IMG/VR virus record: IMGVR_UViG_3300020463_000016
Span: 4,038-68,037 of that record
Strand: one strand, 5' to 3'
From: a virus
Length of the DNA stretch: 64,000 nucleotides
Shown: piece after piece, positions 1-64,000 of the stretch
How the letters are laid out: each line of letters opens with the position of its first letter
How positions within the stretch are numbered: the first letter of the stretch is position 1
Made by a program: the position numbers and the translations under genes
Notes under the pieces: model-generated
Databases searched by the model: none
Told to the model about the DNA's origin: nothing
What the model saw: only the letters and a program-made list of their open reading frames with translations

Positions 1-772
1 AGCCTTTACCGGCAACTTTATCTTCTTTAGTAGCCATAGTAGTGTTCAGACTAGCTATAGAAGCATTGTTAGCTTTTATATAATCTACAACTTCTTGCAG
101 TGTATCTAAAGACGGATCATTACTTGCAATTGCAGCGTTTATTAGATCTACTAAATCTTTTAATACTTTACCTTGAGCTGCAGATAATACTTTTGTGTTG
201 TCTGTTGATATTAAGTTGTTTACAATATCATCAGGTGTTAAAGCGTTTAAATCAGCTGCTGAAGCAAACCCAAATGGTGCTAAAACAATATTTGGGGCTG
301 TAGGGTTGCCGCTGCTAGCCTTCATTGTAATACTTAGTAGTTTGCCACCTTGTATATCTGTAATATTAGTTACATTAAAAACAGCAAAATTATCTACAGT
401 ATCATTTAATATATCAGTAACTTTAATGTTTTGATTTACCATAAAAGGTAAAACGTTTGATATATCTGCTGAGTTAGCACTTTCTGTTGAAACTGCTATT
501 TTATCAATATTCGCCCAACTAAATTGCGAAGGTGCCGTAGGATTTACATCATATTCAATATTACCAGGGTCAATTGCGCCATTAGCATATTTTCCTCCGT
601 AGTTAAATTGATAGCCTATCTTAGCCCCGTCTGCAATACCTTCTTTAGCAAAAAATGCAGCAATATCACTTATTTGAAATAACTTAGTAGAATTATCCGC
701 TACATCGTTCCCTACTAGTTTATCGCCACCAGTGATAGTGGTATCTGTTTTATATTGTTGTATTCTTGCCAT
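1..772 (-). CDS. Tail fibre/structural protein, partial (runs off window); absent from the ORF track
   Basis: ATG at 772 gives MARIQQYKTDTTITGGDKLVGND..., N-terminus paralogous to 3586..5709; contains the tail-fibre-like motif VNNLISTDNTKVLSAAQGKVLKDLVD. Confidence 0.7.
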   Translation of the reverse strand, partial: MARIQQYKTDTTITGGDKLVGNDVADNSTKLFQISDIAAFFAKEGIADGAKIGYQFNYGGKYANGAIDPGNIEYDVNPTAPSQFSWANIDKIAVSTESANSADISNVLPFMVNQNIKVTDILNDTVDNFAVFNVTNITDIQGGKLLSITMKASSGNPTAPNIVLAPFGFASAADLNALTPDDIVNNLISTDNTKVLSAAQGKVLKDLVDLINAAIASNDPSLDTLQEVVDYIKANNASIASLNTTMATKEDKVAGKG

Positions 773-775
773 TTA

Positions 776-1681
776 CTATGGGTAACGAGTTATGGTAGGA
801 AAGTAAGCGCTATAAGGGTATGCTTCATAGGCGCCAGTACTTGGATTATAATGTCTTTGACAGGGGTTTCCGCCCTCAAACTGTGTGCCAGCTGAGCGTG
901 CTTGGGGTCTAAAAGTGAAATTTGCCATAGACCCTGTAACGAGCGTTACTGTTTGAGTCCACGTGCCAGAACCCGTAAAGTATGGGTAATTTGCCCAAGA
1001 ATTAGGTGCCCCTACTATATAAAGACCACCGGTGGTTGAAAAACTTTGAGCTCCGTTTCCATCTTGAAAAACTCTACTTACGTTCCCATTAGAGCTCCCA
1101 TAAGCTCCATTAGCATATCCGTAAAATGATGTTTTATAACCAGCCCCATTGCATGTTCCTGTCAAAGTCCAAATAGTACCAACCGCAAAATGTAAAACGC
1201 CATTTACCGTTGTGGTAGGGTAATTTGCATTTTCGGAAATTACTACTGTATGAGTAGGGGTATAATTAATTAATGAAGGTCCGGCACTTTGTGTAAAAGA
1301 AGAGGTATTTGAAACACCACTTGCTAATACTGTAGAACCTTGGGTTGCAATAGTTATAGTTGGCGTTCTAGAAGAAGCCCCACAACCAGTATTACCAGCT
1401 ATGGTTACAGAATAATCGGTTGGAGAAGTGGATAGAGTTTGAGTCCCCGGAGAAGATGCTCCGTTACTGCCAGCTAATGTATATTGCGATCCTATATCTC
1501 CTGTTACTCTATAAGTTCTAGTGCCCCCTGAATTAGCTAAAGTAGAAGTATCAGTAAAAACCGCACCTGTTATTTCCTTAGTATTAGGATATACTTCTTC
1601 GTGCCCTATATAACCTTTTGTAACAGTGGCAGTACCTAGCTTTATAGCTGCTATGTTTGCGTGTTCAATATTAGAGGGCAT
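776..1681 (-). CDS. Putative receptor-binding/tail fibre protein
   Basis: Thr/Ser/Gly-rich beta-type sequence; N-terminal IKLG...KGYIGHEEVYP motif typical of fibre-tip proteins. Confidence 0.6.
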   Translation of the reverse strand: MPSNIEHANIAAIKLGTATVTKGYIGHEEVYPNTKEITGAVFTDTSTLANSGGTRTYRVTGDIGSQYTLAGSNGASSPGTQTLSTSPTDYSVTIAGNTGCGASSRTPTITIATQGSTVLASGVSNTSSFTQSAGPSLINYTPTHTVVISENANYPTTTVNGVLHFAVGTIWTLTGTCNGAGYKTSFYGYANGAYGSSNGNVSRVFQDGNGAQSFSTTGGLYIVGAPNSWANYPYFTGSGTWTQTVTLVTGSMANFTFRPQARSAGTQFEGGNPCQRHYNPSTGAYEAYPYSAYFPTITRYP

Positions 1682-1682
1682 A

Positions 1683-2066
1683 TTAAGCTGTTATAATATA
1701 AAATGTGTTTGGGTCATAAATATCTACTTGATACCCGGAGGCTGCCGCAGATGTGTATGCAGGTGTAAAAGCTACAGTTACAGATGTAGCGTTTGGTACG
1801 GCTGAAACAGTACCTTCTGTTCTTGTAGTATTACCACTAGTCCCAGTTACAAATACAGTTGCATTTACCGAAAATATACTTGATGATGTTACAGTAAAAG
1901 TAACTGATGATGCTCCTGATGGATTACCACTTGTTGTAGCGCCGGTTTGTTTTTCAGCATCATACTGCGCTTGAGTACCTTTCCAAAAGTTGAGTAGGCT
2001 TTCATTGTTTCCAGTGGCAGCTTTATAATAATGCTGACCACCTATTTTTGTTGTTAAATTTGCCAT
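1683..2066 (-). CDS. Tail fibre adaptor-like protein
   Basis: WKGTQAQYDA ... DPNTFYIIT motif split by an insertion; paralogue of 3113..3271. Confidence 0.55.
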   Translation of the reverse strand: MANLTTKIGGQHYYKAATGNNESLLNFWKGTQAQYDAEKQTGATTSGNPSGASSVTFTVTSSSIFSVNATVFVTGTSGNTTRTEGTVSAVPNATSVTVAFTPAYTSAAASGYQVDIYDPNTFYIITA

Positions 2067-2076
2067 TTTTTATTTT

Positions 2077-3111
2077 TTATGTAAACGTTATTGTGTACGT
2101 TCCGGCTGTTGTCCATTGTAGTATTTTGTCTGACCCGTCTGTTGTTAATGTTGGGCTTCCTGTAGCTGTATAGCTTCTAGCATTTGGAAATCTTAATATA
2201 ACGCAACCATCAGTACCAGCTGTATTACTTCTAGAAAATCCATAACTCGATTGGTTTTTATATGCATTTTCTGTACCTCCTCCGTGACCCCCACTTCCTG
2301 AAGTTGTAACAGCAGGTCGGGCTAAATATAAATTAGCGTAAACTCCATTACCGCCTACACCATACGCGACTGAAGAACCAGTTATTGAAGATGTTATACC
2401 AGAGCCTCCCGCAGTCATTGCTTGAGAACCCCCAATGCTTAGAATGGTATTTGTTGCTGCGCTTCCAGCTCCGCCGCCACCGCCAGATCTTTTGTAGTAT
2501 GAATTTTGAACGTTACCGTTAAAGCCATAAGTGCCTGAAACAAAAGCTGGGGCTATATAACCTTGGTAATTCCCCGGGTAATACGGTTGATTAACATTGC
2601 CTGCGTTCCCAGTATGACCTATTGAATATCCACCACCGCCGCCGCCGTTAGATGGAACAGAAGCCATAGTTTGCGATCCGTAATATGCAGTAGAATTACC
2701 GCCACCGCCTACAGCTACTAGACTGCCAACACTACTTTCGCCGCCTACACTAGTTCCATTATCACCAACAACTATAGCATAAGCTGTATTGGTTAGCATG
2801 GCAAGCTGAGTATCTAAAGATTGGCCTCCCCCATTAGCAACAGGAGATCCACCGGCAAATGAAGTTCTTACACCTCCGGCACCGCCGCCTGCCCAATTCC
2901 AGCTCTCATCGTATTGCTCACTAGTGTTATTATAATAATTGTAAGTGTTAGGGCTACCATCAGCACCACCTCCAGCTATAAGAAAATGTGAGTTAAAAGA
3001 TATATTATTTTGATATACCATTGAACTTCCTTTATAAACATTTTCAATCTCAGTTGTACCTTTGTAAAGTTTACTTCCGGCTATTTCCGTTGTTCCTTTG
3101 TATAATGGCAT
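2077..3111 (-). CDS. Glycine-rich tail fibre/spike protein
   Basis: LYKGTTEI x2 at N-terminus, GGGAGG tracts, C-terminal G.VILRF...T...F; resembles 62591..63430. Confidence 0.65.
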   Translation of the reverse strand: MPLYKGTTEIAGSKLYKGTTEIENVYKGSSMVYQNNISFNSHFLIAGGGADGSPNTYNYYNNTSEQYDESWNWAGGGAGGVRTSFAGGSPVANGGGQSLDTQLAMLTNTAYAIVVGDNGTSVGGESSVGSLVAVGGGGNSTAYYGSQTMASVPSNGGGGGGYSIGHTGNAGNVNQPYYPGNYQGYIAPAFVSGTYGFNGNVQNSYYKRSGGGGGAGSAATNTILSIGGSQAMTAGGSGITSSITGSSVAYGVGGNGVYANLYLARPAVTTSGSGGHGGGTENAYKNQSSYGFSRSNTAGTDGCVILRFPNARSYTATGSPTLTTDGSDKILQWTTAGTYTITFT

Positions 3112-3112
3112 C

Positions 3113-3271
3113 TTAAGCTGTTACAAAATAAAGTGTGTTAGCATCTTTAGAACCTATTGCTGCATATTGTGCTGCAGTACCGGTCCATATCAAAGAATCA
3201 CTAGTAGAGTTTTGATCGTCTACAGCATTAGCTAATCTAGCTGGTGCATAAAAAGTATTTATATCTGCCAT
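3113..3271 (-). CDS. Small tail fibre adaptor-like protein (52 aa); absent from the ORF track
   Basis: MADINTFYAPARLANAVDDQNSTSDSLIWTGTAAQYAAIGSKDANTLYFVTA; fills the gap between flanking genes. Confidence 0.65.
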   Translation of the reverse strand: MADINTFYAPARLANAVDDQNSTSDSLIWTGTAAQYAAIGSKDANTLYFVTA

Positions 3272-3274
3272 AGC

Positions 3275-3586
3275 TTATGTTATTAAATAACCAATAGTAC
3301 TGTTTAAATATACTAAACGTACTGCTTGGTTGTTGTTTACTGTTATTGATTGATTTGATGCTTCAATTAAAGCTGAAGCAATTGTTACTGTTCCTGTACC
3401 TAAATTTTTAAGTAGTACAGTACCACCTTGTTCCATAGTAGCTGGAAGCGTTAGTGTTAAACTATTAGAGCCTTGAACTACATATATACCATTTTGTACT
3501 GCAGTTGTATTGCTTGTTATAACACCGCCCGATGCACTGGATATTCCTAGAAGACCAGCGCTTGGTAAATCTATTTGTAGTCCCAT
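3275..3586 (-). CDS. Small tail-associated protein
   Basis: LTLTLPA...G..V...N domain similar to the C-terminus of 3586..5709. Confidence 0.55.
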   Translation of the reverse strand: MGLQIDLPSAGLLGISSASGGVITSNTTAVQNGIYVVQGSNSLTLTLPATMEQGGTVLLKNLGTGTVTIASALIEASNQSITVNNNQAVRLVYLNSTIGYLIT

Positions 3587-5709
3587 TAGCTAATTCCGTT
3601 TATTACCCAACCATTGGTAGCGTCTGTATAAAACAGTTCAAAAGATGAAGTTTGTTCATCTAATACCAAAGAGGTAGTTCTCATTATTTTTTCTGACCCA
3701 TTAGGGTTTATTGTCCATACAAATGCCGATTGGCTATATAAACCATTGGCATCAAAAGCTGATAAGTTAGTAAACTTAATACTATCGCCTGCAACACCGG
3801 CTGGTAAAGTTAAAGTTCTATCCGCAGCTATATTACTTAATATATAATACTTCCACGCTACCGCTGTTGCGTTGGCTGTTAAAGCACCTCCATATTCATA
3901 TCCTTGTTTTAATACAACCGCACCGTTTAAACCAGCGGCTGATACTATAAGATTATTAAAATCTATAGAAGTTGCAGGTACATTGTTATTACCCCCAAAA
4001 TCATAGTTTGCTCCATTTGCAGAAGCAAGTACATTTAAAGGGTTATGAGATACTGCTTTACTTGATGGATCATAATATAAAAAATTTGCTTTTGGAGCTG
4101 TTGGTATATCATTTAGTTTAACAACCTCAGAATTAACATTAAATTCGCTAGTGTTAATAGTTAGCGCTCCACTCCCCTGCTTACCAAAGGTAAAACTATC
4201 GTTAACGTCGTTTGTAGTGACTACTTGATATATATTTACTGAAGTGTCATTTATTAACTGCCCTTGAGCTGGAAATGCTGTAGTGTAAGTTGATTCTACA
4301 AAATATAAAGATTGATTTGTAGGTATTACCCCAAACACCGTATTTATTGAAGCGAAGTTAGAAGTGCTTGTTACTACACTTGTAGCGCCGCTTGTTATTG
4401 AAACACCTGAAACAGACGCAGGAGAAGTTACTGCTTGAAATAAAGCGCCGTTGCTTTGTCTTACTCCATAAAACATTCTACCCATTGTTATATTTCCTGA
4501 AGGGCCTGCTAAAGCCTCTGAAAGTCCCGGAAGTATGGCTGCTACACCAGAGTTTAATTCTGGAAGTGTAAAGTAATTAGATGCAACCTGCAGTTTGGTG
4601 AGTGTGCCTTGATTGGTTAACCCTGATAAATCTGATGGGTTTCCTGCTACTGCAGCAATTTGTGCACCTGTTGGTACACCACTTGAGTTTTGCAAAGATA
4701 TACCAGAAGCAGATAATACAGCTCTTGTACCATCTGTTGCAATTGCTGTAACAGTATTTTGGCCCATAATTGTACGACCATCATTTGTTGTGGTATTAGA
4801 ATCTACCACTAAATCTTGAGTGAACCTAGTAGAGTTAGATATTATAGTAGAGCCGTTACCCGATATTAATAAGTCAGATCCGTCTGTTCCTAAAGCAACA
4901 TTAGGTGCAGTATCACCAAAAACAATACTAGACTCCGAATCTTTCATGTTTATGGCACCATGCACATTTAAATTCCTAGGATCATTATTAGGATTGTCTG
5001 TCCCAATTGTAACGTCTCCAGAATCAATTAATAAATCTCTTGTAATTTTTAAATCTCCAATTACTTGAGTTTCAATTTGTTGTGCCCCTGTTAAAAATGT
5101 AAAAGATGTAAAAGCAACTTGACCACCTGTATATGCTTCATTTAATGTTACATTAAAACAAAATTCTGTGTATTTATTGCTACCATTTGTAACGTATTTA
5201 CTATCGTTGGCTGCAGGTGATGTAGCAGTAAATGTAGGTGCATTAAAAGAAGTTACGGTGCCCGTGTAGGTAGCCCCACCCAGAACACCGGTAAAAGTTG
5301 CTGAATTTGTTGCAAAGTCAGCAAGATCATAATCAAGGGCGAACTGCCCGTCATTATAATCTCTTATGATTAAAAACACTTGACCTGTACCAAGTGTATT
5401 TAAATATATATCAGCTCCGGTATTTACCGTAGAGCTTTTTAGCACTACATTTGAAAGCGTTGACCCTGCAAGAGTTCTTACAAGTGATTTTTCAAATGCT
5501 GTACCTTCTCTGTTTACTGAAAGAAAGAAGCCTAAAGGTACTACATCAGGTATAGCGGCCGTTGTTTGGTCGCCCGTTATGTAGGCTTTTAGACTGTCTA
5601 TAGTATAATTTTTAGTTGCTAATGCGGAACTTGAGTTTGCATCAGTACCCAAAAGCTTATCACTACCTTCTACAGTAGAGTCTATGGTATATGTACTGAT
5701 CCTAGCCAT
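3586..5709 (-). CDS. Tail fibre protein
   Basis: 707 aa, Thr/Ser-rich; N-terminal MARISTY..D...SDKLLGTD; C-terminal TLTLPAG..GDSIKF...LFYTDATNGW domain. Confidence 0.65.
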   Translation of the reverse strand: MARISTYTIDSTVEGSDKLLGTDANSSSALATKNYTIDSLKAYITGDQTTAAIPDVVPLGFFLSVNREGTAFEKSLVRTLAGSTLSNVVLKSSTVNTGADIYLNTLGTGQVFLIIRDYNDGQFALDYDLADFATNSATFTGVLGGATYTGTVTSFNAPTFTATSPAANDSKYVTNGSNKYTEFCFNVTLNEAYTGGQVAFTSFTFLTGAQQIETQVIGDLKITRDLLIDSGDVTIGTDNPNNDPRNLNVHGAINMKDSESSIVFGDTAPNVALGTDGSDLLISGNGSTIISNSTRFTQDLVVDSNTTTNDGRTIMGQNTVTAIATDGTRAVLSASGISLQNSSGVPTGAQIAAVAGNPSDLSGLTNQGTLTKLQVASNYFTLPELNSGVAAILPGLSEALAGPSGNITMGRMFYGVRQSNGALFQAVTSPASVSGVSITSGATSVVTSTSNFASINTVFGVIPTNQSLYFVESTYTTAFPAQGQLINDTSVNIYQVVTTNDVNDSFTFGKQGSGALTINTSEFNVNSEVVKLNDIPTAPKANFLYYDPSSKAVSHNPLNVLASANGANYDFGGNNNVPATSIDFNNLIVSAAGLNGAVVLKQGYEYGGALTANATAVAWKYYILSNIAADRTLTLPAGVAGDSIKFTNLSAFDANGLYSQSAFVWTINPNGSEKIMRTTSLVLDEQTSSFELFYTDATNGWVINGIS

Positions 5710-5846
5710 TATTTATTCTTTAGTTGTGTTCCGTTAGCACTATCTTTTATTCTTTTAGTTACCGGCTTCATGCAGTTATAGTCTGACGCTTTATCAGACT
5801 TAATCTTAATTCCAGGTAATCCGTTGTATAAGTTTAATCCTTCCAT
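5709..5846 (-). CDS. Hypothetical protein (45 aa); absent from the ORF track
   Basis: MEGLNLYNGLPGIKIK...; stop overlaps next start (TAATG). Confidence 0.45.
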   Translation of the reverse strand: MEGLNLYNGLPGIKIKSDKASDYNCMKPVTKRIKDSANGTQLKNK

Positions 5847-5857
5847 CTTGTTTCTTT

Positions 5858-6214
5858 TTATGCGTCAGTTATTAATGCAGCCACTACAGCGTTAACTTTT
5901 ATAGTATCACCGGTTGCAAATTTATATGATTGTTGTATGCCTTCTGGCGTTTTGAGCATTATTATTTGATACTCAACGCCTCCACTTGTTACAGTTATAG
6001 TTGCTGTAACACTGTTTGGTCTAACCTTAACATCAAAAACTAAATCGGCAAGAGTTGTATTGTAAGTACCGTTAGCATTTTTGTTAGGGCCATTTGTCAT
6101 AAATTCTCTTAATACCACACCTGTTATGCTTACACCATTTGCAGGTACTGCAGACGAGTAAGTTACTTCACCAGTTGTACTATTAATAGAAGGAGTTATA
6201 GCTAAAAATCCCAT
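5858..6214 (-). CDS. Hypothetical structural protein
   Basis: 118 aa ORF, tight operon spacing. Confidence 0.55.
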   Translation of the reverse strand: MGFLAITPSINSTTGEVTYSSAVPANGVSITGVVLREFMTNGPNKNANGTYNTTLADLVFDVKVRPNSVTATITVTSGGVEYQIIMLKTPEGIQQSYKFATGDTIKVNAVVAALITDA

Positions 6215-6217
6215 TTT

Positions 6218-6667
6218 TTATTTTTTTTGTTTGTTAAATTTTTTAATTGCTTGGCTATATACTTTGTCTATGTAACGTTCACGTTTCATTATTTTATTAC
6301 GTTTAGTAGACTCAGGTAAGCTTTCTTCACCTATAAGTATCTTATATACTCTTGTTATAAGATGCTTTCCTTTGTAGCTTATTTTATATTTATTATGATC
6401 TCCTATTCTGCCTTTGCCCATATGTACTTTTTCAATCCAGCCTTCTTTCTGCAATCTGTAAAATCTTGTTTTATCCCAAGAATAATACAAAGTACCATCT
6501 TTAAAGTCTTGAATTGTAAAATACACTATTGGATCTAAGTAAAATAAAAGTTCTAAATCTGCTACACCTAAATTATTATTTACACAAGCCCATCTAGAAA
6601 CTAACCTATAATTTTTTAAAAAATCTACTTTTAACTCACCTCTTTCAATAAAATCGGATCTGTCCAT
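6218..6667 (-). CDS. Putative winged-helix DNA-binding protein
   Basis: DLELLFYL...FYRLQKEGWIEK...YKISYKGK pattern resembles MarR-like wHTH. Confidence 0.5.
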   Translation of the reverse strand: MDRSDFIERGELKVDFLKNYRLVSRWACVNNNLGVADLELLFYLDPIVYFTIQDFKDGTLYYSWDKTRFYRLQKEGWIEKVHMGKGRIGDHNKYKISYKGKHLITRVYKILIGEESLPESTKRNKIMKRERYIDKVYSQAIKKFNKQKK

Positions 6668-6918
6668 TATAGGATGGCAACTATGTCTCGTAGAGATATA
6701 ACTTTATGTATTTCATTATTATACTCTACCTCATGACCTGCTACTTTGTCATATAATATTTTTTGCTCTGTTTGTATAGAATCAGGGCCAGAAGATATAA
6801 TAATACCTTTTTTGTATCTTATTTCTTCATGCTTATCTGCTAACTCTAAACCACCTGCTGTTTTTTTATTTTTTTCAGCAATGTCTTTAATAATCAAATA
6901 ATTACCTATTGCTTTCAT
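6667..6918 (-). CDS. groES: Co-chaperonin GroES-like; start moved to MKAIGNY
   Basis: KAIGNYLII...KKTAGGL mobile loop...G.IIS.G...ILYDK..G...DIVAIL; ATGA overlap with groEL stop. Confidence 0.85.
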   Translation of the reverse strand: MKAIGNYLIIKDIAEKNKKTAGGLELADKHEEIRYKKGIIISSGPDSIQTEQKILYDKVAGHEVEYNNEIHKVISLRDIVAIL

Positions 6919-8498
6919 TCTTCTCTGACATTTGAAATTACACAATCAGTTGAAAGAATAGTTGCAGCAACAGACACGGCATTATTCAATGCTGTTTTTG
7001 TAACAAGTAAAGGATCGACAATTCCAACATCAGTCATTCTTTTTACACAGCCACAGGTAACATCAACGCCTTCTCCCCACTTAGTTAAAGTATAGGAAGC
7101 AGGTTGTAAACCAGCATTAGTAAGTATTTTGGTAAATGGTGCTGCAAGTGCAGACTGCAATATCTGTAAACCTGTTAGCATGGCTCCGTTTAATTTCATA
7201 ACTCCGGTATCCATCACTGCAGCATACGCAAGGGCAGAACCACCACCTGGTAGTATACCTTCTTTCTTAGCTGCACGAACTGCGTGTATAGCATCATCTA
7301 CTCTGTCTTGTTTTTCTTTTAACTCAACTTCTGTATCAGCGCCTACATATATAACAGACACTCCACCTGAAAGTAAAGCTAATCGATCATTTAGATGTTT
7401 AGTCATTGCATAATGATCTTCTTTGTCAAGAACAGTTTTTAAATACTCAACTCTCTCTTGCACTTCTTTTGGTTTGTCTTCAACCATAAGTACAGTACCG
7501 TCTTTATCTGAAATGGCTTTATCAGCCGACCCTAGCATGTCAGGGGTGATCGAATCAATAGAATCACCCAGTGTTTCATCAAACACCTTAGCACCGACAA
7601 GCAACGCTAAATCTTCTAGTATATCTTTTCTCTTAAGTCCAAAACTAGGAGGATCTATTACGTTGACCTTAATGTTGCCTTTAACCTTATTCATTGATAG
7701 CGCCGCTAGCGGTTGCGACTCTAAAGGGGCAACAAGGAGTATTGAGCGATTGGACTTAATCGCGTACTCCAAGATTTCTTGTATTTTCCGCATATTAACA
7801 ATATCTGATACGCTAAGGAAAATAAGAGGATTGTCAAGTTCTGTTATTTCTTTTTCATTATTTGTATAAAAATGAGGGGTTTTACTTACAGAACCAATTT
7901 TAGTACCCTGAACCGCTTTTATGAAAGTATCGCTAGTAGGAGAGCTCTCCATTGTAACTACACCATTATCTCCAGCTTTTGTAAAAGCTTCAGCTATAGT
8001 TTCACCTAACTCTATATCGTTATTAGCAGATATAGTAGACACTTGCATTAGTTTATCTTCTTCAACAGGTATTGCTTTTTTATTTAATATCTTAATGATA
8101 TGTTCTTTGTAAAGCTCCATACCTTTTCTTACATCTCTAAAAGAGTGCTCGAATGCTTTTTCAGAATAGTAGTAATCGATGATAGCTTTTGTAAGCACTA
8201 TAGAAGTTGTTGTGCCGTCCCCTGCTATTGCAGCAGTTTTCTGTGCGGCTTGCTTCATCATAGATACTGCAAGATTTTCTATTGGGTTCTGTAGTAAAAT
8301 ACTATTTGCTACAGTAACGCCGTCTTTTGTTACCTGCGGACCTCCGAAGTCGTCTTCTATAATAACAGTTTTACCGCTGGCTCCTAAAGTTGAACCAACG
8401 GCATTTGCTATCTTGTTTATTCCTTTAATTAGTTTTTCTTTGGCTTCACCGTCAAAATACATTTTTTTGACAAGCTTAGGCCCACCGAATTGTGCCAT
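6915..8498 (-). CDS. groEL: Chaperonin GroEL
   Basis: VTKDGVTVA, AGDGTTTS, DRVDDAIHAVRAA, EGILPGGG, GIVDP motifs; no GGM tail. Confidence 0.95.
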   Translation of the reverse strand: MAQFGGPKLVKKMYFDGEAKEKLIKGINKIANAVGSTLGASGKTVIIEDDFGGPQVTKDGVTVANSILLQNPIENLAVSMMKQAAQKTAAIAGDGTTTSIVLTKAIIDYYYSEKAFEHSFRDVRKGMELYKEHIIKILNKKAIPVEEDKLMQVSTISANNDIELGETIAEAFTKAGDNGVVTMESSPTSDTFIKAVQGTKIGSVSKTPHFYTNNEKEITELDNPLIFLSVSDIVNMRKIQEILEYAIKSNRSILLVAPLESQPLAALSMNKVKGNIKVNVIDPPSFGLKRKDILEDLALLVGAKVFDETLGDSIDSITPDMLGSADKAISDKDGTVLMVEDKPKEVQERVEYLKTVLDKEDHYAMTKHLNDRLALLSGGVSVIYVGADTEVELKEKQDRVDDAIHAVRAAKKEGILPGGGSALAYAAVMDTGVMKLNGAMLTGLQILQSALAAPFTKILTNAGLQPASYTLTKWGEGVDVTCGCVKRMTDVGIVDPLLVTKTALNNAVSVAATILSTDCVISNVREE

Positions 8499-8526
8499 TT
8501 GATTTGATTTAATTTATATAATTATA

Positions 8527-8829
8527 TTAACAATTCCACTTACGTCTTGCAGCTCTACCTCTTTCTGAGGTCCAGCTTTTAGACCTAGCGCAGAATGACT
8601 TTCTACGTTTTGCAGCCTTGCTTCCTCTTTTTAGTTTAGAAGGAGGAGTTGTAACCGCTGTCTTAAGTTTGCTACCAGGATTATCTCTACGATACTTAGC
8701 AACACCCTTACTAGTCATTCCGCCGCCGGCTTTCTTGCCTTTACCACCCTTTTTGTTTACTTTAGCGTAATATCCAAGCGACTTTTTTTTAGAAGGTGCA
8801 GGTGGCTTACGTCTTTTTTTAGGAGGCAT
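8527..8829 (-). CDS. Small highly basic phage protein
   Basis: K/R-rich; GG.T.KG...YRR.NPGSKLK...RRKSFCARS...RKWNC pattern recalled from aquatic phages. Confidence 0.7.
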   Translation of the reverse strand: MPPKKRRKPPAPSKKKSLGYYAKVNKKGGKGKKAGGGMTSKGVAKYRRDNPGSKLKTAVTTPPSKLKRGSKAAKRRKSFCARSKSWTSERGRAARRKWNC

Positions 8830-8834
8830 TAATT

Positions 8835-9161
8835 TTAACCTAGTATATTTTTACCACTAGAACGATTTGAACCAAGACCCATTTTTATACTTGAAGTCTT
8901 TTTACCTTTTGATTTTTCTTTTTGTTTTCTGTAGTATTCTAGTTTTTCTTCTGTAGTCATACCTTCAGTACCTAACTTTCTTTTTTTTCCTTCTTTTCCC
9001 TCGTGTCCCATATTTGCAGGAGAATGGCCCATATTAGTTGGAGCCGGTTTACCGTAGTTAGTAGGATGACCCATATTTAGCACTGCATCATCGTTTTTGA
9101 AGGTTCCTTCGGTGTCTACTTCTTTAGAACCGGGGTTCATTTTAAAAATTGGTGTGTTCAT
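8835..9161 (-). CDS. Hypothetical protein with NMGH repeats
   Basis: LNMGH, TNMGH, ANMGH. Confidence 0.6.
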   Translation of the reverse strand: MNTPIFKMNPGSKEVDTEGTFKNDDAVLNMGHPTNYGKPAPTNMGHSPANMGHEGKEGKKRKLGTEGMTTEEKLEYYRKQKEKSKGKKTSSIKMGLGSNRSSGKNILG

Positions 9162-9164
9162 AAT

Positions 9165-9416
9165 TTAATATTTACGTTTTGTTTTAGTTTCTTTTTTTGT
9201 TCCTAAACCGTCGTTTCCGCGATTCTTTTTTATTGTTTTAAATTTACTATCTTTGTGATCGTAATCTTTACCGGCCAGAGATCTACCCGCCTTCTTAGCA
9301 GCTCTACGTTTCTTTTGGCTATCTGCTCTTTTTCTTTTACGAGCTGGTGAGTTTGCATAACGCAAATCTCGTTTAGCCTTAGCCGCTCGGGCTTTAAGGG
9401 TTAATTTCTGACTCAT
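9165..9416 (-). CDS. Small basic protein, possible minimal HNH-like
   Basis: K/R-rich with GKDYDH...NRG. Confidence 0.5.
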   Translation of the reverse strand: MSQKLTLKARAAKAKRDLRYANSPARKRKRADSQKKRRAAKKAGRSLAGKDYDHKDSKFKTIKKNRGNDGLGTKKETKTKRKY

Positions 9417-9862
9417 TATTCACAATCACATTTATCTTTACCACAGCTGCATCCCTGCATCATTGTTAAAGCTTTATTTCTGTCATCAAAATCAAGAGCA
9501 GCTTTAAGAACAATTTTGTCCATAATGTCGTCTTGGTTTTCTAACATTTCTTTTTGCAAGTTAATTACCATGTCTTCCAGATCATCTTTACCCTGTGTTA
9601 ACATATCTATCTTAAGTTGCTTCTTTTCTATTTCTGACTTGAGTGAGTTTACATCATCTGGTTTAGATCCAGTGATGGTACTTATTACAAGTCCTATTGA
9701 TGCACTTATTGTGCCGATAAGCATCATTACTACTTCTTTATTTGTGTCTAGTACAGGAAACTGTATCAGTACAACTATAATTCCTATAATAAAAAGGAAT
9801 ATAAACAACGACCCGATGTAATGACGGATTTCTTTGGCTACGCCGTTTCTTGGAAGTTTCAT
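9416..9862 (-). CDS. Two-TM membrane protein with coiled coil
   Basis: Two hydrophobic helices, a heptad region and a Cys-rich tail CSCGKDKCDCE. Confidence 0.6.
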   Translation of the reverse strand: MKLPRNGVAKEIRHYIGSLFIFLFIIGIIVVLIQFPVLDTNKEVVMMLIGTISASIGLVISTITGSKPDDVNSLKSEIEKKQLKIDMLTQGKDDLEDMVINLQKEMLENQDDIMDKIVLKAALDFDDRNKALTMMQGCSCGKDKCDCE

Positions 9863-10134
9863 TTTCTCTTTTTTCTTTTGGTTGATTTTCTGCGTATCTG
9901 AGATGTCTTTCTACCCATGCCTACGCGCTTTTTCTCGGCTACTGCCCGTTTCTTTTCCGAGGGTGACATTTCACTCCAAGTCTTAACGGTTTTACCGGAT
10001 ACACGCCTTGAGGGCCTACACTTCTTAGTATTCTTATTTTTACGCGAACCGCATACATTACCTTTTTCGTCGGTCCACTTTTCTTTAAACCACCTTTTAA
10101 GTGCTAGCCCTTTCTTAGTTTTTCTTACTGCCAC
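9859..10134 (-). CDS. Small basic phage protein; likely GTG start at 10134
   Basis: LKRWFKEKW...CG...CRPSRRVS..T..T..E motif. Confidence 0.65.
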   Translation of the reverse strand: MAVRKTKKGLALKRWFKEKWTDEKGNVCGSRKNKNTKKCRPSRRVSGKTVKTWSEMSPSEKKRAVAEKKRVGMGRKTSQIRRKSTKRKKRK

Positions 10135-10276
10135 CTTTATGCACTTTTTGTATAGGAAAGCTTGCATATATAGAAGCCCCGGGGTGCTTTACAAACTTAC
10201 CTGAGTGCTTCATTAATTTATATTGTCTACCAGATTTCATCCAGTGGAATCCTGCAGGTGCTTTTACTCTTTTCAT
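10115..10276 (-). CDS. Small basic protein (53 aa); absent from the ORF track
   Basis: MKRVKAPAGFHWMKSGRQYKLMKH...; ATGA overlap with the upstream stop. Confidence 0.6.
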   Translation of the reverse strand: MKRVKAPAGFHWMKSGRQYKLMKHSGKFVKHPGASIYASFPIQKVHKGGSKKN

Positions 10277-10677
10277 CTTGGAGCACCGAACATATTAATA
10301 GCCCCACCTATTCTTGCACGTTTCAGTCTTCCTAACCTGCCTAAAAATCCGCCTCTCCTTCTATTTTGACCCATTTGTGCTGCTGCAGTTTCTTGCGCGG
10401 CTGCTGCTGCGCCTTGCACTTCTCCACCACCACCACCAATATTGTGTGCTTCTAGTGTACTAGCAGCTTCTTGTATCTTACTTATATCATCTTGAAAGTA
10501 CAAAGGTGTGCCTGAGTTTACTGCTGAATCAGCTTTTCCTTTTGGATCAATTTTTCTTTGAACGCCTTCTGGTAATGATTCGAACCCTTCATTAAAATCT
10601 AATGGCGTGCCGCAAGGCTTACTATTAGGACTCGTTCCTGGAGCGCCTAAACTTTGTGGTCCTATTCCGTTTTTCAT
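10273..10677 (-). CDS. Hypothetical low-complexity protein
   Basis: 134 aa; GTPLDF/GTPLYF repeats, Ala tract, basic tail. Confidence 0.55.
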   Translation of the reverse strand: MKNGIGPQSLGAPGTSPNSKPCGTPLDFNEGFESLPEGVQRKIDPKGKADSAVNSGTPLYFQDDISKIQEAASTLEAHNIGGGGGEVQGAAAAAQETAAAQMGQNRRRGGFLGRLGRLKRARIGGAINMFGAPR

Positions 10678-10693
10678 ATTTTCTTTTTTTATT

Positions 10694-11272
10694 TTAAGAG
10701 TATGCTGTTATTTTAATTACTGGAGGACTAACAAACTCTACTCCAGATCCGCCACCGCCAGCGTAATGATACACTCCATTCATATAATACCTATAATTTG
10801 AACTGCCATAGCCAGACATAAAAACTTTAAAAGCCCTAGCACTGGTCCACGAAGCAACCTGCCCGGTAGCAATACTATCTGTTCCGTCTATATTTATAAC
10901 TGCCTGAGGAGACACATTCATTTCATATGTGTATTGCTGCAGCTGAGTTCTTTTTGTTTGAGTTATTAAAGTATTATCTAAAGCTACGTAATAAGAGGGT
11001 GAAATATGAGTGTCATTGGGATAATACCTTAATTGCACCGCAGCTTCATAATAAACTTTAGTTGTACCCGCGGGTGGAGTATAAGATACAGCACACCCGG
11101 TGTTTTCTACAAATGAACTTGAAGTAACCGCAGTAATATTTGTTATATTAGGAGCAGTAAAATTACCCGCACTTGTAGTAACTGTTTTACCATCTGCGTA
11201 GTAAACGATCTGCTCTAGTATATTACCGAACGATGCATCTATTAAATTCTGCTTTACTTTAGTCCGGCTCAT
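10694..11272 (-). CDS. Putative tail/fibre-tip protein
   Basis: Beta-rich; C-terminus resembles 63791..64000 (IA.G...WTS...Y...G....PP). Confidence 0.55.
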   Translation of the reverse strand: MSRTKVKQNLIDASFGNILEQIVYYADGKTVTTSAGNFTAPNITNITAVTSSSFVENTGCAVSYTPPAGTTKVYYEAAVQLRYYPNDTHISPSYYVALDNTLITQTKRTQLQQYTYEMNVSPQAVINIDGTDSIATGQVASWTSARAFKVFMSGYGSSNYRYYMNGVYHYAGGGGSGVEFVSPPVIKITAYS

Positions 11273-11433
11273 TTTTTCTTACGTTTAGGTCCACCTCTTT
11301 TACGGCACTTAGCAATAGCACCCGAGGCATATGCCGATGGAAATACTCTATATCTAGACTTCACGCTGTGGTAGCAGGCGTCTTTTTTTGACCCCGTCTT
11401 CTTTTTTGCTTTGCTTCTTCTTTTTACCGGCAT
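11269..11433 (-). CDS. Small basic protein (54 aa); absent from the ORF track
   Basis: MPVKRRSKAKKKTGSKKDACYHSVKSRYRVFPSAYASGAIAKCRK... Confidence 0.65.
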   Translation of the reverse strand: MPVKRRSKAKKKTGSKKDACYHSVKSRYRVFPSAYASGAIAKCRKRGGPKRKKK

Positions 11434-11434
11434 A

Positions 11435-11674
11435 TCAGTTTATTTTTTTATTCGCTTCTAAGAATCCTCTTTCGTATTCTAGTTGTTTTTCTAGCTCAAG
11501 TATCCTGTCCTCAATTTCTGCTATTACAATTATCTTCTCATCTAGCCTGTCATGTACTAAATGAATCTCATCTTTAAGCGCAGTAAACTCTGCAAATATC
11601 CCACCGGCTGTAAATACAGCAACAATAAAGGATATTACGATAGATAAGTTGTTTTTAACAAATGTATCAGGCAT
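11435..11674 (-). CDS. Single-TM coiled-coil protein; first gene of the - arm
   Basis: Hydrophobic N-terminal helix followed by heptad repeats. Confidence 0.6.
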   Translation of the reverse strand: MPDTFVKNNLSIVISFIVAVFTAGGIFAEFTALKDEIHLVHDRLDEKIIVIAEIEDRILELEKQLEYERGFLEANKKIN

Positions 11675-11825
11675 ATTAATTAATTTTATTTCGTATATAG
11701 AAGTATTGTATTACACATATGTATATGATAATCAAGTATATAGGAAAGTCAATATAAAATATACCCCATATATGATAATAAACATATAGTTTTTCTACTA
11801 ATTTAGTAACAATTACATATATTCG

Positions 11826-11911
11826 TCACATATATGACAATGACATTCCATTTTATTACAATATATTGCAACATTGTCAATAATTTATAGTTATTATCAC
11901 ACATATGACAA
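11826..11911 (+). repeat. 15-bp direct repeat with one mismatch
   Basis: tcacatatatgacaa (11826-11840) and tcacacatatgacaa (11897-11911). Confidence 0.7.
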
Positions 11912-12155
11912 CAATTACTACATTTTATCACATTATATACATATATCTCTTGGATTATACATATATATAACAATAATATATATTAATATTTTATAGTATT
12001 TACTTTACATTATTATATATTCAATGTTTATTAATGTTTATTAATAATATAATGACAATACTTTATATTACTTAAGTTATATTTATATATATATATAATA
12101 TAGTGCAATATTTATAATTTGTGACATTTTAATAATATTTATATATATTTAATAA

Positions 12156-12193
12156 AAAGTACACAACAATATATATATAAAAGTGATAATATA
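12156..12193 (+). promoter_or_regulatory. Bipartite phage motif, copy 1 (putative promoter)
   Basis: AAAGTACACAACAA-N13-GTGATAATATA upstream of 12236. Confidence 0.7.
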
Positions 12194-12235
12194 AGTGTAA
12201 TTAAAATAATAATAATCTTAATAAAAAAATATAAA

Positions 12236-12463
12236 ATGTCAAATTTAAAAAATTTAAAAACTAATCACTATATTTCTAAAATATTAAAAGTTAAAAAATT
12301 AAAATTTAAAAATAATATTTACTTTGGATTTTTAATAAATGACTTAAATAATATAAAATTAAAAGATAAATTAGAAATAGAAAATGTTATAGAATTTAAT
12401 TCAAAAGGTTTAACATTTATAAATAAAAAATATATACAAAATTCTACTTTAAATAATTTTTAA
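12236..12463 (+). CDS. Early hypothetical protein
   Basis: First + arm ORF, A-rich leader. Confidence 0.55.
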   Translation: MSNLKNLKTNHYISKILKVKKLKFKNNIYFGFLINDLNNIKLKDKLEIENVIEFNSKGLTFINKKYIQNSTLNNF

Positions 12464-12474
12464 AATAATATAAA

Positions 12475-12512
12475 AAAGTACACTACAAAGTTTATAAAAA
12501 AGTGATAATATA
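12475..12512 (+). promoter_or_regulatory. Bipartite phage motif, copy 2
   Basis: AAAGTACACTACAA-N13-GTGATAATATA. Confidence 0.7.
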
Positions 12513-12530
12513 AATGTAAATAAAATAAAT

Positions 12531-12695
12531 ATGAAATATATAACTTATAAAATTAATAATGATTTCTTTGAATTAGATTATAATAATTATAAAGAAGAAG
12601 AAAAAGAAATGTTAAAATATATTAAAAATAATAATATAAAAGATTTTAAAAAATTAGAAAATAATAAAGATTATAAATATAATATATTTAAATAA
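12531..12695 (+). CDS. Early hypothetical protein (54 aa); absent from the ORF track
   Basis: MKYITYKINNDFFELDY...; starts 18 nt after motif copy 2. Confidence 0.5.
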   Translation: MKYITYKINNDFFELDYNNYKEEEKEMLKYIKNNNIKDFKKLENNKDYKYNIFK

Positions 12696-12816
12696 AAAAT
12701 AATAATATAAAGTAGAGGATTTGAATAAACAATTTTCTGTAACTACTATAAAAACTGTTGAATTAAATTAAATTAATTTTAAAATAAATAAAATAAAAAT
12801 AAAATAAAATAAAAAA

Positions 12817-13717
12817 ATGATACAAAATAATTTTTCAGTACAAATTTACGACGGAGAAAGTGATAATAAATTAGATATATTATATATAAATAATATTATA
12901 AATTTAGATGATAATGACAATGATTTTACTAGAAAATTTGAAGAAGAATTATTAGATGAAGAATTAAAATTTGAAGGATATAATATAAGTGAAATATATT
13001 ATTCAATACTATAATAAATAAAAATAAAAAATATGAAAAGATTCCATTGGAATGTAGAAACTTTAGATTTTTTTCAACTATTAAAAAATAGTGAAGGAAA
13101 TGAAAAAATGAAACAAAGTGTAGAAATGTTTGTTTATAATGAATGTGATTTAGAAAATAATGAAAGTTATGAAGATTTAATTAAAGATTTATTATATCAA
13201 ATTGAAAATACAACTTTAGAAGAAATAGAAAATTTAAAAAAATAAAATATGAATAATGAAATGTTAAAAAGAATTTATGATGAATTAATAATTTTACATG
13301 ATTTCTATAATGATTTAAATGATAAAGATGGATTAAGAAATGTAAGTTTCTTATTAGATGAATTAAATAAAAATATAAAAGAATAAAAATATGACACAAG
13401 AACAAATTGATAGAAATGAATTAATAAAATTTATTTTAAAATATGATCCAGAAAGAGATTTAGAATTTTTAAAAATCCAATCTCATATGGAATTAGAAGA
13501 TATAAAAGAAACAACAAGAGATATGTATCTAAAAATTAAACCAAAAGTAAAAAGTGTTGATGACTTTGATTTAGATACTTATATTGATTTCAATAAAATA
13601 GTTGATGATTTTGAATTAGATAGTGGTGATTTATCTCCAGAAGATTTTTATAAATTACATGAAATCTTTGAAACATTTATAACAACAAATAAAAATGAAA
13701 ATCAATTTAGAAGATAA
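12817..13717 (+). other. Run of small acidic early ORFs (12817-13014, 13033-13245, 13391-13717 and a short ORF between)
   Basis: Co-oriented short ORFs with AAAAT-rich leaders; no recognisable domains. Confidence 0.55.
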
Positions 13718-13883
13718 TAAATAATATATAAAAAATAAATAATATGATTATAATAAATAAAATAACAGGTAGAGATGTTTCCAAAGAGTATTTAGGATTA
13801 ATGCAAGGAATAATAACAAATGAAGAATTTGAAACAATTACATTAACTCCGGGAAAAATTGGAAGTTGTGAATTATTTAATTA

Positions 13884-13921
13884 AAAGTACACAACAAAAA
13901 AAATTAATAAGTGATAATATA
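13884..13921 (+). promoter_or_regulatory. Bipartite phage motif, copy 3
   Basis: AAAGTACACAACAA-N13-GTGATAATATA, 11 nt before ATG 13933. Confidence 0.7.
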
Positions 13922-13932
13922 ATAAAATAAAT

Positions 13933-15031
13933 ATGGTACAATTAACAAAACAAATGATTGATGATAAATTAAAGCAAATTGCTATACATGAAAACCGATT
14001 TGGTGAATGTACAATGACTCGAGCAATGAAAAAATATTGCACAAATGAAAAGTACAGACAAAATGTAAAAGATTTTAACAAAGCAAGTATTGAAACTATT
14101 AAAAATTATATAAGATATGTATAGAGATGATTTAGTATATGAGTTTAACGATGATATGTGGAGTTTATATCATGATGGTACAATTAATGATAGCGATGAT
14201 TTCACAAGAGAAACGCATCAGTGGTTAGAAAATAAAGTAATATACAGAGATGATTGTAAAAAATATTGTAATGAATTAGATGCAGATATATTTGAAGATC
14301 ATCATATATTTGGTCGTGCAAATAACTGGTTTGAAGCAGGTTACAACGCTGTTTGGGATTTGTTACATGATCATGATGATGCATTAAATTATAACGAAAT
14401 GAAAGCACAAGAATATGAAGCTGAAAATGCATAAAGTTTGGAGATTATACTTATTAGATAATAAAAGTATAACTGAAATAAGTAAAGAATTAAATATAAC
14501 AAAAAATAAATTAAAATTAAAATACGGATTAAAATGAGAAAATTAGAAATGACTATTAGAATTGTTGCATTAACTTTTATATTGCCCAGTATATTTATTA
14601 TTATGTACCACGGTGTATATCTAAATAAATTTACATTATATAATGTAGGAGGTGCAATATGAATTTAAAAAGAATTAAAGAATTAAGAAATATTACGCAT
14701 GATGCACAAACTAAAATGGATCTTATTAGCAAAAGAATTATGCAAGGTGGTTTATCACTCGATCAACAAATACTACACCTTGATAATTTTACTGCAAATC
14801 AAACCAGACATATGCTTAGTAATGAAGAACTAATTAAATTATTAAAAAATGAATAAACAAGAAGCAATACAAAATTTAGCTGATGAAATTGCACCGGTTA
14901 TTAGTGAACAAATCCAAGAAACAATTGCATGGCAAACAGATGGCCATGAATATACTGAACATTTATCAGGCGATAGATATATAGAATTTGTAAATGAATT
15001 AAGAAATAAAATAATACAAGATTTATTATGA
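13933..15031 (+). other. Run of small early ORFs (13933-14124, 14117-14434, 14659-14856, 14849-15031)
   Basis: Overlapping start/stop pairs; hypothetical proteins. Confidence 0.55.
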
Positions 15032-15069
15032 AAAGTACACAACAAAATAATTTAGCAAGTGATAATATA
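15032..15069 (+). promoter_or_regulatory. Bipartite phage motif, copy 4
   Basis: AAAGTACACAACAA-N13-GTGATAATATA. Confidence 0.7.
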
Positions 15070-15124
15070 AGTGAAGAAATTAATGAAATGTTTCTTGAAT
15101 TACAAATAAATAAAACAGATTATA

Positions 15125-15358
15125 ATGAATAAACAAAACACAAAACTAGAAAACTATCTAGAATTAAAACAAAAGTATGACAGAATGCAAAACTTAGTTG
15201 ATAGCTGGGCCTTTGATTACTCGATTGAAAAGCTAAAGCCTTTGCTTGATGATGGCTTTGAAGGTAATGATTTAATTGAATATTTTACTATTAGATTAAT
15301 TGATTACATTGAAAACAAATATGAACCAACAAAACCAACTGAAGATGGCGGGAAATAA
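15125..15358 (+). CDS. Hypothetical protein
   Basis: 77 aa ORF downstream of motif copy 4. Confidence 0.5.
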   Translation: MNKQNTKLENYLELKQKYDRMQNLVDSWAFDYSIEKLKPLLDDGFEGNDLIEYFTIRLIDYIENKYEPTKPTEDGGK

Positions 15359-15487
15359 ATTTAACACAGAATTTGCTATACACAGACCAGATCGTTACAG
15401 AATACAATTTCAAGATCAAGATGGTGTTGTGCAAAGTATGAACGGCACACCAATGCAAGTATTAAATTATATACTAAACCAACAATT

Positions 15488-15679
15488 ATGAAATATTGTA
15501 GATGTGGCGAAATAATGCCACAAGCAAGAATTGATCTTGGCTATAATAAATGTGTGCAATGCTCTGATACACAATTATATAGTTATGTACCAATCATTGC
15601 AAACAAACAAGTACTCGAAGTACAAATCGTTGATCAAGCTACAAGTGCGAATGTGCACAGAGCTTGGCGACGTAAATAG
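15488..15679 (+). CDS. C4 zinc-finger protein, DksA/TraR-like
   Basis: CRCGEIMPQARIDLGYNKCVQC resembles the DksA/TraR CxxCGExIPxxR...CxxC finger. Confidence 0.6.
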   Translation: MKYCRCGEIMPQARIDLGYNKCVQCSDTQLYSYVPIIANKQVLEVQIVDQATSANVHRAWRRK

Positions 15680-15758
15680 GGCGTGACGGGTAAGTGCAAA
15701 CAAAGTTCTAGAATTAGTACACTATTTGCAAACGGAGGTTCGACTCCTCCCACGTCCA
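15679..15758 (+). ncRNA. tRNA-like RNA resembling the tmRNA tRNA-like domain (Ala identity, no mRNA-like domain)
   Basis: Acceptor stem GGGCGUG/CACGUCC with G3:U70 and A73; T arm GGAGG-UUCGACU-CCUCC; no D stem; UGCAAA/UUUGCA helix. Confidence 0.7.
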
Positions 15759-15760
15759 CT

Positions 15761-15833
15761 AGCGCGGTAGAGCAGTGGCCAGCTCGCAGGGCTCATAACC
15801 CTGAGGTCGGAGGTTCGAATCCTTCCCGCGCAA
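15761..15833 (+). tRNA. tRNA-Met(CAU), initiator (fMet) type
   Basis: Cloverleaf; anticodon CAT at 15794-15796; GGG/CCC in anticodon stem; unpaired 1:72; CCA not encoded. Confidence 0.9.
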
Positions 15834-15846
15834 CTAAATTAAAATT

Positions 15847-16704
15847 ATGACTAAAGAACAAATTGACTTAAGAATTGAATCAAAGCTGATTGGCAAAATG
15901 GCTAATCACAGATTAATGGTACGTGATCTATTTAGAAAACGACATAGAGGTGCATTTCCAGAATTAAATTCTCACCAATGCATGTACCATGTAAACGAAT
16001 TACGTGCATGGCTTAGAATAGCACAACTTATTGATGAAGCTAAATATAGAATGCCAAGTTGTCCAGCTGAACCTTATGAAACTCATTATGCAAAACAATT
16101 AACTAAAAATAAATAAATATGACTGCAATTGAAAAATTACAACAAAAATTAGACATTGAAATTATGGATTTCAATTCAAATCATACACACTATGATTTAG
16201 AAATTAGTACACGTATGACGGCTGACGGCTACGATGTATACGTTATGACAAATAGCTCATTTGAAAATCAAATTGATTGGGAAAATGATGTTTACTATTA
16301 TCAACCATCATTTGATGACATTATGTCACGTATAATGGAATTAGACCCCGGTGATAAAGTGTATACAGATGATCTAGAAGAGTACTTCCCTGATTATGAA
16401 ATTGAACAATGGATTAATGATAACGAAGACGCTGATGACTAGTGAACAATTAGAAGAGCTTGCGCGACTTATTGCAACTAAAGTAATAAATGCATTGAGA
16501 GAACCATTACCAGATCCTACATTTCATACAGAAATTGATCAATTTGGTAATATAAAATACTTTGATCGCAAAGAAATAATTGAATTACAATTAAAACAAT
16601 TAAGTGAACAACGTGAAAAATTATTAAATGAAGAAAAATATGAATTATTAATTGAACTTGAAGAAATATATGACAAACTTAAAAAAGAATATGACAACCT
16701 TTAA
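15847..16704 (+). other. Three hypothetical ORFs (15847-16116, 16119-16442, ~16435-16704)
   Basis: Tightly packed + strand ORFs. Confidence 0.55.
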
Positions 16705-17527
16705 ACCTATGCTGGCACACCCAGTATCAAAACAAATTAATTGGAAAAATGAAACACACTTTATTCAACCAAAGCTTGATGGCGTGCGATGTGTTATTAC
16801 AAGATACGGAGCTTATAGCAGAAACAACAAGCAGTTCCACAATTGTAAGCATATACTCACTGAGCTTAAACCACTCTTTGCCGATAATCCTTATCTTATT
16901 CTTGACGGCGAGCTTTATAATCATAAGTTCAAAAACAATTTTAATAAAATAATTTCTCTTGTGCGTAAACAAAAACCTACACAACAAGATAAATTTGAAG
17001 CAGCAAGTTATCTGCAATTCCATTGCTACGATTTATTTTCTGGTCATCTAAAGTTTATTGATCGTACACTTGCTATTACAAATCTTAAAAGCAAATACGG
17101 CCTTAAGTTTACTCATAGTGTCAATACTAAAGTAGTATTTAATGATAAACAACTAAACAAATACCACAAACAAAACAAAGCGAACGGCTACGAAGGCTCA
17201 ATGCTTAGAACAAACAGCTTATATGAACAAAAACGAAGTTACACATTGCAAAAAATTAAAGACTGGTCGGACACCGAGATCACAATCACTAATTATATTG
17301 AAGGCAAAGGCAAATTCAAAAATGGCCTTGGCAAATTTATCGGTGTTGATTCAGACGATAGGCTAGTTGAAGTACCTTGGCCATCACTTACAATACTTGA
17401 TCGTCAAGGTATATGGCACAACAGAGCAGCCTATATTGGCAAACAACTAACCTTTGAGTATTTTGAGCGCACACCATCGGGTGCATATCGTTTTCCTCGA
17501 GCTAAAGCAATGCGCAGTTATGAGTAA
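16691..17527 (+). CDS. ATP-dependent DNA ligase; likely start MTTFKPMLA
   Basis: KPMLA, QPKLDGVR (KxDG), LDGELY, GYEGSMLR, KIK, RFP motifs. Confidence 0.9.
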   Translation: MTTFKPMLAHPVSKQINWKNETHFIQPKLDGVRCVITRYGAYSRNNKQFHNCKHILTELKPLFADNPYLILDGELYNHKFKNNFNKIISLVRKQKPTQQDKFEAASYLQFHCYDLFSGHLKFIDRTLAITNLKSKYGLKFTHSVNTKVVFNDKQLNKYHKQNKANGYEGSMLRTNSLYEQKRSYTLQKIKDWSDTEITITNYIEGKGKFKNGLGKFIGVDSDDRLVEVPWPSLTILDRQGIWHNRAAYIGKQLTFEYFERTPSGAYRFPRAKAMRSYE

Positions 17528-17765
17528 ACTTATTTGGGAATTATATAACACAAATCAAATTAGCGAAGAAGTCGCACATACATTATTAGATAAACTATAT
17601 GAATAAAGCAATTAGATTAACAAATGCGGACGGCAAAACAACAAAATTCAAACCATATCAAATAGGTAATTTACCTAAAAGCTTTGATAAAAATAAAGAT
17701 AAATATTTTAATAAAGCTGGTATTACTTATATTGAAGAAAAAGAGGCCCATTGGTCTAGCTTCTT

Positions 17766-17975
17766 ATGAAAATAAAAATTGGTAATAAAACTATTTTATG
17801 TACTAGAAAAAAAGATCATAAAGATTTTTTGTTTGAAAGAATTATGCAGTTAAGAAATGAAATTATTCAAGAAGTTTTATTATCTTCGCAGAGTGGTAGA
17901 ATACCTGTTAAAATTTTAAAGCATAAAGCAAATATGATTAGAAAGTATAGTAGAAGATTAAAAATATTAGCATGA
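17766..17975 (+). CDS. Hypothetical protein
   Basis: 69 aa basic ORF. Confidence 0.5.
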   Translation: MKIKIGNKTILCTRKKDHKDFLFERIMQLRNEIIQEVLLSSQSGRIPVKILKHKANMIRKYSRRLKILA

Positions 17976-18126
17976 GTAAACTTGGAAAACTTATTATTGA
18001 CTGCCCAAAGTATGGCCACGACGAGTATTTAATCAATACCGAAGTTGCTATACATGTACAAGAAGCAGACGTCACACGCATTTTAAAATACTTTTCTGAC
18101 GAGGCAATAATCGATTTTAAAAAAGT

Positions 18127-18303
18127 ATGCTAAAAAAAAATATAATTAAATGCAGCCAATGCAACCAAGAATTTCCTGGCGGGTTTGAATATAGACAACA
18201 CTGGGAAGAAAAACATTTTTACCCGTATTTAAAAAAAAATTCATTTAACTATGAACAAGCAAAAAAAGACTTTGATAAGCAAAATTTGGAGAATATGGGC
18301 TAA
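18127..18303 (+). CDS. Small C2H2 zinc-finger protein (58 aa); absent from the ORF track
   Basis: MLKKNIIKCSQCNQEFPGGFEYRQHWEEKHFY...: C-x2-C-x12-H-x4-H. Confidence 0.6.
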   Translation: MLKKNIIKCSQCNQEFPGGFEYRQHWEEKHFYPYLKKNSFNYEQAKKDFDKQNLENMG

Positions 18304-18427
18304 AGCATTAGGTGAAAAAGCCGCAGAAAATGCAGACACTGTAGCATTTGTGAGAACGTTATTAATAGCGCAGGCTGTTATAACAAATATATTAATATCA
18401 ATTAACATTTTAATTAACTGGTTATGA
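18251..18427 (+). CDS. Small membrane protein (58 aa); absent from the ORF track
   Basis: WRIWAKALGEKA...AD.VA.VRT followed by a hydrophobic helix. Confidence 0.55.
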   Translation: MNKQKKTLISKIWRIWAKALGEKAAENADTVAFVRTLLIAQAVITNILISINILINWL

Positions 18428-18518
18428 GCGCAATAAAACAATACAGACATTTGTTAAAAACAAATATTTTTAATGTCCGTGATAAAATTAAAGCAGAAAG
18501 AAAAATTAAAAAGAAAAG

Positions 18519-19295
18519 ATGAAAAACTTTAATAAGAAAATATTTTCATTAAATATATCTTCTTTACAAAAAGTTAATTCAACTATACCGCAAAAATATT
18601 TTAATTTAGCTATCAATATAGCCAACAGCTTTTCAAAAGAATACTCTTCAATTGGTGTTATGAATACTAATGATTTAATACAAGAAGCTTGTTTTGCTTT
18701 AGTTAAATCTTGGAAAAACATTAATTGGAAATATATAGATAGTATAGAAGATAAGTTAGATCGTAAAAAATCAGTAACTAACTTTTTGAAAAAAAGTATT
18801 AATGGTTTAGTTAAAGATGAAATTAAAAAGAATATGGACGGTACTAAAAAACCTATTAAAGGAATATGGGATAATAAAACTAAAACTCGCAGAACTGATG
18901 TGTTTGGCTTTTTATCTATATTGTTCCCAAATTGGTTTGACAACAACGTATTAACTTTAATAGAAGATGAAGTTTATGATTATGACTATGAGCAGCTAAG
19001 TAAATACTTAGAAACTTGGCTAGATAAGCATGAACCTAAATACAAAGAAATGATCTTAATGTTATATGGTATAGATGATGTTTATTCTAAACCTAAAACA
19101 ATTTCAGAAATAGCTATTAAGTTTATGATGAAACCAGAAGCAGTACGAAAACAAAAAGAAAGATTAATTAAGCGGATTAAAGCTAATGATCAAGCTCTCA
19201 GTGAGTTATCGTATTTCGTAGTGACGCACGGTATTAAATCGTCATCGCTGGTTTATGATTACGCAGCAAATAATTTAAAAATTTACGCAGATTAA
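18519..19295 (+). CDS. Sigma70-like transcription factor
   Basis: Region-2-like LAINIANSF...DLIQEACFALVKSW; region-4 HTH KTISEIAIKFMMKPEAVRKQKERLIKRIK. Confidence 0.75.
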   Translation: MKNFNKKIFSLNISSLQKVNSTIPQKYFNLAINIANSFSKEYSSIGVMNTNDLIQEACFALVKSWKNINWKYIDSIEDKLDRKKSVTNFLKKSINGLVKDEIKKNMDGTKKPIKGIWDNKTKTRRTDVFGFLSILFPNWFDNNVLTLIEDEVYDYDYEQLSKYLETWLDKHEPKYKEMILMLYGIDDVYSKPKTISEIAIKFMMKPEAVRKQKERLIKRIKANDQALSELSYFVVTHGIKSSSLVYDYAANNLKIYAD

Positions 19296-19303
19296 AGTCA
19301 CTT

Positions 19304-19678
19304 TTGACTAAAATTGCACTATATTATATATACCTTATGGATACATTTAAAAGTAAACTTAAACTAGTAAATGATAATGTTGACACATTATCCTATATAA
19401 AACACTCTAATGATTCTATTAATATAAGTGCCGATCTTAAAATGAAAGAAGGCAATTACAATATTAATAATAACAAGGCTGTATCTTCTTCTAAAGAAAT
19501 TAATTTATCTTTTAACAGATTAACTGGAGCAGGCGTCAATACTCGTAATAATATATTAAATGAGTATAACAACATTGAAAAATTAGAAGACGTTAATTCA
19601 GGCTTTGCTAAATTAGAAAGCTGTTACAAAAGAAGAGTCTTTAAAAAAAATGGTATAATTTATGATTTACTTAATTAA
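19304..19678 (+). CDS. Hypothetical protein
   Basis: ORF of about 113-124 aa depending on start. Confidence 0.5.
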   Translation: MTKIALYYIYLMDTFKSKLKLVNDNVDTLSYIKHSNDSINISADLKMKEGNYNINNNKAVSSSKEINLSFNRLTGAGVNTRNNILNEYNNIEKLEDVNSGFAKLESCYKRRVFKKNGIIYDLLN

Positions 19679-19714
19679 AGTACACAACAAAATATGAAAG
19701 CACGTGATTATATA
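19677..19714 (+). promoter_or_regulatory. Bipartite phage motif, copy 5, heading the replication operon
   Basis: AAAGTACACAACAA-N13-GTGATTATATA. Confidence 0.7.
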
Positions 19715-19802
19715 GATGAGACTGTAAGTTATACTACTGGCGACGGCATTATTACTTACTATAAAAACGGAATATATTATAAACATAATTTTATTGAATC
19801 AA

Positions 19803-20336
19803 ATGACAACAGCAGAAAAACTAAGTAAAATTCAAATTGAATTTAAAGCAAAAAAGTCTAGGTTTAATTCATTTGGCAAATATAACTTTAGATCAGCTGA
19901 AGATATATTAGAGGCATTGAAACCTATGAATGAAAAATACCGAGTGTATTTTACAATTAACGAGCAATATTTGCATACAAACGGTTTGCCTATTATTGAA
20001 ACTAAAGCAAGCATGTTTGATATTGATGATAATAATGCTATACATTCAACATCAGTTGTTGGTGTAGACTTACATCAAAAAGGTATGGCTACTCCTCAAC
20101 AGTTTGGGAGCGCTTCTAGCTATGCAAAAAAATACGCGTTAGGTAATCTACTATTAATAGATGATACTGCGGATGCGGACGCTACAAATGATCATGGGGC
20201 TACACGCAAGCCTAAGATTACTTCTAATAATATTGAAAAAGCTAAAAAATTCTTATCAAATGGTGGTTTATTAAAAACATTACAAGATAAGTATGATATA
20301 GAGCCTACAGCTCTTAAAGAACTTCAGAATGAATAA
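19803..20336 (+). CDS. ERF-family ssDNA-annealing protein
   Basis: FNSFGKYNFRSAEDILEA, QQFGSASSYAKKYALGNLLLIDD..DAD. Confidence 0.85.
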   Translation: MTTAEKLSKIQIEFKAKKSRFNSFGKYNFRSAEDILEALKPMNEKYRVYFTINEQYLHTNGLPIIETKASMFDIDDNNAIHSTSVVGVDLHQKGMATPQQFGSASSYAKKYALGNLLLIDDTADADATNDHGATRKPKITSNNIEKAKKFLSNGGLLKTLQDKYDIEPTALKELQNE

Positions 20337-21060
20337 ACAAGAGACATTAAATAAGTTGCGTGATGACGAGAATTATTACGGTGAGTTTGGAAAACAATAC
20401 TTAAGCAATTCTGATATATCAGCACTATTAAATAATCCTCTTGATTTTAAGAAGCAAACGCTGCCTACACCTGCACTTGTTGTTGGCGGTTATTTTCACA
20501 CATGCATCCTTGAGCCTCACAAGCTTGATAAGTACAAAGTAATTAAATCTAGTACGCGAAACACTAAGATCTATAAAGAATTATCAGACGGAGATATTTG
20601 TTTATTAGAGAAAGAAGCAGATGATATTGAATTAATGCGAGAAACAGTGTTGGACAACGAACTATTCAAAGACCTTATACAAGAAGGTAAAGTTGAATAT
20701 GAAGTGCCTGGCTTGATAGAGCTTGAGGGCATGCAGTGGAAAGGTAAAGCGGATATTATAAATCATTCGCATCAATTAGTAATTGATTTAAAAACTACTG
20801 GAAATATTAATGCATTTCAAAGTAGCGCATATAAATACAATTACGATAGCCAAGCATATATTTATTCAAAAATGTTTGGCTATGAACTAGTTTTTATTGT
20901 AATTGATAAAAACACTAAGCAGCTTGGTTTATTTGATTGTAGTGATAAATTTATGCACTCAGGCTCAAATAAAGTTGCTAGAGCCGTACAGGCTTACCAA
21001 GAATTTTTTATAAATGGCGATGGAGATTTTAGCCAATATTATATCTCTAAAACACTTTAA
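20329..21060 (+). CDS. PD-(D/E)XK exonuclease (RecE/exonuclease VIII-like)
   Basis: YLSNS, G.YFH..ILEP, WKGKAD, IDLKTT, Y.Y..QA..Y. Confidence 0.8.
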   Translation: MNKQETLNKLRDDENYYGEFGKQYLSNSDISALLNNPLDFKKQTLPTPALVVGGYFHTCILEPHKLDKYKVIKSSTRNTKIYKELSDGDICLLEKEADDIELMRETVLDNELFKDLIQEGKVEYEVPGLIELEGMQWKGKADIINHSHQLVIDLKTTGNINAFQSSAYKYNYDSQAYIYSKMFGYELVFIVIDKNTKQLGLFDCSDKFMHSGSNKVARAVQAYQEFFINGDGDFSQYYISKTL

Positions 21061-21075
21061 TTTAATTTATTTATT

Positions 21076-21243
21076 ATGGCAAGAACAAGAAAACAAACTT
21101 GTAACGTTACAGGAGTAACAACTAGTGTAAACAATTTTTACAACAACCAAACCCATGTAAAAGCGGTAGACAATCTGCGTAGAGTTACTGGCGCTAACAA
21201 AGACCAGCTAAAAAGAATGTTTAATCAATTAGCTACTTATTAA
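21076..21243 (+). CDS. Hypothetical protein (55 aa); absent from the ORF track
   Basis: MARTRKQTCNVTG...; TAATG overlap with SSB. Confidence 0.55.
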   Translation: MARTRKQTCNVTGVTTSVNNFYNNQTHVKAVDNLRRVTGANKDQLKRMFNQLATY

Positions 21244-21557
21244 TGGCAAGTATTATTTCAGCAAACATTGACTTAACTAAAATTGATAAGTCAAAAATTT
21301 ATGAAGGTAAAAAGGGTAAATATTATCCTATTACTATTGTTCTTAATGATGAGCCTGGCCAGTATGGCGATTCAGGGTATATTCAAACAGAACAAACTAA
21401 AGAGGAGCGTGACGCTAAACAGCCTAAAAGCTATTTAGGTAATGTTAAAGTAGTCTGGACTAATGGTGAAAATGTTACCACAGCTGCTAGAGAAGATGCA
21501 CCTCAACAAGCTTCAATGCAAGCTCAAGCGCCTGCGGAGCCTGATCTTCCTTTCTAA
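21243..21557 (+). CDS. Single-stranded DNA-binding protein
   Basis: Short OB-like body, acidic C-terminal DLPF tip; replication operon context. Confidence 0.7.
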   Translation: MASIISANIDLTKIDKSKIYEGKKGKYYPITIVLNDEPGQYGDSGYIQTEQTKEERDAKQPKSYLGNVKVVWTNGENVTTAAREDAPQQASMQAQAPAEPDLPF

Positions 21558-21628
21558 TGAATGAAGATTTTGATTTTGTAGACATTGAGTATAACGAAGA
21601 TGGTGAAATAACTTTAATTCAAGATTAA

Positions 21629-23332
21629 ATGAATACAACGGAGATCAATGGATTTATTATTGACCAGTTCAATCAATATGACCTTGCGGTTGGCAAAAAG
21701 GAAGGTATATGTCCTAAATGCTCACATAATAGGAAACCTGAAAATCGTAAAGCCAAATGTGCAATGTACGATTGGGAACGTGGTCTTGGCACTTGTATGA
21801 ATTGTGATGAAGTATTTCAATTGCACACCTTTAAACGTAAAGGTGGTAGCGATAGAGTTTATATCAGACCTGAGTGGAAAAATACTACTGAGTTATCTGA
21901 TAGGGCAATTAAATGGTTTGAGGGTAGATCTATATCACAGTCTACCCTTAATCGTTTAAAAGTATCTGAGGGAATAGAATGGATGCCTCAAACAAGTAAA
22001 AATGAAAATACAATACAATTTAATTATTTTATAAATAACGAATTAATAAATATAAAATATAGAGATGGTAGAAAAAACTTTAAACTTGTTAAAGACGCAG
22101 AAAAAGTATTTTATAATCTTGATAATATTGTTGGGCATGACTGGTGTGTTATTGTGGAAGGTGAAATGGATGCTTTATCTTTATATGAAGTTGGCATACA
22201 TAATGTTGTATCCGTACCAAATGGTGCTACACTTAACAGGCTTAACCTTGATTATCTTGATAACTGTATTGAGTATTTTGATGATAAATCAAAAATCATA
22301 CTCGCTACAGACTCCGATGAAGCTGGTCAAAACCTACAACAAGAACTTATACGTCGCTTGGGGGCGGAAGTATGCTGGCTGGCAAGTTTCTCAGAGTATA
22401 AAGATGCTAATGACCTTCTTATTGCTAATGGCAGGAACGCTCTTGTCAATGCTATACATAATGCACAACCCGTTCCTTTAGAAAACGTAGTAACAGTAGG
22501 AGATATAAATGATGAACTTGAAGAATTTATTTATGAAGGTTTTAAACCTGGGTATCAAATCGGTCTTGATAACTTTGATAGCATATTCAGTACTTACACA
22601 GGGCAATTCATCACCGTTACAGGAGTGCCTAGCTCTGGCAAGTCTGATTTTGTTGATAGAATGGCGGTGGGTTACCAAATGAAGTATGGCTGGAAAACAG
22701 CATTTGCTTCACCAGAAAATAAACCAACATTTTTACACGCACACAAACTGATTAGAAAAATTGGTGGTTGGATGCCTAAAGAAAATGATTTAGGATCTGA
22801 AAAGTGGAATCGTTGCTTTAAAATTGTAAATGATAATTTTTATTTTATAGAAGCAGAACGATATGACTTAGATACAGTACTTAAAAAAGGTGCTGAATTA
22901 GTAAAAAGGAAAGGTATTAAATGCTTAGTAATTGATCCTTATAATAAAGTTAAAATGAAAGGTGCACCTGATATGTCTATACCAGATGCAACAATGGAAT
23001 ATTTAGCTAGAATAGAAGCTTTTGCAAAAAAGCATGATGTTCTGGTAGTTGTTGTAGCGCACCCAACCAAAATGTACAAAAGAGATGATGGTACTATGGA
23101 CGAACCAACCATGTATAATATTAAGGGTGGTGGTGAATGGTATGACGCATCTTACCACGGATTATTAGTACATAGAGATTATAACAATAAATCTGTAAAG
23201 GTTAAAGTACTTAAAGTAAAATTTCAAAACTTAGGCGAGAATCAAGCGGAAGCACACTTTAAATGGAATCATGCATCAGGTGATTATATGCCTTTAGCCG
23301 ATATTAGTAATGAATCTTTACCTTGGGATTAA
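21629..23332 (+). CDS. Primase-helicase (T7 gp4/Twinkle-like)
   Basis: CPKC zinc domain, TOPRIM VEGEMDA/SVPNGA/DSDEAG, Walker A GVPSSGKS, VIDPY, AHP. Confidence 0.92.
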   Translation: MNTTEINGFIIDQFNQYDLAVGKKEGICPKCSHNRKPENRKAKCAMYDWERGLGTCMNCDEVFQLHTFKRKGGSDRVYIRPEWKNTTELSDRAIKWFEGRSISQSTLNRLKVSEGIEWMPQTSKNENTIQFNYFINNELINIKYRDGRKNFKLVKDAEKVFYNLDNIVGHDWCVIVEGEMDALSLYEVGIHNVVSVPNGATLNRLNLDYLDNCIEYFDDKSKIILATDSDEAGQNLQQELIRRLGAEVCWLASFSEYKDANDLLIANGRNALVNAIHNAQPVPLENVVTVGDINDELEEFIYEGFKPGYQIGLDNFDSIFSTYTGQFITVTGVPSSGKSDFVDRMAVGYQMKYGWKTAFASPENKPTFLHAHKLIRKIGGWMPKENDLGSEKWNRCFKIVNDNFYFIEAERYDLDTVLKKGAELVKRKGIKCLVIDPYNKVKMKGAPDMSIPDATMEYLARIEAFAKKHDVLVVVVAHPTKMYKRDDGTMDEPTMYNIKGGGEWYDASYHGLLVHRDYNNKSVKVKVLKVKFQNLGENQAEAHFKWNHASGDYMPLADISNESLPWD

Positions 23333-23602
23333 ATGGCTAGAAAGAAAAAAAATTATTCATTACCTGATTATTTGCCTTCTGACCAAGAAAATAAAGCTTA
23401 CAGATATTGTGTAAGAAATAATATTAGGATATCATATAAAGGAATACAAGATGATCCAGATCATTGGCATATAGAAGTTAGATTAGGCCCTTATGTAAAA
23501 GGAGAAAAAGCGCATATTTCACCTGAAGTATACGATAGAAAAACAATAAGCTCTGCTTATTACGAAATGTGTAAATATTATTATGATAAACGTACAAGAT
23601 GA
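23333..23602 (+). CDS. Hypothetical protein
   Basis: 89 aa in operon. Confidence 0.55.
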   Translation: MARKKKNYSLPDYLPSDQENKAYRYCVRNNIRISYKGIQDDPDHWHIEVRLGPYVKGEKAHISPEVYDRKTISSAYYEMCKYYYDKRTR

Positions 23603-24407
23603 ATATAGAGGATTATTATCAGGAATACTCTACGGCGGAGCACAGAAAGAAGATAGAACAAACACTGGAACACAATCTGTCTTTGGAAGAATGCTTAGAC
23701 ATGATATGGGCCTTGGATTCCCGCTATTAACAACTAAAAAAATATATTTTGACCATGCAGTTACAGAATTACTATGGATATTACAGGGACGCACTGACAT
23801 TGCTTACCTCAACAATCGCGGTGTTACTTACTGGAATGCTGATTATAAGCGATCAGGTAGAACTGACGGTACGCTTGGCCCTGTTTATGGGCATCAGCTT
23901 AGGAACTTTAATGGTATTGATCAGCTTAAAAAAATACTCAAGCAAATTAAACAAAAACCGTCATCAAGGCGCATCATGGCAAGCTTATGGAATCCCAATG
24001 ATTTGGATGATATGGCTTTGCCTCCTTGTCATTACGGCTTTCAAATACATATAAACAATGGAAAACTTAACTTACTCTGGACCCAGCGTTCTGCTGATGT
24101 GTTTCTTGGGTTGCCTTATGATTTTGCCATGTATGGCTTACTACTACTTATGCTGGCAAAAGGAGCGGGTTATAGACCTGGGTGCCTTACTGCTTCACTT
24201 GGTGATTGTCATCTTTACAACAACCATGTCGAGCAAGCTAAACAGCAACTTACCCGTGATTTTAGGGATTTGCCTAGTGTGGAGGTTGACATTGGATTAT
24301 TTATTGCAGAAGGAGCAGGAGACTTTATAACTATACCAAATAAAAATATGATACATTTATCAAATTATAATCCACACAAACCAATTAAAGCTAAATTAAA
24401 TACATGA
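23583..24407 (+). CDS. thyA: Thymidylate synthase-family enzyme with Asn-to-Asp specificity change (possible dCMP methylase)
   Basis: DRTNTGT, FPLLTTKK, ELLW, LGPVYG, LPPCH, QRSADVFLGLPYDFAMY, GDCHLYNNH. Confidence 0.85.
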   Translation: MINVQDEYRGLLSGILYGGAQKEDRTNTGTQSVFGRMLRHDMGLGFPLLTTKKIYFDHAVTELLWILQGRTDIAYLNNRGVTYWNADYKRSGRTDGTLGPVYGHQLRNFNGIDQLKKILKQIKQKPSSRRIMASLWNPNDLDDMALPPCHYGFQIHINNGKLNLLWTQRSADVFLGLPYDFAMYGLLLLMLAKGAGYRPGCLTASLGDCHLYNNHVEQAKQQLTRDFRDLPSVEVDIGLFIAEGAGDFITIPNKNMIHLSNYNPHKPIKAKLNT

Positions 24408-25204
24408 TAGAAATTAAAAAAGGTAAATATAAAATTTATCATATTCCAGGCGTAAAAATAGGGTGTACAACAAATATTCAAAAACGCATTATTGATACGC
24501 AAGGTTATAAACCCGGTGAATACGAAATACTTTTTGAAACTGATAATGTAGCGGAAGCTTCTAAAGTGGAGCAACAATTACAAAAAGATTTAGGATACAA
24601 GGTAGATAGAAAACCTTATGAAACTTTATTTAAAAAGACTATGAATAAGCACAGTTCATCTGCAGCAACAACAACATTTAAAATATCAGCTAAAGATTTA
24701 AATGCAAATTTTTTAGCAGACTTAACAATTGAAACACAGTACGGCATATTTAAACTTGATTCAACTGATAAAACAGATTGGGTTTTATCTAACGTGCAAG
24801 GAAGTCAATTTGGGCCTAACTCTTGTTATATTTATAATAAAGCTATGGCTGAAGCAGGTGTGTTTCAAAAACTTGAAGAACCTGTTGCTAAAGAAAAATT
24901 ATATTCTTACCAAGATCAATTTGAATTAATTAGAGAATGGGCTAAAAGTAGAGGTATATATGATGAAGGAGATCCAAAAACACAATTAATTAAGCTATAT
25001 GAAGAATCAGGAGAATTATCTCAGGCTATACTTAAAGATGATAAAGAAGGTATTATTGACGCTATTGGTGATAGCGTTGTCGTTCTTACTAATCTTGCCC
25101 ACCTTGTCGGTACCAATATTGAAGATTGTATTAGTGCTGCATATAATGAAATATCTAATAGAACTGGTAGAATGATTAACGGAACATTTATAAAAGATGC
25201 GTGA
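24404..25204 (+). CDS. GIY-YIG-like domain fused to MazG-like NTP pyrophosphatase
   Basis: N-terminal YKIYH...KIGCT.NIQKR; C-terminal KLYEESGEL...DAIGDSVVVL...EIS.R.G.M.NG.F.K. Confidence 0.75.
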   Translation: MIEIKKGKYKIYHIPGVKIGCTTNIQKRIIDTQGYKPGEYEILFETDNVAEASKVEQQLQKDLGYKVDRKPYETLFKKTMNKHSSSAATTTFKISAKDLNANFLADLTIETQYGIFKLDSTDKTDWVLSNVQGSQFGPNSCYIYNKAMAEAGVFQKLEEPVAKEKLYSYQDQFELIREWAKSRGIYDEGDPKTQLIKLYEESGELSQAILKDDKEGIIDAIGDSVVVLTNLAHLVGTNIEDCISAAYNEISNRTGRMINGTFIKDA

Positions 25205-25529
25205 TAAAATTATAGAACAAGTAATAAACAAAATACAAAAGCGATCTGATGTTGGCTTTAAAAAATATAATGTTACACTTAACGATGACAAGCAACCATT
25301 GGATGCTTGGCTTAATCATTTACAAGAAGAACTTATGGATGCTGTTAACTATATTGAAAAAGCTCGCTCAGTATTACGCGAAGAAATTGAAGAATGTTAT
25401 ATTAAAGATCTTAATGTTGAAGCAGAGCTCGTGTCAGCTTATCCTGAACCAGGACCTCCAGATCAATTAGGTTATAATGTAAATAAAATGTGGACAACTA
25501 ATCACACTAATGAGAAGAAAGAAAAGTAA
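25197..25529 (+). CDS. All-alpha NTP pyrophosphatase-like protein
   Basis: R...G.KKY..TL...WLNHLQEELMDAVNY (EExxD). Confidence 0.6.
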   Translation: MRDKIIEQVINKIQKRSDVGFKKYNVTLNDDKQPLDAWLNHLQEELMDAVNYIEKARSVLREEIEECYIKDLNVEAELVSAYPEPGPPDQLGYNVNKMWTTNHTNEKKEK

Positions 25530-25968
25530 GAAGCGTGGCCCAGTAACAGCAAAGAAAATAACATACGATGGTATAAATTTTGCATCAGGTCTTGAACGCT
25601 ATACTTACATGGCTTTAAAAAAAGAAAAGCTATTCGAATATTATGAAGGTGAGGTATTCCAGCTCATTGATAGTTTTGATTTTAAGAATGAATCATATGA
25701 AAAACAAGCTAACGGAAAAGGCGAATATACTAACCGAGGCAGTAAAAAAGTTTTAGGTATTAAATACACACCTGATTTTACTGGTAAAGACTATATAATA
25801 GAATGTAAAGGAAGAGCTAATGAGTCTTTTCCTTTACGCTGGAAATTATTTAAATTATGGCTTACAAAAAACAATATTGGAAAGACACTTTACAAACCGC
25901 AAAACCAGAAAGAAGTGGATTTGACAGTTCAAATGATCAAGAACAACAGAAAAAACAAGCGCGGGTAA
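25510..25968 (+). CDS. Endonuclease I-like Holliday junction resolvase
   Basis: FASGLE, YTPDF, IIECKG, RWKLFK. Confidence 0.8.
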   Translation: MRRKKSKKRGPVTAKKITYDGINFASGLERYTYMALKKEKLFEYYEGEVFQLIDSFDFKNESYEKQANGKGEYTNRGSKKVLGIKYTPDFTGKDYIIECKGRANESFPLRWKLFKLWLTKNNIGKTLYKPQNQKEVDLTVQMIKNNRKNKRG

Positions 25969-26417
25969 TGTATAATAGGCGAAAGCTAGAAAAAGATATT
26001 AAAAGATATATTAAAAATGACAGAATCAACAGTAACGCAATCGAAAGAATTGGAAGACAACATGGATTTTACATTGGAGAGTCACCATTCAGAGAGAGTA
26101 AAGTATCACATGAAGATGCTTAATTACTATTTAAACCAACAAAAATTATGGGGTGGGAGTTATCATTAGGGTTGTATCCAGGTGTCGTGATAGGTGCAAG
26201 AAGTTATACTAATAAAACTACTACAGATCACGTGCTATACATACCATTTATAGAATTATGTTTAACAATATATAGAGATGAATAAAGTAGAAGAATATGT
26301 ATTAAAAAAATATCCAAAGAGATTTAAAAACAAAAAAGTTTTAATAAAAGAATTTAATAATCATTATGAAATTAATCACAATAAAGATGCAAGCCCTATT
26401 ATATTAAGTAAAAACAT

Positions 26418-26639
26418 ATGAAAGAATCAAAACTATTTGAAATGCAAAACAAGCTGGAGTCTTTAGGTGCAGCTGTAAACAAACTTATTAATGAAGTAGC
26501 TAATCTAAAAGATCTTAGCGTTGGTACATTAGAGTTAGTTAAAAGATTGCCTGATTATGAAAAAGCTTTAGAGATATTAAAAGATAATTATAAAAAGAAA
26601 AAAGAGAATGAGTCTATTCAAGGAGAGGATACCGTATAA
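26418..26639 (+). CDS. Hypothetical coiled-coil protein
   Basis: 73 aa immediately upstream of nrdB. Confidence 0.55.
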   Translation: MKESKLFEMQNKLESLGAAVNKLINEVANLKDLSVGTLELVKRLPDYEKALEILKDNYKKKKENESIQGEDTV

Positions 26640-27576
26640 ACCTTTTGAATACCCAGAATATTATAATGATGGCTGGTTAAAACAAGCGCAAGCTTTTTGG
26701 TTACATACAGAAATACCTATGCAAGGTGATGTAAAAGACTGGAAAGAAAAATTAACTGTAAAAGAAAAAAATTTAGTTGGTAATATACTATTAGGTTTTG
26801 CACAAACCGAGTGTGCTGTTTCTGATTATTGGACACAAAAAGTAGTTGGTTGGTTTCCAAAACACGAAATACAACAAATGGCTATGATGTTTGGCTCGCA
26901 AGAAACAATACATGCCGTAGCTTACTCATATTTAAATGAAACATTAGGACTTGAAAATTTTGAAGCATTTTTACAAGACGACGCGACTATGGAAAGATTT
27001 GACAACCTCGTCGCTTATAAAGGAACTGAGCTGGTTGGTATCGCAAAGTCCTTGGCTGTTTTTTCTGCTTTTGCTGAAGGAGTTAGTCTTTATTCTGCTT
27101 TTGCTGTACTTTATTCTTTTCAATTAAGAAATTTATTAAAAGGTATAGGACAACAAATGAAGTGGTCTGTAAGAGATGAATCATTACATAGTAAAATGGG
27201 GTGTCAGCTGTTTAGACATATGTGCAAAGAAACACCTAACTTATTAGAAGATTGTAGAGATGATGTTATTTCAGCAGCCACAGCAATGCTCGATGCAGAA
27301 GAAAAGTATATTGACAAAATGTTTGAACTCGGAGATATTGAAAACCTTAAAGCCTATGACCTCAAGCAATTTATTAGAAAACGTCTTAATGAAAAGCTCC
27401 AAGAGCTTGGTTACTTCGACCTCGGGCAATACTTTGCATTTGACGGGCCCGCATCAGAAAGTCTTGATTGGTTTTACCATCTTACCGGTGGCCATACTCA
27501 TACTGACTTTTTTGCTGTTAGGCCAACAGATTATTCTAAAGCTAATGAAGGAGAAGACTTTGAAGATATTTGGTAA
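26608..27576 (+). CDS. nrdB: Ribonucleotide reductase class I beta subunit
   Basis: FW...E, QETIHAVAYS, EGVSLYSAF, RDESLH, DFF..R.TDY. Confidence 0.95.
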   Translation: MSLFKERIPYKPFEYPEYYNDGWLKQAQAFWLHTEIPMQGDVKDWKEKLTVKEKNLVGNILLGFAQTECAVSDYWTQKVVGWFPKHEIQQMAMMFGSQETIHAVAYSYLNETLGLENFEAFLQDDATMERFDNLVAYKGTELVGIAKSLAVFSAFAEGVSLYSAFAVLYSFQLRNLLKGIGQQMKWSVRDESLHSKMGCQLFRHMCKETPNLLEDCRDDVISAATAMLDAEEKYIDKMFELGDIENLKAYDLKQFIRKRLNEKLQELGYFDLGQYFAFDGPASESLDWFYHLTGGHTHTDFFAVRPTDYSKANEGEDFEDIW

Positions 27577-27591
27577 TTAAAATAAAATAAA

Positions 27592-27933
27592 ATGAAATAT
27601 TTGTTTGCAACATTATTGTTATTATTCTTTTTATTAATGGGAACATATACTTTTGCTCAACCGCCTGAAATATATGGGTTGTGGTATAATCAAGAAGGGG
27701 AATTTGTAGAAATTGATTACAATGATACTTTTAATAGATTTATTGTTATACCTGGTAGTAAAAAGAAAAGAATTTTGGCTAGAGGAACTATAAAATATAT
27801 AGAAAAAGAATTAAGAATTTTAAGATCAGATACAACAGACGCATATAGTTTATGTTATTATATAGGAAATGAAACTATGGTTATATGTAGACCTCGATCA
27901 ACCAAAGCCTGGTTATGGCAAAAATTAAAATGA
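27592..27933 (+). CDS. Putative secreted protein
   Basis: Signal peptide MKYLFATLLLLFFLLMGTYTFA-Q. Confidence 0.6.
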   Translation: MKYLFATLLLLFFLLMGTYTFAQPPEIYGLWYNQEGEFVEIDYNDTFNRFIVIPGSKKKRILARGTIKYIEKELRILRSDTTDAYSLCYYIGNETMVICRPRSTKAWLWQKLK

Positions 27934-28202
27934 ATATAATTAAAAAGCAATGGCTAAAGTCTTTAGTAAAAGAAAGAAGGCTAACGCCAGCTGAAAGATT
28001 ATCATCTAGATTAGGATATATGGGGTCTGCATTTATTATGCTTTCTCCATATCTTTTAAGCTATGGTAATTTAGGGGCATTTACTTATATAATAGGAGGA
28101 CTATTATTAACTCCTCAAGTATGGATTGCTAAGCAATGGAATTTAGTTATTATTAATATAAACCTTGTTATAGGTTATTTAATTTATTTGTATGGCTTAT
28201 GA
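27930..28202 (+). CDS. Small multi-pass membrane protein
   Basis: About three hydrophobic helices; W....W motif. Confidence 0.6.
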   Translation: MNIIKKQWLKSLVKERRLTPAERLSSRLGYMGSAFIMLSPYLLSYGNLGAFTYIIGGLLLTPQVWIAKQWNLVIININLVIGYLIYLYGL

Positions 28203-28507
28203 CAAAATTTTTATGCTCAGGGTGTGGTGCTTGTTGTTTAACGGCAGGAGGAAAGTTTGGTCTGCCAGATAGAGGAGATGGCGTTTGCAATAATTATGAT
28301 GATAAAACTAATAAATGCAAAATATATGAGGACAGACCAGAGGTTTGTAAAATGGATAAATTTTATTTAAAAACCAAAAAATATATTCCTTTTATAAGTG
28401 AAAAATGGTTTTATAAATTGAATACGAGGGCTTGCCACGTATTAATAGACAGATATAATATAGATAAAAAATATAAAATACCTTTAAAAGATTACGATGT
28501 GGAATAA
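28199..28507 (+). CDS. YkgJ-family cysteine-cluster protein
   Basis: CSGCGACC...C...C.IYEDRPEVC. Confidence 0.8.
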   Translation: MTKFLCSGCGACCLTAGGKFGLPDRGDGVCNNYDDKTNKCKIYEDRPEVCKMDKFYLKTKKYIPFISEKWFYKLNTRACHVLIDRYNIDKKYKIPLKDYDVE

Positions 28508-30242
28508 CGAATGGAAGAAAGGCGAGGATTACCCTACTTGGGGTGACACTGACGTCTATAAAAAAACAATATCTGGTGGTTATTTAATAGCAGATGAGTC
28601 ACCTAAAGAAGCCTACTGGCGTGTTTCTAAAACAGTAGCAAGACGTTTATATAAGCCAGAACTAGCCGAAACTTTTTTTGAATATATATGGAAGGGTTGG
28701 TTGTGTTTAGCTTCTCCTGTGCTTTCTAATACAGGTACAGACCGAGGTTTGCCTATAAGTTGCTTTGGTATTGACGTAGCAGATAGCATACAAGATATTG
28801 GAAATAAAAATTTAGAAATGATGCTCTTAGCGAAACACGGCGGAGGAGTTGGGATAGGCATCAATCAAATAAGACCCGCTGGTAAAAGAATTACAGGTAA
28901 TGGAACTTCAGATGGCGTTGTCCCTTTTTGCAAAATTTACGACTCAACTATACTCGCAACCAACCAAGGTAGCGTTAGAAGAGGAGCTGCTTCAGTTAAT
29001 ATCAATATTGAACACGATGACTTCCTCGACTGGGTTGAAATTAGAGAACCCAAAGGAGATGTCAATAGACAATCTCTTAACTTGCACCAGTGTGCTGTCA
29101 TTGGTGATAAATTTATGCGAAGACTTGAAGCAGGAGATCAAGATGCTAGGCAAAGATGGTCAAAGCTTCTCCAAAAGCGCAAAGCAACTGGGGAACCATA
29201 TATCCTCTTTAAAGGTAATACAAACAAAACTAATCCAAACGCATATAAGAAAAACAGTTTAAAAGTACATATGACTAACATTTGTAGTGAAATAGTTTTA
29301 CACACAGATGAAAGTCATAGCTTTGTTTGCTGCTTATCTTCTGTTAACTTAGATAAATACGATGAATGGAAGAACACGAACTTGATTTACGACTCAACAT
29401 GGTTCTTAGACGGTGTGCTAGAAGAATTTATTCAAAGGGCAAAGAATATGAAGGGATTCGAGAACTCTGTACGCAGTGCGGAGAAGGGAAGAGCGGTTGG
29501 ACTTGGTGTCCTTGGGTGGCACAGCCTATTACAAAAAAACGGAATATCTTTCGAAAGCTTATTAGCTCAATTCAAAACGCGAGAAATATTTTCAAAAATA
29601 AAAATTGAAACTGAAAGAGCATCAAGAGCTTTAGCTGAAGTATACGGAGAACCTTTGTGGTGCGCAGGAACTGGTTTTAGAAATACACACTTAAGAGCAG
29701 TTGCCCCAACCGTATCTAATAGCAAATTAGCAGGTAGTGTATCGCCGGGCATTGAGCCTTGGGCCGCTAATGTATTTACAGAGCAGTCTGCTAAAGGTAC
29801 ATTTATACGTAAGAATAAAGAACTTAAAAAAGTATTAAGAAAAATTGGAATCGATAATAAAGAAACTTGGGATAAAATTTTGGAAGATGGTGGATCCGTT
29901 CAAGGGCTTAAACAACTTGATGGATGGGGTTACGATCACGGAGGAAGACTTAACCAAGAAGAGGGAGTAGAACCTGTAAAAAATGTTTTTAAAACATTTA
30001 AAGAAATTAATCAGCTAGAGTTAGTAAGGCAGGCGGGAATAAGACAAGACTATATAGATCAATCAGTAAGTCTTAATTTAGCTTTTCCCTCTGAAGCAAC
30101 GCCTAGATGGTTAAACACTGTACACTTTGAAGCGTGGAAGCGCGGAGTTAAAACATTATATTATGCTAGAACAGAAAGCGTCTTACGCGGTGACATTGCT
30201 GCTGCGGCTATGGATCCTGATTGCTTGTCTTGTGACGGTTAG
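28497..30242 (+). CDS. nrdA: Ribonucleotide reductase class I alpha subunit, no ATP cone
   Basis: ISCF, GGGVG, TNICSEI, VCCLSS, AVAPTVSNS, DQSVSLN, KTLYY, C-terminal CLSC. Confidence 0.95.
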   Translation: MWNNEWKKGEDYPTWGDTDVYKKTISGGYLIADESPKEAYWRVSKTVARRLYKPELAETFFEYIWKGWLCLASPVLSNTGTDRGLPISCFGIDVADSIQDIGNKNLEMMLLAKHGGGVGIGINQIRPAGKRITGNGTSDGVVPFCKIYDSTILATNQGSVRRGAASVNINIEHDDFLDWVEIREPKGDVNRQSLNLHQCAVIGDKFMRRLEAGDQDARQRWSKLLQKRKATGEPYILFKGNTNKTNPNAYKKNSLKVHMTNICSEIVLHTDESHSFVCCLSSVNLDKYDEWKNTNLIYDSTWFLDGVLEEFIQRAKNMKGFENSVRSAEKGRAVGLGVLGWHSLLQKNGISFESLLAQFKTREIFSKIKIETERASRALAEVYGEPLWCAGTGFRNTHLRAVAPTVSNSKLAGSVSPGIEPWAANVFTEQSAKGTFIRKNKELKKVLRKIGIDNKETWDKILEDGGSVQGLKQLDGWGYDHGGRLNQEEGVEPVKNVFKTFKEINQLELVRQAGIRQDYIDQSVSLNLAFPSEATPRWLNTVHFEAWKRGVKTLYYARTESVLRGDIAAAAMDPDCLSCDG

Positions 30243-30348
30243 TTGCGAAGATGAAGAAGATTATTGTATAATAACAGTAATGACTGTGTGGGATGAATCT
30301 ACAGAAACATATGTAGATATAAAAGAATCTTATTGTGAATATTATTAA
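30190..30348 (+). CDS. Putative small lipoprotein; start at GTG 30190 or TTG 30196, overlapping nrdA
   Basis: LLRLWILIACLVTVS-CEDEED: hydrophobic core, lipobox Cys, acidic +2 region. Confidence 0.5.
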   Translation: MTLLLRLWILIACLVTVSCEDEEDYCIITVMTVWDESTETYVDIKESYCEYY

Positions 30349-30362
30349 TTAAATTTTATATT

Positions 30363-30551
30363 ATGACACTTAAACAAAAAGTACAAAAATTAGAAGCTGA
30401 ACTACTTAGTGCTAAGCAAAAAGCAGCTGATGTTATTTTAGACACAAAAGACAATGTGTTTACTCAAAAAGAACTTAAAAAAATTAGGTTTTTAGAAGCG
30501 TGGGCAATAATCGGACCTATTGCAGGTTTAGGTATTGGTTTACTATTTTAA
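30363..30551 (+). CDS. Coiled-coil protein with C-terminal TM helix
   Basis: Last gene of the + arm. Confidence 0.55.
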   Translation: MTLKQKVQKLEAELLSAKQKAADVILDTKDNVFTQKELKKIRFLEAWAIIGPIAGLGIGLLF

Positions 30552-30559
30552 ATAATTAG

Positions 30560-30598
30560 AGGGGATGACGCCGTAACTGGTATCATCCCCTTTTTTTT
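30560..30598 (+). terminator. Intrinsic terminator at the convergence of the two arms
   Basis: AGGGGATGA...TCATCCCCT stem followed by a T run. Confidence 0.85.
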
Positions 30599-31136
30599 AT
30601 CCACTATAATCAAATGATCCTAAATCACTTGTATTTCCTGAAGTTGGTATTGTTGAAATAGCGATTTGTGTGCTTTGGTCATCAATTTCATTTTCTTCTT
30701 CTTCTGTTAAATCTCTAGCATCTACTGTAAATTTTTTTGTATTAGCCGTAGATAAATCATTTAACCTTTCTGCTTCAATAGCGCTGCTTTTTGTAATGCC
30801 ACGTAAAGTGTCAAATCTGGCTCTAGCTTCTTGCTTAGACCCAACAATGCCTTTCATTTCCATTTTTTCAGCATATCTTTCTCTTTTAGCATCTGTACGC
30901 TTTTCAGATTCAGCATATCTTTCTTTTCTTCGCTTATCTCTGTTTTCTATTCTTTTCTTTTTTGCATCTGAAGCATCGTCATATCCAGCATACTTTTCGC
31001 TAAGAGTTCGCTCTCTTTCTTGCTCTTTTGTTGCTGAATTTTTTAAATCAATATCAACATTTGAAGCTTTTTCACTAATTTCATTTAATTTTTTTTTGCC
31101 TTTTTCAGACAAGCCTTTTAAAAATTTTTCAAACAT
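30597..31136 (-). CDS. Charged hypothetical protein
   Basis: 179 aa, K/E/R-rich helical; last gene of the - arm. Confidence 0.55.
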   Translation of the reverse strand: MFEKFLKGLSEKGKKKLNEISEKASNVDIDLKNSATKEQERERTLSEKYAGYDDASDAKKKRIENRDKRRKERYAESEKRTDAKRERYAEKMEMKGIVGSKQEARARFDTLRGITKSSAIEAERLNDLSTANTKKFTVDARDLTEEEENEIDDQSTQIAISTIPTSGNTSDLGSFDYSG

Positions 31137-31138
31137 AA

Positions 31139-34100
31139 TTATACTTTTATTCCGTTAGCTGATTTTTCCCAAGGTAATTTTTTATGCCCCTCGAGGTAGG
31201 CAACGCCGTTATACATTATTTTTTTACCCTGAAGTCGTGGATATTGTTTGCCATTCCAATAAACATTTTGATTATCATAATTTAACTTTCCAGATTTCAT
31301 ATCAGCTATATGCTTTTTTTCATGGGCAATAACTTCTTTCTTTTTAGCAGCTGATAAACCTTTCTTTACTTGTATAGTTCCATCTTTATGGGCCTTGCCT
31401 AAAACACCAGGTTCTAAAGCTTCTTTTTTATCAAGAGGCGAATCTTTATCGCTAAAAATTCTTTTTTTTCTAATATCTAATAAGTCTACATCTACAGAAT
31501 AAGGAGACCAACCTAAACCTAATAAAACATTTTGCCAAGCATCATTATACTCGGTGCTCATTGCATTTATATTTTCTAACTTTTTAAACACCCTATCCGC
31601 GGGTATATTAAGAAGACCAGAAACATAATTAGCTTTTGCATAGTTTTGATAAAAAGGACTGTACTTATATTGTCTCCAGTCTTGATACCTTTGAGCTTCT
31701 ACAATATCACCAATCTTTTTACTAAGTGGAGGTGATATACTTAAACCTTTTTGCACAAGAGTAAGAGCACCATTGTAAACTCTTTCGCCTTTTTCTCTTT
31801 TTTGATTTTGGTCATATAATTCCATGCCAAGATTTTTAAGAGCAGCAATTGTAGCACCCGCATAACCCATACCTCTTAGTGTACCATCAAGAACACTATT
31901 AAGTGCATAAGTTAATTTCTTTTCGTCATCTTCTGTGACTTCTTCTTCGTCATCTAAGAACATAGAAAACAATGCACTTTGCAACGCAGTAAATATAAGG
32001 TTTTGAGCCACGCCATAATAAACTATTTTAGAAGCATTTGTTCTCCAATCACCTCTGCCATTAACTAAATCAAGTGCAGCTTTTTTAGTTAGCCTAGCAT
32101 ACTGCAATGGCGTATTAGCAAATGCTAATATAAGTCTACCAATGTCTGATGCTTGCTGTCTAGAAACTTTATCAGGCCTAGAAGACTGTTGCGATTTTTC
32201 AGCAATTTCTTGGAATTCAACCATTGTTTGCTTAATAGCATCAGCCTCAGACGCACCTTCTTTAATTAATCTGTTTATATTGTTACGATACCAGCTTGCA
32301 CCACCAAAAGCAATTGCAAAGCTATCGCCATACTGAGTTGGTAAAAACCCAGCTTGCAAAAGCTTTTTATGCGTTTTAGTAAACCAATTGCTTGGCTCTG
32401 AATTTGCAAGGTCTGCAGTATTTATTTCAATTTTTAGTCCGCCTCTTCTTTCAATTAAAAAATCAGAACCAAATAATGTACTAAAATCTTTTGCAAATTG
32501 TGGTACATTAGCCATTGCTTTAGCCATCATGAAAGGATTATTAAAAGTCCAGTTCATAAAGTTAACTGCAGACAGCTGTTGTAATATAGCAGATCTAGTA
32601 TTAAAAGACATAATGTTTGCAACAGAAGCATTTAACCAGTTTAAAGCCTGATTAAATTCTTTGTCTTTACCTTTCTTACGGTTAACGCCGGTTTCCATTC
32701 TTTCTAAAACATTTTCTAAAGCATCGGTAAAATCGTTGCCGTGGCGCTCTAAAATGAGTTTCATGTTTTGATTTGAAAATATTTGGTTTTTATTTTTAAT
32801 AAACTCAGTTAAAAAATCAGACCTTTGAGATTTGTTAGAAACATTAGCTAAATCAGTTTGAATACTACCACCTAACCAATCAGGCGTAATAGGTGGATAG
32901 CCTTCTTTTAATTTAGTTATACTAGCAAGGTCATCTGCAAAAGCCTTTAATTTAGGGTCGCCTTGAATAACACTAAGTAAATCCACAACAGCACCTTTGC
33001 TTATACCTAAATCATATCCAGCGCCATTAAAAAGATAAGCTCTAACTGCTTGTTCTTTAGTATACAGGCCATCAAAAACTTTTTCTTTTAAAACCTTTTT
33101 GTTTTTGTATCTTTTTCTTAAAGCTTTATAATCTCTTGCTAAAGTTACTTTTGAGGTTTCATATGCACTTATACCTTGCGCAAACGGAGTCATTATATTA
33201 TCTTGAAAAAATTTCATTTGGGCATTACCAATAGCACCTTTACCTAAAAACGTGTATAGCAATCCTTCAAAGTCATCTGCACCCGGCGGCACATATATAT
33301 TAAATCGTCTAAATATAGAACCTCTTGTAGGCTTTTTAGATCTTAATATAGTATCAAATTCATCTTCAAGAGATTTTGTTTCTGTTTCTTTTGCTAATTG
33401 AACTTTCTTTTTAACACCAAGATCAGTTAACATTTTATCTACAGCTGCTACATTTTTAGGCGCATCATCTGCAAAAAACAAATCATTATATCCTTCAGAT
33501 ACCTTTTCAGCCATCCAATAAGCTTTAGCTCCTGGAGTACCATTGCCTAATCCTGTAATATTATTTAAAGGTATACTAATACCTAATGCTGATCTTAAAA
33601 AACTTTGTATAGATTCAGTTGCTGCTGCAGGTCTAGCAGTTAATACAAACACATCACGATCGCCTTTTGCTTCTGTTAATTTTTTAGCAAGTACAGCAAG
33701 TGGTCCTTTCCCCCCTTTTTTAACTTTATCAAACTCTGAAAAGTCAAATTGAGCACCAAGCTCTGCGAGCTCGCCAGATTGTTCTGCAAACTCTAAGGCT
33801 GACAAACTACCTTCTGTACCATCAGGAAGCAAATAAAGCACTCTAGATTTAGTTTTAGCAAGTGTATCGTCAAAGTCAAACACTCTGGCTTTCTTTTTAG
33901 GTGCTTTTTTATCCATTGCAACTGCTCTAGCCTTGCTTAAAATACCTAATCTTTTATTAATTTCATCAGTGCTTAAATTATTAACATCAGCGCCTAACTC
34001 GCGTAATAACTTTTCGCCTTCTTTTCTTATATTTTCTTGAGCAGCCAACACCCCGGCTTCGCTATATATAGAAAGTCTTACTTGTGCGGGCGTTTTTTCA

Positions 34101-37100
34101 TTAATAATTTCTCTTGTAGCAAGATTAGCAAACTCCAGCCATTCGCGCTCGGTCATGTAGCTTTTAACGTAATCGTAGCCAGCATCAATTGCTTTTGCAA
34201 TATTTTTACCAGCATTGTAAGTTGCTTTAACTGCTCTTAAACCACCAACAAGTACATTCAAACTAACGTCTTTTGCTGCTAATATCAAAAATGGGTCAAT
34301 AGCAAAGCCTTTTGTTCCAGTGAGTTCTTTAAGCTTAGCTATAGCCCTGTCAATAATAAATTCAACTTTGTCGGTTTGCTCTGCAATTCCTTCTTGTTGA
34401 GCTTTTAGAACATCAGCAGTAACTTTGCCATCAAACCCAACATTAAACTCTTCTGCAACTGATTTGCCGTTTCTAAGTATAATTGTGTTAGGATCAATAC
34501 CTCCTCTTACATTGTTAACGTTTACATTAAAATACCTTGCCCATATGTTGTCGGTCATTAACCACCCAGATGGCGTTCTTGATTTATAACTAAAACCTCT
34601 TCCATCCGGCCCTTTGCCGGCAAGTTTACTATCAAATTCTTTTAATAAAGGTCCTTGAAAAAAGTTTTTCTTAACATTTTTAAAATCTTTTTTAATATTG
34701 CCATTTATAGCGGAACTAAATAAATATTTAGCTACAGCTGAGACTGGCAAAGTGTGTTCTTCATCAAATAATGGTTTATTATTTTCATCATACATTTTGC
34801 CTATTGCAGTAAATTTTACTGGAGACGCTTTTCTTATAAAATGACCTTGCCAAGAAGATGTAGACTTTAATAAAGCAGCAACTAAAGCTGCATTTTCTTT
34901 ATTAACATTACCATCTTTAACCATAAAGTTTTGAAAAATAGTAAAAATGTCTTCTAAAGCCACTAATTTATTATCTTCGTTTTTAAGCCACTCTTTATTT
35001 TTAAAGTTTTCTTTTAAAGATAATTGTTTTTTGCCATTTACTAATTTGCCATAAGCGGTTTTTTGCTTTCCAATCCACGAATACGATTCTTTTTCTTCAG
35101 CAAAAGGACCGTTTTCTGCAACCCAAGCTTGCGCTTCAGCAACATTCATAAAAAATATATTGCCAGACCGAGCTCTTTCTATACTTGGTTTTGGCTTTGG
35201 CAATTTTTTATAGTCTTTCTGTAAAATTAATTTACCATTTAAAGTTTTTACGTACTCTCCTTTAAAAATTTTAGGATCAGTTGATCCATTAAAGTTTAAA
35301 AAGAAACTTGCGGGTAATAACTTAGTTAGCCCACTAGACTTTAATTTATTTAAAAATTCTTCACGTTGAGTGTCATTATTTAAATCATAATCTTGGTGGC
35401 CAAACTCATCTGCATACTTGCTCCAATCTTTATCGTAGGCTGCAAATTCATTTTCAGAAACGTTAAAATCTTTTTGGAACGGAGACAAATTAGCTGCTAC
35501 ATCAGCTTTTAACTGATTTAAATCTACTATTCTATCTTGTAGGGTTTTATTGGTATTGAGTATTTTAATTGCATGTGCTGCTGCCACGGAGATAGTCATA
35601 GCCTCTTTAAGGCTTTTTTGTCTATTAGATCTTGCTTGCTTTTTAATATTTGGATCACTAAAGTAGTTTACTAATTCAGTTTTATCTATGTTTTTAAACG
35701 CAACCTTTTCAAGTTGACCATTTTTAAATACAAGCATGCCCGCCTCTTCAAAAGGGTTTGATCCCTCTTCACCTCTAGCCATTCTCATACTTTCAACTGT
35801 TAATGTGTCATAAATAGCTTCTGCATTTTCTGCTAATTTATTATTAAAGTCTTGGCTAGTTTTAGTATTTTTGCCCATAAAGGCATCAATTGAATTACGA
35901 AATTGATTAACAAAACCTGACTTTATATCTCTTTTAAAAGACTTTGAATCTACATTATAGTTTTTAAGTAATTCTTTTTCAACAGTATTGCTATCTAACT
36001 CAATACCCAAAGCCTTTGCCGAATCAATTTTTTCTTGAGCATCTTCAACAACCATTTCTTGTTCCATGGCTTCTGAAACCGTGCCTCCAGAATCGTTTAA
36101 AAGATTGTCTAAACTAGAATCATCATCTTGTTTGATTTCTTTTGTAGCTAATCTTTGAGATCTTAAGTTTTCTCTTGTACTTATAAATTTATCTAAAGTT
36201 TGTCCTTTTGAAGGATCAAACTCATTTTCTATTAACTCTATTATTTCGTTTCCTACTAATTGCTTAAAGTTATCTCTTCCTAGCCCTTGTGTCCTATCTT
36301 TACCGGCTTTGTCGTATAGCCTTTGTGTGATATACTCTATAATAGGGGCAGCAGCTTTTAAATACTCATTAGTAGCTTTGCCTCTTGTACCCTCGTTTTG
36401 TATTCTTGAGCCTTTAGTTTTTGGAGTATTGGATTCTTCCATTACTCTATCATATATAGCTTGAAGCTTATTAAATTCTTTAGGAGCACTTGCTAATTTA
36501 GCTCTTTTTGCAGTGTAATTGGCCTTTGCAACATTATATAATTCGTTATATTTCTCTTGAGTAATATTTCCGCCGTTTAATTGTGTTAATAATTCTTTAC
36601 TTTTATTAACAAACTCAAGGCTAACGGCTTTAAGTCCAGTTGCATTTATATTTGTATCAACCATTCCCATAGCGCTGGTAACAGAAAATGCTAATTGCTT
36701 TTGTCTATTTGCTATTTTAAGATCAAGCATAGCTTCCCTTTCAGGATCTTTTACGCCCTCAGCTTTTAGTTTTTGAAGATTTGTTATTTCATTGGTTAAT
36801 AATTCAACTCTTTTATTTAAGTAAAAATCTTGTGTTAATCCTTTACCTTGATAATTCTCTAATATGCTTCTTTCTAAACTAGGCGGATCGTAGGCAGCTT
36901 CGTTAGCGGATTGAAGTATAGTATTTTTTCTTTCTGCTAATTCATTGTATTTTTCATTTAATGGTTGTAAAGCTAAATTTTTAGCGTCTTTACCACGTAC
37001 ATCTCCATCTATTTGCCCTGCTTCACTTCTAATTTTACCTATTTCGCCGTTAATAGTTATTAGCTCTTGCTTTTGTTCTTCTGTAAGATTGTCAATGTTA

Positions 37101-39136
37101 TTTAAGTCTTTAGCTAAATATTTCATTTGCTTAGCTTTAACATCATTAACAGCATTAGCTAAATACTCTAATTGTTTTCTATCAGCAGGATTACCTTCAT
37201 TTAGTTTGCTCATTTCTTGGTTCAAGCTTTCTATAACTTGATTACCACGTGCTATTTCTAATTCAGTATCGCGAGATCTAAAAGGATTAAATACTTGTTT
37301 AAATATTAAAGGCGCTTTGAATACGCCTGCGCTCATAGCAGCTCCTGACGCAAAAGCTTCCATTAGACCTCTGTCAAGACTTATATCTTTGTCAAGCATA
37401 AAAGCATCTACTAAATTTTCAGAGGCTTGAGCAAGAACTTCAGATCCTCCTTCTTGTACAATATCACCAGCAACACTTTTAGCTGTTACTCCTTTAACAT
37501 AATTTCTAACTGCATCTTTAAAAGAAGGTGATTTTTTAAAAGCAGATTTTAAAACGTTTAATTGATTAAATGTAACTCTTTCGCTTAAAGCCTCTGCAGT
37601 ACCTACAATAGCAGGCGCAGCAAACAACTGACCTCTCGAATAAGATATTAATGGATTTTTATCCATTTCAGCCATCATTTCTGCATATTTATTACCCGCT
37701 GTAGTTGCACCCATAGCCCATAAACCGGCTGTACCGCCTGTTGCAGCCAGCGTGCCAAGTATAGGTAGTTGATTACCAACTAAATTGCCAAACCAAGTTC
37801 CAATATCGCCTAAGTCTTGAAGCTCTTCAATAGTTTTGTCTTTAGCCAAACCGCCTCTTATTTCTTCACCCATCCCAGATAATAGCTCACCTATTTTTAA
37901 TCCGGACTTTTCAAAATCACCTAAATTTACATCTTCTTTAGTAATTGCATCAATGCCCCCTTCAATAGCACTAAAAACATATGCAGGTATATTTAAAAGA
38001 CCACCAGTTAATTCATACGTACTAGCAATTGTTCTACCAACTATGTTTTCAACTGTCCCATAGTCTCTTCTTATTATATTATTAATTTCGTCTGCTTGAT
38101 TAAGGTTTTCAATAGCCTTATTTAATTCTTTATCAGCATTTTGAAATTCTTCACTAATATAAGAAGCTTTACGGTTTACGTTTTCTTGAATAGCCTTGTA
38201 TTCTTCAACGTCTTTTTGGTCTTTTAAAACTACATTGTTTAGTTTACCAACATAATCTTTTATTTTTTTAGCCTCTTCTTGTACTACCTCGTTTTTTATT
38301 AAAGCATTTCTACTATCAAGATTTCCTATATCAGAAAGACCTTTAGCAATCTTACCTTCTTCTTTTAAAAGTTTTACTTTATTATCAGACTTTTCTGCAA
38401 TATTTTCAATATTTAAATTGAATTTTTTCTTTCTTTGATCTTCAATATAGTAATTTTCTGCTAAGCTATAAATTTCGTTGTCAGAAATTACCGCGTCAGG
38501 AGCTTTATCAGCTTTTAAGTCTTCTTCCGCTTTATCTAAAAAAGATTTTTTTTCTGCGTCCGCTTCTAACAACTGGCTAGGCGAAAACTGGCCAGTTTCT
38601 GGGTCAGGCATAGCACCAAACTTAGTTGTTTTAGGACTTTCGTAATAAGCTTTAAATTTTTGTTTAGCAGCTTTTTCTTCTTCTTTACTTAATACTTGTG
38701 CTTTAGCTTCTTGCCCTGTAGAGGTTAAAAAAGGATCATCAAAATATTCATCAACAAATTTTCCTTGTTTAAATTGGTATGCAAGATACTTTTGCAAATC
38801 CTCCTCGGTTTTTATATTTAGTGATTCATCGTTAAAAAGATCTTGTTTGCTCACAATATACTCTCCTTCAAATTCAAGATTACCGGTGACCGTTCCTTTT
38901 TGTGCTTTAAATCTATATTTTTTATCAGCCTCTTTTTGTTTTTCTTCTATTTCTTTTTTTACGTCTTCGGGCTCGCGAAAATCAGGCGCAGCTACTTTGC
39001 TTATAGATGTATTTTCATTAAGCATTTCTGCTTTTTTGCTATCAATAGCAGCTTGCACTTCTTGCTGGGACTTGCCTTGGGACTCCAGTAACTGGGCTAA
39101 TGCAATTAATTCTTGCCTTTGTGCTTGTGTTAGCAT
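31139..39136 (-). CDS. Giant multidomain putative internal virion/ejection protein
   Basis: 2665 aa, third of the trio after the nozzle; hydrophobic Gly/Ala region, sigma-r2-like segment, HAD domain (FDFDDTL/LTARP/FADD), C-terminal HEKKH. Confidence 0.7.
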   Translation of the reverse strand: MLTQAQRQELIALAQLLESQGKSQQEVQAAIDSKKAEMLNENTSISKVAAPDFREPEDVKKEIEEKQKEADKKYRFKAQKGTVTGNLEFEGEYIVSKQDLFNDESLNIKTEEDLQKYLAYQFKQGKFVDEYFDDPFLTSTGQEAKAQVLSKEEEKAAKQKFKAYYESPKTTKFGAMPDPETGQFSPSQLLEADAEKKSFLDKAEEDLKADKAPDAVISDNEIYSLAENYYIEDQRKKKFNLNIENIAEKSDNKVKLLKEEGKIAKGLSDIGNLDSRNALIKNEVVQEEAKKIKDYVGKLNNVVLKDQKDVEEYKAIQENVNRKASYISEEFQNADKELNKAIENLNQADEINNIIRRDYGTVENIVGRTIASTYELTGGLLNIPAYVFSAIEGGIDAITKEDVNLGDFEKSGLKIGELLSGMGEEIRGGLAKDKTIEELQDLGDIGTWFGNLVGNQLPILGTLAATGGTAGLWAMGATTAGNKYAEMMAEMDKNPLISYSRGQLFAAPAIVGTAEALSERVTFNQLNVLKSAFKKSPSFKDAVRNYVKGVTAKSVAGDIVQEGGSEVLAQASENLVDAFMLDKDISLDRGLMEAFASGAAMSAGVFKAPLIFKQVFNPFRSRDTELEIARGNQVIESLNQEMSKLNEGNPADRKQLEYLANAVNDVKAKQMKYLAKDLNNIDNLTEEQKQELITINGEIGKIRSEAGQIDGDVRGKDAKNLALQPLNEKYNELAERKNTILQSANEAAYDPPSLERSILENYQGKGLTQDFYLNKRVELLTNEITNLQKLKAEGVKDPEREAMLDLKIANRQKQLAFSVTSAMGMVDTNINATGLKAVSLEFVNKSKELLTQLNGGNITQEKYNELYNVAKANYTAKRAKLASAPKEFNKLQAIYDRVMEESNTPKTKGSRIQNEGTRGKATNEYLKAAAPIIEYITQRLYDKAGKDRTQGLGRDNFKQLVGNEIIELIENEFDPSKGQTLDKFISTRENLRSQRLATKEIKQDDDSSLDNLLNDSGGTVSEAMEQEMVVEDAQEKIDSAKALGIELDSNTVEKELLKNYNVDSKSFKRDIKSGFVNQFRNSIDAFMGKNTKTSQDFNNKLAENAEAIYDTLTVESMRMARGEEGSNPFEEAGMLVFKNGQLEKVAFKNIDKTELVNYFSDPNIKKQARSNRQKSLKEAMTISVAAAHAIKILNTNKTLQDRIVDLNQLKADVAANLSPFQKDFNVSENEFAAYDKDWSKYADEFGHQDYDLNNDTQREEFLNKLKSSGLTKLLPASFFLNFNGSTDPKIFKGEYVKTLNGKLILQKDYKKLPKPKPSIERARSGNIFFMNVAEAQAWVAENGPFAEEKESYSWIGKQKTAYGKLVNGKKQLSLKENFKNKEWLKNEDNKLVALEDIFTIFQNFMVKDGNVNKENAALVAALLKSTSSWQGHFIRKASPVKFTAIGKMYDENNKPLFDEEHTLPVSAVAKYLFSSAINGNIKKDFKNVKKNFFQGPLLKEFDSKLAGKGPDGRGFSYKSRTPSGWLMTDNIWARYFNVNVNNVRGGIDPNTIILRNGKSVAEEFNVGFDGKVTADVLKAQQEGIAEQTDKVEFIIDRAIAKLKELTGTKGFAIDPFLILAAKDVSLNVLVGGLRAVKATYNAGKNIAKAIDAGYDYVKSYMTEREWLEFANLATREIINEKTPAQVRLSIYSEAGVLAAQENIRKEGEKLLRELGADVNNLSTDEINKRLGILSKARAVAMDKKAPKKKARVFDFDDTLAKTKSRVLYLLPDGTEGSLSALEFAEQSGELAELGAQFDFSEFDKVKKGGKGPLAVLAKKLTEAKGDRDVFVLTARPAAATESIQSFLRSALGISIPLNNITGLGNGTPGAKAYWMAEKVSEGYNDLFFADDAPKNVAAVDKMLTDLGVKKKVQLAKETETKSLEDEFDTILRSKKPTRGSIFRRFNIYVPPGADDFEGLLYTFLGKGAIGNAQMKFFQDNIMTPFAQGISAYETSKVTLARDYKALRKRYKNKKVLKEKVFDGLYTKEQAVRAYLFNGAGYDLGISKGAVVDLLSVIQGDPKLKAFADDLASITKLKEGYPPITPDWLGGSIQTDLANVSNKSQRSDFLTEFIKNKNQIFSNQNMKLILERHGNDFTDALENVLERMETGVNRKKGKDKEFNQALNWLNASVANIMSFNTRSAILQQLSAVNFMNWTFNNPFMMAKAMANVPQFAKDFSTLFGSDFLIERRGGLKIEINTADLANSEPSNWFTKTHKKLLQAGFLPTQYGDSFAIAFGGASWYRNNINRLIKEGASEADAIKQTMVEFQEIAEKSQQSSRPDKVSRQQASDIGRLILAFANTPLQYARLTKKAALDLVNGRGDWRTNASKIVYYGVAQNLIFTALQSALFSMFLDDEEEVTEDDEKKLTYALNSVLDGTLRGMGYAGATIAALKNLGMELYDQNQKREKGERVYNGALTLVQKGLSISPPLSKKIGDIVEAQRYQDWRQYKYSPFYQNYAKANYVSGLLNIPADRVFKKLENINAMSTEYNDAWQNVLLGLGWSPYSVDVDLLDIRKKRIFSDKDSPLDKKEALEPGVLGKAHKDGTIQVKKGLSAAKKKEVIAHEKKHIADMKSGKLNYDNQNVYWNGKQYPRLQGKKIMYNGVAYLEGHKKLPWEKSANGIKV

Positions 39137-39140
39137 ATTA

Positions 39141-40772
39141 TTAAATTCCGTATTTATTGCTTATATTTTTCCCTGTAAAATCTAAAGCATCTAAATAATC
39201 ATCAATTGAAGGCTGACTTTTAGTAGCTTTATTTGGTATACCTAAGGCTGCAAAGTAATTTCTCATAAACTCTTTTGTATCATATAGGTCTTCTTTAGAA
39301 ATGTTTATAGGTTTGCCACCGGGTACATCCATAACAAAATTATTAGGATCATCTGTAGTTTTAGAAAAACCAGCTTTAGTCTCTGTAATTTTTGCATTAT
39401 TAATATTTATTCCTGTATCTTTAATTATATCTTCATAATTAAAAGACTTGTTAGTTGGACCCATAATACTTCCCCCAAAAGTTGTTGATTTATTTATTAA
39501 ACCCTGAACTCTACTTAAAAGTTCATCACTAGTCTCACCAACTTTACCCCCGTCTTTTCCAGAAGCAGCCTCTTCTTTTAATTTATTTTTTGATTTTAAA
39601 GCGTTCATTATAGCAGTTTGATCTTTAGCTAAGTTAGCTTTATCACCTAAATTATTTTGTTCTAATTCTGCAACTTTTAATTTATTAGCGGCAAGAGTTT
39701 CGCTTATCATGTCGTCAACATATTCTTGCTTTTTTTCTTCTTTTAGCGCTTTTAAGTCTTCCATACTTGCGCCGTCTATTATTGTTGATACTTCTTCGTA
39801 ACCTAGGCCGCTTTGTGTTGAATCAAGTAAATATTGCTTTAAGCCCATTCTTAAATCGCCATTACCTAAAGAATCAAAATAACCATTAAAGCTATTTTCG
39901 CTAGCTTCTTTAAACCAAGGTTTGAGCTGCTCTTTACCATCAATTTCAACAGTTAATGGCTCAATAGTAGATTCGTACATTGGCAGGCCTGTTGCAGGAT
40001 CAGTTGTTGAAGTTACTTTTGTCATTGCAGAACCTTGTTGCGTTTCCATAACATTTGCAATATCAGCTTGTCTTTGCTCAAAAGCTGTGCTTTCAGGGGC
40101 TGTTAATATACGCGGAAGCTGTTCAAATTTTTCTATAGCAGCCTCTATAGGTTGTTCATTGCCTTGAGAATCTGTCCATGTACCCGCTAATTGCATTTTA
40201 TTATTTTTATCAAACGTGTAGCTCACATCAGCTCTACCTGTGCTCATTGCTGATAAAAATTCTATTGTCTCAGGCTTATTAGCTAAAGATTGATTACCCT
40301 CTTCAACGCTTTCCATGTATGTAGCTATGTCTGCGTATAATATTTTTTCTGCGGCTTTATAAGCAGGTATTTGCGCTTCTAATGTCATTACAACCTTACT
40401 ATAATCTGCAGCAGTTAAAGTCCCGTTATCTCTTGATATTTTAGCTTGATTTAGTCTATCAACTAACATATTAGAAAAATCTATTCGACTATCGTTTAGT
40501 GCTCCAGCATCATCATCAGACTTTAATATAAGACCTTCTCTAGTTGCAGCATCTACTTTATCTAAAGCCAATTGATTAGCAATTTCTTTTTGCCGTGCAA
40601 TAACTTTATTTGCTTCAGACTCGCGAGCTTTTTGTATACCTTGTCCAATCATAGCGCCAAACTTCATGCCAGCCGCCATATTTCTATCTATATCTGCTTC
40701 TAAATCGTATTGTGGTACATTTGTTACCTTGTAATCAAATGCTCCTAAATTTCCGTATCTACTCATTATCAA
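39141..40772 (-). CDS. Putative ejection protein
   Basis: 543 aa helical protein; position in the ejection trio. Confidence 0.55.
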   Translation of the reverse strand: MIMSRYGNLGAFDYKVTNVPQYDLEADIDRNMAAGMKFGAMIGQGIQKARESEANKVIARQKEIANQLALDKVDAATREGLILKSDDDAGALNDSRIDFSNMLVDRLNQAKISRDNGTLTAADYSKVVMTLEAQIPAYKAAEKILYADIATYMESVEEGNQSLANKPETIEFLSAMSTGRADVSYTFDKNNKMQLAGTWTDSQGNEQPIEAAIEKFEQLPRILTAPESTAFEQRQADIANVMETQQGSAMTKVTSTTDPATGLPMYESTIEPLTVEIDGKEQLKPWFKEASENSFNGYFDSLGNGDLRMGLKQYLLDSTQSGLGYEEVSTIIDGASMEDLKALKEEKKQEYVDDMISETLAANKLKVAELEQNNLGDKANLAKDQTAIMNALKSKNKLKEEAASGKDGGKVGETSDELLSRVQGLINKSTTFGGSIMGPTNKSFNYEDIIKDTGININNAKITETKAGFSKTTDDPNNFVMDVPGGKPINISKEDLYDTKEFMRNYFAALGIPNKATKSQPSIDDYLDALDFTGKNISNKYGI

Positions 40773-41971
40773 TTTTTAAATCCCATGCTCCCCATGGCAC
40801 TTGCCGCTCCAGTTGCGGCTTGGGTTAAGCCTCCTAAAAGCATACCTCTTTGTTTTTCGTACGCTGCTGACTTTTGTGCGTGTGCTTGATTAGCCATTCC
40901 TAGTTTACTAGCCAGTCTATTATATTGCATACCTTGAACGTCCATTGCCCCTTGCCTACCCATAATGTCTGCTTGCATACCTGTTTGTGCTGCAAACTGA
41001 TTAGCGGCGGTTGCTGCATTAGCATTAGCCATTTCTACGGCTTGATCCGTGCGGAATTGCTCCATTGAAAATTGATTTTGCACTCCAGCATTAAATTGGT
41101 TCATTTGAGCCCCCTGATTAAATTCACTAAGCGAAAATTGATTAGCAGCTTGTGCACCAAACTGAGCGGCTTGATTCATTGCACCTGCATTAAATTGAGA
41201 AGCCTGATTCATTGCACCAGCGCTAAACTGGGCTGCCTGGTTAGAAGCATTGGCATTAAATTGTTCCTGCCCTAAATCAAATTGGGAGGCTGTATTACTT
41301 TGCTTTAACTGATCTCTTTGCAGCTGCATTTCGCCCTGTGCTCTTCTCATTTCATTAGCTTTAACCTGCTGGTCTATATCTGCTGCGATCTTAGACTTTG
41401 ATTTTGCAGCGGCGGCGGCTAATGCAGTTGCTCCTCCCCCACCGGTTCCAGCTTGTGCGGCTAAATCTTGGGATGCGGCCAGTGACTGGTCCGCTTCTTG
41501 CGCTGCAAGTTCAGCTCCAGCTGTCGAAACTTGTAAATTATTAAATTCATTAGTTAAACCAGTAGCGTCTCCTGTAAGAAGAGGGCCTACATTCGTGCCT
41601 TGCGCAGTATACCCTTGTGCTTCATAACCGGAAGCTTCATAACCTGTTGCCTCATTAAGTCCCGGAAGTTGAGCCGTGGCCGCACTACCAATTTTTCCTG
41701 CCTGAGCAGCAACCGGATCATAGCTAGCGCCAGTCATACCTTCAAAAGCATTTTTAAATTTAAATGCGTCTAATTTAGCCATTGCAGCTGCTTTAGCACG
41801 TTCAGCTTTTTGTGCTGCTCTTCGTTTTCTTTTTCTGCCAAATAAAGAACCAATTCCTTTTATAAGGCCACCTGCCGCTCCTGCTATTCCCGCAATTGCC
41901 AACGGAGGCAACCCGTAAACTAAACCCTCAATTTTAGGGCCAAAAAATAATAACTTTAAAACTTCTTCCAT
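40769..41971 (-). CDS. Putative ejection/DNA pilot protein; likely start MEEVLK
   Basis: Gly/Ala hydrophobic N-terminal helix, basic patch, Ala/Gln/Asn 11-residue repeats. Confidence 0.6.
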   Translation of the reverse strand: MEEVLKLLFFGPKIEGLVYGLPPLAIAGIAGAAGGLIKGIGSLFGRKRKRRAAQKAERAKAAAMAKLDAFKFKNAFEGMTGASYDPVAAQAGKIGSAATAQLPGLNEATGYEASGYEAQGYTAQGTNVGPLLTGDATGLTNEFNNLQVSTAGAELAAQEADQSLAASQDLAAQAGTGGGGATALAAAAAKSKSKIAADIDQQVKANEMRRAQGEMQLQRDQLKQSNTASQFDLGQEQFNANASNQAAQFSAGAMNQASQFNAGAMNQAAQFGAQAANQFSLSEFNQGAQMNQFNAGVQNQFSMEQFRTDQAVEMANANAATAANQFAAQTGMQADIMGRQGAMDVQGMQYNRLASKLGMANQAHAQKSAAYEKQRGMLLGGLTQAATGAASAMGSMGFKN

Positions 41972-41972
41972 A

Positions 41973-42212
41973 TTATTGACTTGAATAAACTGTTTCTGAA
42001 TTAAGAGCAAACAGTTCAGCTTTGTTAATTGATTTATCTACTGGTAGCTTTAAGCGAATACGCATAAATGTACCTTTTGTTCCAGCAACAAGTTTAGTTG
42101 CATCCGCAACAACAGCGCCTCCAGAAACTTTATATGTTGTTTCTTCGGACACTATTGGTGCAAAGTATTTACCTTCTTTTTCTTTAAAAGGAAATTTTAT
42201 TATTGTACTCAT
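41973..42212 (-). CDS. Detached C-terminal segment of the tail nozzle/stabilisation protein
   Basis: FKEKEGKYF...G.KG....AELFALNSE resembles the usual nozzle C-terminus. Confidence 0.55.
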   Translation of the reverse strand: MSTIIKFPFKEKEGKYFAPIVSEETTYKVSGGAVVADATKLVAGTKGTFMRIRLKLPVDKSINKAELFALNSETVYSSQ

Positions 42213-45200
42213 TATGCTTGATTTATTATTATAACTTGTTGGGCAACCGCGGATCCTGTAACCCTAGAATTTCCATAAGGATTTATTCTAACTTCCGCTG
42301 TTCTTGAAGAGCTTGTAGTATTGTTTTCTACATTTATAGTAAAAGGATAATTAGAGCCAGCAAAATTTATGCCATCAGGGTCAACAATTTTAGTTCCAGC
42401 AGAGCCATTCATTAATACCCAAGATTGAGTTGCGGATACTGCTATTGGTATTGTAGCCCCATTGGAGTTTGTTATACTTGTATTTGAGTTGCCTGAAGCA
42501 TTAAATGATATTGAAGACACATAAGTCCCTACAGAAGCTGTCACTTCACCCGAACCTGTTATGGTAGCCGTTGCAGTAGTGTTTTCTGAAACAGCGGGTA
42601 AAACAATATTATATTGTAGATATTCTTGCGAAGCTCCATCAATACCGCCAGTGCCAACAGCTACACCTGGTACATTGTATGTTAATCCGTGCCCATTAGG
42701 CAAAAATACTTTTGTCGTGCCAGAGGCAGTCCATCTTAACGCGGCTGTTCTTTTTGCAACTGCATCATATGGACTTATTGTATATGCCGTGTTAACAGAA
42801 GTATTTACAGGTGTAGTTAATGCCCCGCTTGCTGGTGTTGCCCATGTTAATTGAGGCAATACAGTAGCAGAACCACTTATGCCTAAAGAATTATTAGTTG
42901 CAGTTGCAGGAACTGTTATCGGAAAACCAGCAATTACATTGCCATTACTAAAACTTAAGTTAAAAGGTACTATATTAGTACCTGCACCCATTCCTGAATG
43001 ATTAGAACAATAATAATATAATGTAGGCGTATTTGATGCAATAACTATTTGCGTATATGCACCAGCAGACCCAGGTGTTCCATTATAAGTTACCCCAGTG
43101 GTATATTCGGTACCGCTTGCGTGAGTCCCATTTGATGTAGTACTAAATTTAAAAGGGTGTCCGCTATTAGAACTATCACTTTGATCAAATTTATAAGTTT
43201 TACCTTTAGTTAAAGTTAAAATAGGTTGTTTCAAATAGTCAATATTATTAGTCGCATCGTCTATTGCATATTTATTTGCACCATAATTTCTAACAATTAC
43301 ATTTTTAGTAATAGTTGAAGCTGTAATAGCTGCCGCTTCAGTTAACCCTGTTATATTAGCCGATATTAATCCCGGATCTATATAATGTGTGCTTATAGGA
43401 GAAACTGTAATATTTAAGTTATTTGCACCAGCTGTAGTATATGTTGCTAAAGCAGGGCTAACATTACCGTTAGTAACGGCATCTCCTACACTTATAGTTA
43501 ATAAATTAACTTCAAAAATAAGGTCAGCACCAACACCCGCTATATTTACAGTTTTTGTTTCATTGCTTGCGCTAGCTGTATAATTTATTTTAAATACTAA
43601 ATTATTATTTGTTATAGCAGAAGGGTTTGTTATACCTAAACCAGCACCCGATAACGTTATATCATTTATACTATTAAATTCAAAATCTGCATTTTTTGGC
43701 TTTGCAGTTACTACCCATTCTATAACTTCATTTTGTTTTGCGTTAATAGTTTGTTCGCCTGTAATTATGCTATTATTAGCTGCGCCAGAAAATTGTAAAG
43801 TTATTGCATAATAGTTTTCTAAAGCAGGTTGTACCCCAACAGAAGAAATATCTGTTTGCATAAAATCTAGCTCCCATCCGGTGCTACCTTCATAACTTAC
43901 ATTATTAAAAGTTTTTACAGTAGAAGGGCTGTCATTTAAAATAGGTTCTATATAAGATTCTGCCGCAGAAGCGCCATAAAATGTATTTCTATTTACACTT
44001 TCATCATTATGCTTCCATAATTTACCTGAATTAAAAGTATAATAAATATTATTTAAGCTTAAACCTCCTTCTTGATTATAAGATTTAAAGCTTGTCCACC
44101 CCTGTGCACCTTCGTCAAAGGATATAGTAAGGTATTCGTCAACAGCAGTAGCTACATTTGTATCTTTGTGGCCACTAAAACCTGTACCAACTAAAGTAAT
44201 ATTATATAAGTTGTTATATTCATCGTATGAACCAATAACCTTATTTGATTTGGCTAAAGCATCCCTAAAAAAATCGCTCATACCCATATTAGATATTTCA
44301 ACTAACCCGTTTTGAGATAGTCGCATAACACTACCTCTACTTTTATCAGTAAAGTATTTTGCATATCCATAATATGCAAAAGATTTTGGATCTTTTGATA
44401 TACCAAATTCTCCTGCATAAGGCGCAATTGTACCTAAAAATTGAGTATTTGTAGTTACAGGTATTGCACCGCCTTCTGCTGAATATATAAAGTCTTTGTT
44501 AACAGGGGATCTTGAAATTTTATCTTCTTGAAAAACAACTATTTGGGTGTCGTCGGCAAATAGCTTTTGTACAGACCCATCTTGAGGGTCTAAAGATATT
44601 GTTATGCCGCCCTCGGCTTCATTAAATTGATTTATATAATTTATATTTGTTCTTGAATTAAACAGCCCGCTAGAATGTATTAAAGTATTAAATCTTCTTT
44701 CTTCAGCAAAGTTTTCTTTTACAACATACGCTCTAACGCCGACATCAAAAGCCCTTTCATTAAAGCCCGCTCTTAACCTATTTATTTCAATGTGCGTACC
44801 AGAAGTAAATGTTAATAAATAACAATTATAAAACTGTATGTCTATTGCTGTTGTTGTTAAAGCAGATATTAAGCCACCTGTTGATGTTTCAAAAAATATG
44901 TCTAGATCAGATTCAAAAGGCTCTGTTTCAAATACAGCCACACCTGATGTTACAGAATCCGTAGGGACATTAGCTGTGCCCGCAGGATTGTTTATAGATT
45001 GAACCTTACTTAAAGTAGCTGTTGTTTTATTAACTCCACCTAATATTTTAGGATATACCGCAACATCACAAGGAGAAATGGTTCCGCTTGTACTAGGCGG
45101 TATAACGGCGGTTTGATCTCTTGGTATTTTGTTAATGCTGTCTCCAAATCTATTTACTACATTTAATGAAGTTATAGTGGAAATCCAATTGTAATATTGT

Positions 45201-46561
45201 TGTTCTCTTTGTTTTACAACAATTCTATAAGAATAGCACCAATCTAAAGCCTGCAATGCTGTTATAGTCGATTGTGAAAATGCTATACGCAATGAATTAA
45301 ATACACTTGTACTATTAGATTCGCCAGTTGCCGCATCAATAAAAACCGTATCTCCTCCTGTTTCAGATAATAATACAGGTGTTTGTCTTCCGAATTTATC
45401 AGCAAGAACAATACCAACCTGGTATGTTCTTCTTGATTTTACAGACATTCTGTCATCTAAAGCTGAATATCTGGCTGATGCTTCGCCTGTCCTGCTTACT
45501 GTAAACGATACTTTTGGTATATTAAAATTCTGTAAATAATTTCCATAAACCAATCTACCTCCAGCTAATTCTTGTGACTTAGCAAGTCTAGGTACTGCAT
45601 CAGATACTCTTGTCAATTGATCTGAAGGCAAGGTTTTAAAAGGATCTTGAGATTTATAAAAAAAGTTTATTGAAGTTTCAGAAGTTAAAACTTTACTTTC
45701 AACAACGTATAATGCACCACTTCCTGTTTCTTTATATATTAATTCGACCTTATTGATGCCTAAGTTAGCTGGGGTAGGCACTGATAATTGAACAGATTTT
45801 ATAGCATTAACAAAAGTTTCAATTTCACCAAAGTCTTCAATATTTGTAGCAATAGTATCAGCATTATCTAGTCTTGAAAAACATATAGGTGTAAATGGAG
45901 CTAATACACTGTATTCGCCGTCTTCAAATTGATACCTATAAGAAAACCTAATTAATTTATTTTCAAGAAAATTAGAAGTAATTACGTTGCCTTGTTCATC
46001 TGAATTAGAAACACCGATTATATTTGCCGCAACGTATGGCGCATATTTAGCAACAGATATTATATCGTCAATGTTTGAATTTAAATCATATCTATTAGGG
46101 GTATTCCTGGCAGTTTCAACATTTATTTTTCTTGGAGGATTTCTATCATCTGTAAAGAATAAAAGCTCATCAACTAAGTTTATGCCGGTAATTAAATAAT
46201 TTTGATGAAAATTTAAAGCAACACTATTAACTAAAACGGTCGCTTTATTTGCTTTTTGATTATATTCTATTATTTGATGACTACCGTTATTTATTTCATT
46301 GTATGAAGAATTTGTTGTAATAAAGTAATATATTCTTTCATTACCATTGTCTCTGTACTCCCCTATAACCTTTGCATTGGCTAAACTAGTATCGTTGATT
46401 AGTTTATTACCCAATATATTTTCAACAGCGCCTATATCTGAGCTTTCTGATTTGCTAACATTTATATTTAATGCTTCTCGATATTCACCGGGCTTTAGCA
46501 TTTTATCGTCTAAATCGCGATTCATTTTGCTCGCGTTAAAGAGTCTTTTAATTTCTGGCAT
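42212..46561 (-). CDS. Tail nozzle/stabilisation protein with appended Ig-like, cupredoxin-like and BACON-like domains
   Basis: KMNRDLDD...GEYREALN, LLFFTDDRNPPRKIN, RFSYRYQFEDGEYS, YAGEFGIS; C-terminal extension. Confidence 0.75.
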   Translation of the reverse strand: MPEIKRLFNASKMNRDLDDKMLKPGEYREALNINVSKSESSDIGAVENILGNKLINDTSLANAKVIGEYRDNGNERIYYFITTNSSYNEINNGSHQIIEYNQKANKATVLVNSVALNFHQNYLITGINLVDELLFFTDDRNPPRKINVETARNTPNRYDLNSNIDDIISVAKYAPYVAANIIGVSNSDEQGNVITSNFLENKLIRFSYRYQFEDGEYSVLAPFTPICFSRLDNADTIATNIEDFGEIETFVNAIKSVQLSVPTPANLGINKVELIYKETGSGALYVVESKVLTSETSINFFYKSQDPFKTLPSDQLTRVSDAVPRLAKSQELAGGRLVYGNYLQNFNIPKVSFTVSRTGEASARYSALDDRMSVKSRRTYQVGIVLADKFGRQTPVLLSETGGDTVFIDAATGESNSTSVFNSLRIAFSQSTITALQALDWCYSYRIVVKQREQQYYNWISTITSLNVVNRFGDSINKIPRDQTAVIPPSTSGTISPCDVAVYPKILGGVNKTTATLSKVQSINNPAGTANVPTDSVTSGVAVFETEPFESDLDIFFETSTGGLISALTTTAIDIQFYNCYLLTFTSGTHIEINRLRAGFNERAFDVGVRAYVVKENFAEERRFNTLIHSSGLFNSRTNINYINQFNEAEGGITISLDPQDGSVQKLFADDTQIVVFQEDKISRSPVNKDFIYSAEGGAIPVTTNTQFLGTIAPYAGEFGISKDPKSFAYYGYAKYFTDKSRGSVMRLSQNGLVEISNMGMSDFFRDALAKSNKVIGSYDEYNNLYNITLVGTGFSGHKDTNVATAVDEYLTISFDEGAQGWTSFKSYNQEGGLSLNNIYYTFNSGKLWKHNDESVNRNTFYGASAAESYIEPILNDSPSTVKTFNNVSYEGSTGWELDFMQTDISSVGVQPALENYYAITLQFSGAANNSIITGEQTINAKQNEVIEWVVTAKPKNADFEFNSINDITLSGAGLGITNPSAITNNNLVFKINYTASASNETKTVNIAGVGADLIFEVNLLTISVGDAVTNGNVSPALATYTTAGANNLNITVSPISTHYIDPGLISANITGLTEAAAITASTITKNVIVRNYGANKYAIDDATNNIDYLKQPILTLTKGKTYKFDQSDSSNSGHPFKFSTTSNGTHASGTEYTTGVTYNGTPGSAGAYTQIVIASNTPTLYYYCSNHSGMGAGTNIVPFNLSFSNGNVIAGFPITVPATATNNSLGISGSATVLPQLTWATPASGALTTPVNTSVNTAYTISPYDAVAKRTAALRWTASGTTKVFLPNGHGLTYNVPGVAVGTGGIDGASQEYLQYNIVLPAVSENTTATATITGSGEVTASVGTYVSSISFNASGNSNTSITNSNGATIPIAVSATQSWVLMNGSAGTKIVDPDGINFAGSNYPFTINVENNTTSSSRTAEVRINPYGNSRVTGSAVAQQVIIINQA

Positions 46562-46565
46562 ATAT

Positions 46566-47477
46566 TTAGTGTTTAATCCATTTGGATTTACCTCTAAGTA
46601 CTTGTGTTAATTCTTCAAGTTTTATATTACTTAATCTAAGTTTTGCATTTCGCATTTTTGCAGCAGCTTCTTTTTTATAAAGAGCAGCAGCGCCAGCAGC
46701 AGAAGGCCTTATTTTAGAAAGATTATATAATATATTAGCATAAACAGCATCTTCAGCTAGCTTTGGAACTAATACATTATCAAAATTGCCATTATTGCCA
46801 AGCCCATCTGATATGTATTGTATAGAAATTAAATCTCCTTCGCTAAAAACAGAATTAAAATATATTTTTCCAGCTTCTATATCTAAAAGATAAGTTCCAT
46901 TAGAGTTTTGTCTTTCTGGTTCTGACCCATATCTTGTTATATAAGTATCTTCATTGTTATCGTCAAAATAATTTTCAAAGTTTTTCTTTTGCAAATCAAC
47001 TTTAGATTTTTGGAATCTACTAGCTGTTTCTGATATTTCGCTAAAAGTTAAATTACCGTCTTGATCATATATATATTTAAAATCTTGGTCTTGGGCAACA
47101 GCTTTTGTTGCCTTACTAGTTTTTGAATTTTGTATAGCGCGATGGTTACCCTCGTTGTCTACATAAGCTATTTTAACAAAATTTACATAGTCCGAAGGCA
47201 AAGAAAGTTGCAAAGTTGAACTTAACTCAACTTCTATATTTTTTTCTGCATGAAAAATATCATAACTAAATTCTTGTACAGATCTCTGTGCCCAAAAAGC
47301 TACTTCATATCTTGGTACTTTTGTGAGAATTTTATCATCCCCTATATATCCAACAATAAAGTTATTTATAATATCATTCAAATGCACTCTGCTGTAATAA
47401 CCGGGAATTGCTGTGCCTGTTCCACCTTCTAATGCGGAATAATTGTCTACGTCTAAAGGTTTTCTTGATATTGCCAT
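46566..47477 (-). CDS. Tail ring/tubular protein
   Basis: LPSDYVNFVKI, YISDG, VPKLAEDA; podovirus-type gene order. Confidence 0.65.
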   Translation of the reverse strand: MAISRKPLDVDNYSALEGGTGTAIPGYYSRVHLNDIINNFIVGYIGDDKILTKVPRYEVAFWAQRSVQEFSYDIFHAEKNIEVELSSTLQLSLPSDYVNFVKIAYVDNEGNHRAIQNSKTSKATKAVAQDQDFKYIYDQDGNLTFSEISETASRFQKSKVDLQKKNFENYFDDNNEDTYITRYGSEPERQNSNGTYLLDIEAGKIYFNSVFSEGDLISIQYISDGLGNNGNFDNVLVPKLAEDAVYANILYNLSKIRPSAAGAAALYKKEAAAKMRNAKLRLSNIKLEELTQVLRGKSKWIKH

Positions 47478-48220
47478 TATTGTTCAGTTGCTTGAAGTTG
47501 TTGATCTTTACTTTGCGCAAAACCGGCTATATCCGCTTGTTTTATAGTAACTCCAGCTAGCGTAAGTATTTTATATATTAATTCAGAGTATTCAGATATA
47601 TGTAATTCAAAATTTAAAGATTTTGCTGTAGCTGAATAACTATCAGTAGCTGGATCAAAAACAGTTGAATCGTATATAGGTTCGTTTGGCACACCCGCAG
47701 CTAACTGCGAGGATGTAGGCATTATATAACCCCATTTAGGAGCATTAGGAGCCTTTAAATACTCTATATTAACGCCTGAGGTAACTGTACTAGGGTATAC
47801 TCTAATTGCGTTTCCTACTATTGTATATACTGGCTGAGTTGTTACAGGGTAAGTTAAGGGTGATTGGTTTATAAACTTAACGTCTTTGTGCGAAATAAAA
47901 TCCGCTTCTATACTATTAACCTGTACGCTACCTAACTTATAAAAATCAGTAGGAAAAGCCCAAGTGCCGCTTGATTGGCTTAAATCACCACTTTTATAAA
48001 AAGTATTTATTTTTTCGGCGGTAGTAATTATAGGATCTGAAAAGTCCGCATTATATAATCCACCGGCCTCATACATTAATTGCTTATTAAAATAACTTTC
48101 AAATATTTCATTTTGAGCTATATTTGCCAACCTATTGTATTCTTCAGGCGTTATATATCCTCTATTATCTTTATTAGCAATAGTAAGTACGGTTTGATAT
48201 ACGTCGTTTATATTTACCAT
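47477..48220 (-). CDS. Head-tail connector ring protein
   Basis: GYITPEEYN..A..AQ, IRVYP, Y.K.P..PKW. Confidence 0.6.
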   Translation of the reverse strand: MVNINDVYQTVLTIANKDNRGYITPEEYNRLANIAQNEIFESYFNKQLMYEAGGLYNADFSDPIITTAEKINTFYKSGDLSQSSGTWAFPTDFYKLGSVQVNSIEADFISHKDVKFINQSPLTYPVTTQPVYTIVGNAIRVYPSTVTSGVNIEYLKAPNAPKWGYIMPTSSQLAAGVPNEPIYDSTVFDPATDSYSATAKSLNFELHISEYSELIYKILTLAGVTIKQADIAGFAQSKDQQLQATEQ

Positions 48221-48239
48221 GTTTTGTTTATTGATTAGT

Positions 48240-48270
48240 GAGCATAAGGTTAATTTCTTACCTTACGCCC
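48240..48270. other. Intergenic stem-loop
   Basis: On - strand GGGCGTAAGGT...ACCTTATGCTC pairs with G:U wobbles; no U tract on the coding strand. Confidence 0.45.
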
Positions 48271-48275
48271 TTTTA

Positions 48276-49049
48276 TTACGAAATTTTTTTCATAATAGAC
48301 TTCATTAAGTCAACTCCTTCGTCTGTTTTGAAGTAAGCGGCTAATGCGCCATAAGGATGTTGATCAAAAGGCACAGTCATTACCTTTTTACCATTTGCTA
48401 ATTTAAATACTGTGTTGTCATCGGTAAGGTTTAATATACCCATTTCAACAGCTCTATTAGCAAGATTTCTTAGTTTTATATCTTCATCTTGCGATAATTC
48501 AATAAATAATTCTGGATCATTTTGAGCAAATCTATAAGCGTCTCTTTTAAGTTCTTTAGAAGTTAAATTAGTAACAGAAGAACCTAATTCTGTTCTCATT
48601 ATTGCTTCTAAATGTTCAATGTCCAAAGTTTTAACAAGATTAAGTGCTTCTAATTCTAACTCTAAATTTTCAATTTCATCCGTAGCTTCAGCTACTTCAT
48701 CAATTTCTGTCCAAAGTTCACCAGATAAAGGGTGATATATAGATAGTAACTTTTGTAAAGCTTGTTGTTGCCTCGGTACTTCTATAACCCCGTCTAAAAA
48801 TATAACATGCCCCAGCGTAACATAGCCTTCTTGTTCGTTTACAAACAAAGACTTTTGATTAGTAGCATATCTTATTTCTTTATTTTCGCCAGTATTTTCA
48901 TCAAACCAAAACAATGGTTTTCTTAATGTATGTTTAGACTGCACTGTCCAACTTATTGGCGATTTATTTCCTGATAGAATATAAACTCTATCTTTTATTT
49001 CCCAACCCTTTTCAGGGTTAATAATTCTTTTTTTTGTTTGTGTATCCAT
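48276..49049 (-). CDS. Hypothetical morphogenesis protein
   Basis: 257 aa directly after the MCP. Confidence 0.6.
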   Translation of the reverse strand: MDTQTKKRIINPEKGWEIKDRVYILSGNKSPISWTVQSKHTLRKPLFWFDENTGENKEIRYATNQKSLFVNEQEGYVTLGHVIFLDGVIEVPRQQQALQKLLSIYHPLSGELWTEIDEVAEATDEIENLELELEALNLVKTLDIEHLEAIMRTELGSSVTNLTSKELKRDAYRFAQNDPELFIELSQDEDIKLRNLANRAVEMGILNLTDDNTVFKLANGKKVMTVPFDQHPYGALAAYFKTDEGVDLMKSIMKKIS

Positions 49050-49067
49050 AATATAATATAATAAAAT

Positions 49068-49105
49068 AAAAAAGAGGTATGGGTGGCCGAAACCACCCGT
49101 CCTCT
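49068..49105 (-). terminator. Intrinsic terminator after the major capsid gene
   Basis: AGAGGACGGGTGGT-TTCG-GCCACCCATACCTCT followed by TTTTT. Confidence 0.85.
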
Positions 49106-49113
49106 AGTAATAA

Positions 49114-50640
49114 TTATGCTTTAAATAATACAAAGTTATTAGCACCTTGTACAATCAAACATCTTTCAGATAAGTAGTGCATTCTCATTTCATCAATTGG
49201 TGATGAAGAAGCGCCTCCTACAGATCCAGTAACCCAAGACTTCATTTTTCTGTTTTCAGTCTCAGAAGCTCTATAACGTATATGTAAGAAAGGTCTCTTA
49301 ATGTTTTTTCCAAGAACTTGGTCGTATACTGTTGAAGTACCAGCAGGAACTAGTACGCCTTCAATATCTTTAAAACCACCTCTTGTAGAGAAATCATTTA
49401 GATATTTCCAATCTGTTTTATAAAAGTCATAAGAACCTCTTCTGTAACCAGTAAAGCCTAGATTAAGAGCCATGTCTTCGCTATTGTTAAATACCCCAAA
49501 AGAAGTACCTCCAGAATATCCGCCATTTTGCTGAGCAAGAATGTCATCAATTTCTAAAGAAAGATCTCTTCCTAAGAAAAGCATATTTTCTTCAATAGCA
49601 CCTTGCTTGTCCAATTGCTTAAGAACAGCATCAAAATCAGTTAAAGCACCACCTGAAACTTGCGCTCCAAAGTCAGAGTATACATTACCTCTTGCTTCAA
49701 CAGCCTCAAAAAATCCTTCAGTACCTTTAGCAGTAGCTGTAATAGCTGAATCATAAAAGTCTAAAGTAGCACCAGTGTTTAATTGTTTAACACCTTCAAC
49801 CATAGACATTTCTAAGTAATCTTCCCATCGTAGTCTATTTTCGTGCTCAGATTTAAGATACCATAAATATCCAGAAGCTCCGTTTTCAGAAGTAACTTCA
49901 ATCCACCCAATTTGAGCAGTATCAGAACCGTTGATTGAATAGTGCTCTTTAAGGATAATTGGAGAATTGGTAAATGTAGCGTAGCTAGGATCTAGTTTTT
50001 CGTTAAAATTACCAGTTCCTTTTGCAAATTCAGATCCATAAGCAAGAGCTGTAAATCTTTGTGCAGTTGTAATTGCGGGAACAGCACCAAGAGATTTAAC
50101 TTGGAAATATTGTCCGCTTACATTAGTTACGATACCTTTTATCATTGCTCCAGTTCCACCTACAGCTGAAGTAGCTGAAGATTGAGCTTGAATCATTACC
50201 GTTTGTCCTTTGCGGAAATTAACGGCAGTAGTTCCTTGAGAGGTAATGCCTAAGCTTGTAGGTTGTGCAGTTGGGACAAAAAAGTTTCCAACGTTACCAC
50301 CTGTAGTTACAGCATTAGCCGCTGCAGGAGTAGTTCCTGTAGTAGGCATTGTGCCAGCATTACTTAAATAAATGATATTTGCATATCTTGTGTGCAATCT
50401 ACCTTGCTCAGTCCAAATAATTTGGTCTGAAGTAGATGGCATCTCCGCTGATACCATACGAAGGAAAGAACCTATAGATCTGTTTCCATATCTTTCAACT
50501 TCTTGTTCGTATACATCAGGTAAAAATTGTTGAGCCCACTGATTAAATGAGCTATCTGTAAAATCAATATAGTTACCAGTATAAAGAGCTTTGCTTTGAG
50601 TTGGTTGCAAAGCTGCTGGTATTCCACTTGTAAAAGCCAT
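49114..50640 (-). CDS. Major capsid protein
   Basis: 508 aa after scaffold and before a strong terminator; WTEQGRLH, GSEFAKGT, TEGFF, LGFTGYRRGSYDF. Confidence 0.8.
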   Translation of the reverse strand: MAFTSGIPAALQPTQSKALYTGNYIDFTDSSFNQWAQQFLPDVYEQEVERYGNRSIGSFLRMVSAEMPSTSDQIIWTEQGRLHTRYANIIYLSNAGTMPTTGTTPAAANAVTTGGNVGNFFVPTAQPTSLGITSQGTTAVNFRKGQTVMIQAQSSATSAVGGTGAMIKGIVTNVSGQYFQVKSLGAVPAITTAQRFTALAYGSEFAKGTGNFNEKLDPSYATFTNSPIILKEHYSINGSDTAQIGWIEVTSENGASGYLWYLKSEHENRLRWEDYLEMSMVEGVKQLNTGATLDFYDSAITATAKGTEGFFEAVEARGNVYSDFGAQVSGGALTDFDAVLKQLDKQGAIEENMLFLGRDLSLEIDDILAQQNGGYSGGTSFGVFNNSEDMALNLGFTGYRRGSYDFYKTDWKYLNDFSTRGGFKDIEGVLVPAGTSTVYDQVLGKNIKRPFLHIRYRASETENRKMKSWVTGSVGGASSSPIDEMRMHYLSERCLIVQGANNFVLFKA

Positions 50641-50657
50641 TTTTTAAATTTTAAAAA

Positions 50658-51872
50658 TTATTTATTCCATTTTATGCGCAATCTATTTGAGGAATCATTT
50701 TCAACAACTCTTACTTTATTATTTGAATTTGGTGCAGCTGAACTATCACTGCGTGGTGTCATATCAATATTTTTAGAATTTTTCACTGTTTCTTTTATAG
50801 CGTCGGCACGGCCTTGTTCATAAAAGTGAGCTGCTAATTTATCAGCATTTCTACCAGCAAATAAAGCTTTATGATAATCACCAACTTTTTCCATTTCGCC
50901 TTCTTTATTTAAGTAAGGCTTAATAAAATTGTCAATTGTTGATTGAGCTGTTTTTACTTTTTTTGTATCGTCTACTTTGAACCTATATTTTTTTTCTCCA
51001 ACTTTAAAATCAAAACCTTTGAACTCTTGATTAAAGAAATTATTTGTTCTAGTATCAAATGTATTTTTTAATTTTTCTGCTTTTTCCTGTATTTTAGTTG
51101 CTTCATTATAAAAGTCTTGAGCCTCCTTGTATTCTTCAGGTACTTCATTTTGCTTTCTTAACTTAAGATCCGCATAGTATTTTTCCTTTGAATCGTTAAA
51201 ATGCTTTTGAGCTTTATATAATTCTTCTTTAAATGCTAATTGTTTTGCTTTGATTTCAGAAGGTTCTGCAACCTCTTCATCATAAGCAAAATCTTTTTGC
51301 ATTAAAAAATTAATATCCTCATTGTTTAAATGAGGTTTATTATTCCTGTAATATTCGTAAACTAACGTAGTGTTATCCATTTTAGAATAGTCTCTATTAA
51401 GATTAACATAATCTTCTAAAGTGCCATTCGTATCTTGCATAAAGTCTATTAGCTTTTGAATATCTTCAGGGTATTCATTTGTTTGTGCAGTGTCTTCATT
51501 AACCTCTTGCACAACTTCTTCTTGAGGTTCTTCAATGCTTTCTTCTACAATTTCTAACGCTTCTTCTTTTTCTTCTTTAATTTCTTCGGCAGGTTCTTCA
51601 ACGCTTTCTTGCTCGTTTTCTTCACGAATTTCTTCGCTAGCTTCGGGTTCGTTGCGTACAGATACCTCATCTGCGCTTTGCTTCTCAGTGGCATTAGTTT
51701 CTTGTGTTGGAGGGCTATCAACATTTACACGGTATACACCGTCATCTTGAAACCCATAGTTAGAATCTACTTCTCCGCTTTCAACTGCTTGTTCTAGCAC
51801 AGCGGTCTCTTTTTCTTGTGGTGAGGTTTCTTCTTTAGTCTCAACCGTTTTTACTTCAATGTTTTCTTCCAT
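50658..51872 (-). CDS. Scaffolding protein
   Basis: Very acidic N-terminus, helical C-terminus, between portal and MCP. Confidence 0.7.
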   Translation of the reverse strand: MEENIEVKTVETKEETSPQEKETAVLEQAVESGEVDSNYGFQDDGVYRVNVDSPPTQETNATEKQSADEVSVRNEPEASEEIREENEQESVEEPAEEIKEEKEEALEIVEESIEEPQEEVVQEVNEDTAQTNEYPEDIQKLIDFMQDTNGTLEDYVNLNRDYSKMDNTTLVYEYYRNNKPHLNNEDINFLMQKDFAYDEEVAEPSEIKAKQLAFKEELYKAQKHFNDSKEKYYADLKLRKQNEVPEEYKEAQDFYNEATKIQEKAEKLKNTFDTRTNNFFNQEFKGFDFKVGEKKYRFKVDDTKKVKTAQSTIDNFIKPYLNKEGEMEKVGDYHKALFAGRNADKLAAHFYEQGRADAIKETVKNSKNIDMTPRSDSSAAPNSNNKVRVVENDSSNRLRIKWNK

Positions 51873-51895
51873 AAGATATAATATAATAGTTTAAT

Positions 51896-54319
51896 TTATT
51901 TTGCTTCAAACCTGGAAAGGTCAAACCCTCCTAATACGTCATTACCTTTTGATTCAAAAGATTTTTTTGGCTTTTCTGTTTTAGGTGGTCCAGCTATAGA
52001 ATTTACTGATATTTTTTTATCAGCAATTCTTTCTTGCGTTTCAGACTGTTTTTCAACTAATTCTTTTTGCGCAGATAATTCTAATTCTTTTAATTTTACA
52101 TTAAGATCATATTCAAACTGCATAAGTTGCTTTTTTGTTTCAGCCTCAAATTGCATTTTCTTAATGTTTAATTCATTTTCAGCAGTAGATATTTGAATAG
52201 CAGAATCAGCTTTTACCTGTGCAGCTTGTGATTTTGCATTTTCAATACCAATTTGCGCCTCGCCTTGGGCTTGAGCTTGTGCTACAGAAGCGGCTTGGGC
52301 TGCTTGTTGGTCTACAGCTTGTTTTTTTAATCTTCTAAACTTTAATAATTGATTAGCTAGTTTAATATTTCTAACCTCTCTTATATCAATAGCATCTTCT
52401 AAAAATATGCTTTGTTGTGATAAAGCTATTTGTATGTTAGCCTCTAAAGATGCTTTTTCATTTTCATCTGGTTGTAAGTCTAAAAATATACCAAAATCAT
52501 GTAAATGCAAATTGTTTAGCTCTTTTAATGAACCTACTGAAAATTGGCCTAAGCTAGTTATAAATGCATCTCTTGTTGGATGAAACTCTAAAACGTCTTT
52601 AAACCTTGTTGATATTGCTTCTGCCAAAGTAATAGTAATAAAAAGACTGGAATCTAATATGTGCCTAGTAGCTACATTGCTATTAGCGGCTGCCATTTTT
52701 TGTACTCCAACTAAAGCTTTAGGATCAGGATCGGAACCGTCGCGGGCTTCGTTAAGTCCTGTAATGTCCCTTATCATTTGTAAATATTGATTGTATGCAC
52801 CAATTAATAGCTGTACTTGATTACCCCCGCCACCGGGTAATTCTTGTATTGGCACTTTGCCTGGATTTGGATCTCCTTCAACGGTTAATGATCTGCCGAT
52901 AATAGATCCTGTTTGAAAATACATATTTAACGCTTCTTGAGGATTATAGCTAGTACCATTGCCTAAATCAATTTCAGCTAAACCATCTGCGTCTATATAA
53001 ACACCCGAAGGTGTCATTCTTTGTATTGCTTGTTGTAATTTTAAATGTGTTAATTGTATTAAATCTGCATAAGGTGTCATTTTTGAAACAAGAGAATCAA
53101 TCTTACCTTTATATATTCTAGGCGCTGCCACTATGTAATTCATTAATACTTTATTAGCATTTGAATGTGGTCTTACCATATTAGTTGCTTTTTTCCACTT
53201 TAATAACTTATTAGCTCCTAATATATAAACTCCTTCGTATATAACCTCTTGTGCTCTTGCTACTCTTTGAAACCTTGTTCTTTTGTCTTTTGGTGGGTCA
53301 AATGAATCATCTTTTTCAATGGCTTTTTCTGCGCCCGAAGACATTTCTTTTATTTTATAAACATTTTTTTCCCATGTTTTCCAATTAAAATACAACACTG
53401 TTGCAATATTATTATCGTAGTTTTGGTTTTCCCCTACGTTATAACTTGTATTGTAATTTTGGTAGCTATTACTTTTTTTAGCAAGATCGCCAATATCTTC
53501 ATTTGATAATTGAGGAAATTGTTTTTTAAGCTCATTTATTTTAATTGTTTTTACTTCTCCAAAATAATAGCAATCTGAAAAATAAGGATCTTCTGTATAA
53601 GACCATACTAAATTAGCAGGATCAACATAATCTAATTTTATTCCATCTGTATTGTTAAAAGAATGTTTTGCCGCACCAATACCTAATACAGCAATATCGT
53701 AATCAATTCTAGGCTTTATATAATCATATTTATTTTGATTAAATATATTGTCTATTGCTTGCTCTTCTGCTATTTCAATACCTTGCTTATAATTAAGCTG
53801 CATAAATAAATCTAATTCTTCTGTAGAACCAGGCAATTTTTCTCTATCTACATTTCTTACGTTAGCACCCAATTGTTGCTCTATCAGCTCTAACATAGAA
53901 TCAGTATTCATGTCTCGCTGTATGCCTTCCACATACTGAGTCCTTTGTCCTGTAGAGATAGGGTCCTCACCAACGGCCCTAACATTGTATAACCTATCTT
54001 GCATTCCATTGACTACAATATCAACAAACTTAGGTACAATAGGCACTGGCTTCCAATCTAAATTAAGATATGATAAATCACCGTTTATAGCAAATTCATC
54101 TTTATACTTTCTAATTGATTGCTCACCTCTAGCATAAAGTCTTAACCTGTGAAAGTTATCTTTTAATTCGTAGTATCTGCCTTGATTACCATTACCGCTG
54201 TTAAACCACTCTTGCTCTATAGCCGTGGCTACCGCTGTACCGTATTCAATACTTCTTTTCTCAGAGTCAGAAACGGCCTGACTAGGGAATTGAGAATACT
54301 TATTTTTTATTTTTGCCAT
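51896..54319 (-). CDS. Portal protein
   Basis: 807 aa after terminase; LRLYARGEQ, PIVPKFVDIVVNG, TGLNEARDGS; long coiled-coil C-terminus. Confidence 0.85.
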   Translation of the reverse strand: MAKIKNKYSQFPSQAVSDSEKRSIEYGTAVATAIEQEWFNSGNGNQGRYYELKDNFHRLRLYARGEQSIRKYKDEFAINGDLSYLNLDWKPVPIVPKFVDIVVNGMQDRLYNVRAVGEDPISTGQRTQYVEGIQRDMNTDSMLELIEQQLGANVRNVDREKLPGSTEELDLFMQLNYKQGIEIAEEQAIDNIFNQNKYDYIKPRIDYDIAVLGIGAAKHSFNNTDGIKLDYVDPANLVWSYTEDPYFSDCYYFGEVKTIKINELKKQFPQLSNEDIGDLAKKSNSYQNYNTSYNVGENQNYDNNIATVLYFNWKTWEKNVYKIKEMSSGAEKAIEKDDSFDPPKDKRTRFQRVARAQEVIYEGVYILGANKLLKWKKATNMVRPHSNANKVLMNYIVAAPRIYKGKIDSLVSKMTPYADLIQLTHLKLQQAIQRMTPSGVYIDADGLAEIDLGNGTSYNPQEALNMYFQTGSIIGRSLTVEGDPNPGKVPIQELPGGGGNQVQLLIGAYNQYLQMIRDITGLNEARDGSDPDPKALVGVQKMAAANSNVATRHILDSSLFITITLAEAISTRFKDVLEFHPTRDAFITSLGQFSVGSLKELNNLHLHDFGIFLDLQPDENEKASLEANIQIALSQQSIFLEDAIDIREVRNIKLANQLLKFRRLKKQAVDQQAAQAASVAQAQAQGEAQIGIENAKSQAAQVKADSAIQISTAENELNIKKMQFEAETKKQLMQFEYDLNVKLKELELSAQKELVEKQSETQERIADKKISVNSIAGPPKTEKPKKSFESKGNDVLGGFDLSRFEAK

Positions 54320-54321
54320 AT

Positions 54322-56550
54322 TTATTTAATTAGCATACTTCTGCCGCCTTCATTCTTATATTTGGAGAATGAAAAATTTAGTTTTTTTGTTGTTTTTTCT
54401 TGTCGAGGTCTATATAAATGTTTTCTGCAAGCCATTATAGCCAGCCCACTACTTATAGATGCGTCATGAGCAGTACGTTTTGAAATATCAAACTTAGCCC
54501 AATCTTCTAATGTTCTTTGGAAATGCATATTACCGTGGTTTTCACCTTGCTTACCTACATTTTCTTCTATGTAAGATTCTATAGCAGCTGCATGTGCTTG
54601 TCTTATATCTTCTGAAGTATTAGGTATACCACCTAATTCTATTTCAGTTTTAGATAGTGCACCACGGAGTTTGTCGGGACGATTCATAGAAAAGCCTCTA
54701 TAACCTCTTCTTTTTAAATGATATAATAATCTTGGCTTATTGTTTTCAGCTAATATAGGTAATCCATAAAAAGCTATTGCCATAAGCACATCTTCAAAAA
54801 ATATTTCTGCAGTTTGTGGCCTAGCAACGTATTCTAAAAAAATTTTGCTGCTAGGAAAATCTGGATTCATAGAAAAAGTTGTTAACCCGTGCAGTGCTCC
54901 ATTAGAACCACCACCACCTACAGTTCCTGATATATCATAAGAGTCACAGCCAAAAGCTCCAAACCCGTCATTACCAGGATATTTAATACCATTTTTTTCA
55001 ATAATATTATTTCTTAATTCTTTTTTTGGCAACCAACTAATATAAAATCTTCCATTTTTTGTAGGTGTCCAAATTACTTCTGTGTCTTTTATACCGTTTC
55101 TCCAAGAAAAACTTCCTCGAGCAACATAACCTTTTGAAGTCATTTCTTCATTATGATCTATTTGCTCGTAAATTTTAGTTAAATTAAATAAAGAGTTTAA
55201 TGTTTCGTCCCTAAAGGCGTGCTTTTCGCTTCTAGGAAATTGTCTATAATATTCATTTAGTGCATCAGCATCTTTTCTAAGTCCTTCGACTTCGTTTTCC
55301 CAGTGTTCAATAACTCCTGAATAAATGATGCTTCCATCAATTGCTTCAACCGGGTCTTGTGGGGTATCGAATACAGGGTACCCATACTTATTAATAAATC
55401 CTTCGTAACCCCATTCCATAGGTATGAACAAAGAATATAGTCCACTTGAAGTCTGGCCATTTTTATTTCTTTTAGTAACATCTGATCCATAGTATAATTT
55501 TTTAAAATTATCACCGCCTTTATCTAAAGAATTAGATGTAGAACCCATCATACATTTACCAACGACTCTTGCCCCTAGTCTTAAACAAGTTTTTGTTACA
55601 CGCCAGTTGTTTAATATGTTATCAGGTCTTTCCCATTTACCGGATTCATCATGTACTAATAAAATAAGCTTTTCACCATCATAACTATTATCACCAGTAT
55701 TTTTCCAATCAATAGTTGTGTCAAGTCCTTGCCCTAACAATTCGTCTTCAGACTCTTTAAAAGAATTTCTAGTCAACCTTCTTGAGGGTAACTTATAAGA
55801 TAATTCTGTTTTAGGTCTTTCCATACCATCTTGTATAGGCTTAAAAAAGAAGGGATAGTTTACTGATATTGGCACTACTTTGTCTGTAAACATTTTTTTA
55901 GCATCAGCCCCTGTTTTTGATAATATACCGAATCTAGAGTCTCTTGATGTTGTAGCCACGTTAACAGTTTCTGATGATGCCATGAAGCTAAATCCAGACC
56001 GTCTGTTTTTGAGGTAGCACATACCGTAGCATCTGTAATCTGCTTTGCAAGCTTCCCAGAAATAATAGAATATTCTGTTTGCTTGTCTAAACTCGGGTGC
56101 ACCAACATCAATTTTTGTCCAGTTGAGGTACATATAGTGTGACCCCGTAATGTAACACGGCTCACCGTTGCACATGAACCAATACCCATCGGTCCTGCAA
56201 TTAAACTCAGCATCAATATATTTATAATAGTGATCTTTAGTTTGTTCAGGATGGTTTTTAAATTCATGTATCGATCTTATTTTTCTTAATGATTCTGGTC
56301 TTTCCCTTCTTATAAATACTTGGTCTTTTTGTTTTATGTCTTGACCGCTTATTTTTTTAGGGGTTTGAGGTATTGCTATCTTAAGACCTTGAATCTCATA
56401 TATGTCACCAATTGTGCCGTCTTTACTTATAACTACGCAATCTAAATCTATGTCGTAGCCATACTTATATTTTTTAAGTTTATTTTTTTTTATTACTTCT
56501 TTAGCATCAAGATGATCTTTGGTAATGTTATAAAGTGATTGTTTATACAT
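54322..56550 (-). CDS. Terminase large subunit
   Basis: KNRRSGFS (Walker A variant), LLVHDESGKW (Walker B), GCDSYD nuclease motif. Confidence 0.9.
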   Translation of the reverse strand: MYKQSLYNITKDHLDAKEVIKKNKLKKYKYGYDIDLDCVVISKDGTIGDIYEIQGLKIAIPQTPKKISGQDIKQKDQVFIRRERPESLRKIRSIHEFKNHPEQTKDHYYKYIDAEFNCRTDGYWFMCNGEPCYITGSHYMYLNWTKIDVGAPEFRQANRIFYYFWEACKADYRCYGMCYLKNRRSGFSFMASSETVNVATTSRDSRFGILSKTGADAKKMFTDKVVPISVNYPFFFKPIQDGMERPKTELSYKLPSRRLTRNSFKESEDELLGQGLDTTIDWKNTGDNSYDGEKLILLVHDESGKWERPDNILNNWRVTKTCLRLGARVVGKCMMGSTSNSLDKGGDNFKKLYYGSDVTKRNKNGQTSSGLYSLFIPMEWGYEGFINKYGYPVFDTPQDPVEAIDGSIIYSGVIEHWENEVEGLRKDADALNEYYRQFPRSEKHAFRDETLNSLFNLTKIYEQIDHNEEMTSKGYVARGSFSWRNGIKDTEVIWTPTKNGRFYISWLPKKELRNNIIEKNGIKYPGNDGFGAFGCDSYDISGTVGGGGSNGALHGLTTFSMNPDFPSSKIFLEYVARPQTAEIFFEDVLMAIAFYGLPILAENNKPRLLYHLKRRGYRGFSMNRPDKLRGALSKTEIELGGIPNTSEDIRQAHAAAIESYIEENVGKQGENHGNMHFQRTLEDWAKFDISKRTAHDASISSGLAIMACRKHLYRPRQEKTTKKLNFSFSKYKNEGGRSMLIK

Positions 56551-56792
56551 TATTTTATCCTATCTTCTACACCTAAAAACTTAACTTTATTTTCAGTTTT
56601 TTTATCCAGTGATAATTCTTCTATTTTTTCTATAATTTTAAATGAGTCTTCAATTGCAACCCATTTAGCCTGAGCAGCTATTTTTGCTTTTTCAGGTTCT
56701 AACTCAACTAAATTAATTTTTTGTTTTATAACTTTGTCAAGTTCTACTAAAGCAATTTCTGCCGCTTCAATTACTTTTTTCCTTCGATCCAT
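56550..56792 (-). CDS. Putative terminase small subunit
   Basis: 80 aa helical, coupled to the large subunit. Confidence 0.45.
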   Translation of the reverse strand: MDRRKKVIEAAEIALVELDKVIKQKINLVELEPEKAKIAAQAKWVAIEDSFKIIEKIEELSLDKKTENKVKFLGVEDRIK

Positions 56793-57345
56793 ATTTTATT
56801 GTAACTTGATTTGATAAAACTCTATATAATTTTTTATTGTCTACATTAAACTCGTATTCTGAATCTGGTGTAAACCCCACCACGTCTCCTATGGACAACC
56901 CTAATGAGTTTAAATACCTGTTGCTATACACAAGCTCTCCAAACAATTTTTTTTCTTTTAAAACGCTCCATTTAGAATCGTCTTTTATAGGCTTTACAAA
57001 GCAATAACTATCTAAACATTCCCAATCATTGTTTCTTTTGTAAGCATATATTTGATCAGGTGATACTGTATATTGATCTTCTGTTATAAAACTAGAAGAA
57101 TTTTTTTCTTTACCATAAAGGTCAATCCATCTTCTAAAAACATTGTGATGTAATAAGACCTGGTCTCCTTTCTGTAGTTCTTGGGTGCCAAGCATAGGGA
57201 CAGAAATAACTTTTCCTATTCTATTCGTATACATAAAATCTCTTTCAGATATTTCTGTATTTAGTATAAGATTTTTATCTTTTACTTTAGTAGAATTGTT
57301 ATATCTATTTTCAGAATATATAATATAATTATAAAGTGATCGCAT
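56767..57345 (-). CDS. Tandem GroES-like domain protein
   Basis: Two units: GKVISVP...LQKGDQVLLH and FVKP...GELVY...LSIGDVVGF...YEF...LYRV. Confidence 0.55.
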   Translation of the reverse strand: MRSLYNYIIYSENRYNNSTKVKDKNLILNTEISERDFMYTNRIGKVISVPMLGTQELQKGDQVLLHHNVFRRWIDLYGKEKNSSSFITEDQYTVSPDQIYAYKRNNDWECLDSYCFVKPIKDDSKWSVLKEKKLFGELVYSNRYLNSLGLSIGDVVGFTPDSEYEFNVDNKKLYRVLSNQVTIKYGSKEKSN

Positions 57346-57563
57346 TAATAATCTAGATTGTATTCAACTGATACTGCCATGTTTGAATTAAAATGTTTCC
57401 ATGGAAGTATTTCATCATTTTTTTTAATAAATATTTTGTATGTACCCTCTTCTTCTAGTATGTCAGATATTATATGACCACCGTAAACTTCTTGGCCAAC
57501 AGAATAATGCATTGCTTCATTCTTATAATCTTGTCCAATTGATATTTTTCTAATTAATTTCAT
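57345..57563 (-). CDS. Hypothetical protein
   Basis: IRKISIG.DYK..AMHY.VGQ. Confidence 0.6.
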   Translation of the reverse strand: MKLIRKISIGQDYKNEAMHYSVGQEVYGGHIISDILEEEGTYKIFIKKNDEILPWKHFNSNMAVSVEYNLDY

Positions 57564-57573
57564 TTAATTTATT

Positions 57574-57918
57574 TTAATATGTCCATAAAGTTGTATCAGG
57601 TGCGCCTGAATAGCCTATACCTAAATGTATAAAACCTTTTTTACGACTAACACCTATTCTAGTAAAACCAACTTCCATAGCAGCTTTAACCAATCTAAAT
57701 GTTTTACCACCACCTACACTTTCTATATCTACAGCAGCTCCATAGGCATGTTCGCCCGGGCTATTTTTTGCGGCTTCAATAGGATGATCTGGACTTCTAT
57801 ATGTTGATGTTAACTTTATAGGATTACCATATACTTCTCTTAGCCTGTCAAGCATTTCAAGAAGCTTTTGATCCATCATCTCAAAATTACTAAATTCAGA
57901 TTCACTAAAGTATTTCAT
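57574..57918 (-). CDS. Endolysin, peptidase M15 family
   Basis: YF..SEF, LD.LRE..G.PI.LTS.YRS, H..G.AVDI, FIHL. Confidence 0.85.
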   Translation of the reverse strand: MKYFSESEFSNFEMMDQKLLEMLDRLREVYGNPIKLTSTYRSPDHPIEAAKNSPGEHAYGAAVDIESVGGGKTFRLVKAAMEVGFTRIGVSRKKGFIHLGIGYSGAPDTTLWTY

Positions 57919-58136
57919 TTTTTATTTCTATCTTTTAATTTCATATAAATATTCATCCCTGTATATAGTATTGTCATTATCAATACTATAGTTTGTAACA
58001 TGGGGTTTATGTTAGGCATTACTGAAAATGCTACCGCTCCGACGTTTATGCCGTAAATTTTTAAGTCGTTCAATTTATTTATGTTTGCTGTTTCCAAATA
58101 CTTTTTCCACTCCACGCGACCCAAAATAACCTCCAA
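57915..58136 (-). CDS. Small membrane protein, holin/antiholin candidate; true start probably downstream
   Basis: Hydrophobic helices and basic tail in the lysis cassette. Confidence 0.5.
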   Translation of the reverse strand: MEVILGRVEWKKYLETANINKLNDLKIYGINVGAVAFSVMPNINPMLQTIVLIMTILYTGMNIYMKLKDRNKK

Positions 58137-58488
58137 TTACAATAGTAAGAAGACCAGTTATTGAATCTAAAGGGTAGCCCATATACCAGCCGGCTACATA
58201 ACTTACTGTTAAAAAAACTAAAGTTAAAGGGCGAACATTTGCTGCAAGCCATGAACCCGAAGTTGCGTCTGCAACCCAGCGCCTTGTTGTGCCGTCTATT
58301 TCAGCTCTCTCAATATCTAATTTTTTAAGTGCAATTTTTTTATCAGCTTCTGACATATCAGAACCGCCTATAATAGCCTGTATAACAGAGCCTACTGGTG
58401 TGTCACCTGCTATTGCGCCAACGACGCTGGGAATTTTTTCTAATAAAAACTTCCCAACGCCGGTATCTTTAAAACGTTTTTTAGCCAT
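58075..58488 (-). CDS. Holin-like protein
   Basis: RW.AD..SWL..NVRPL TM...GGYFGSRGVEK. Confidence 0.7.
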   Translation of the reverse strand: MAKKRFKDTGVGKFLLEKIPSVVGAIAGDTPVGSVIQAIIGGSDMSEADKKIALKKLDIERAEIDGTTRRWVADATSGSWLAANVRPLTLVFLTVSYVAGWYMGYPLDSITGLLTIVIGGYFGSRGVEKVFGNSKHK

Positions 58489-58496
58489 ATTTAATT

Positions 58497-61400
58497 TTAT
58501 TTAAATGCCATATATAAGTAAGTTTCATTGTTTTGATTATATCCTATTGTATTATTTTTAAGTTCAAACCCAGTTGATAAAAAATCTACATTATAATTTG
58601 TGCTTGTTATTTCGGCTAAACTATCATTAGGAAATAATGCAGTATTTATAGGGTTTGATGTATTTCTTTTATTATCTAATATATACCAATAACCTCCTGT
58701 TGGCCCGGCGGGTTTTGTTAATAAAAAACTTGGTTCAAATCCGGTAGTAATTATATTGCCGCTTGTAGTTCCGTCACCGGTATAACTCCCTATCTTACTA
58801 TATCCCGCAACTGAGTGCCAACAATATGATATGTAATCGTTAGAAGCACTTTTATTCATTTCATTTGCAGAAGAAACACCAACTTGAAAAGTATTAGTAG
58901 AATATGCTTGATAAAAAGTTGTGCTACTATATTTTATATTTGAGGTATTTAAAGTAAAATAATCATTTATGCCAAGTCCCGAAATACCACCAATTCCTAC
59001 AACCCAAGAAGTTGCATTTGTAAGACCTTTAGTGAAGATAATTTCAGGAGAAGAAGAAGTCAAACCATGTCCTATAGTTTTTCCATCCACGCCTGTTCCT
59101 GTCCATTTCACAATACTAAATCCCGCGGCAGTATTTGCACTAACTTGACTTGTTATAGTTCCATCTGTATTAGAGACAGCAGTACCACCGCCTTTCCAAA
59201 CCCATGAAACAAAAGAATCATTATTTTTATTTATTGAATTATCAGTACCTATAAAAAATCCGTTTTTTTCAAAAGAAGTAAAATAATTTGCGCTTGTGAG
59301 TTCTTGTGATGTTAAATTTGAATAAAGAAATTTTTGTACACCTCTAACTGAATCGCCTAAATTATGATTATCTGCACTATCTCTACTTTTTAACCAAATC
59401 AATCCACCACTTGTTTCCAAGTCCATTCCTACATTAGAAATGTATTGTTTTGCACTTGTACCCTCATACAATACAGTCTTAAAGTTAGATGTATCTACTT
59501 CAGGTTTTTCGTTGTAAAGTTTGGTTACTTGGCTATCTGTTAACGCAGTGTTATATACCCTAACTTGATCAATTAAACCACTCCAAGCATACGAGTTCCA
59601 AGATGAACCTCCCCCTGCCCCTCTATTATCAATTGCACCTATATATAACGGGACGGTATTACTATTTTTACTTGCGCTTGTTGTTGTTGTAGCTGATACA
59701 TTATTAAGATAAGTTTTTAATTGTACCCCATTTTGCCAAGTTATACAGTAATGATACCAATTTCCATTTGATACAGTATTAGGGTGTGTGCTTGAAACGC
59801 TATTTGAATACCCACTTCCGTAATATACATAAGTAGCAATAGTACCGTTATCATTAAAAGTTAATAACAATTCTGCGTTTCCCGAGCCTGCCCAATACTT
59901 TCCTAATGGATTTCTATATCCTGATGAACCATCAATATAGTCAGGATTAAACCAAAAAGACAAACTAAAATCAGAGCCTAAAGATTTAATTCCTGTATCT
60001 ATATAACTACTTGCTAAAGCAGGAAACTTAGCGGCTTGACCATATTTTCCAAACCTGTATTCTATATTTGATTCAGTACCATCATAAGCATACTTTACAT
60101 TAGTATCTGTTCCGTTATAGTTACCAGATAAATCTGTAGAATTACCGTCTAATTGATATGTTGCAATACACGATGTATCTCCTAATATTTGTAAAGTACC
60201 AGTTGTATTTTTTGTTTCATTATATAAAGTGGTAACCTCAGAAGGGCTAACGGCTTTATTAAATATTCGCACCTGATCAAGATCTATATCTGCGTGTCTA
60301 TTGCCGGTTCCTGTTGAATCCCCCAATGTATGATTGGTTTCGGTACTGTTTAAAAAGTTTTTATCTACTGTATCTTGAACTATTTGTGCTCCATCAACAT
60401 ATAAAGTTCTTGTTCTGTTATTACCTGCTGAGTTATATTTATCTGTAACTACAAGATGGTGCCATTGACCATTATCATAAGTATTAGGTGTTATAATCCA
60501 ACTATTGTGTTGACCGGAGCCTCCGTATGTATAATAAAAAAGTTTTCCAGTAGGAAAATTTCCGTTATCATTCCCACCAAAGCCAATAAATTGGTAAGAG
60601 CCAACGTTGTTTTGAAAAATAGGATTACTCCCGCCTCCATTATTTAATCTTGTAGTGGTAGATTTAACCCAGCAACTAAATGTAAAATTATTTGTGTTAT
60701 TGCTATTTGTCGGTAATCCCGCAATTGGAGGTAATGTTATTGCACTACTACTCCCATTAAAGATTGCTCCTTCATTAAACTTACCACTTGTTCTGGATAA
60801 GTCTTTGCTATTATTATCTAATTTATAATATGCAGTGTTAGCAATAGGATAAGCAATGTCAGTTGTTGTAGCTGTATACTTACAGGCAATTTCACCTGCA
60901 CCATTTCCATAAAGTTTACTAATTTCTGTTGAATTTAATGCTCTGTTAAATATACGGACTTGATCTATTGAGCCATTCATTACCGCAGTACCTGTTGCTG
61001 ATGCACCTATTTTGTTTCCTGAACTATGACTAAATTGTGTATTATCATTAGGGGTGCTTGTTATAGGCGTTGCATTATCTATATACATTTTTAAAGTTAC
61101 ACCATCATAAGTTACTGCAATATGGTGCCAGTTTCCATCTCTTAAATTTGCACTTGAATGGAGTGCGTATTGACTACCTGTGTATATAATGAATGAATAA
61201 GTATTATTGTATGCACCACTTCCAACATCATAGCCAAATTCCATATATATTGGGTTGCGAAAATCCATAAAATATTGAGCCGCAGTGCTTGTTGAGTTAA
61301 ACCAAAAACTCATAGTAAAATTGTAATTGGTAAAACCTGAAAGAGTTGGAACTGTAATATAACTATTACTCCCATTGAACCTTGCTCCATATAATGATTT

Positions 61401-62228
61401 CCCGCCAACGCCAAAGTCTACGTTTGATGGTATTCCATTAATATTTGTATAAACTAAATTAGAAGAAGTTGCATTATAATTACCAGATAGATCATTAACA
61501 TTATTATTTAAAGTGTATGCTGCATAGCAAGAAGAATCTCCTAAAATTTGTAAAGTATCTGTTGTTTCATTAGACTCATTATAAAGCGTTGATACTTCTG
61601 CGCTTGTTATTAATCTATTAAAAAAACGAACTTGATCAATCTCGCCTACTAAGCTTGCCACACTTTGGTTTTGATAGCCTAATCTATTATACTTATAGTT
61701 TGAGTTTGTATATGTTAAAAAAGTACCATCCCAAGTCGTATTACCTACCAACGAATTATTTATGTATAAAGAAACCCCGCTGGCTGTATTTCCGGTCCAA
61801 ACTATATGATACCAATCACCTACAGTTAATGCTGATGATGTTACCTCTGATGTTACAGACGAAGAACTTAAAACTCTTGCGCGTATAGTACCGTTGGTTT
61901 CAACATCAATTAAATTATAAATATCATTTAAAAGCTTCATAATAGCTCCACCGTAACTATTTGTTTGAGTAGCATGCTTATACCATAAAGAAACAGTAAA
62001 AGCACTCCCAGACCTCATCGGGTCGTCTATCGTAGAAGGTAATTCTATATAACTATTGGTGTTATTAAACTTTGCGGCTTCTCTAAATTTACCGCCTCCA
62101 TCGGCAGCGGATGCGTCATAGTCTAAAGTATATAAGGCTACGCCGCTATTATCTTTGAATATATCTGTGGTATCTGTGAAGCACTTTGGCCCTCCAAAGA
62201 ATCCAGAGTTAAATCCTTGTCCAAACAT
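58497..62228 (-). CDS. LamG/concanavalin A-like multi-domain tail fibre/adhesin
   Basis: Four W.H....IDQVR.FN LamG-type repeats; C-terminal SQVSAN..AGFSIV...HSVAGYSKIGSYTG domain. Confidence 0.8.
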   Translation of the reverse strand: MFGQGFNSGFFGGPKCFTDTTDIFKDNSGVALYTLDYDASAADGGGKFREAAKFNNTNSYIELPSTIDDPMRSGSAFTVSLWYKHATQTNSYGGAIMKLLNDIYNLIDVETNGTIRARVLSSSSVTSEVTSSALTVGDWYHIVWTGNTASGVSLYINNSLVGNTTWDGTFLTYTNSNYKYNRLGYQNQSVASLVGEIDQVRFFNRLITSAEVSTLYNESNETTDTLQILGDSSCYAAYTLNNNVNDLSGNYNATSSNLVYTNINGIPSNVDFGVGGKSLYGARFNGSNSYITVPTLSGFTNYNFTMSFWFNSTSTAAQYFMDFRNPIYMEFGYDVGSGAYNNTYSFIIYTGSQYALHSSANLRDGNWHHIAVTYDGVTLKMYIDNATPITSTPNDNTQFSHSSGNKIGASATGTAVMNGSIDQVRIFNRALNSTEISKLYGNGAGEIACKYTATTTDIAYPIANTAYYKLDNNSKDLSRTSGKFNEGAIFNGSSSAITLPPIAGLPTNSNNTNNFTFSCWVKSTTTRLNNGGGSNPIFQNNVGSYQFIGFGGNDNGNFPTGKLFYYTYGGSGQHNSWIITPNTYDNGQWHHLVVTDKYNSAGNNRTRTLYVDGAQIVQDTVDKNFLNSTETNHTLGDSTGTGNRHADIDLDQVRIFNKAVSPSEVTTLYNETKNTTGTLQILGDTSCIATYQLDGNSTDLSGNYNGTDTNVKYAYDGTESNIEYRFGKYGQAAKFPALASSYIDTGIKSLGSDFSLSFWFNPDYIDGSSGYRNPLGKYWAGSGNAELLLTFNDNGTIATYVYYGSGYSNSVSSTHPNTVSNGNWYHYCITWQNGVQLKTYLNNVSATTTTSASKNSNTVPLYIGAIDNRGAGGGSSWNSYAWSGLIDQVRVYNTALTDSQVTKLYNEKPEVDTSNFKTVLYEGTSAKQYISNVGMDLETSGGLIWLKSRDSADNHNLGDSVRGVQKFLYSNLTSQELTSANYFTSFEKNGFFIGTDNSINKNNDSFVSWVWKGGGTAVSNTDGTITSQVSANTAAGFSIVKWTGTGVDGKTIGHGLTSSSPEIIFTKGLTNATSWVVGIGGISGLGINDYFTLNTSNIKYSSTTFYQAYSTNTFQVGVSSANEMNKSASNDYISYCWHSVAGYSKIGSYTGDGTTSGNIITTGFEPSFLLTKPAGPTGGYWYILDNKRNTSNPINTALFPNDSLAEITSTNYNVDFLSTGFELKNNTIGYNQNNETYLYMAFK

Positions 62229-62229
62229 A

Positions 62230-62589
62230 TTATGTTGCCGGTTGAACTATAGTATACCAAAATTCAGTTGCAGATATACATAGTATTTGAATTAAATTTT
62301 TAGTCCCTGAAGTATCATCATATTCCCCTGAAACCCTATTAAATGTACCTGAACTACCGCCTACAGTCCAAGTATCTGCTGTATATGAACTACCAGCTCC
62401 GGTAACTAATATTACTTTTGTTATTCCTACAACAGGATTTTGTATGTTAAATGTTGTATTTGCATTAGGTGTTAAAGTAAACACTTCTGCGTTTTTAAAG
62501 TTAACATTAACTGTTGCACCTGCTGTAAGCGTATCTGTTGTGTTAAATTCATCGGCTAATATATCCGACGTTATTTTTGTTAATGCCAT
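62230..62589 (-). CDS. Tail fibre adaptor-like protein
   Basis: Clear paralogue of 63431..63787 (FTLTP..NTT.NI..PV.GI.K, G.YDDT...KNLIQI.C...EFWYTI). Confidence 0.6.
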   Translation of the reverse strand: MALTKITSDILADEFNTTDTLTAGATVNVNFKNAEVFTLTPNANTTFNIQNPVVGITKVILVTGAGSSYTADTWTVGGSSGTFNRVSGEYDDTSGTKNLIQILCISATEFWYTIVQPAT

Positions 62590-62590
62590 A

Positions 62591-63430
62591 TTAGAATGTT
62601 ATTGTTCCTGTACCTGCTGTAAATGATATTACAGTGTCTCCAGATACAGTTGAAGTTGAATGTGTTAATCCTCCTGATATTGTTGGGGTAGCTCCTGTAA
62701 ATCTTAAAATTACAATTCCTGATCCCCCGGGTGCTCCTTGATAATTATATAAACCACCAGAGGAATAATTACCATCGCCACCGGCACCTTCGCCACCAAT
62801 TCCTCTATTAGCTGCACCAGCAACTGCAATATCATAGGTTCCGCCTCCTTCACCGTGCCCGCCGCCACCATAAGTTACATTACTTCCTGTTATATTGTTT
62901 GTAACACCAGCACCTCCGTTTCCTTGTGTGTTGCTTCCAGAAGAAGCACCTCCAGCACCTCCAGCACCACCACCACCGGATGATGCACAACAACTAGCAC
63001 CCATATTCCCACCAGCATTGCCTGCAGTTGCAGAACCACCTAAAGCACTAACTATACCGCCAGCACCACCACCGGATGCTCCTGATCTTCCGTGGTTATC
63101 ACTGCTTAAAGCACCTGATACTTGAGCACTACCACCCCCACCTCCACCAGCGGCAGTTATATCATGAAAAATAGAATTCCCACCATTTGGACCACGTACT
63201 GATGCACCTGTCCACGAACCACCATTAGAAGTAGGGGCAACTTGCACGGTAAGATTTGTTCCCGTAGGAAAATCCGCTGTAGAGATTACAACAGCACCAC
63301 CGCCGCCTCCGCCACCTGCTCTATCATTGCCAGGAGACCCACCACCGCCTGTGCCCCCTGCACCAACAATTAAATATTGTATGCTTATATCCCCTTTAAG
63401 GGTAGAAAGCATTATAGTATCGCCTAACAT
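62591..63430 (-). CDS. Glycine-rich tail fibre/spike protein
   Basis: YLIVGAGG.GG, GGGGGG tracts, GGSGIVILRF. Confidence 0.7.
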   Translation of the reverse strand: MLGDTIMLSTLKGDISIQYLIVGAGGTGGGGSPGNDRAGGGGGGGAVVISTADFPTGTNLTVQVAPTSNGGSWTGASVRGPNGGNSIFHDITAAGGGGGGSAQVSGALSSDNHGRSGASGGGAGGIVSALGGSATAGNAGGNMGASCCASSGGGGAGGAGGASSGSNTQGNGGAGVTNNITGSNVTYGGGGHGEGGGTYDIAVAGAANRGIGGEGAGGDGNYSSGGLYNYQGAPGGSGIVILRFTGATPTISGGLTHSTSTVSGDTVISFTAGTGTITF

Positions 63431-63787
63431 TTATGAAGCTATTTGTGATATTGTATACCAAAATTCAGTTGTCCCAACACACATAATCTGTATTAAGTTT
63501 TTCGTTGCATTGGTATCATCGTAGTCTCCTGCTATTTTATTAAAAGTATTAGCAGAACCACCAACATTTAAAGTTATAGTATATGAATTACCAGTTCCTG
63601 TTATTATAAAAGCTTTTGATATTCCAATTACCGGATCTGTAATATTTAATGTTGTATTTGATGTAGGCGTTAACGTAAATATTTGTGCACTATCATAATC
63701 TACAGTAATAGTTGAAGCTGGCGTTAAAGCCGTAACTGTATTAAATCCGCCAGATAGTAATTCTGGTTTTACTTTAGTTTGTGCCAT
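63431..63787 (-). CDS. Tail fibre adaptor-like protein
   Basis: Paralogue of 62230..62589. Confidence 0.6.
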   Translation of the reverse strand: MAQTKVKPELLSGGFNTVTALTPASTITVDYDSAQIFTLTPTSNTTLNITDPVIGISKAFIITGTGNSYTITLNVGGSANTFNKIAGDYDDTNATKNLIQIMCVGTTEFWYTISQIAS

Positions 63788-63790
63788 TAT

Positions 63791-64000
63791 TTAAGTTGTT
63801 GCTATTAATTCAAATGTAGGAGGTTGATATGAGCCATCTCCAGCACCAATAGTATATCCGTTAGAAAAAGCGTAATAATCATAAGTAGAGTTATAACTTG
63901 CAATTCTATATTGTAAAGTTTTGTCGCTTGTCCATGTACCTATTATGCCAGCTGCAATATTCTCTGAGCTTGCGCCTACTTGTAACCCTCTACACACAGA
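63791..64000 (-). CDS. C-terminal part of a tail-associated protein; start lies outside the window
   Basis: Similar to the C-terminus of 10694..11272. Confidence 0.5.
   Translation of the reverse strand, partial: SVCRGLQVGASSENIAAGIIGTWTSDKTLQYRIASYNSTYDYYAFSNGYTIGAGDGSYQPPTFELIATT

Follow-up and report, generated by a model that had tools for sequence, protein, structure and literature searches.

The window analysed here is a stretch of 64,000 nt (positions 4,038 to 68,037) of the IMG/VR virus record IMGVR_UViG_3300020463_000016, a complete genome of 68,037 bp with terminal repeats that is present in marine and seawater metagenome runs. On its plus strand lies an 80 nt gene for a mini-tmRNA, an RNA with the layout of the tRNA-like domain (TLD) of tmRNA (Table 1). 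The gene shares one base with the stop codon of the preceding gene, which encodes a 63-aa protein with a CxC...CxxC motif, and is followed by a tRNA-Met(CAT) gene, a separate gene that probably lies in the same precursor. The name TraR/DksA-like was considered for the 63-aa protein and dropped, as Pfam assigns the protein to no family.

Table 1 Features of the mini-tmRNA locus (positions refer to the first base of the window)
Feature	Position	Strand	Remarks
Gene of the 63-aa CxC...CxxC protein	15488..15679	+	TAG stop at 15677-15679; its last base is G1 of the mini-tmRNA
Mini-tmRNA gene (tRNA-like domain only)	15679..15758	+	80 nt up to discriminator A73
Acceptor stem, 5' strand GGGCGUG	15679..15685	+	G3 (15681) pairs with U70 (15755)
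Stemless D region ACGGGTAAG (in RNA letters ACGGGUAAG)	15686..15694	+	9 unpaired bases
P2 helix, 5' strand UGCAAA	15695..15700	+	Counterpart of tmRNA helix 2a
Arm module	15701..15724	+	Internal loop CAAA/ACUA; stem GUUCUA/UAGUAC (one U.U); loop GAAU
P2 helix, 3' strand UUUGCA	15725..15730	+	
Linker AAC	15731..15733	+	A-C ahead of the T stem matches 'GGA-C' of tmRNA
T arm GGAGG-UUCGACU-CCUCC	15734..15750	+	
Acceptor stem, 3' strand CACGUCC, with discriminator A73	15751..15758	+	No encoded CCA; CU follows
tRNA-Met(CAT) gene	15761..15834	+	Found by ARAGORN; RF00005 62.9 bits; 2 nt downstream of the mini-tmRNA

Unconstrained folding of the mini-tmRNA yielded a minimum free energy (MFE) of −24.4 kcal/mol with a z-score of −2.40, and 2 of 200 shuffled sequences were equally stable. 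The MFE structure contains exactly the helices that had been read from the sequence, namely acceptor stem, P2 and T arm. The acceptor stem with G3:U70 and discriminator A agrees base for base with the preliminary description, and the D region, described there as stemless, is unpaired both in the sequence and in the MFE fold. The linker and the perfect T arm were likewise seen as claimed. A helix UGCAAA/UUUGCA enclosing about 24 nt without a canonical anticodon arm had also been noted and is present in the fold. Size and missing anticodon arm of this segment were recognised correctly, but its internal structure had been overlooked: the 24 nt form a 4 × 4 internal loop and a stem of 6 bp that includes one U.U and is capped by the loop GAAU. 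In the D region, the GG is probably the partner of the T loop. The final AG of this region lies opposite the AA of the linker (A.A/G.A), at a place where tmRNA has a tandem G.A/A.G.

When the locus was compared with 50,697 phage records by BLAST, only pieces resembling tRNA-Met were returned and no close relative. A protein search with the ligase encoded nearby gave a best identity of 36% and no cultured relative, so that no host can be assigned. A scan for promoters and terminators yielded 69 promoter-like sites (55 ± 7.7 expected) and 0 terminators, and is uninformative in this AT-rich DNA. Three RNA libraries (X15, X18 and X20), which come from three studies, contain contigs over the element in relatives of 90–99% similarity, and library X16 gave no contig over it. 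Such contigs are no proof of transcription and give no RNA ends; they were left out of the argument.

Resemblance to tRNA and tmRNA

ARAGORN did not call the mini-tmRNA in the window. Rfam at gathering threshold returned the tRNA-Met as the sole match there, with no row for tmRNA, permuted tmRNA or two-piece tmRNA. The tRNA model RF00005 scored 21.6 bits on the mini-tmRNA, compared to a cut-off of 29, and skipped the D and anticodon arms; this value stems from a local cmscan of 251 bases, in which the clan row kept was tRNA and four lower clan matches were hidden. The tmRNA model RF00023 aligned with its positions 1–374 to window positions 15679–15761, with the interior deleted, and reached 33 bits (E 3.5e-13, computed over the whole genome), which is below the curated cut-off of 47 bits. 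The silence of ARAGORN and the scores of both models argue against an ordinary tRNA, the reading against which the preliminary description had wished its claim to be checked. Of the 137 relative loci collected, 18 were tested with RF00023. Nine gave full-length rows of 24.8–52.5 bits with 312 interior model positions deleted, three of which passed the cut-off of 47 (52.5, 50.4 and 50.3 bits), and nine gave no row at E ≤ 1. At gathering threshold, Rfam reported no tmRNA row on 13 relative loci, five of them with the element.

With the TLD of bacterial tmRNA (RF00023), the window RNA shares the 7-bp acceptor stem with G3:U70, A73, A8, a D region with unpaired GG, a counterpart of helix 2a, the A-C before a 5-bp T stem and the T loop UUCGANU. 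According to the available text of PMC3985003, the third acceptor pair of tmRNA is always G-U and constitutes the determinant for alanyl-tRNA synthetase (AlaRS), while the deformed D arm is a contact of SmpB. The window RNA differs from bacterial tmRNA in its D region, which is 1–3 nt shorter, in a CCA that is not encoded and in the score below the Rfam cut-off. Above all, the mRNA-like domain is absent: the 24 nt between the strands of helix 2 form a hairpin, and there are no pseudoknots, no resume codon and no tag frame with stop codon. A tag frame was looked for in the arm and rejected; the UAG triplets of the window are not conserved in relatives. Lacking the mRNA-like domain, the RNA is not a member of the full tmRNAs. 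It shares an identical acceptor stem GGGCGUG/CACGUCC, the T arm and A73 with bacterial and phage tRNA-Ala genes, and differs from these in having no D stem, anticodon stem or anticodon.

The closest precedent, absent from the preliminary description, is the RNA of Mycobacterium phage DS6A (JN698994, 28478–28560), which is listed as 'TLD only' in the part of PMC4131195 available to us. It is likewise encoded by a phage, about 80 nt in length and devoid of a tag frame. Both RNAs combine a G3:U70 acceptor stem and a T arm with a capped helix 2 and a D region that contains GG and lacks a stem. In full-length alignments below the cut-off, RF00023 scored 43.2 bits for DS6A compared to 33 bits for the window. 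R1, a covariance model that we built from 89 IMG/VR sequences without DS6A, found positions 28478–28557 of the DS6A record with 39.5 bits (E 3.5e-7), and gave 69.3 bits on the mini-tmRNA of the window. The acceptor stem of DS6A (GGGGCCG/CGGCUCC) is unlike that of the window, and its helix 2 starts with the tmRNA-like 'GGUCGAC', whereas the window has GGGUAAG-UGC. Its arm is unrelated and without the CAAAGUUC..GUACACUA module of the window, and its host phylum is Actinobacteria, whereas the window phage has an unknown marine host. Judged by these sequence features, it is well supported that the window RNA and that of DS6A are of one kind, a tmRNA of which only the tRNA-like domain is left. This kind of phage RNA has already been published with DS6A; the window RNA adds the arm module and the overlap with the stop codon.

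A natural tmRNA cut down to approximately the TLD, with no tag frame, is also known from the CDS-less mt-tmRNAs of jakobids and oomycetes (RF02544), as described in the available portion of PMC11915505. The comparison with jakobid mt-tmRNA made in the preliminary description holds as a likeness, but not as family membership: when the entire 68-kb genome was searched with RF02544 (cut-off 65 bits), 28 candidates were scored and none matched at E ≤ 10. The mitochondrial genes, unlike that of the window, are organellar and usually circularly permuted, and have a nucleus-encoded SmpB as partner.

Species 1 RNA of phage T4 (rnaC), a stable RNA in the T4 tRNA cluster, was also compared. An alignment to R1 is possible for the 92 nt at its 3' end; shared traits are a 7-bp closing stem with G.U as its third pair, GG in an unpaired region, a long hairpin and a T arm with GGGUUCGAAUCCC. 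With filters off, a search of 501 bases gave this alignment only 20 bits, the annotated RNA is 46 nt longer on the 5' side, and RF00023 did not find rnaC. We regard it as a lead and not as a match.

The available text of PMC11915505, for which RefSeq viruses were searched, gives, among 97,179 sequences, 79 tmRNAs of phages and nine classified as 'standard, no CDS'. The accessible part of PMC9004378 reports marine phages with full two-piece tmRNAs and describes no TLD-only forms. No account of a broad family of TLD-only phage RNAs was found in the literature searched; the sequences listed in PMC11915505 may include relatives.

Relatives in other phages and covariation

Sister phages carrying the same RNA were found via the neighbouring ligase gene and exact patterns. 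Their acceptor stem and T arm are identical to those of the window, while P2 occurs as UGCAAA/UUUGCA, UGUUGA/UCAACA, UGCUGA/UCAGCA or GCGAA/UUCGC. The sister arm corresponds to that of the window minus 4 nt (2 bp) and has a GAAA loop. RNAalifold applied to nine sister sequences independently returned the acceptor, P2, P3 and T helices, with double changes in 6 of 21 pairs.

A pattern of acceptor stem and T loop matched 117 stretches in IMG/VR, corresponding to 92 distinct sequences of 69–90 nt. ARAGORN called ten of these tRNAs, including four Ala(UGC); the remaining ones have the architecture of the window RNA with wholly different arms. The same pattern gave at least 84 distinct sequences in bacterial genomes, and among the matches listed 78 are tRNAs according to ARAGORN, 77 of them for Ala. 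GGGCGUG/CACGUCC is thus a normal acceptor stem of tRNA-Ala, since the bacterial matches are mostly Ala tRNAs. The form without D stem, in contrast, is characteristic of the viral set, as tRNAs account for 10 of 92 viral sequences compared to 78 of the 84 bacterial matches listed.

With R1, 96 places in 99 sources and 35 places in 37 sources were matched, including second copies on one contig (L093 and L060). The matched copies range from 44 to 123 nt, and a few have other acceptor stems. In an alignment of 101 R1 hits, 93.4% of the cells are paired, compared to 41–51% in slid controls; being fitted to R1, this alignment is biased toward the model, and plain MAFFT gave 87.5% overall and 61% for P2. 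Double changes were observed for 14 of 18 pairs in the 101-row alignment, with covariation in all six pairs of P2 and four of the five pairs of the T stem, which is 99.8% paired. Since the homologues keep every helix with compensatory changes, the fold is more than chance: the 80-nt gene of this marine phage is genuine.

At pair 3:70, 99 of the 101 aligned rows have G.U; as 84 rows were collected by a pattern that fixes the acceptor, the invariance of the acceptor is partly built in. Among the 17 rows obtained outside this pattern, 15 keep G.U, with compensatory changes at 1:72, 4:69, 5:68 and 6:67; the other two have G3-C70 together with A1-U72 and U73. One copy of 44 nt has A3-U70. A pattern that left the acceptor free yielded 20 distinct sequences, all of which keep G.U. 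Retention of G.U at 3:70 while neighbouring pairs change in compensation indicates that alanine identity is selected.

The Rfam consensus of tmRNA reads GGGGguG-AucuGGaUUC-GACgggag...cuuucGGA-C-GcGGGUUCGAuUCCCgC. The family equals it at A8 (85 of 101 rows), GG 12-13 (99 and 84 rows), the A-C before the T stem (A in 99 and C in 92 rows) and the UUCGANU loop (100–101 rows at each fixed position). Of the 101 rows, 96 encode C74 at the start of the 3' trailer; CTA (CUA) follows A73 in 51 and CCA in only 7.

The conservation of these features bears on the possibility that the element is functionless, either a decayed tRNA-Ala or a leftover attachment-site copy of the 3' end of a host tRNA or tmRNA. 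The acceptor stem is indeed that of tRNA-Ala, as seen from the bacterial matches, and a few phage contigs carry a true tRNA-Ala(UGC) with the same stem. However, the element has both strands of the acceptor stem, every helix is preserved and covaries in a set of over 100 copies, and few of the viral pattern matches were called tRNA. In addition, the genome is a complete record with terminal repeats. We reject the reading as a dead tRNA on the grounds of the intact, covarying helices and consider it extremely improbable. Decay had also been named in the preliminary description as an outcome contrary to its claim; instead, more than 100 IMG/VR relatives keep the frame, and compensatory changes across related phages were found in P2, the T stem and acceptor pairs, including covariation in the inner arm. 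Taken together, the interpretation as a tag-less mini-tmRNA of alanine identity is supported.

In a BLAST comparison of a relative's element with phages, most matches were to the T arm of ordinary tRNAs. Among five unannotated places examined, only that in Microbacterium phage Gack, a cultured phage of M. foliorum, was convincing: a copy between tRNA-Asn and tRNA-Gln, at 39854–39942 of PP978884, scored 52 bits with R1, and RF00023 found nothing in this phage. Doubtful are the copies in XacN1 (R1 34 bits, acceptor mismatched) and Escherichia coli phage CEB_EC3a (R1 26 bits), and in nt-1 and XC38 the match is confined to the T arm. The family is large, mostly unannotated and phage-borne.

Its members occur in many unrelated phage groups with GC contents from 0.39 to 0.72. 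Such a spread would fit a decoy or bait in the conflict between phage and host, in which a mimic of tmRNA or tRNA absorbs defence proteins or avoids triggering them. Examples of possible targets are proteins with SmpB-like domains and toxins that modify the acceptor end. According to the available text of PMC11090510, CoCoNuT systems of types II and III-A carry SmpB-like (SPB) domains that are predicted to bind tmRNA. However, a decoy role rests on this prediction about defence systems, and we consider it very unlikely.

The arm module and its genomic settings

The arm has constant flanks, CAAAGUUC..GUACACUA, and a varying loop in the window and its relatives. The module occurs once in the window. 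In sister phages it comprises the 20 bases CAAAGUUCGAAAGUACACUA and recurs elsewhere. Six sister contigs contain it as a plain hairpin, GUAGUUAA...UUAACUAC, directly 3' of the same upstream gene, and have a mini-tmRNA with a different arm further downstream. In five contigs the module is located inside a hairpin that is closed by an acceptor-like stem and has no T arm, and in one locus (L135) it is part of a mini-tmRNA with the acceptor stem GGGCGAG/CUCGUCC. Among the matches listed, the loops are GAAA, UAAA, AAAA, UUGG and AAGA; the window has two extra base pairs and GAAU. The matches listed for a loose pattern, AAAGTTC N{2,12} GTACACTA, in viral contigs are mostly due to chance and were kept only with a closing helix, which applied to 35 of 139 among the matches listed. 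Judged from its sequence, the arm module is a unit of its own, since it recurs in other settings with constant flanks and a varying loop.

Two genomic settings recur in the family. In 34–36 of 104 loci, including the window, the element is located after a CxC...CxxC protein and before small acidic proteins, all on one strand; Pfam gave no family for either type of protein in this recurrent context. In 9–11 GC-rich contigs, it is preceded at a distance of 10 nt by a prohead protease gene (Peptidase_S78) and followed after 29–93 nt by the gene of an HK97-type capsid protein. A tRNA gene within 300 nt is present for only 15 of 105 elements, always on the same strand. Among 96 elements with an upstream ORF on the same strand, this ORF ends 0–10 nt before G1 in 34 cases, and in four, including that of the window, its stop codon has G1 as the last base (loci not dereplicated in either count).

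Placement inside same-strand operons, with upstream ORFs ending close to or on G1 or with the prohead protease and major capsid genes as neighbours, would suit a tRNA-like processing signal and scaffold. Here, the frame would mainly be an RNase P or 3'-end site at which a polycistronic mRNA is cut at a defined position, and it would serve as a stable handle for the arm, which would be the functional part and bind a protein or RNA. The occurrence of the module as a free hairpin or in a hairpin lacking the T arm, with constant flanks and varying loop, points in the same direction. RNase P is not known to require G3:U70, A73 or a tmRNA-like D region, yet all three are conserved. Moreover, the arms differ completely among members and some copies are almost armless (65, 54 and 44 nt), which indicates that the frame is selected on its own. 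We therefore regard a processing signal and scaffold as unlikely.

A further possibility is that the mini-tmRNA acts as a modular adaptor instead of a plain SmpB sponge, in which the TLD frame docks to SmpB, EF-Tu and stalled ribosomes and a swappable arm brings in a second partner. It could even produce its own substrate, as RNase P cleavage at G1, inside the upstream UAG, would leave an mRNA without stop codon. Adaptor and self-made substrate, taken jointly, appear distinctly unlikely to us.

Possible roles in the handling of stalled ribosomes

Inhibition of trans-translation, tag-free rescue and a decoy function had been put forward in the preliminary description as functions that the RNA may have. 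The best explanation, on which our confidence and our doubt are evenly balanced, is the first: a TLD-only phage tmRNA that would be charged, bind SmpB of the host and compete with the host tmRNA. It draws on the sequence features described above and on the analogy to DS6A. That the RNA is processed, charged and bound by SmpB, and what follows from this for the host, we infer from the conserved determinants and an experiment in E. coli. According to PMC4131195 and PMC11915505, both available in part and citing Mao et al. 2009, a DS6A-like molecule is a strong inhibitor of tmRNA in E. coli in both chargeable and unchargeable form, perhaps through titration of SmpB; the result, known via these two citing papers, concerns a similar molecule in a bacterium that is not its native host.

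In the proposed course of events, the mini-tmRNA would be transcribed within an early plus-strand operon, jointly with the tRNA-Met. RNase P would cleave at G1 and the 3' side would be trimmed. Addition of the CCA end by the host enzyme would be required, since only C74 is encoded. AlaRS could then charge the RNA via G3:U70 and A73. The deformed D region together with the elbow would be bound by host SmpB, and the charged acceptor arm by EF-Tu. The genome of the phage was searched for genes of SmpB, RF-1/ArfB-domain proteins and Pth, and none was found, so that any SmpB partner would be that of the host. In competition with host tmRNA for SmpB and stalled ribosomes, the RNA would let proteins made during infection escape the ssrA degradation tag, as trans-translation cannot be completed without resume codon, tag or stop codon. 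The arm module, being conserved and also found outside the tRNA-like frame, counts against a plain sponge for SmpB, which would have no need for it.

The same structural evidence is shared by a productive, tag-free rescue, in which the charged RNA enters stalled ribosomes with SmpB and the nascent chain moves onto its alanine. The ribosome would then be freed by drop-off, peptidyl-tRNA hydrolase or a factor of the ArfB type. As has been proposed for CDS-less mt-tmRNA, this would recycle ribosomes and release phage proteins translated from broken mRNAs with no degron attached. The strict retention of G3:U70, A73 and C74 suggests that charging matters, whereas the cited inhibition in E. coli did not require it. 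In the available text of PMC11915505, CDS-less mt-tmRNAs are conserved alongside SmpB and thought to help with incomplete mRNAs. However, with none of the three searched proteins encoded by the phage, all later steps would depend on the host, RF02544 did not match, and the release mechanism after transfer is postulated. Productive rescue is thus rather unlikely in our view, and competition with host tmRNA is kept as the preferred reading.

Taken together, we conclude that the family probably interferes with the handling of stalled ribosomes by the host. Provided that its members bind to SmpB or enter stalled ribosomes, phages of many kinds would possess a modifier of ribosome rescue and ssrA tagging that consists of one gene of about 80 bases. 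As far as the available literature excerpts go, this side of infection has been tested once so far, in E. coli with a DS6A-like construct. The gene is absent from phage annotation because it is missed by ARAGORN and at the gathering thresholds of Rfam, as exemplified by the gap between tRNA-Asn and tRNA-Gln in phage Gack. As natural minimal TLDs with many different arms, the members of the family could be used for studies on SmpB recognition, and they are also natural counterparts to engineered tRNA scaffolds.

A copy in a cultured phage, a weak T4 candidate and variant forms

A previously unannotated copy of the mini-tmRNA was found in the cultured Microbacterium phage Gack, where it is flanked by genes for tRNA-Asn and tRNA-Gln. 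It scores 52 bits with R1, the covariance model of the family built from IMG/VR relatives, and its acceptor stem reads GGGCCUG/CAGGUCC with the G3:U70 pair. The Rfam tmRNA model RF00023 gives no match to this copy. A weaker candidate is species 1 RNA of phage T4, a stable RNA encoded by rnaC. The family model gives a weak alignment of 20 bits to its 3' 92 nt, with G.U at the third pair, GG in an unpaired region, and both a long hairpin and a T arm; RF00023 lends this alignment no support.

Several relatives deviate from the window form. A subgroup of three copies carries A1-U72 together with U73, and G3-C70 was observed in two of the three. Two short copies were also found, one of which is armless with A3-U70, while the other encodes CCA. 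The arm module, the internal-loop hairpin enclosed by the P2 helix of the mini-tmRNA (CAAAGUUCGAAAGUACACUA), also occurs outside the tRNA-like frame, either as a free-standing hairpin 3' of the upstream gene shared with the window or within an acceptor-like hairpin lacking a T arm.

Features of the mini-tmRNA family and its surroundings
Feature	Locus	Positions	Strand	Remarks
Mini-tmRNA, phage Gack	L270	339-427		PP978884 39854-39942
T4 rnaC (species 1 RNA), candidate match	L275	1910-2001	-	AF158101
A1-U72/U73 subgroup	L089	2376-2466
	L128	105-198
	L116	12695-12788
A3-U70, armless copy	L006	20-63		44 nt
CCA-encoding copy	L056	49-102		54 nt
Arm module outside tRNA-like frame	L034, L060, L071, L111, L136, L137; L130-L134
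Protease/capsid-flanked mini-tmRNA	L039, L041, L046, L059, L061, L074, L090, L091, L105, L106
Upstream structured block	L274	3597-3676	-
	L004	about 2925-3003
	L013
	L017
Group I intron	L048	682-937	-	69.6 bits
abiF RNA match	L031	1078-1114	-	43 bits (cut-off 37)
Low-G+C stretch	window	12001-14000		15% G+C
tRNA-Met(CAT)	window	15761-15834		adjoins mini-tmRNA

Genomic surroundings in relatives

In GC-rich contigs, the mini-tmRNA follows the prohead protease gene by 10 nt and precedes the major capsid gene by 29-93 nt, which places it within the late structural operon. In some relatives, the region just 5' of the mini-tmRNA holds a structured block (about 70-80 nt) that is conserved and has the pattern CACCGGAGG...CUGACGAGC...ACUAGUUA...GCGCCUCCGG. 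Its outer helix covaries (GGAGG/CCUCC versus GAAGG/CCUUC) and its fold yields a z value of -3.5. No Rfam family was matched at the gathering threshold in the copies of L004, L013 and L017.

In L274 (NZHE01000017.1), the block replaces the gene for the 63-aa CxC...CxxC protein that precedes the mini-tmRNA in the window. This 11.8-kb phage contig is related to the window, with which it shares a ligase gene, a sigma-like gene and the mini-tmRNA. It was binned in a 'Rickettsiales bacterium' MAG, a placement that either reflects an artefact of binning or hints weakly at a marine alphaproteobacterial host.

Other features were observed in the window and its relatives. The 2-kb low-G+C stretch of the window lies at the start of the plus-strand operon and is crowded with very small ORFs. 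The group I intron shares its contig with a mini-tmRNA, and the abiF RNA match adjoins tRNA genes.

Adjacent tRNA-Met and stop codon overlap

Bacterial initiator tRNAs are marked by a 1:72 mismatch, an anticodon stem closed by three G-C pairs, and A11:U24. The window tRNA-Met(CAT) has mismatched 1:72 bases (A/A), GGG/CCC closing the anticodon stem and A11:U24, and is a candidate initiator because of these features. Judged from its sequence, the window phage may thus carry an initiator tRNA beside the mini-tmRNA. More distant relatives instead encode tRNA-Met and tRNA-Gly(UCC) at this position.

On the 5' side, G1 of the mini-tmRNA is the final base of the TAG stop codon of the 63-aa gene (window 15677-15679). 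The same overlap is present in L002, and in L017 the stop codon lies one base further 5'. If RNase P cuts at G1, the mRNA of the 63-aa gene would end in ...AAAUA, without a stop codon.
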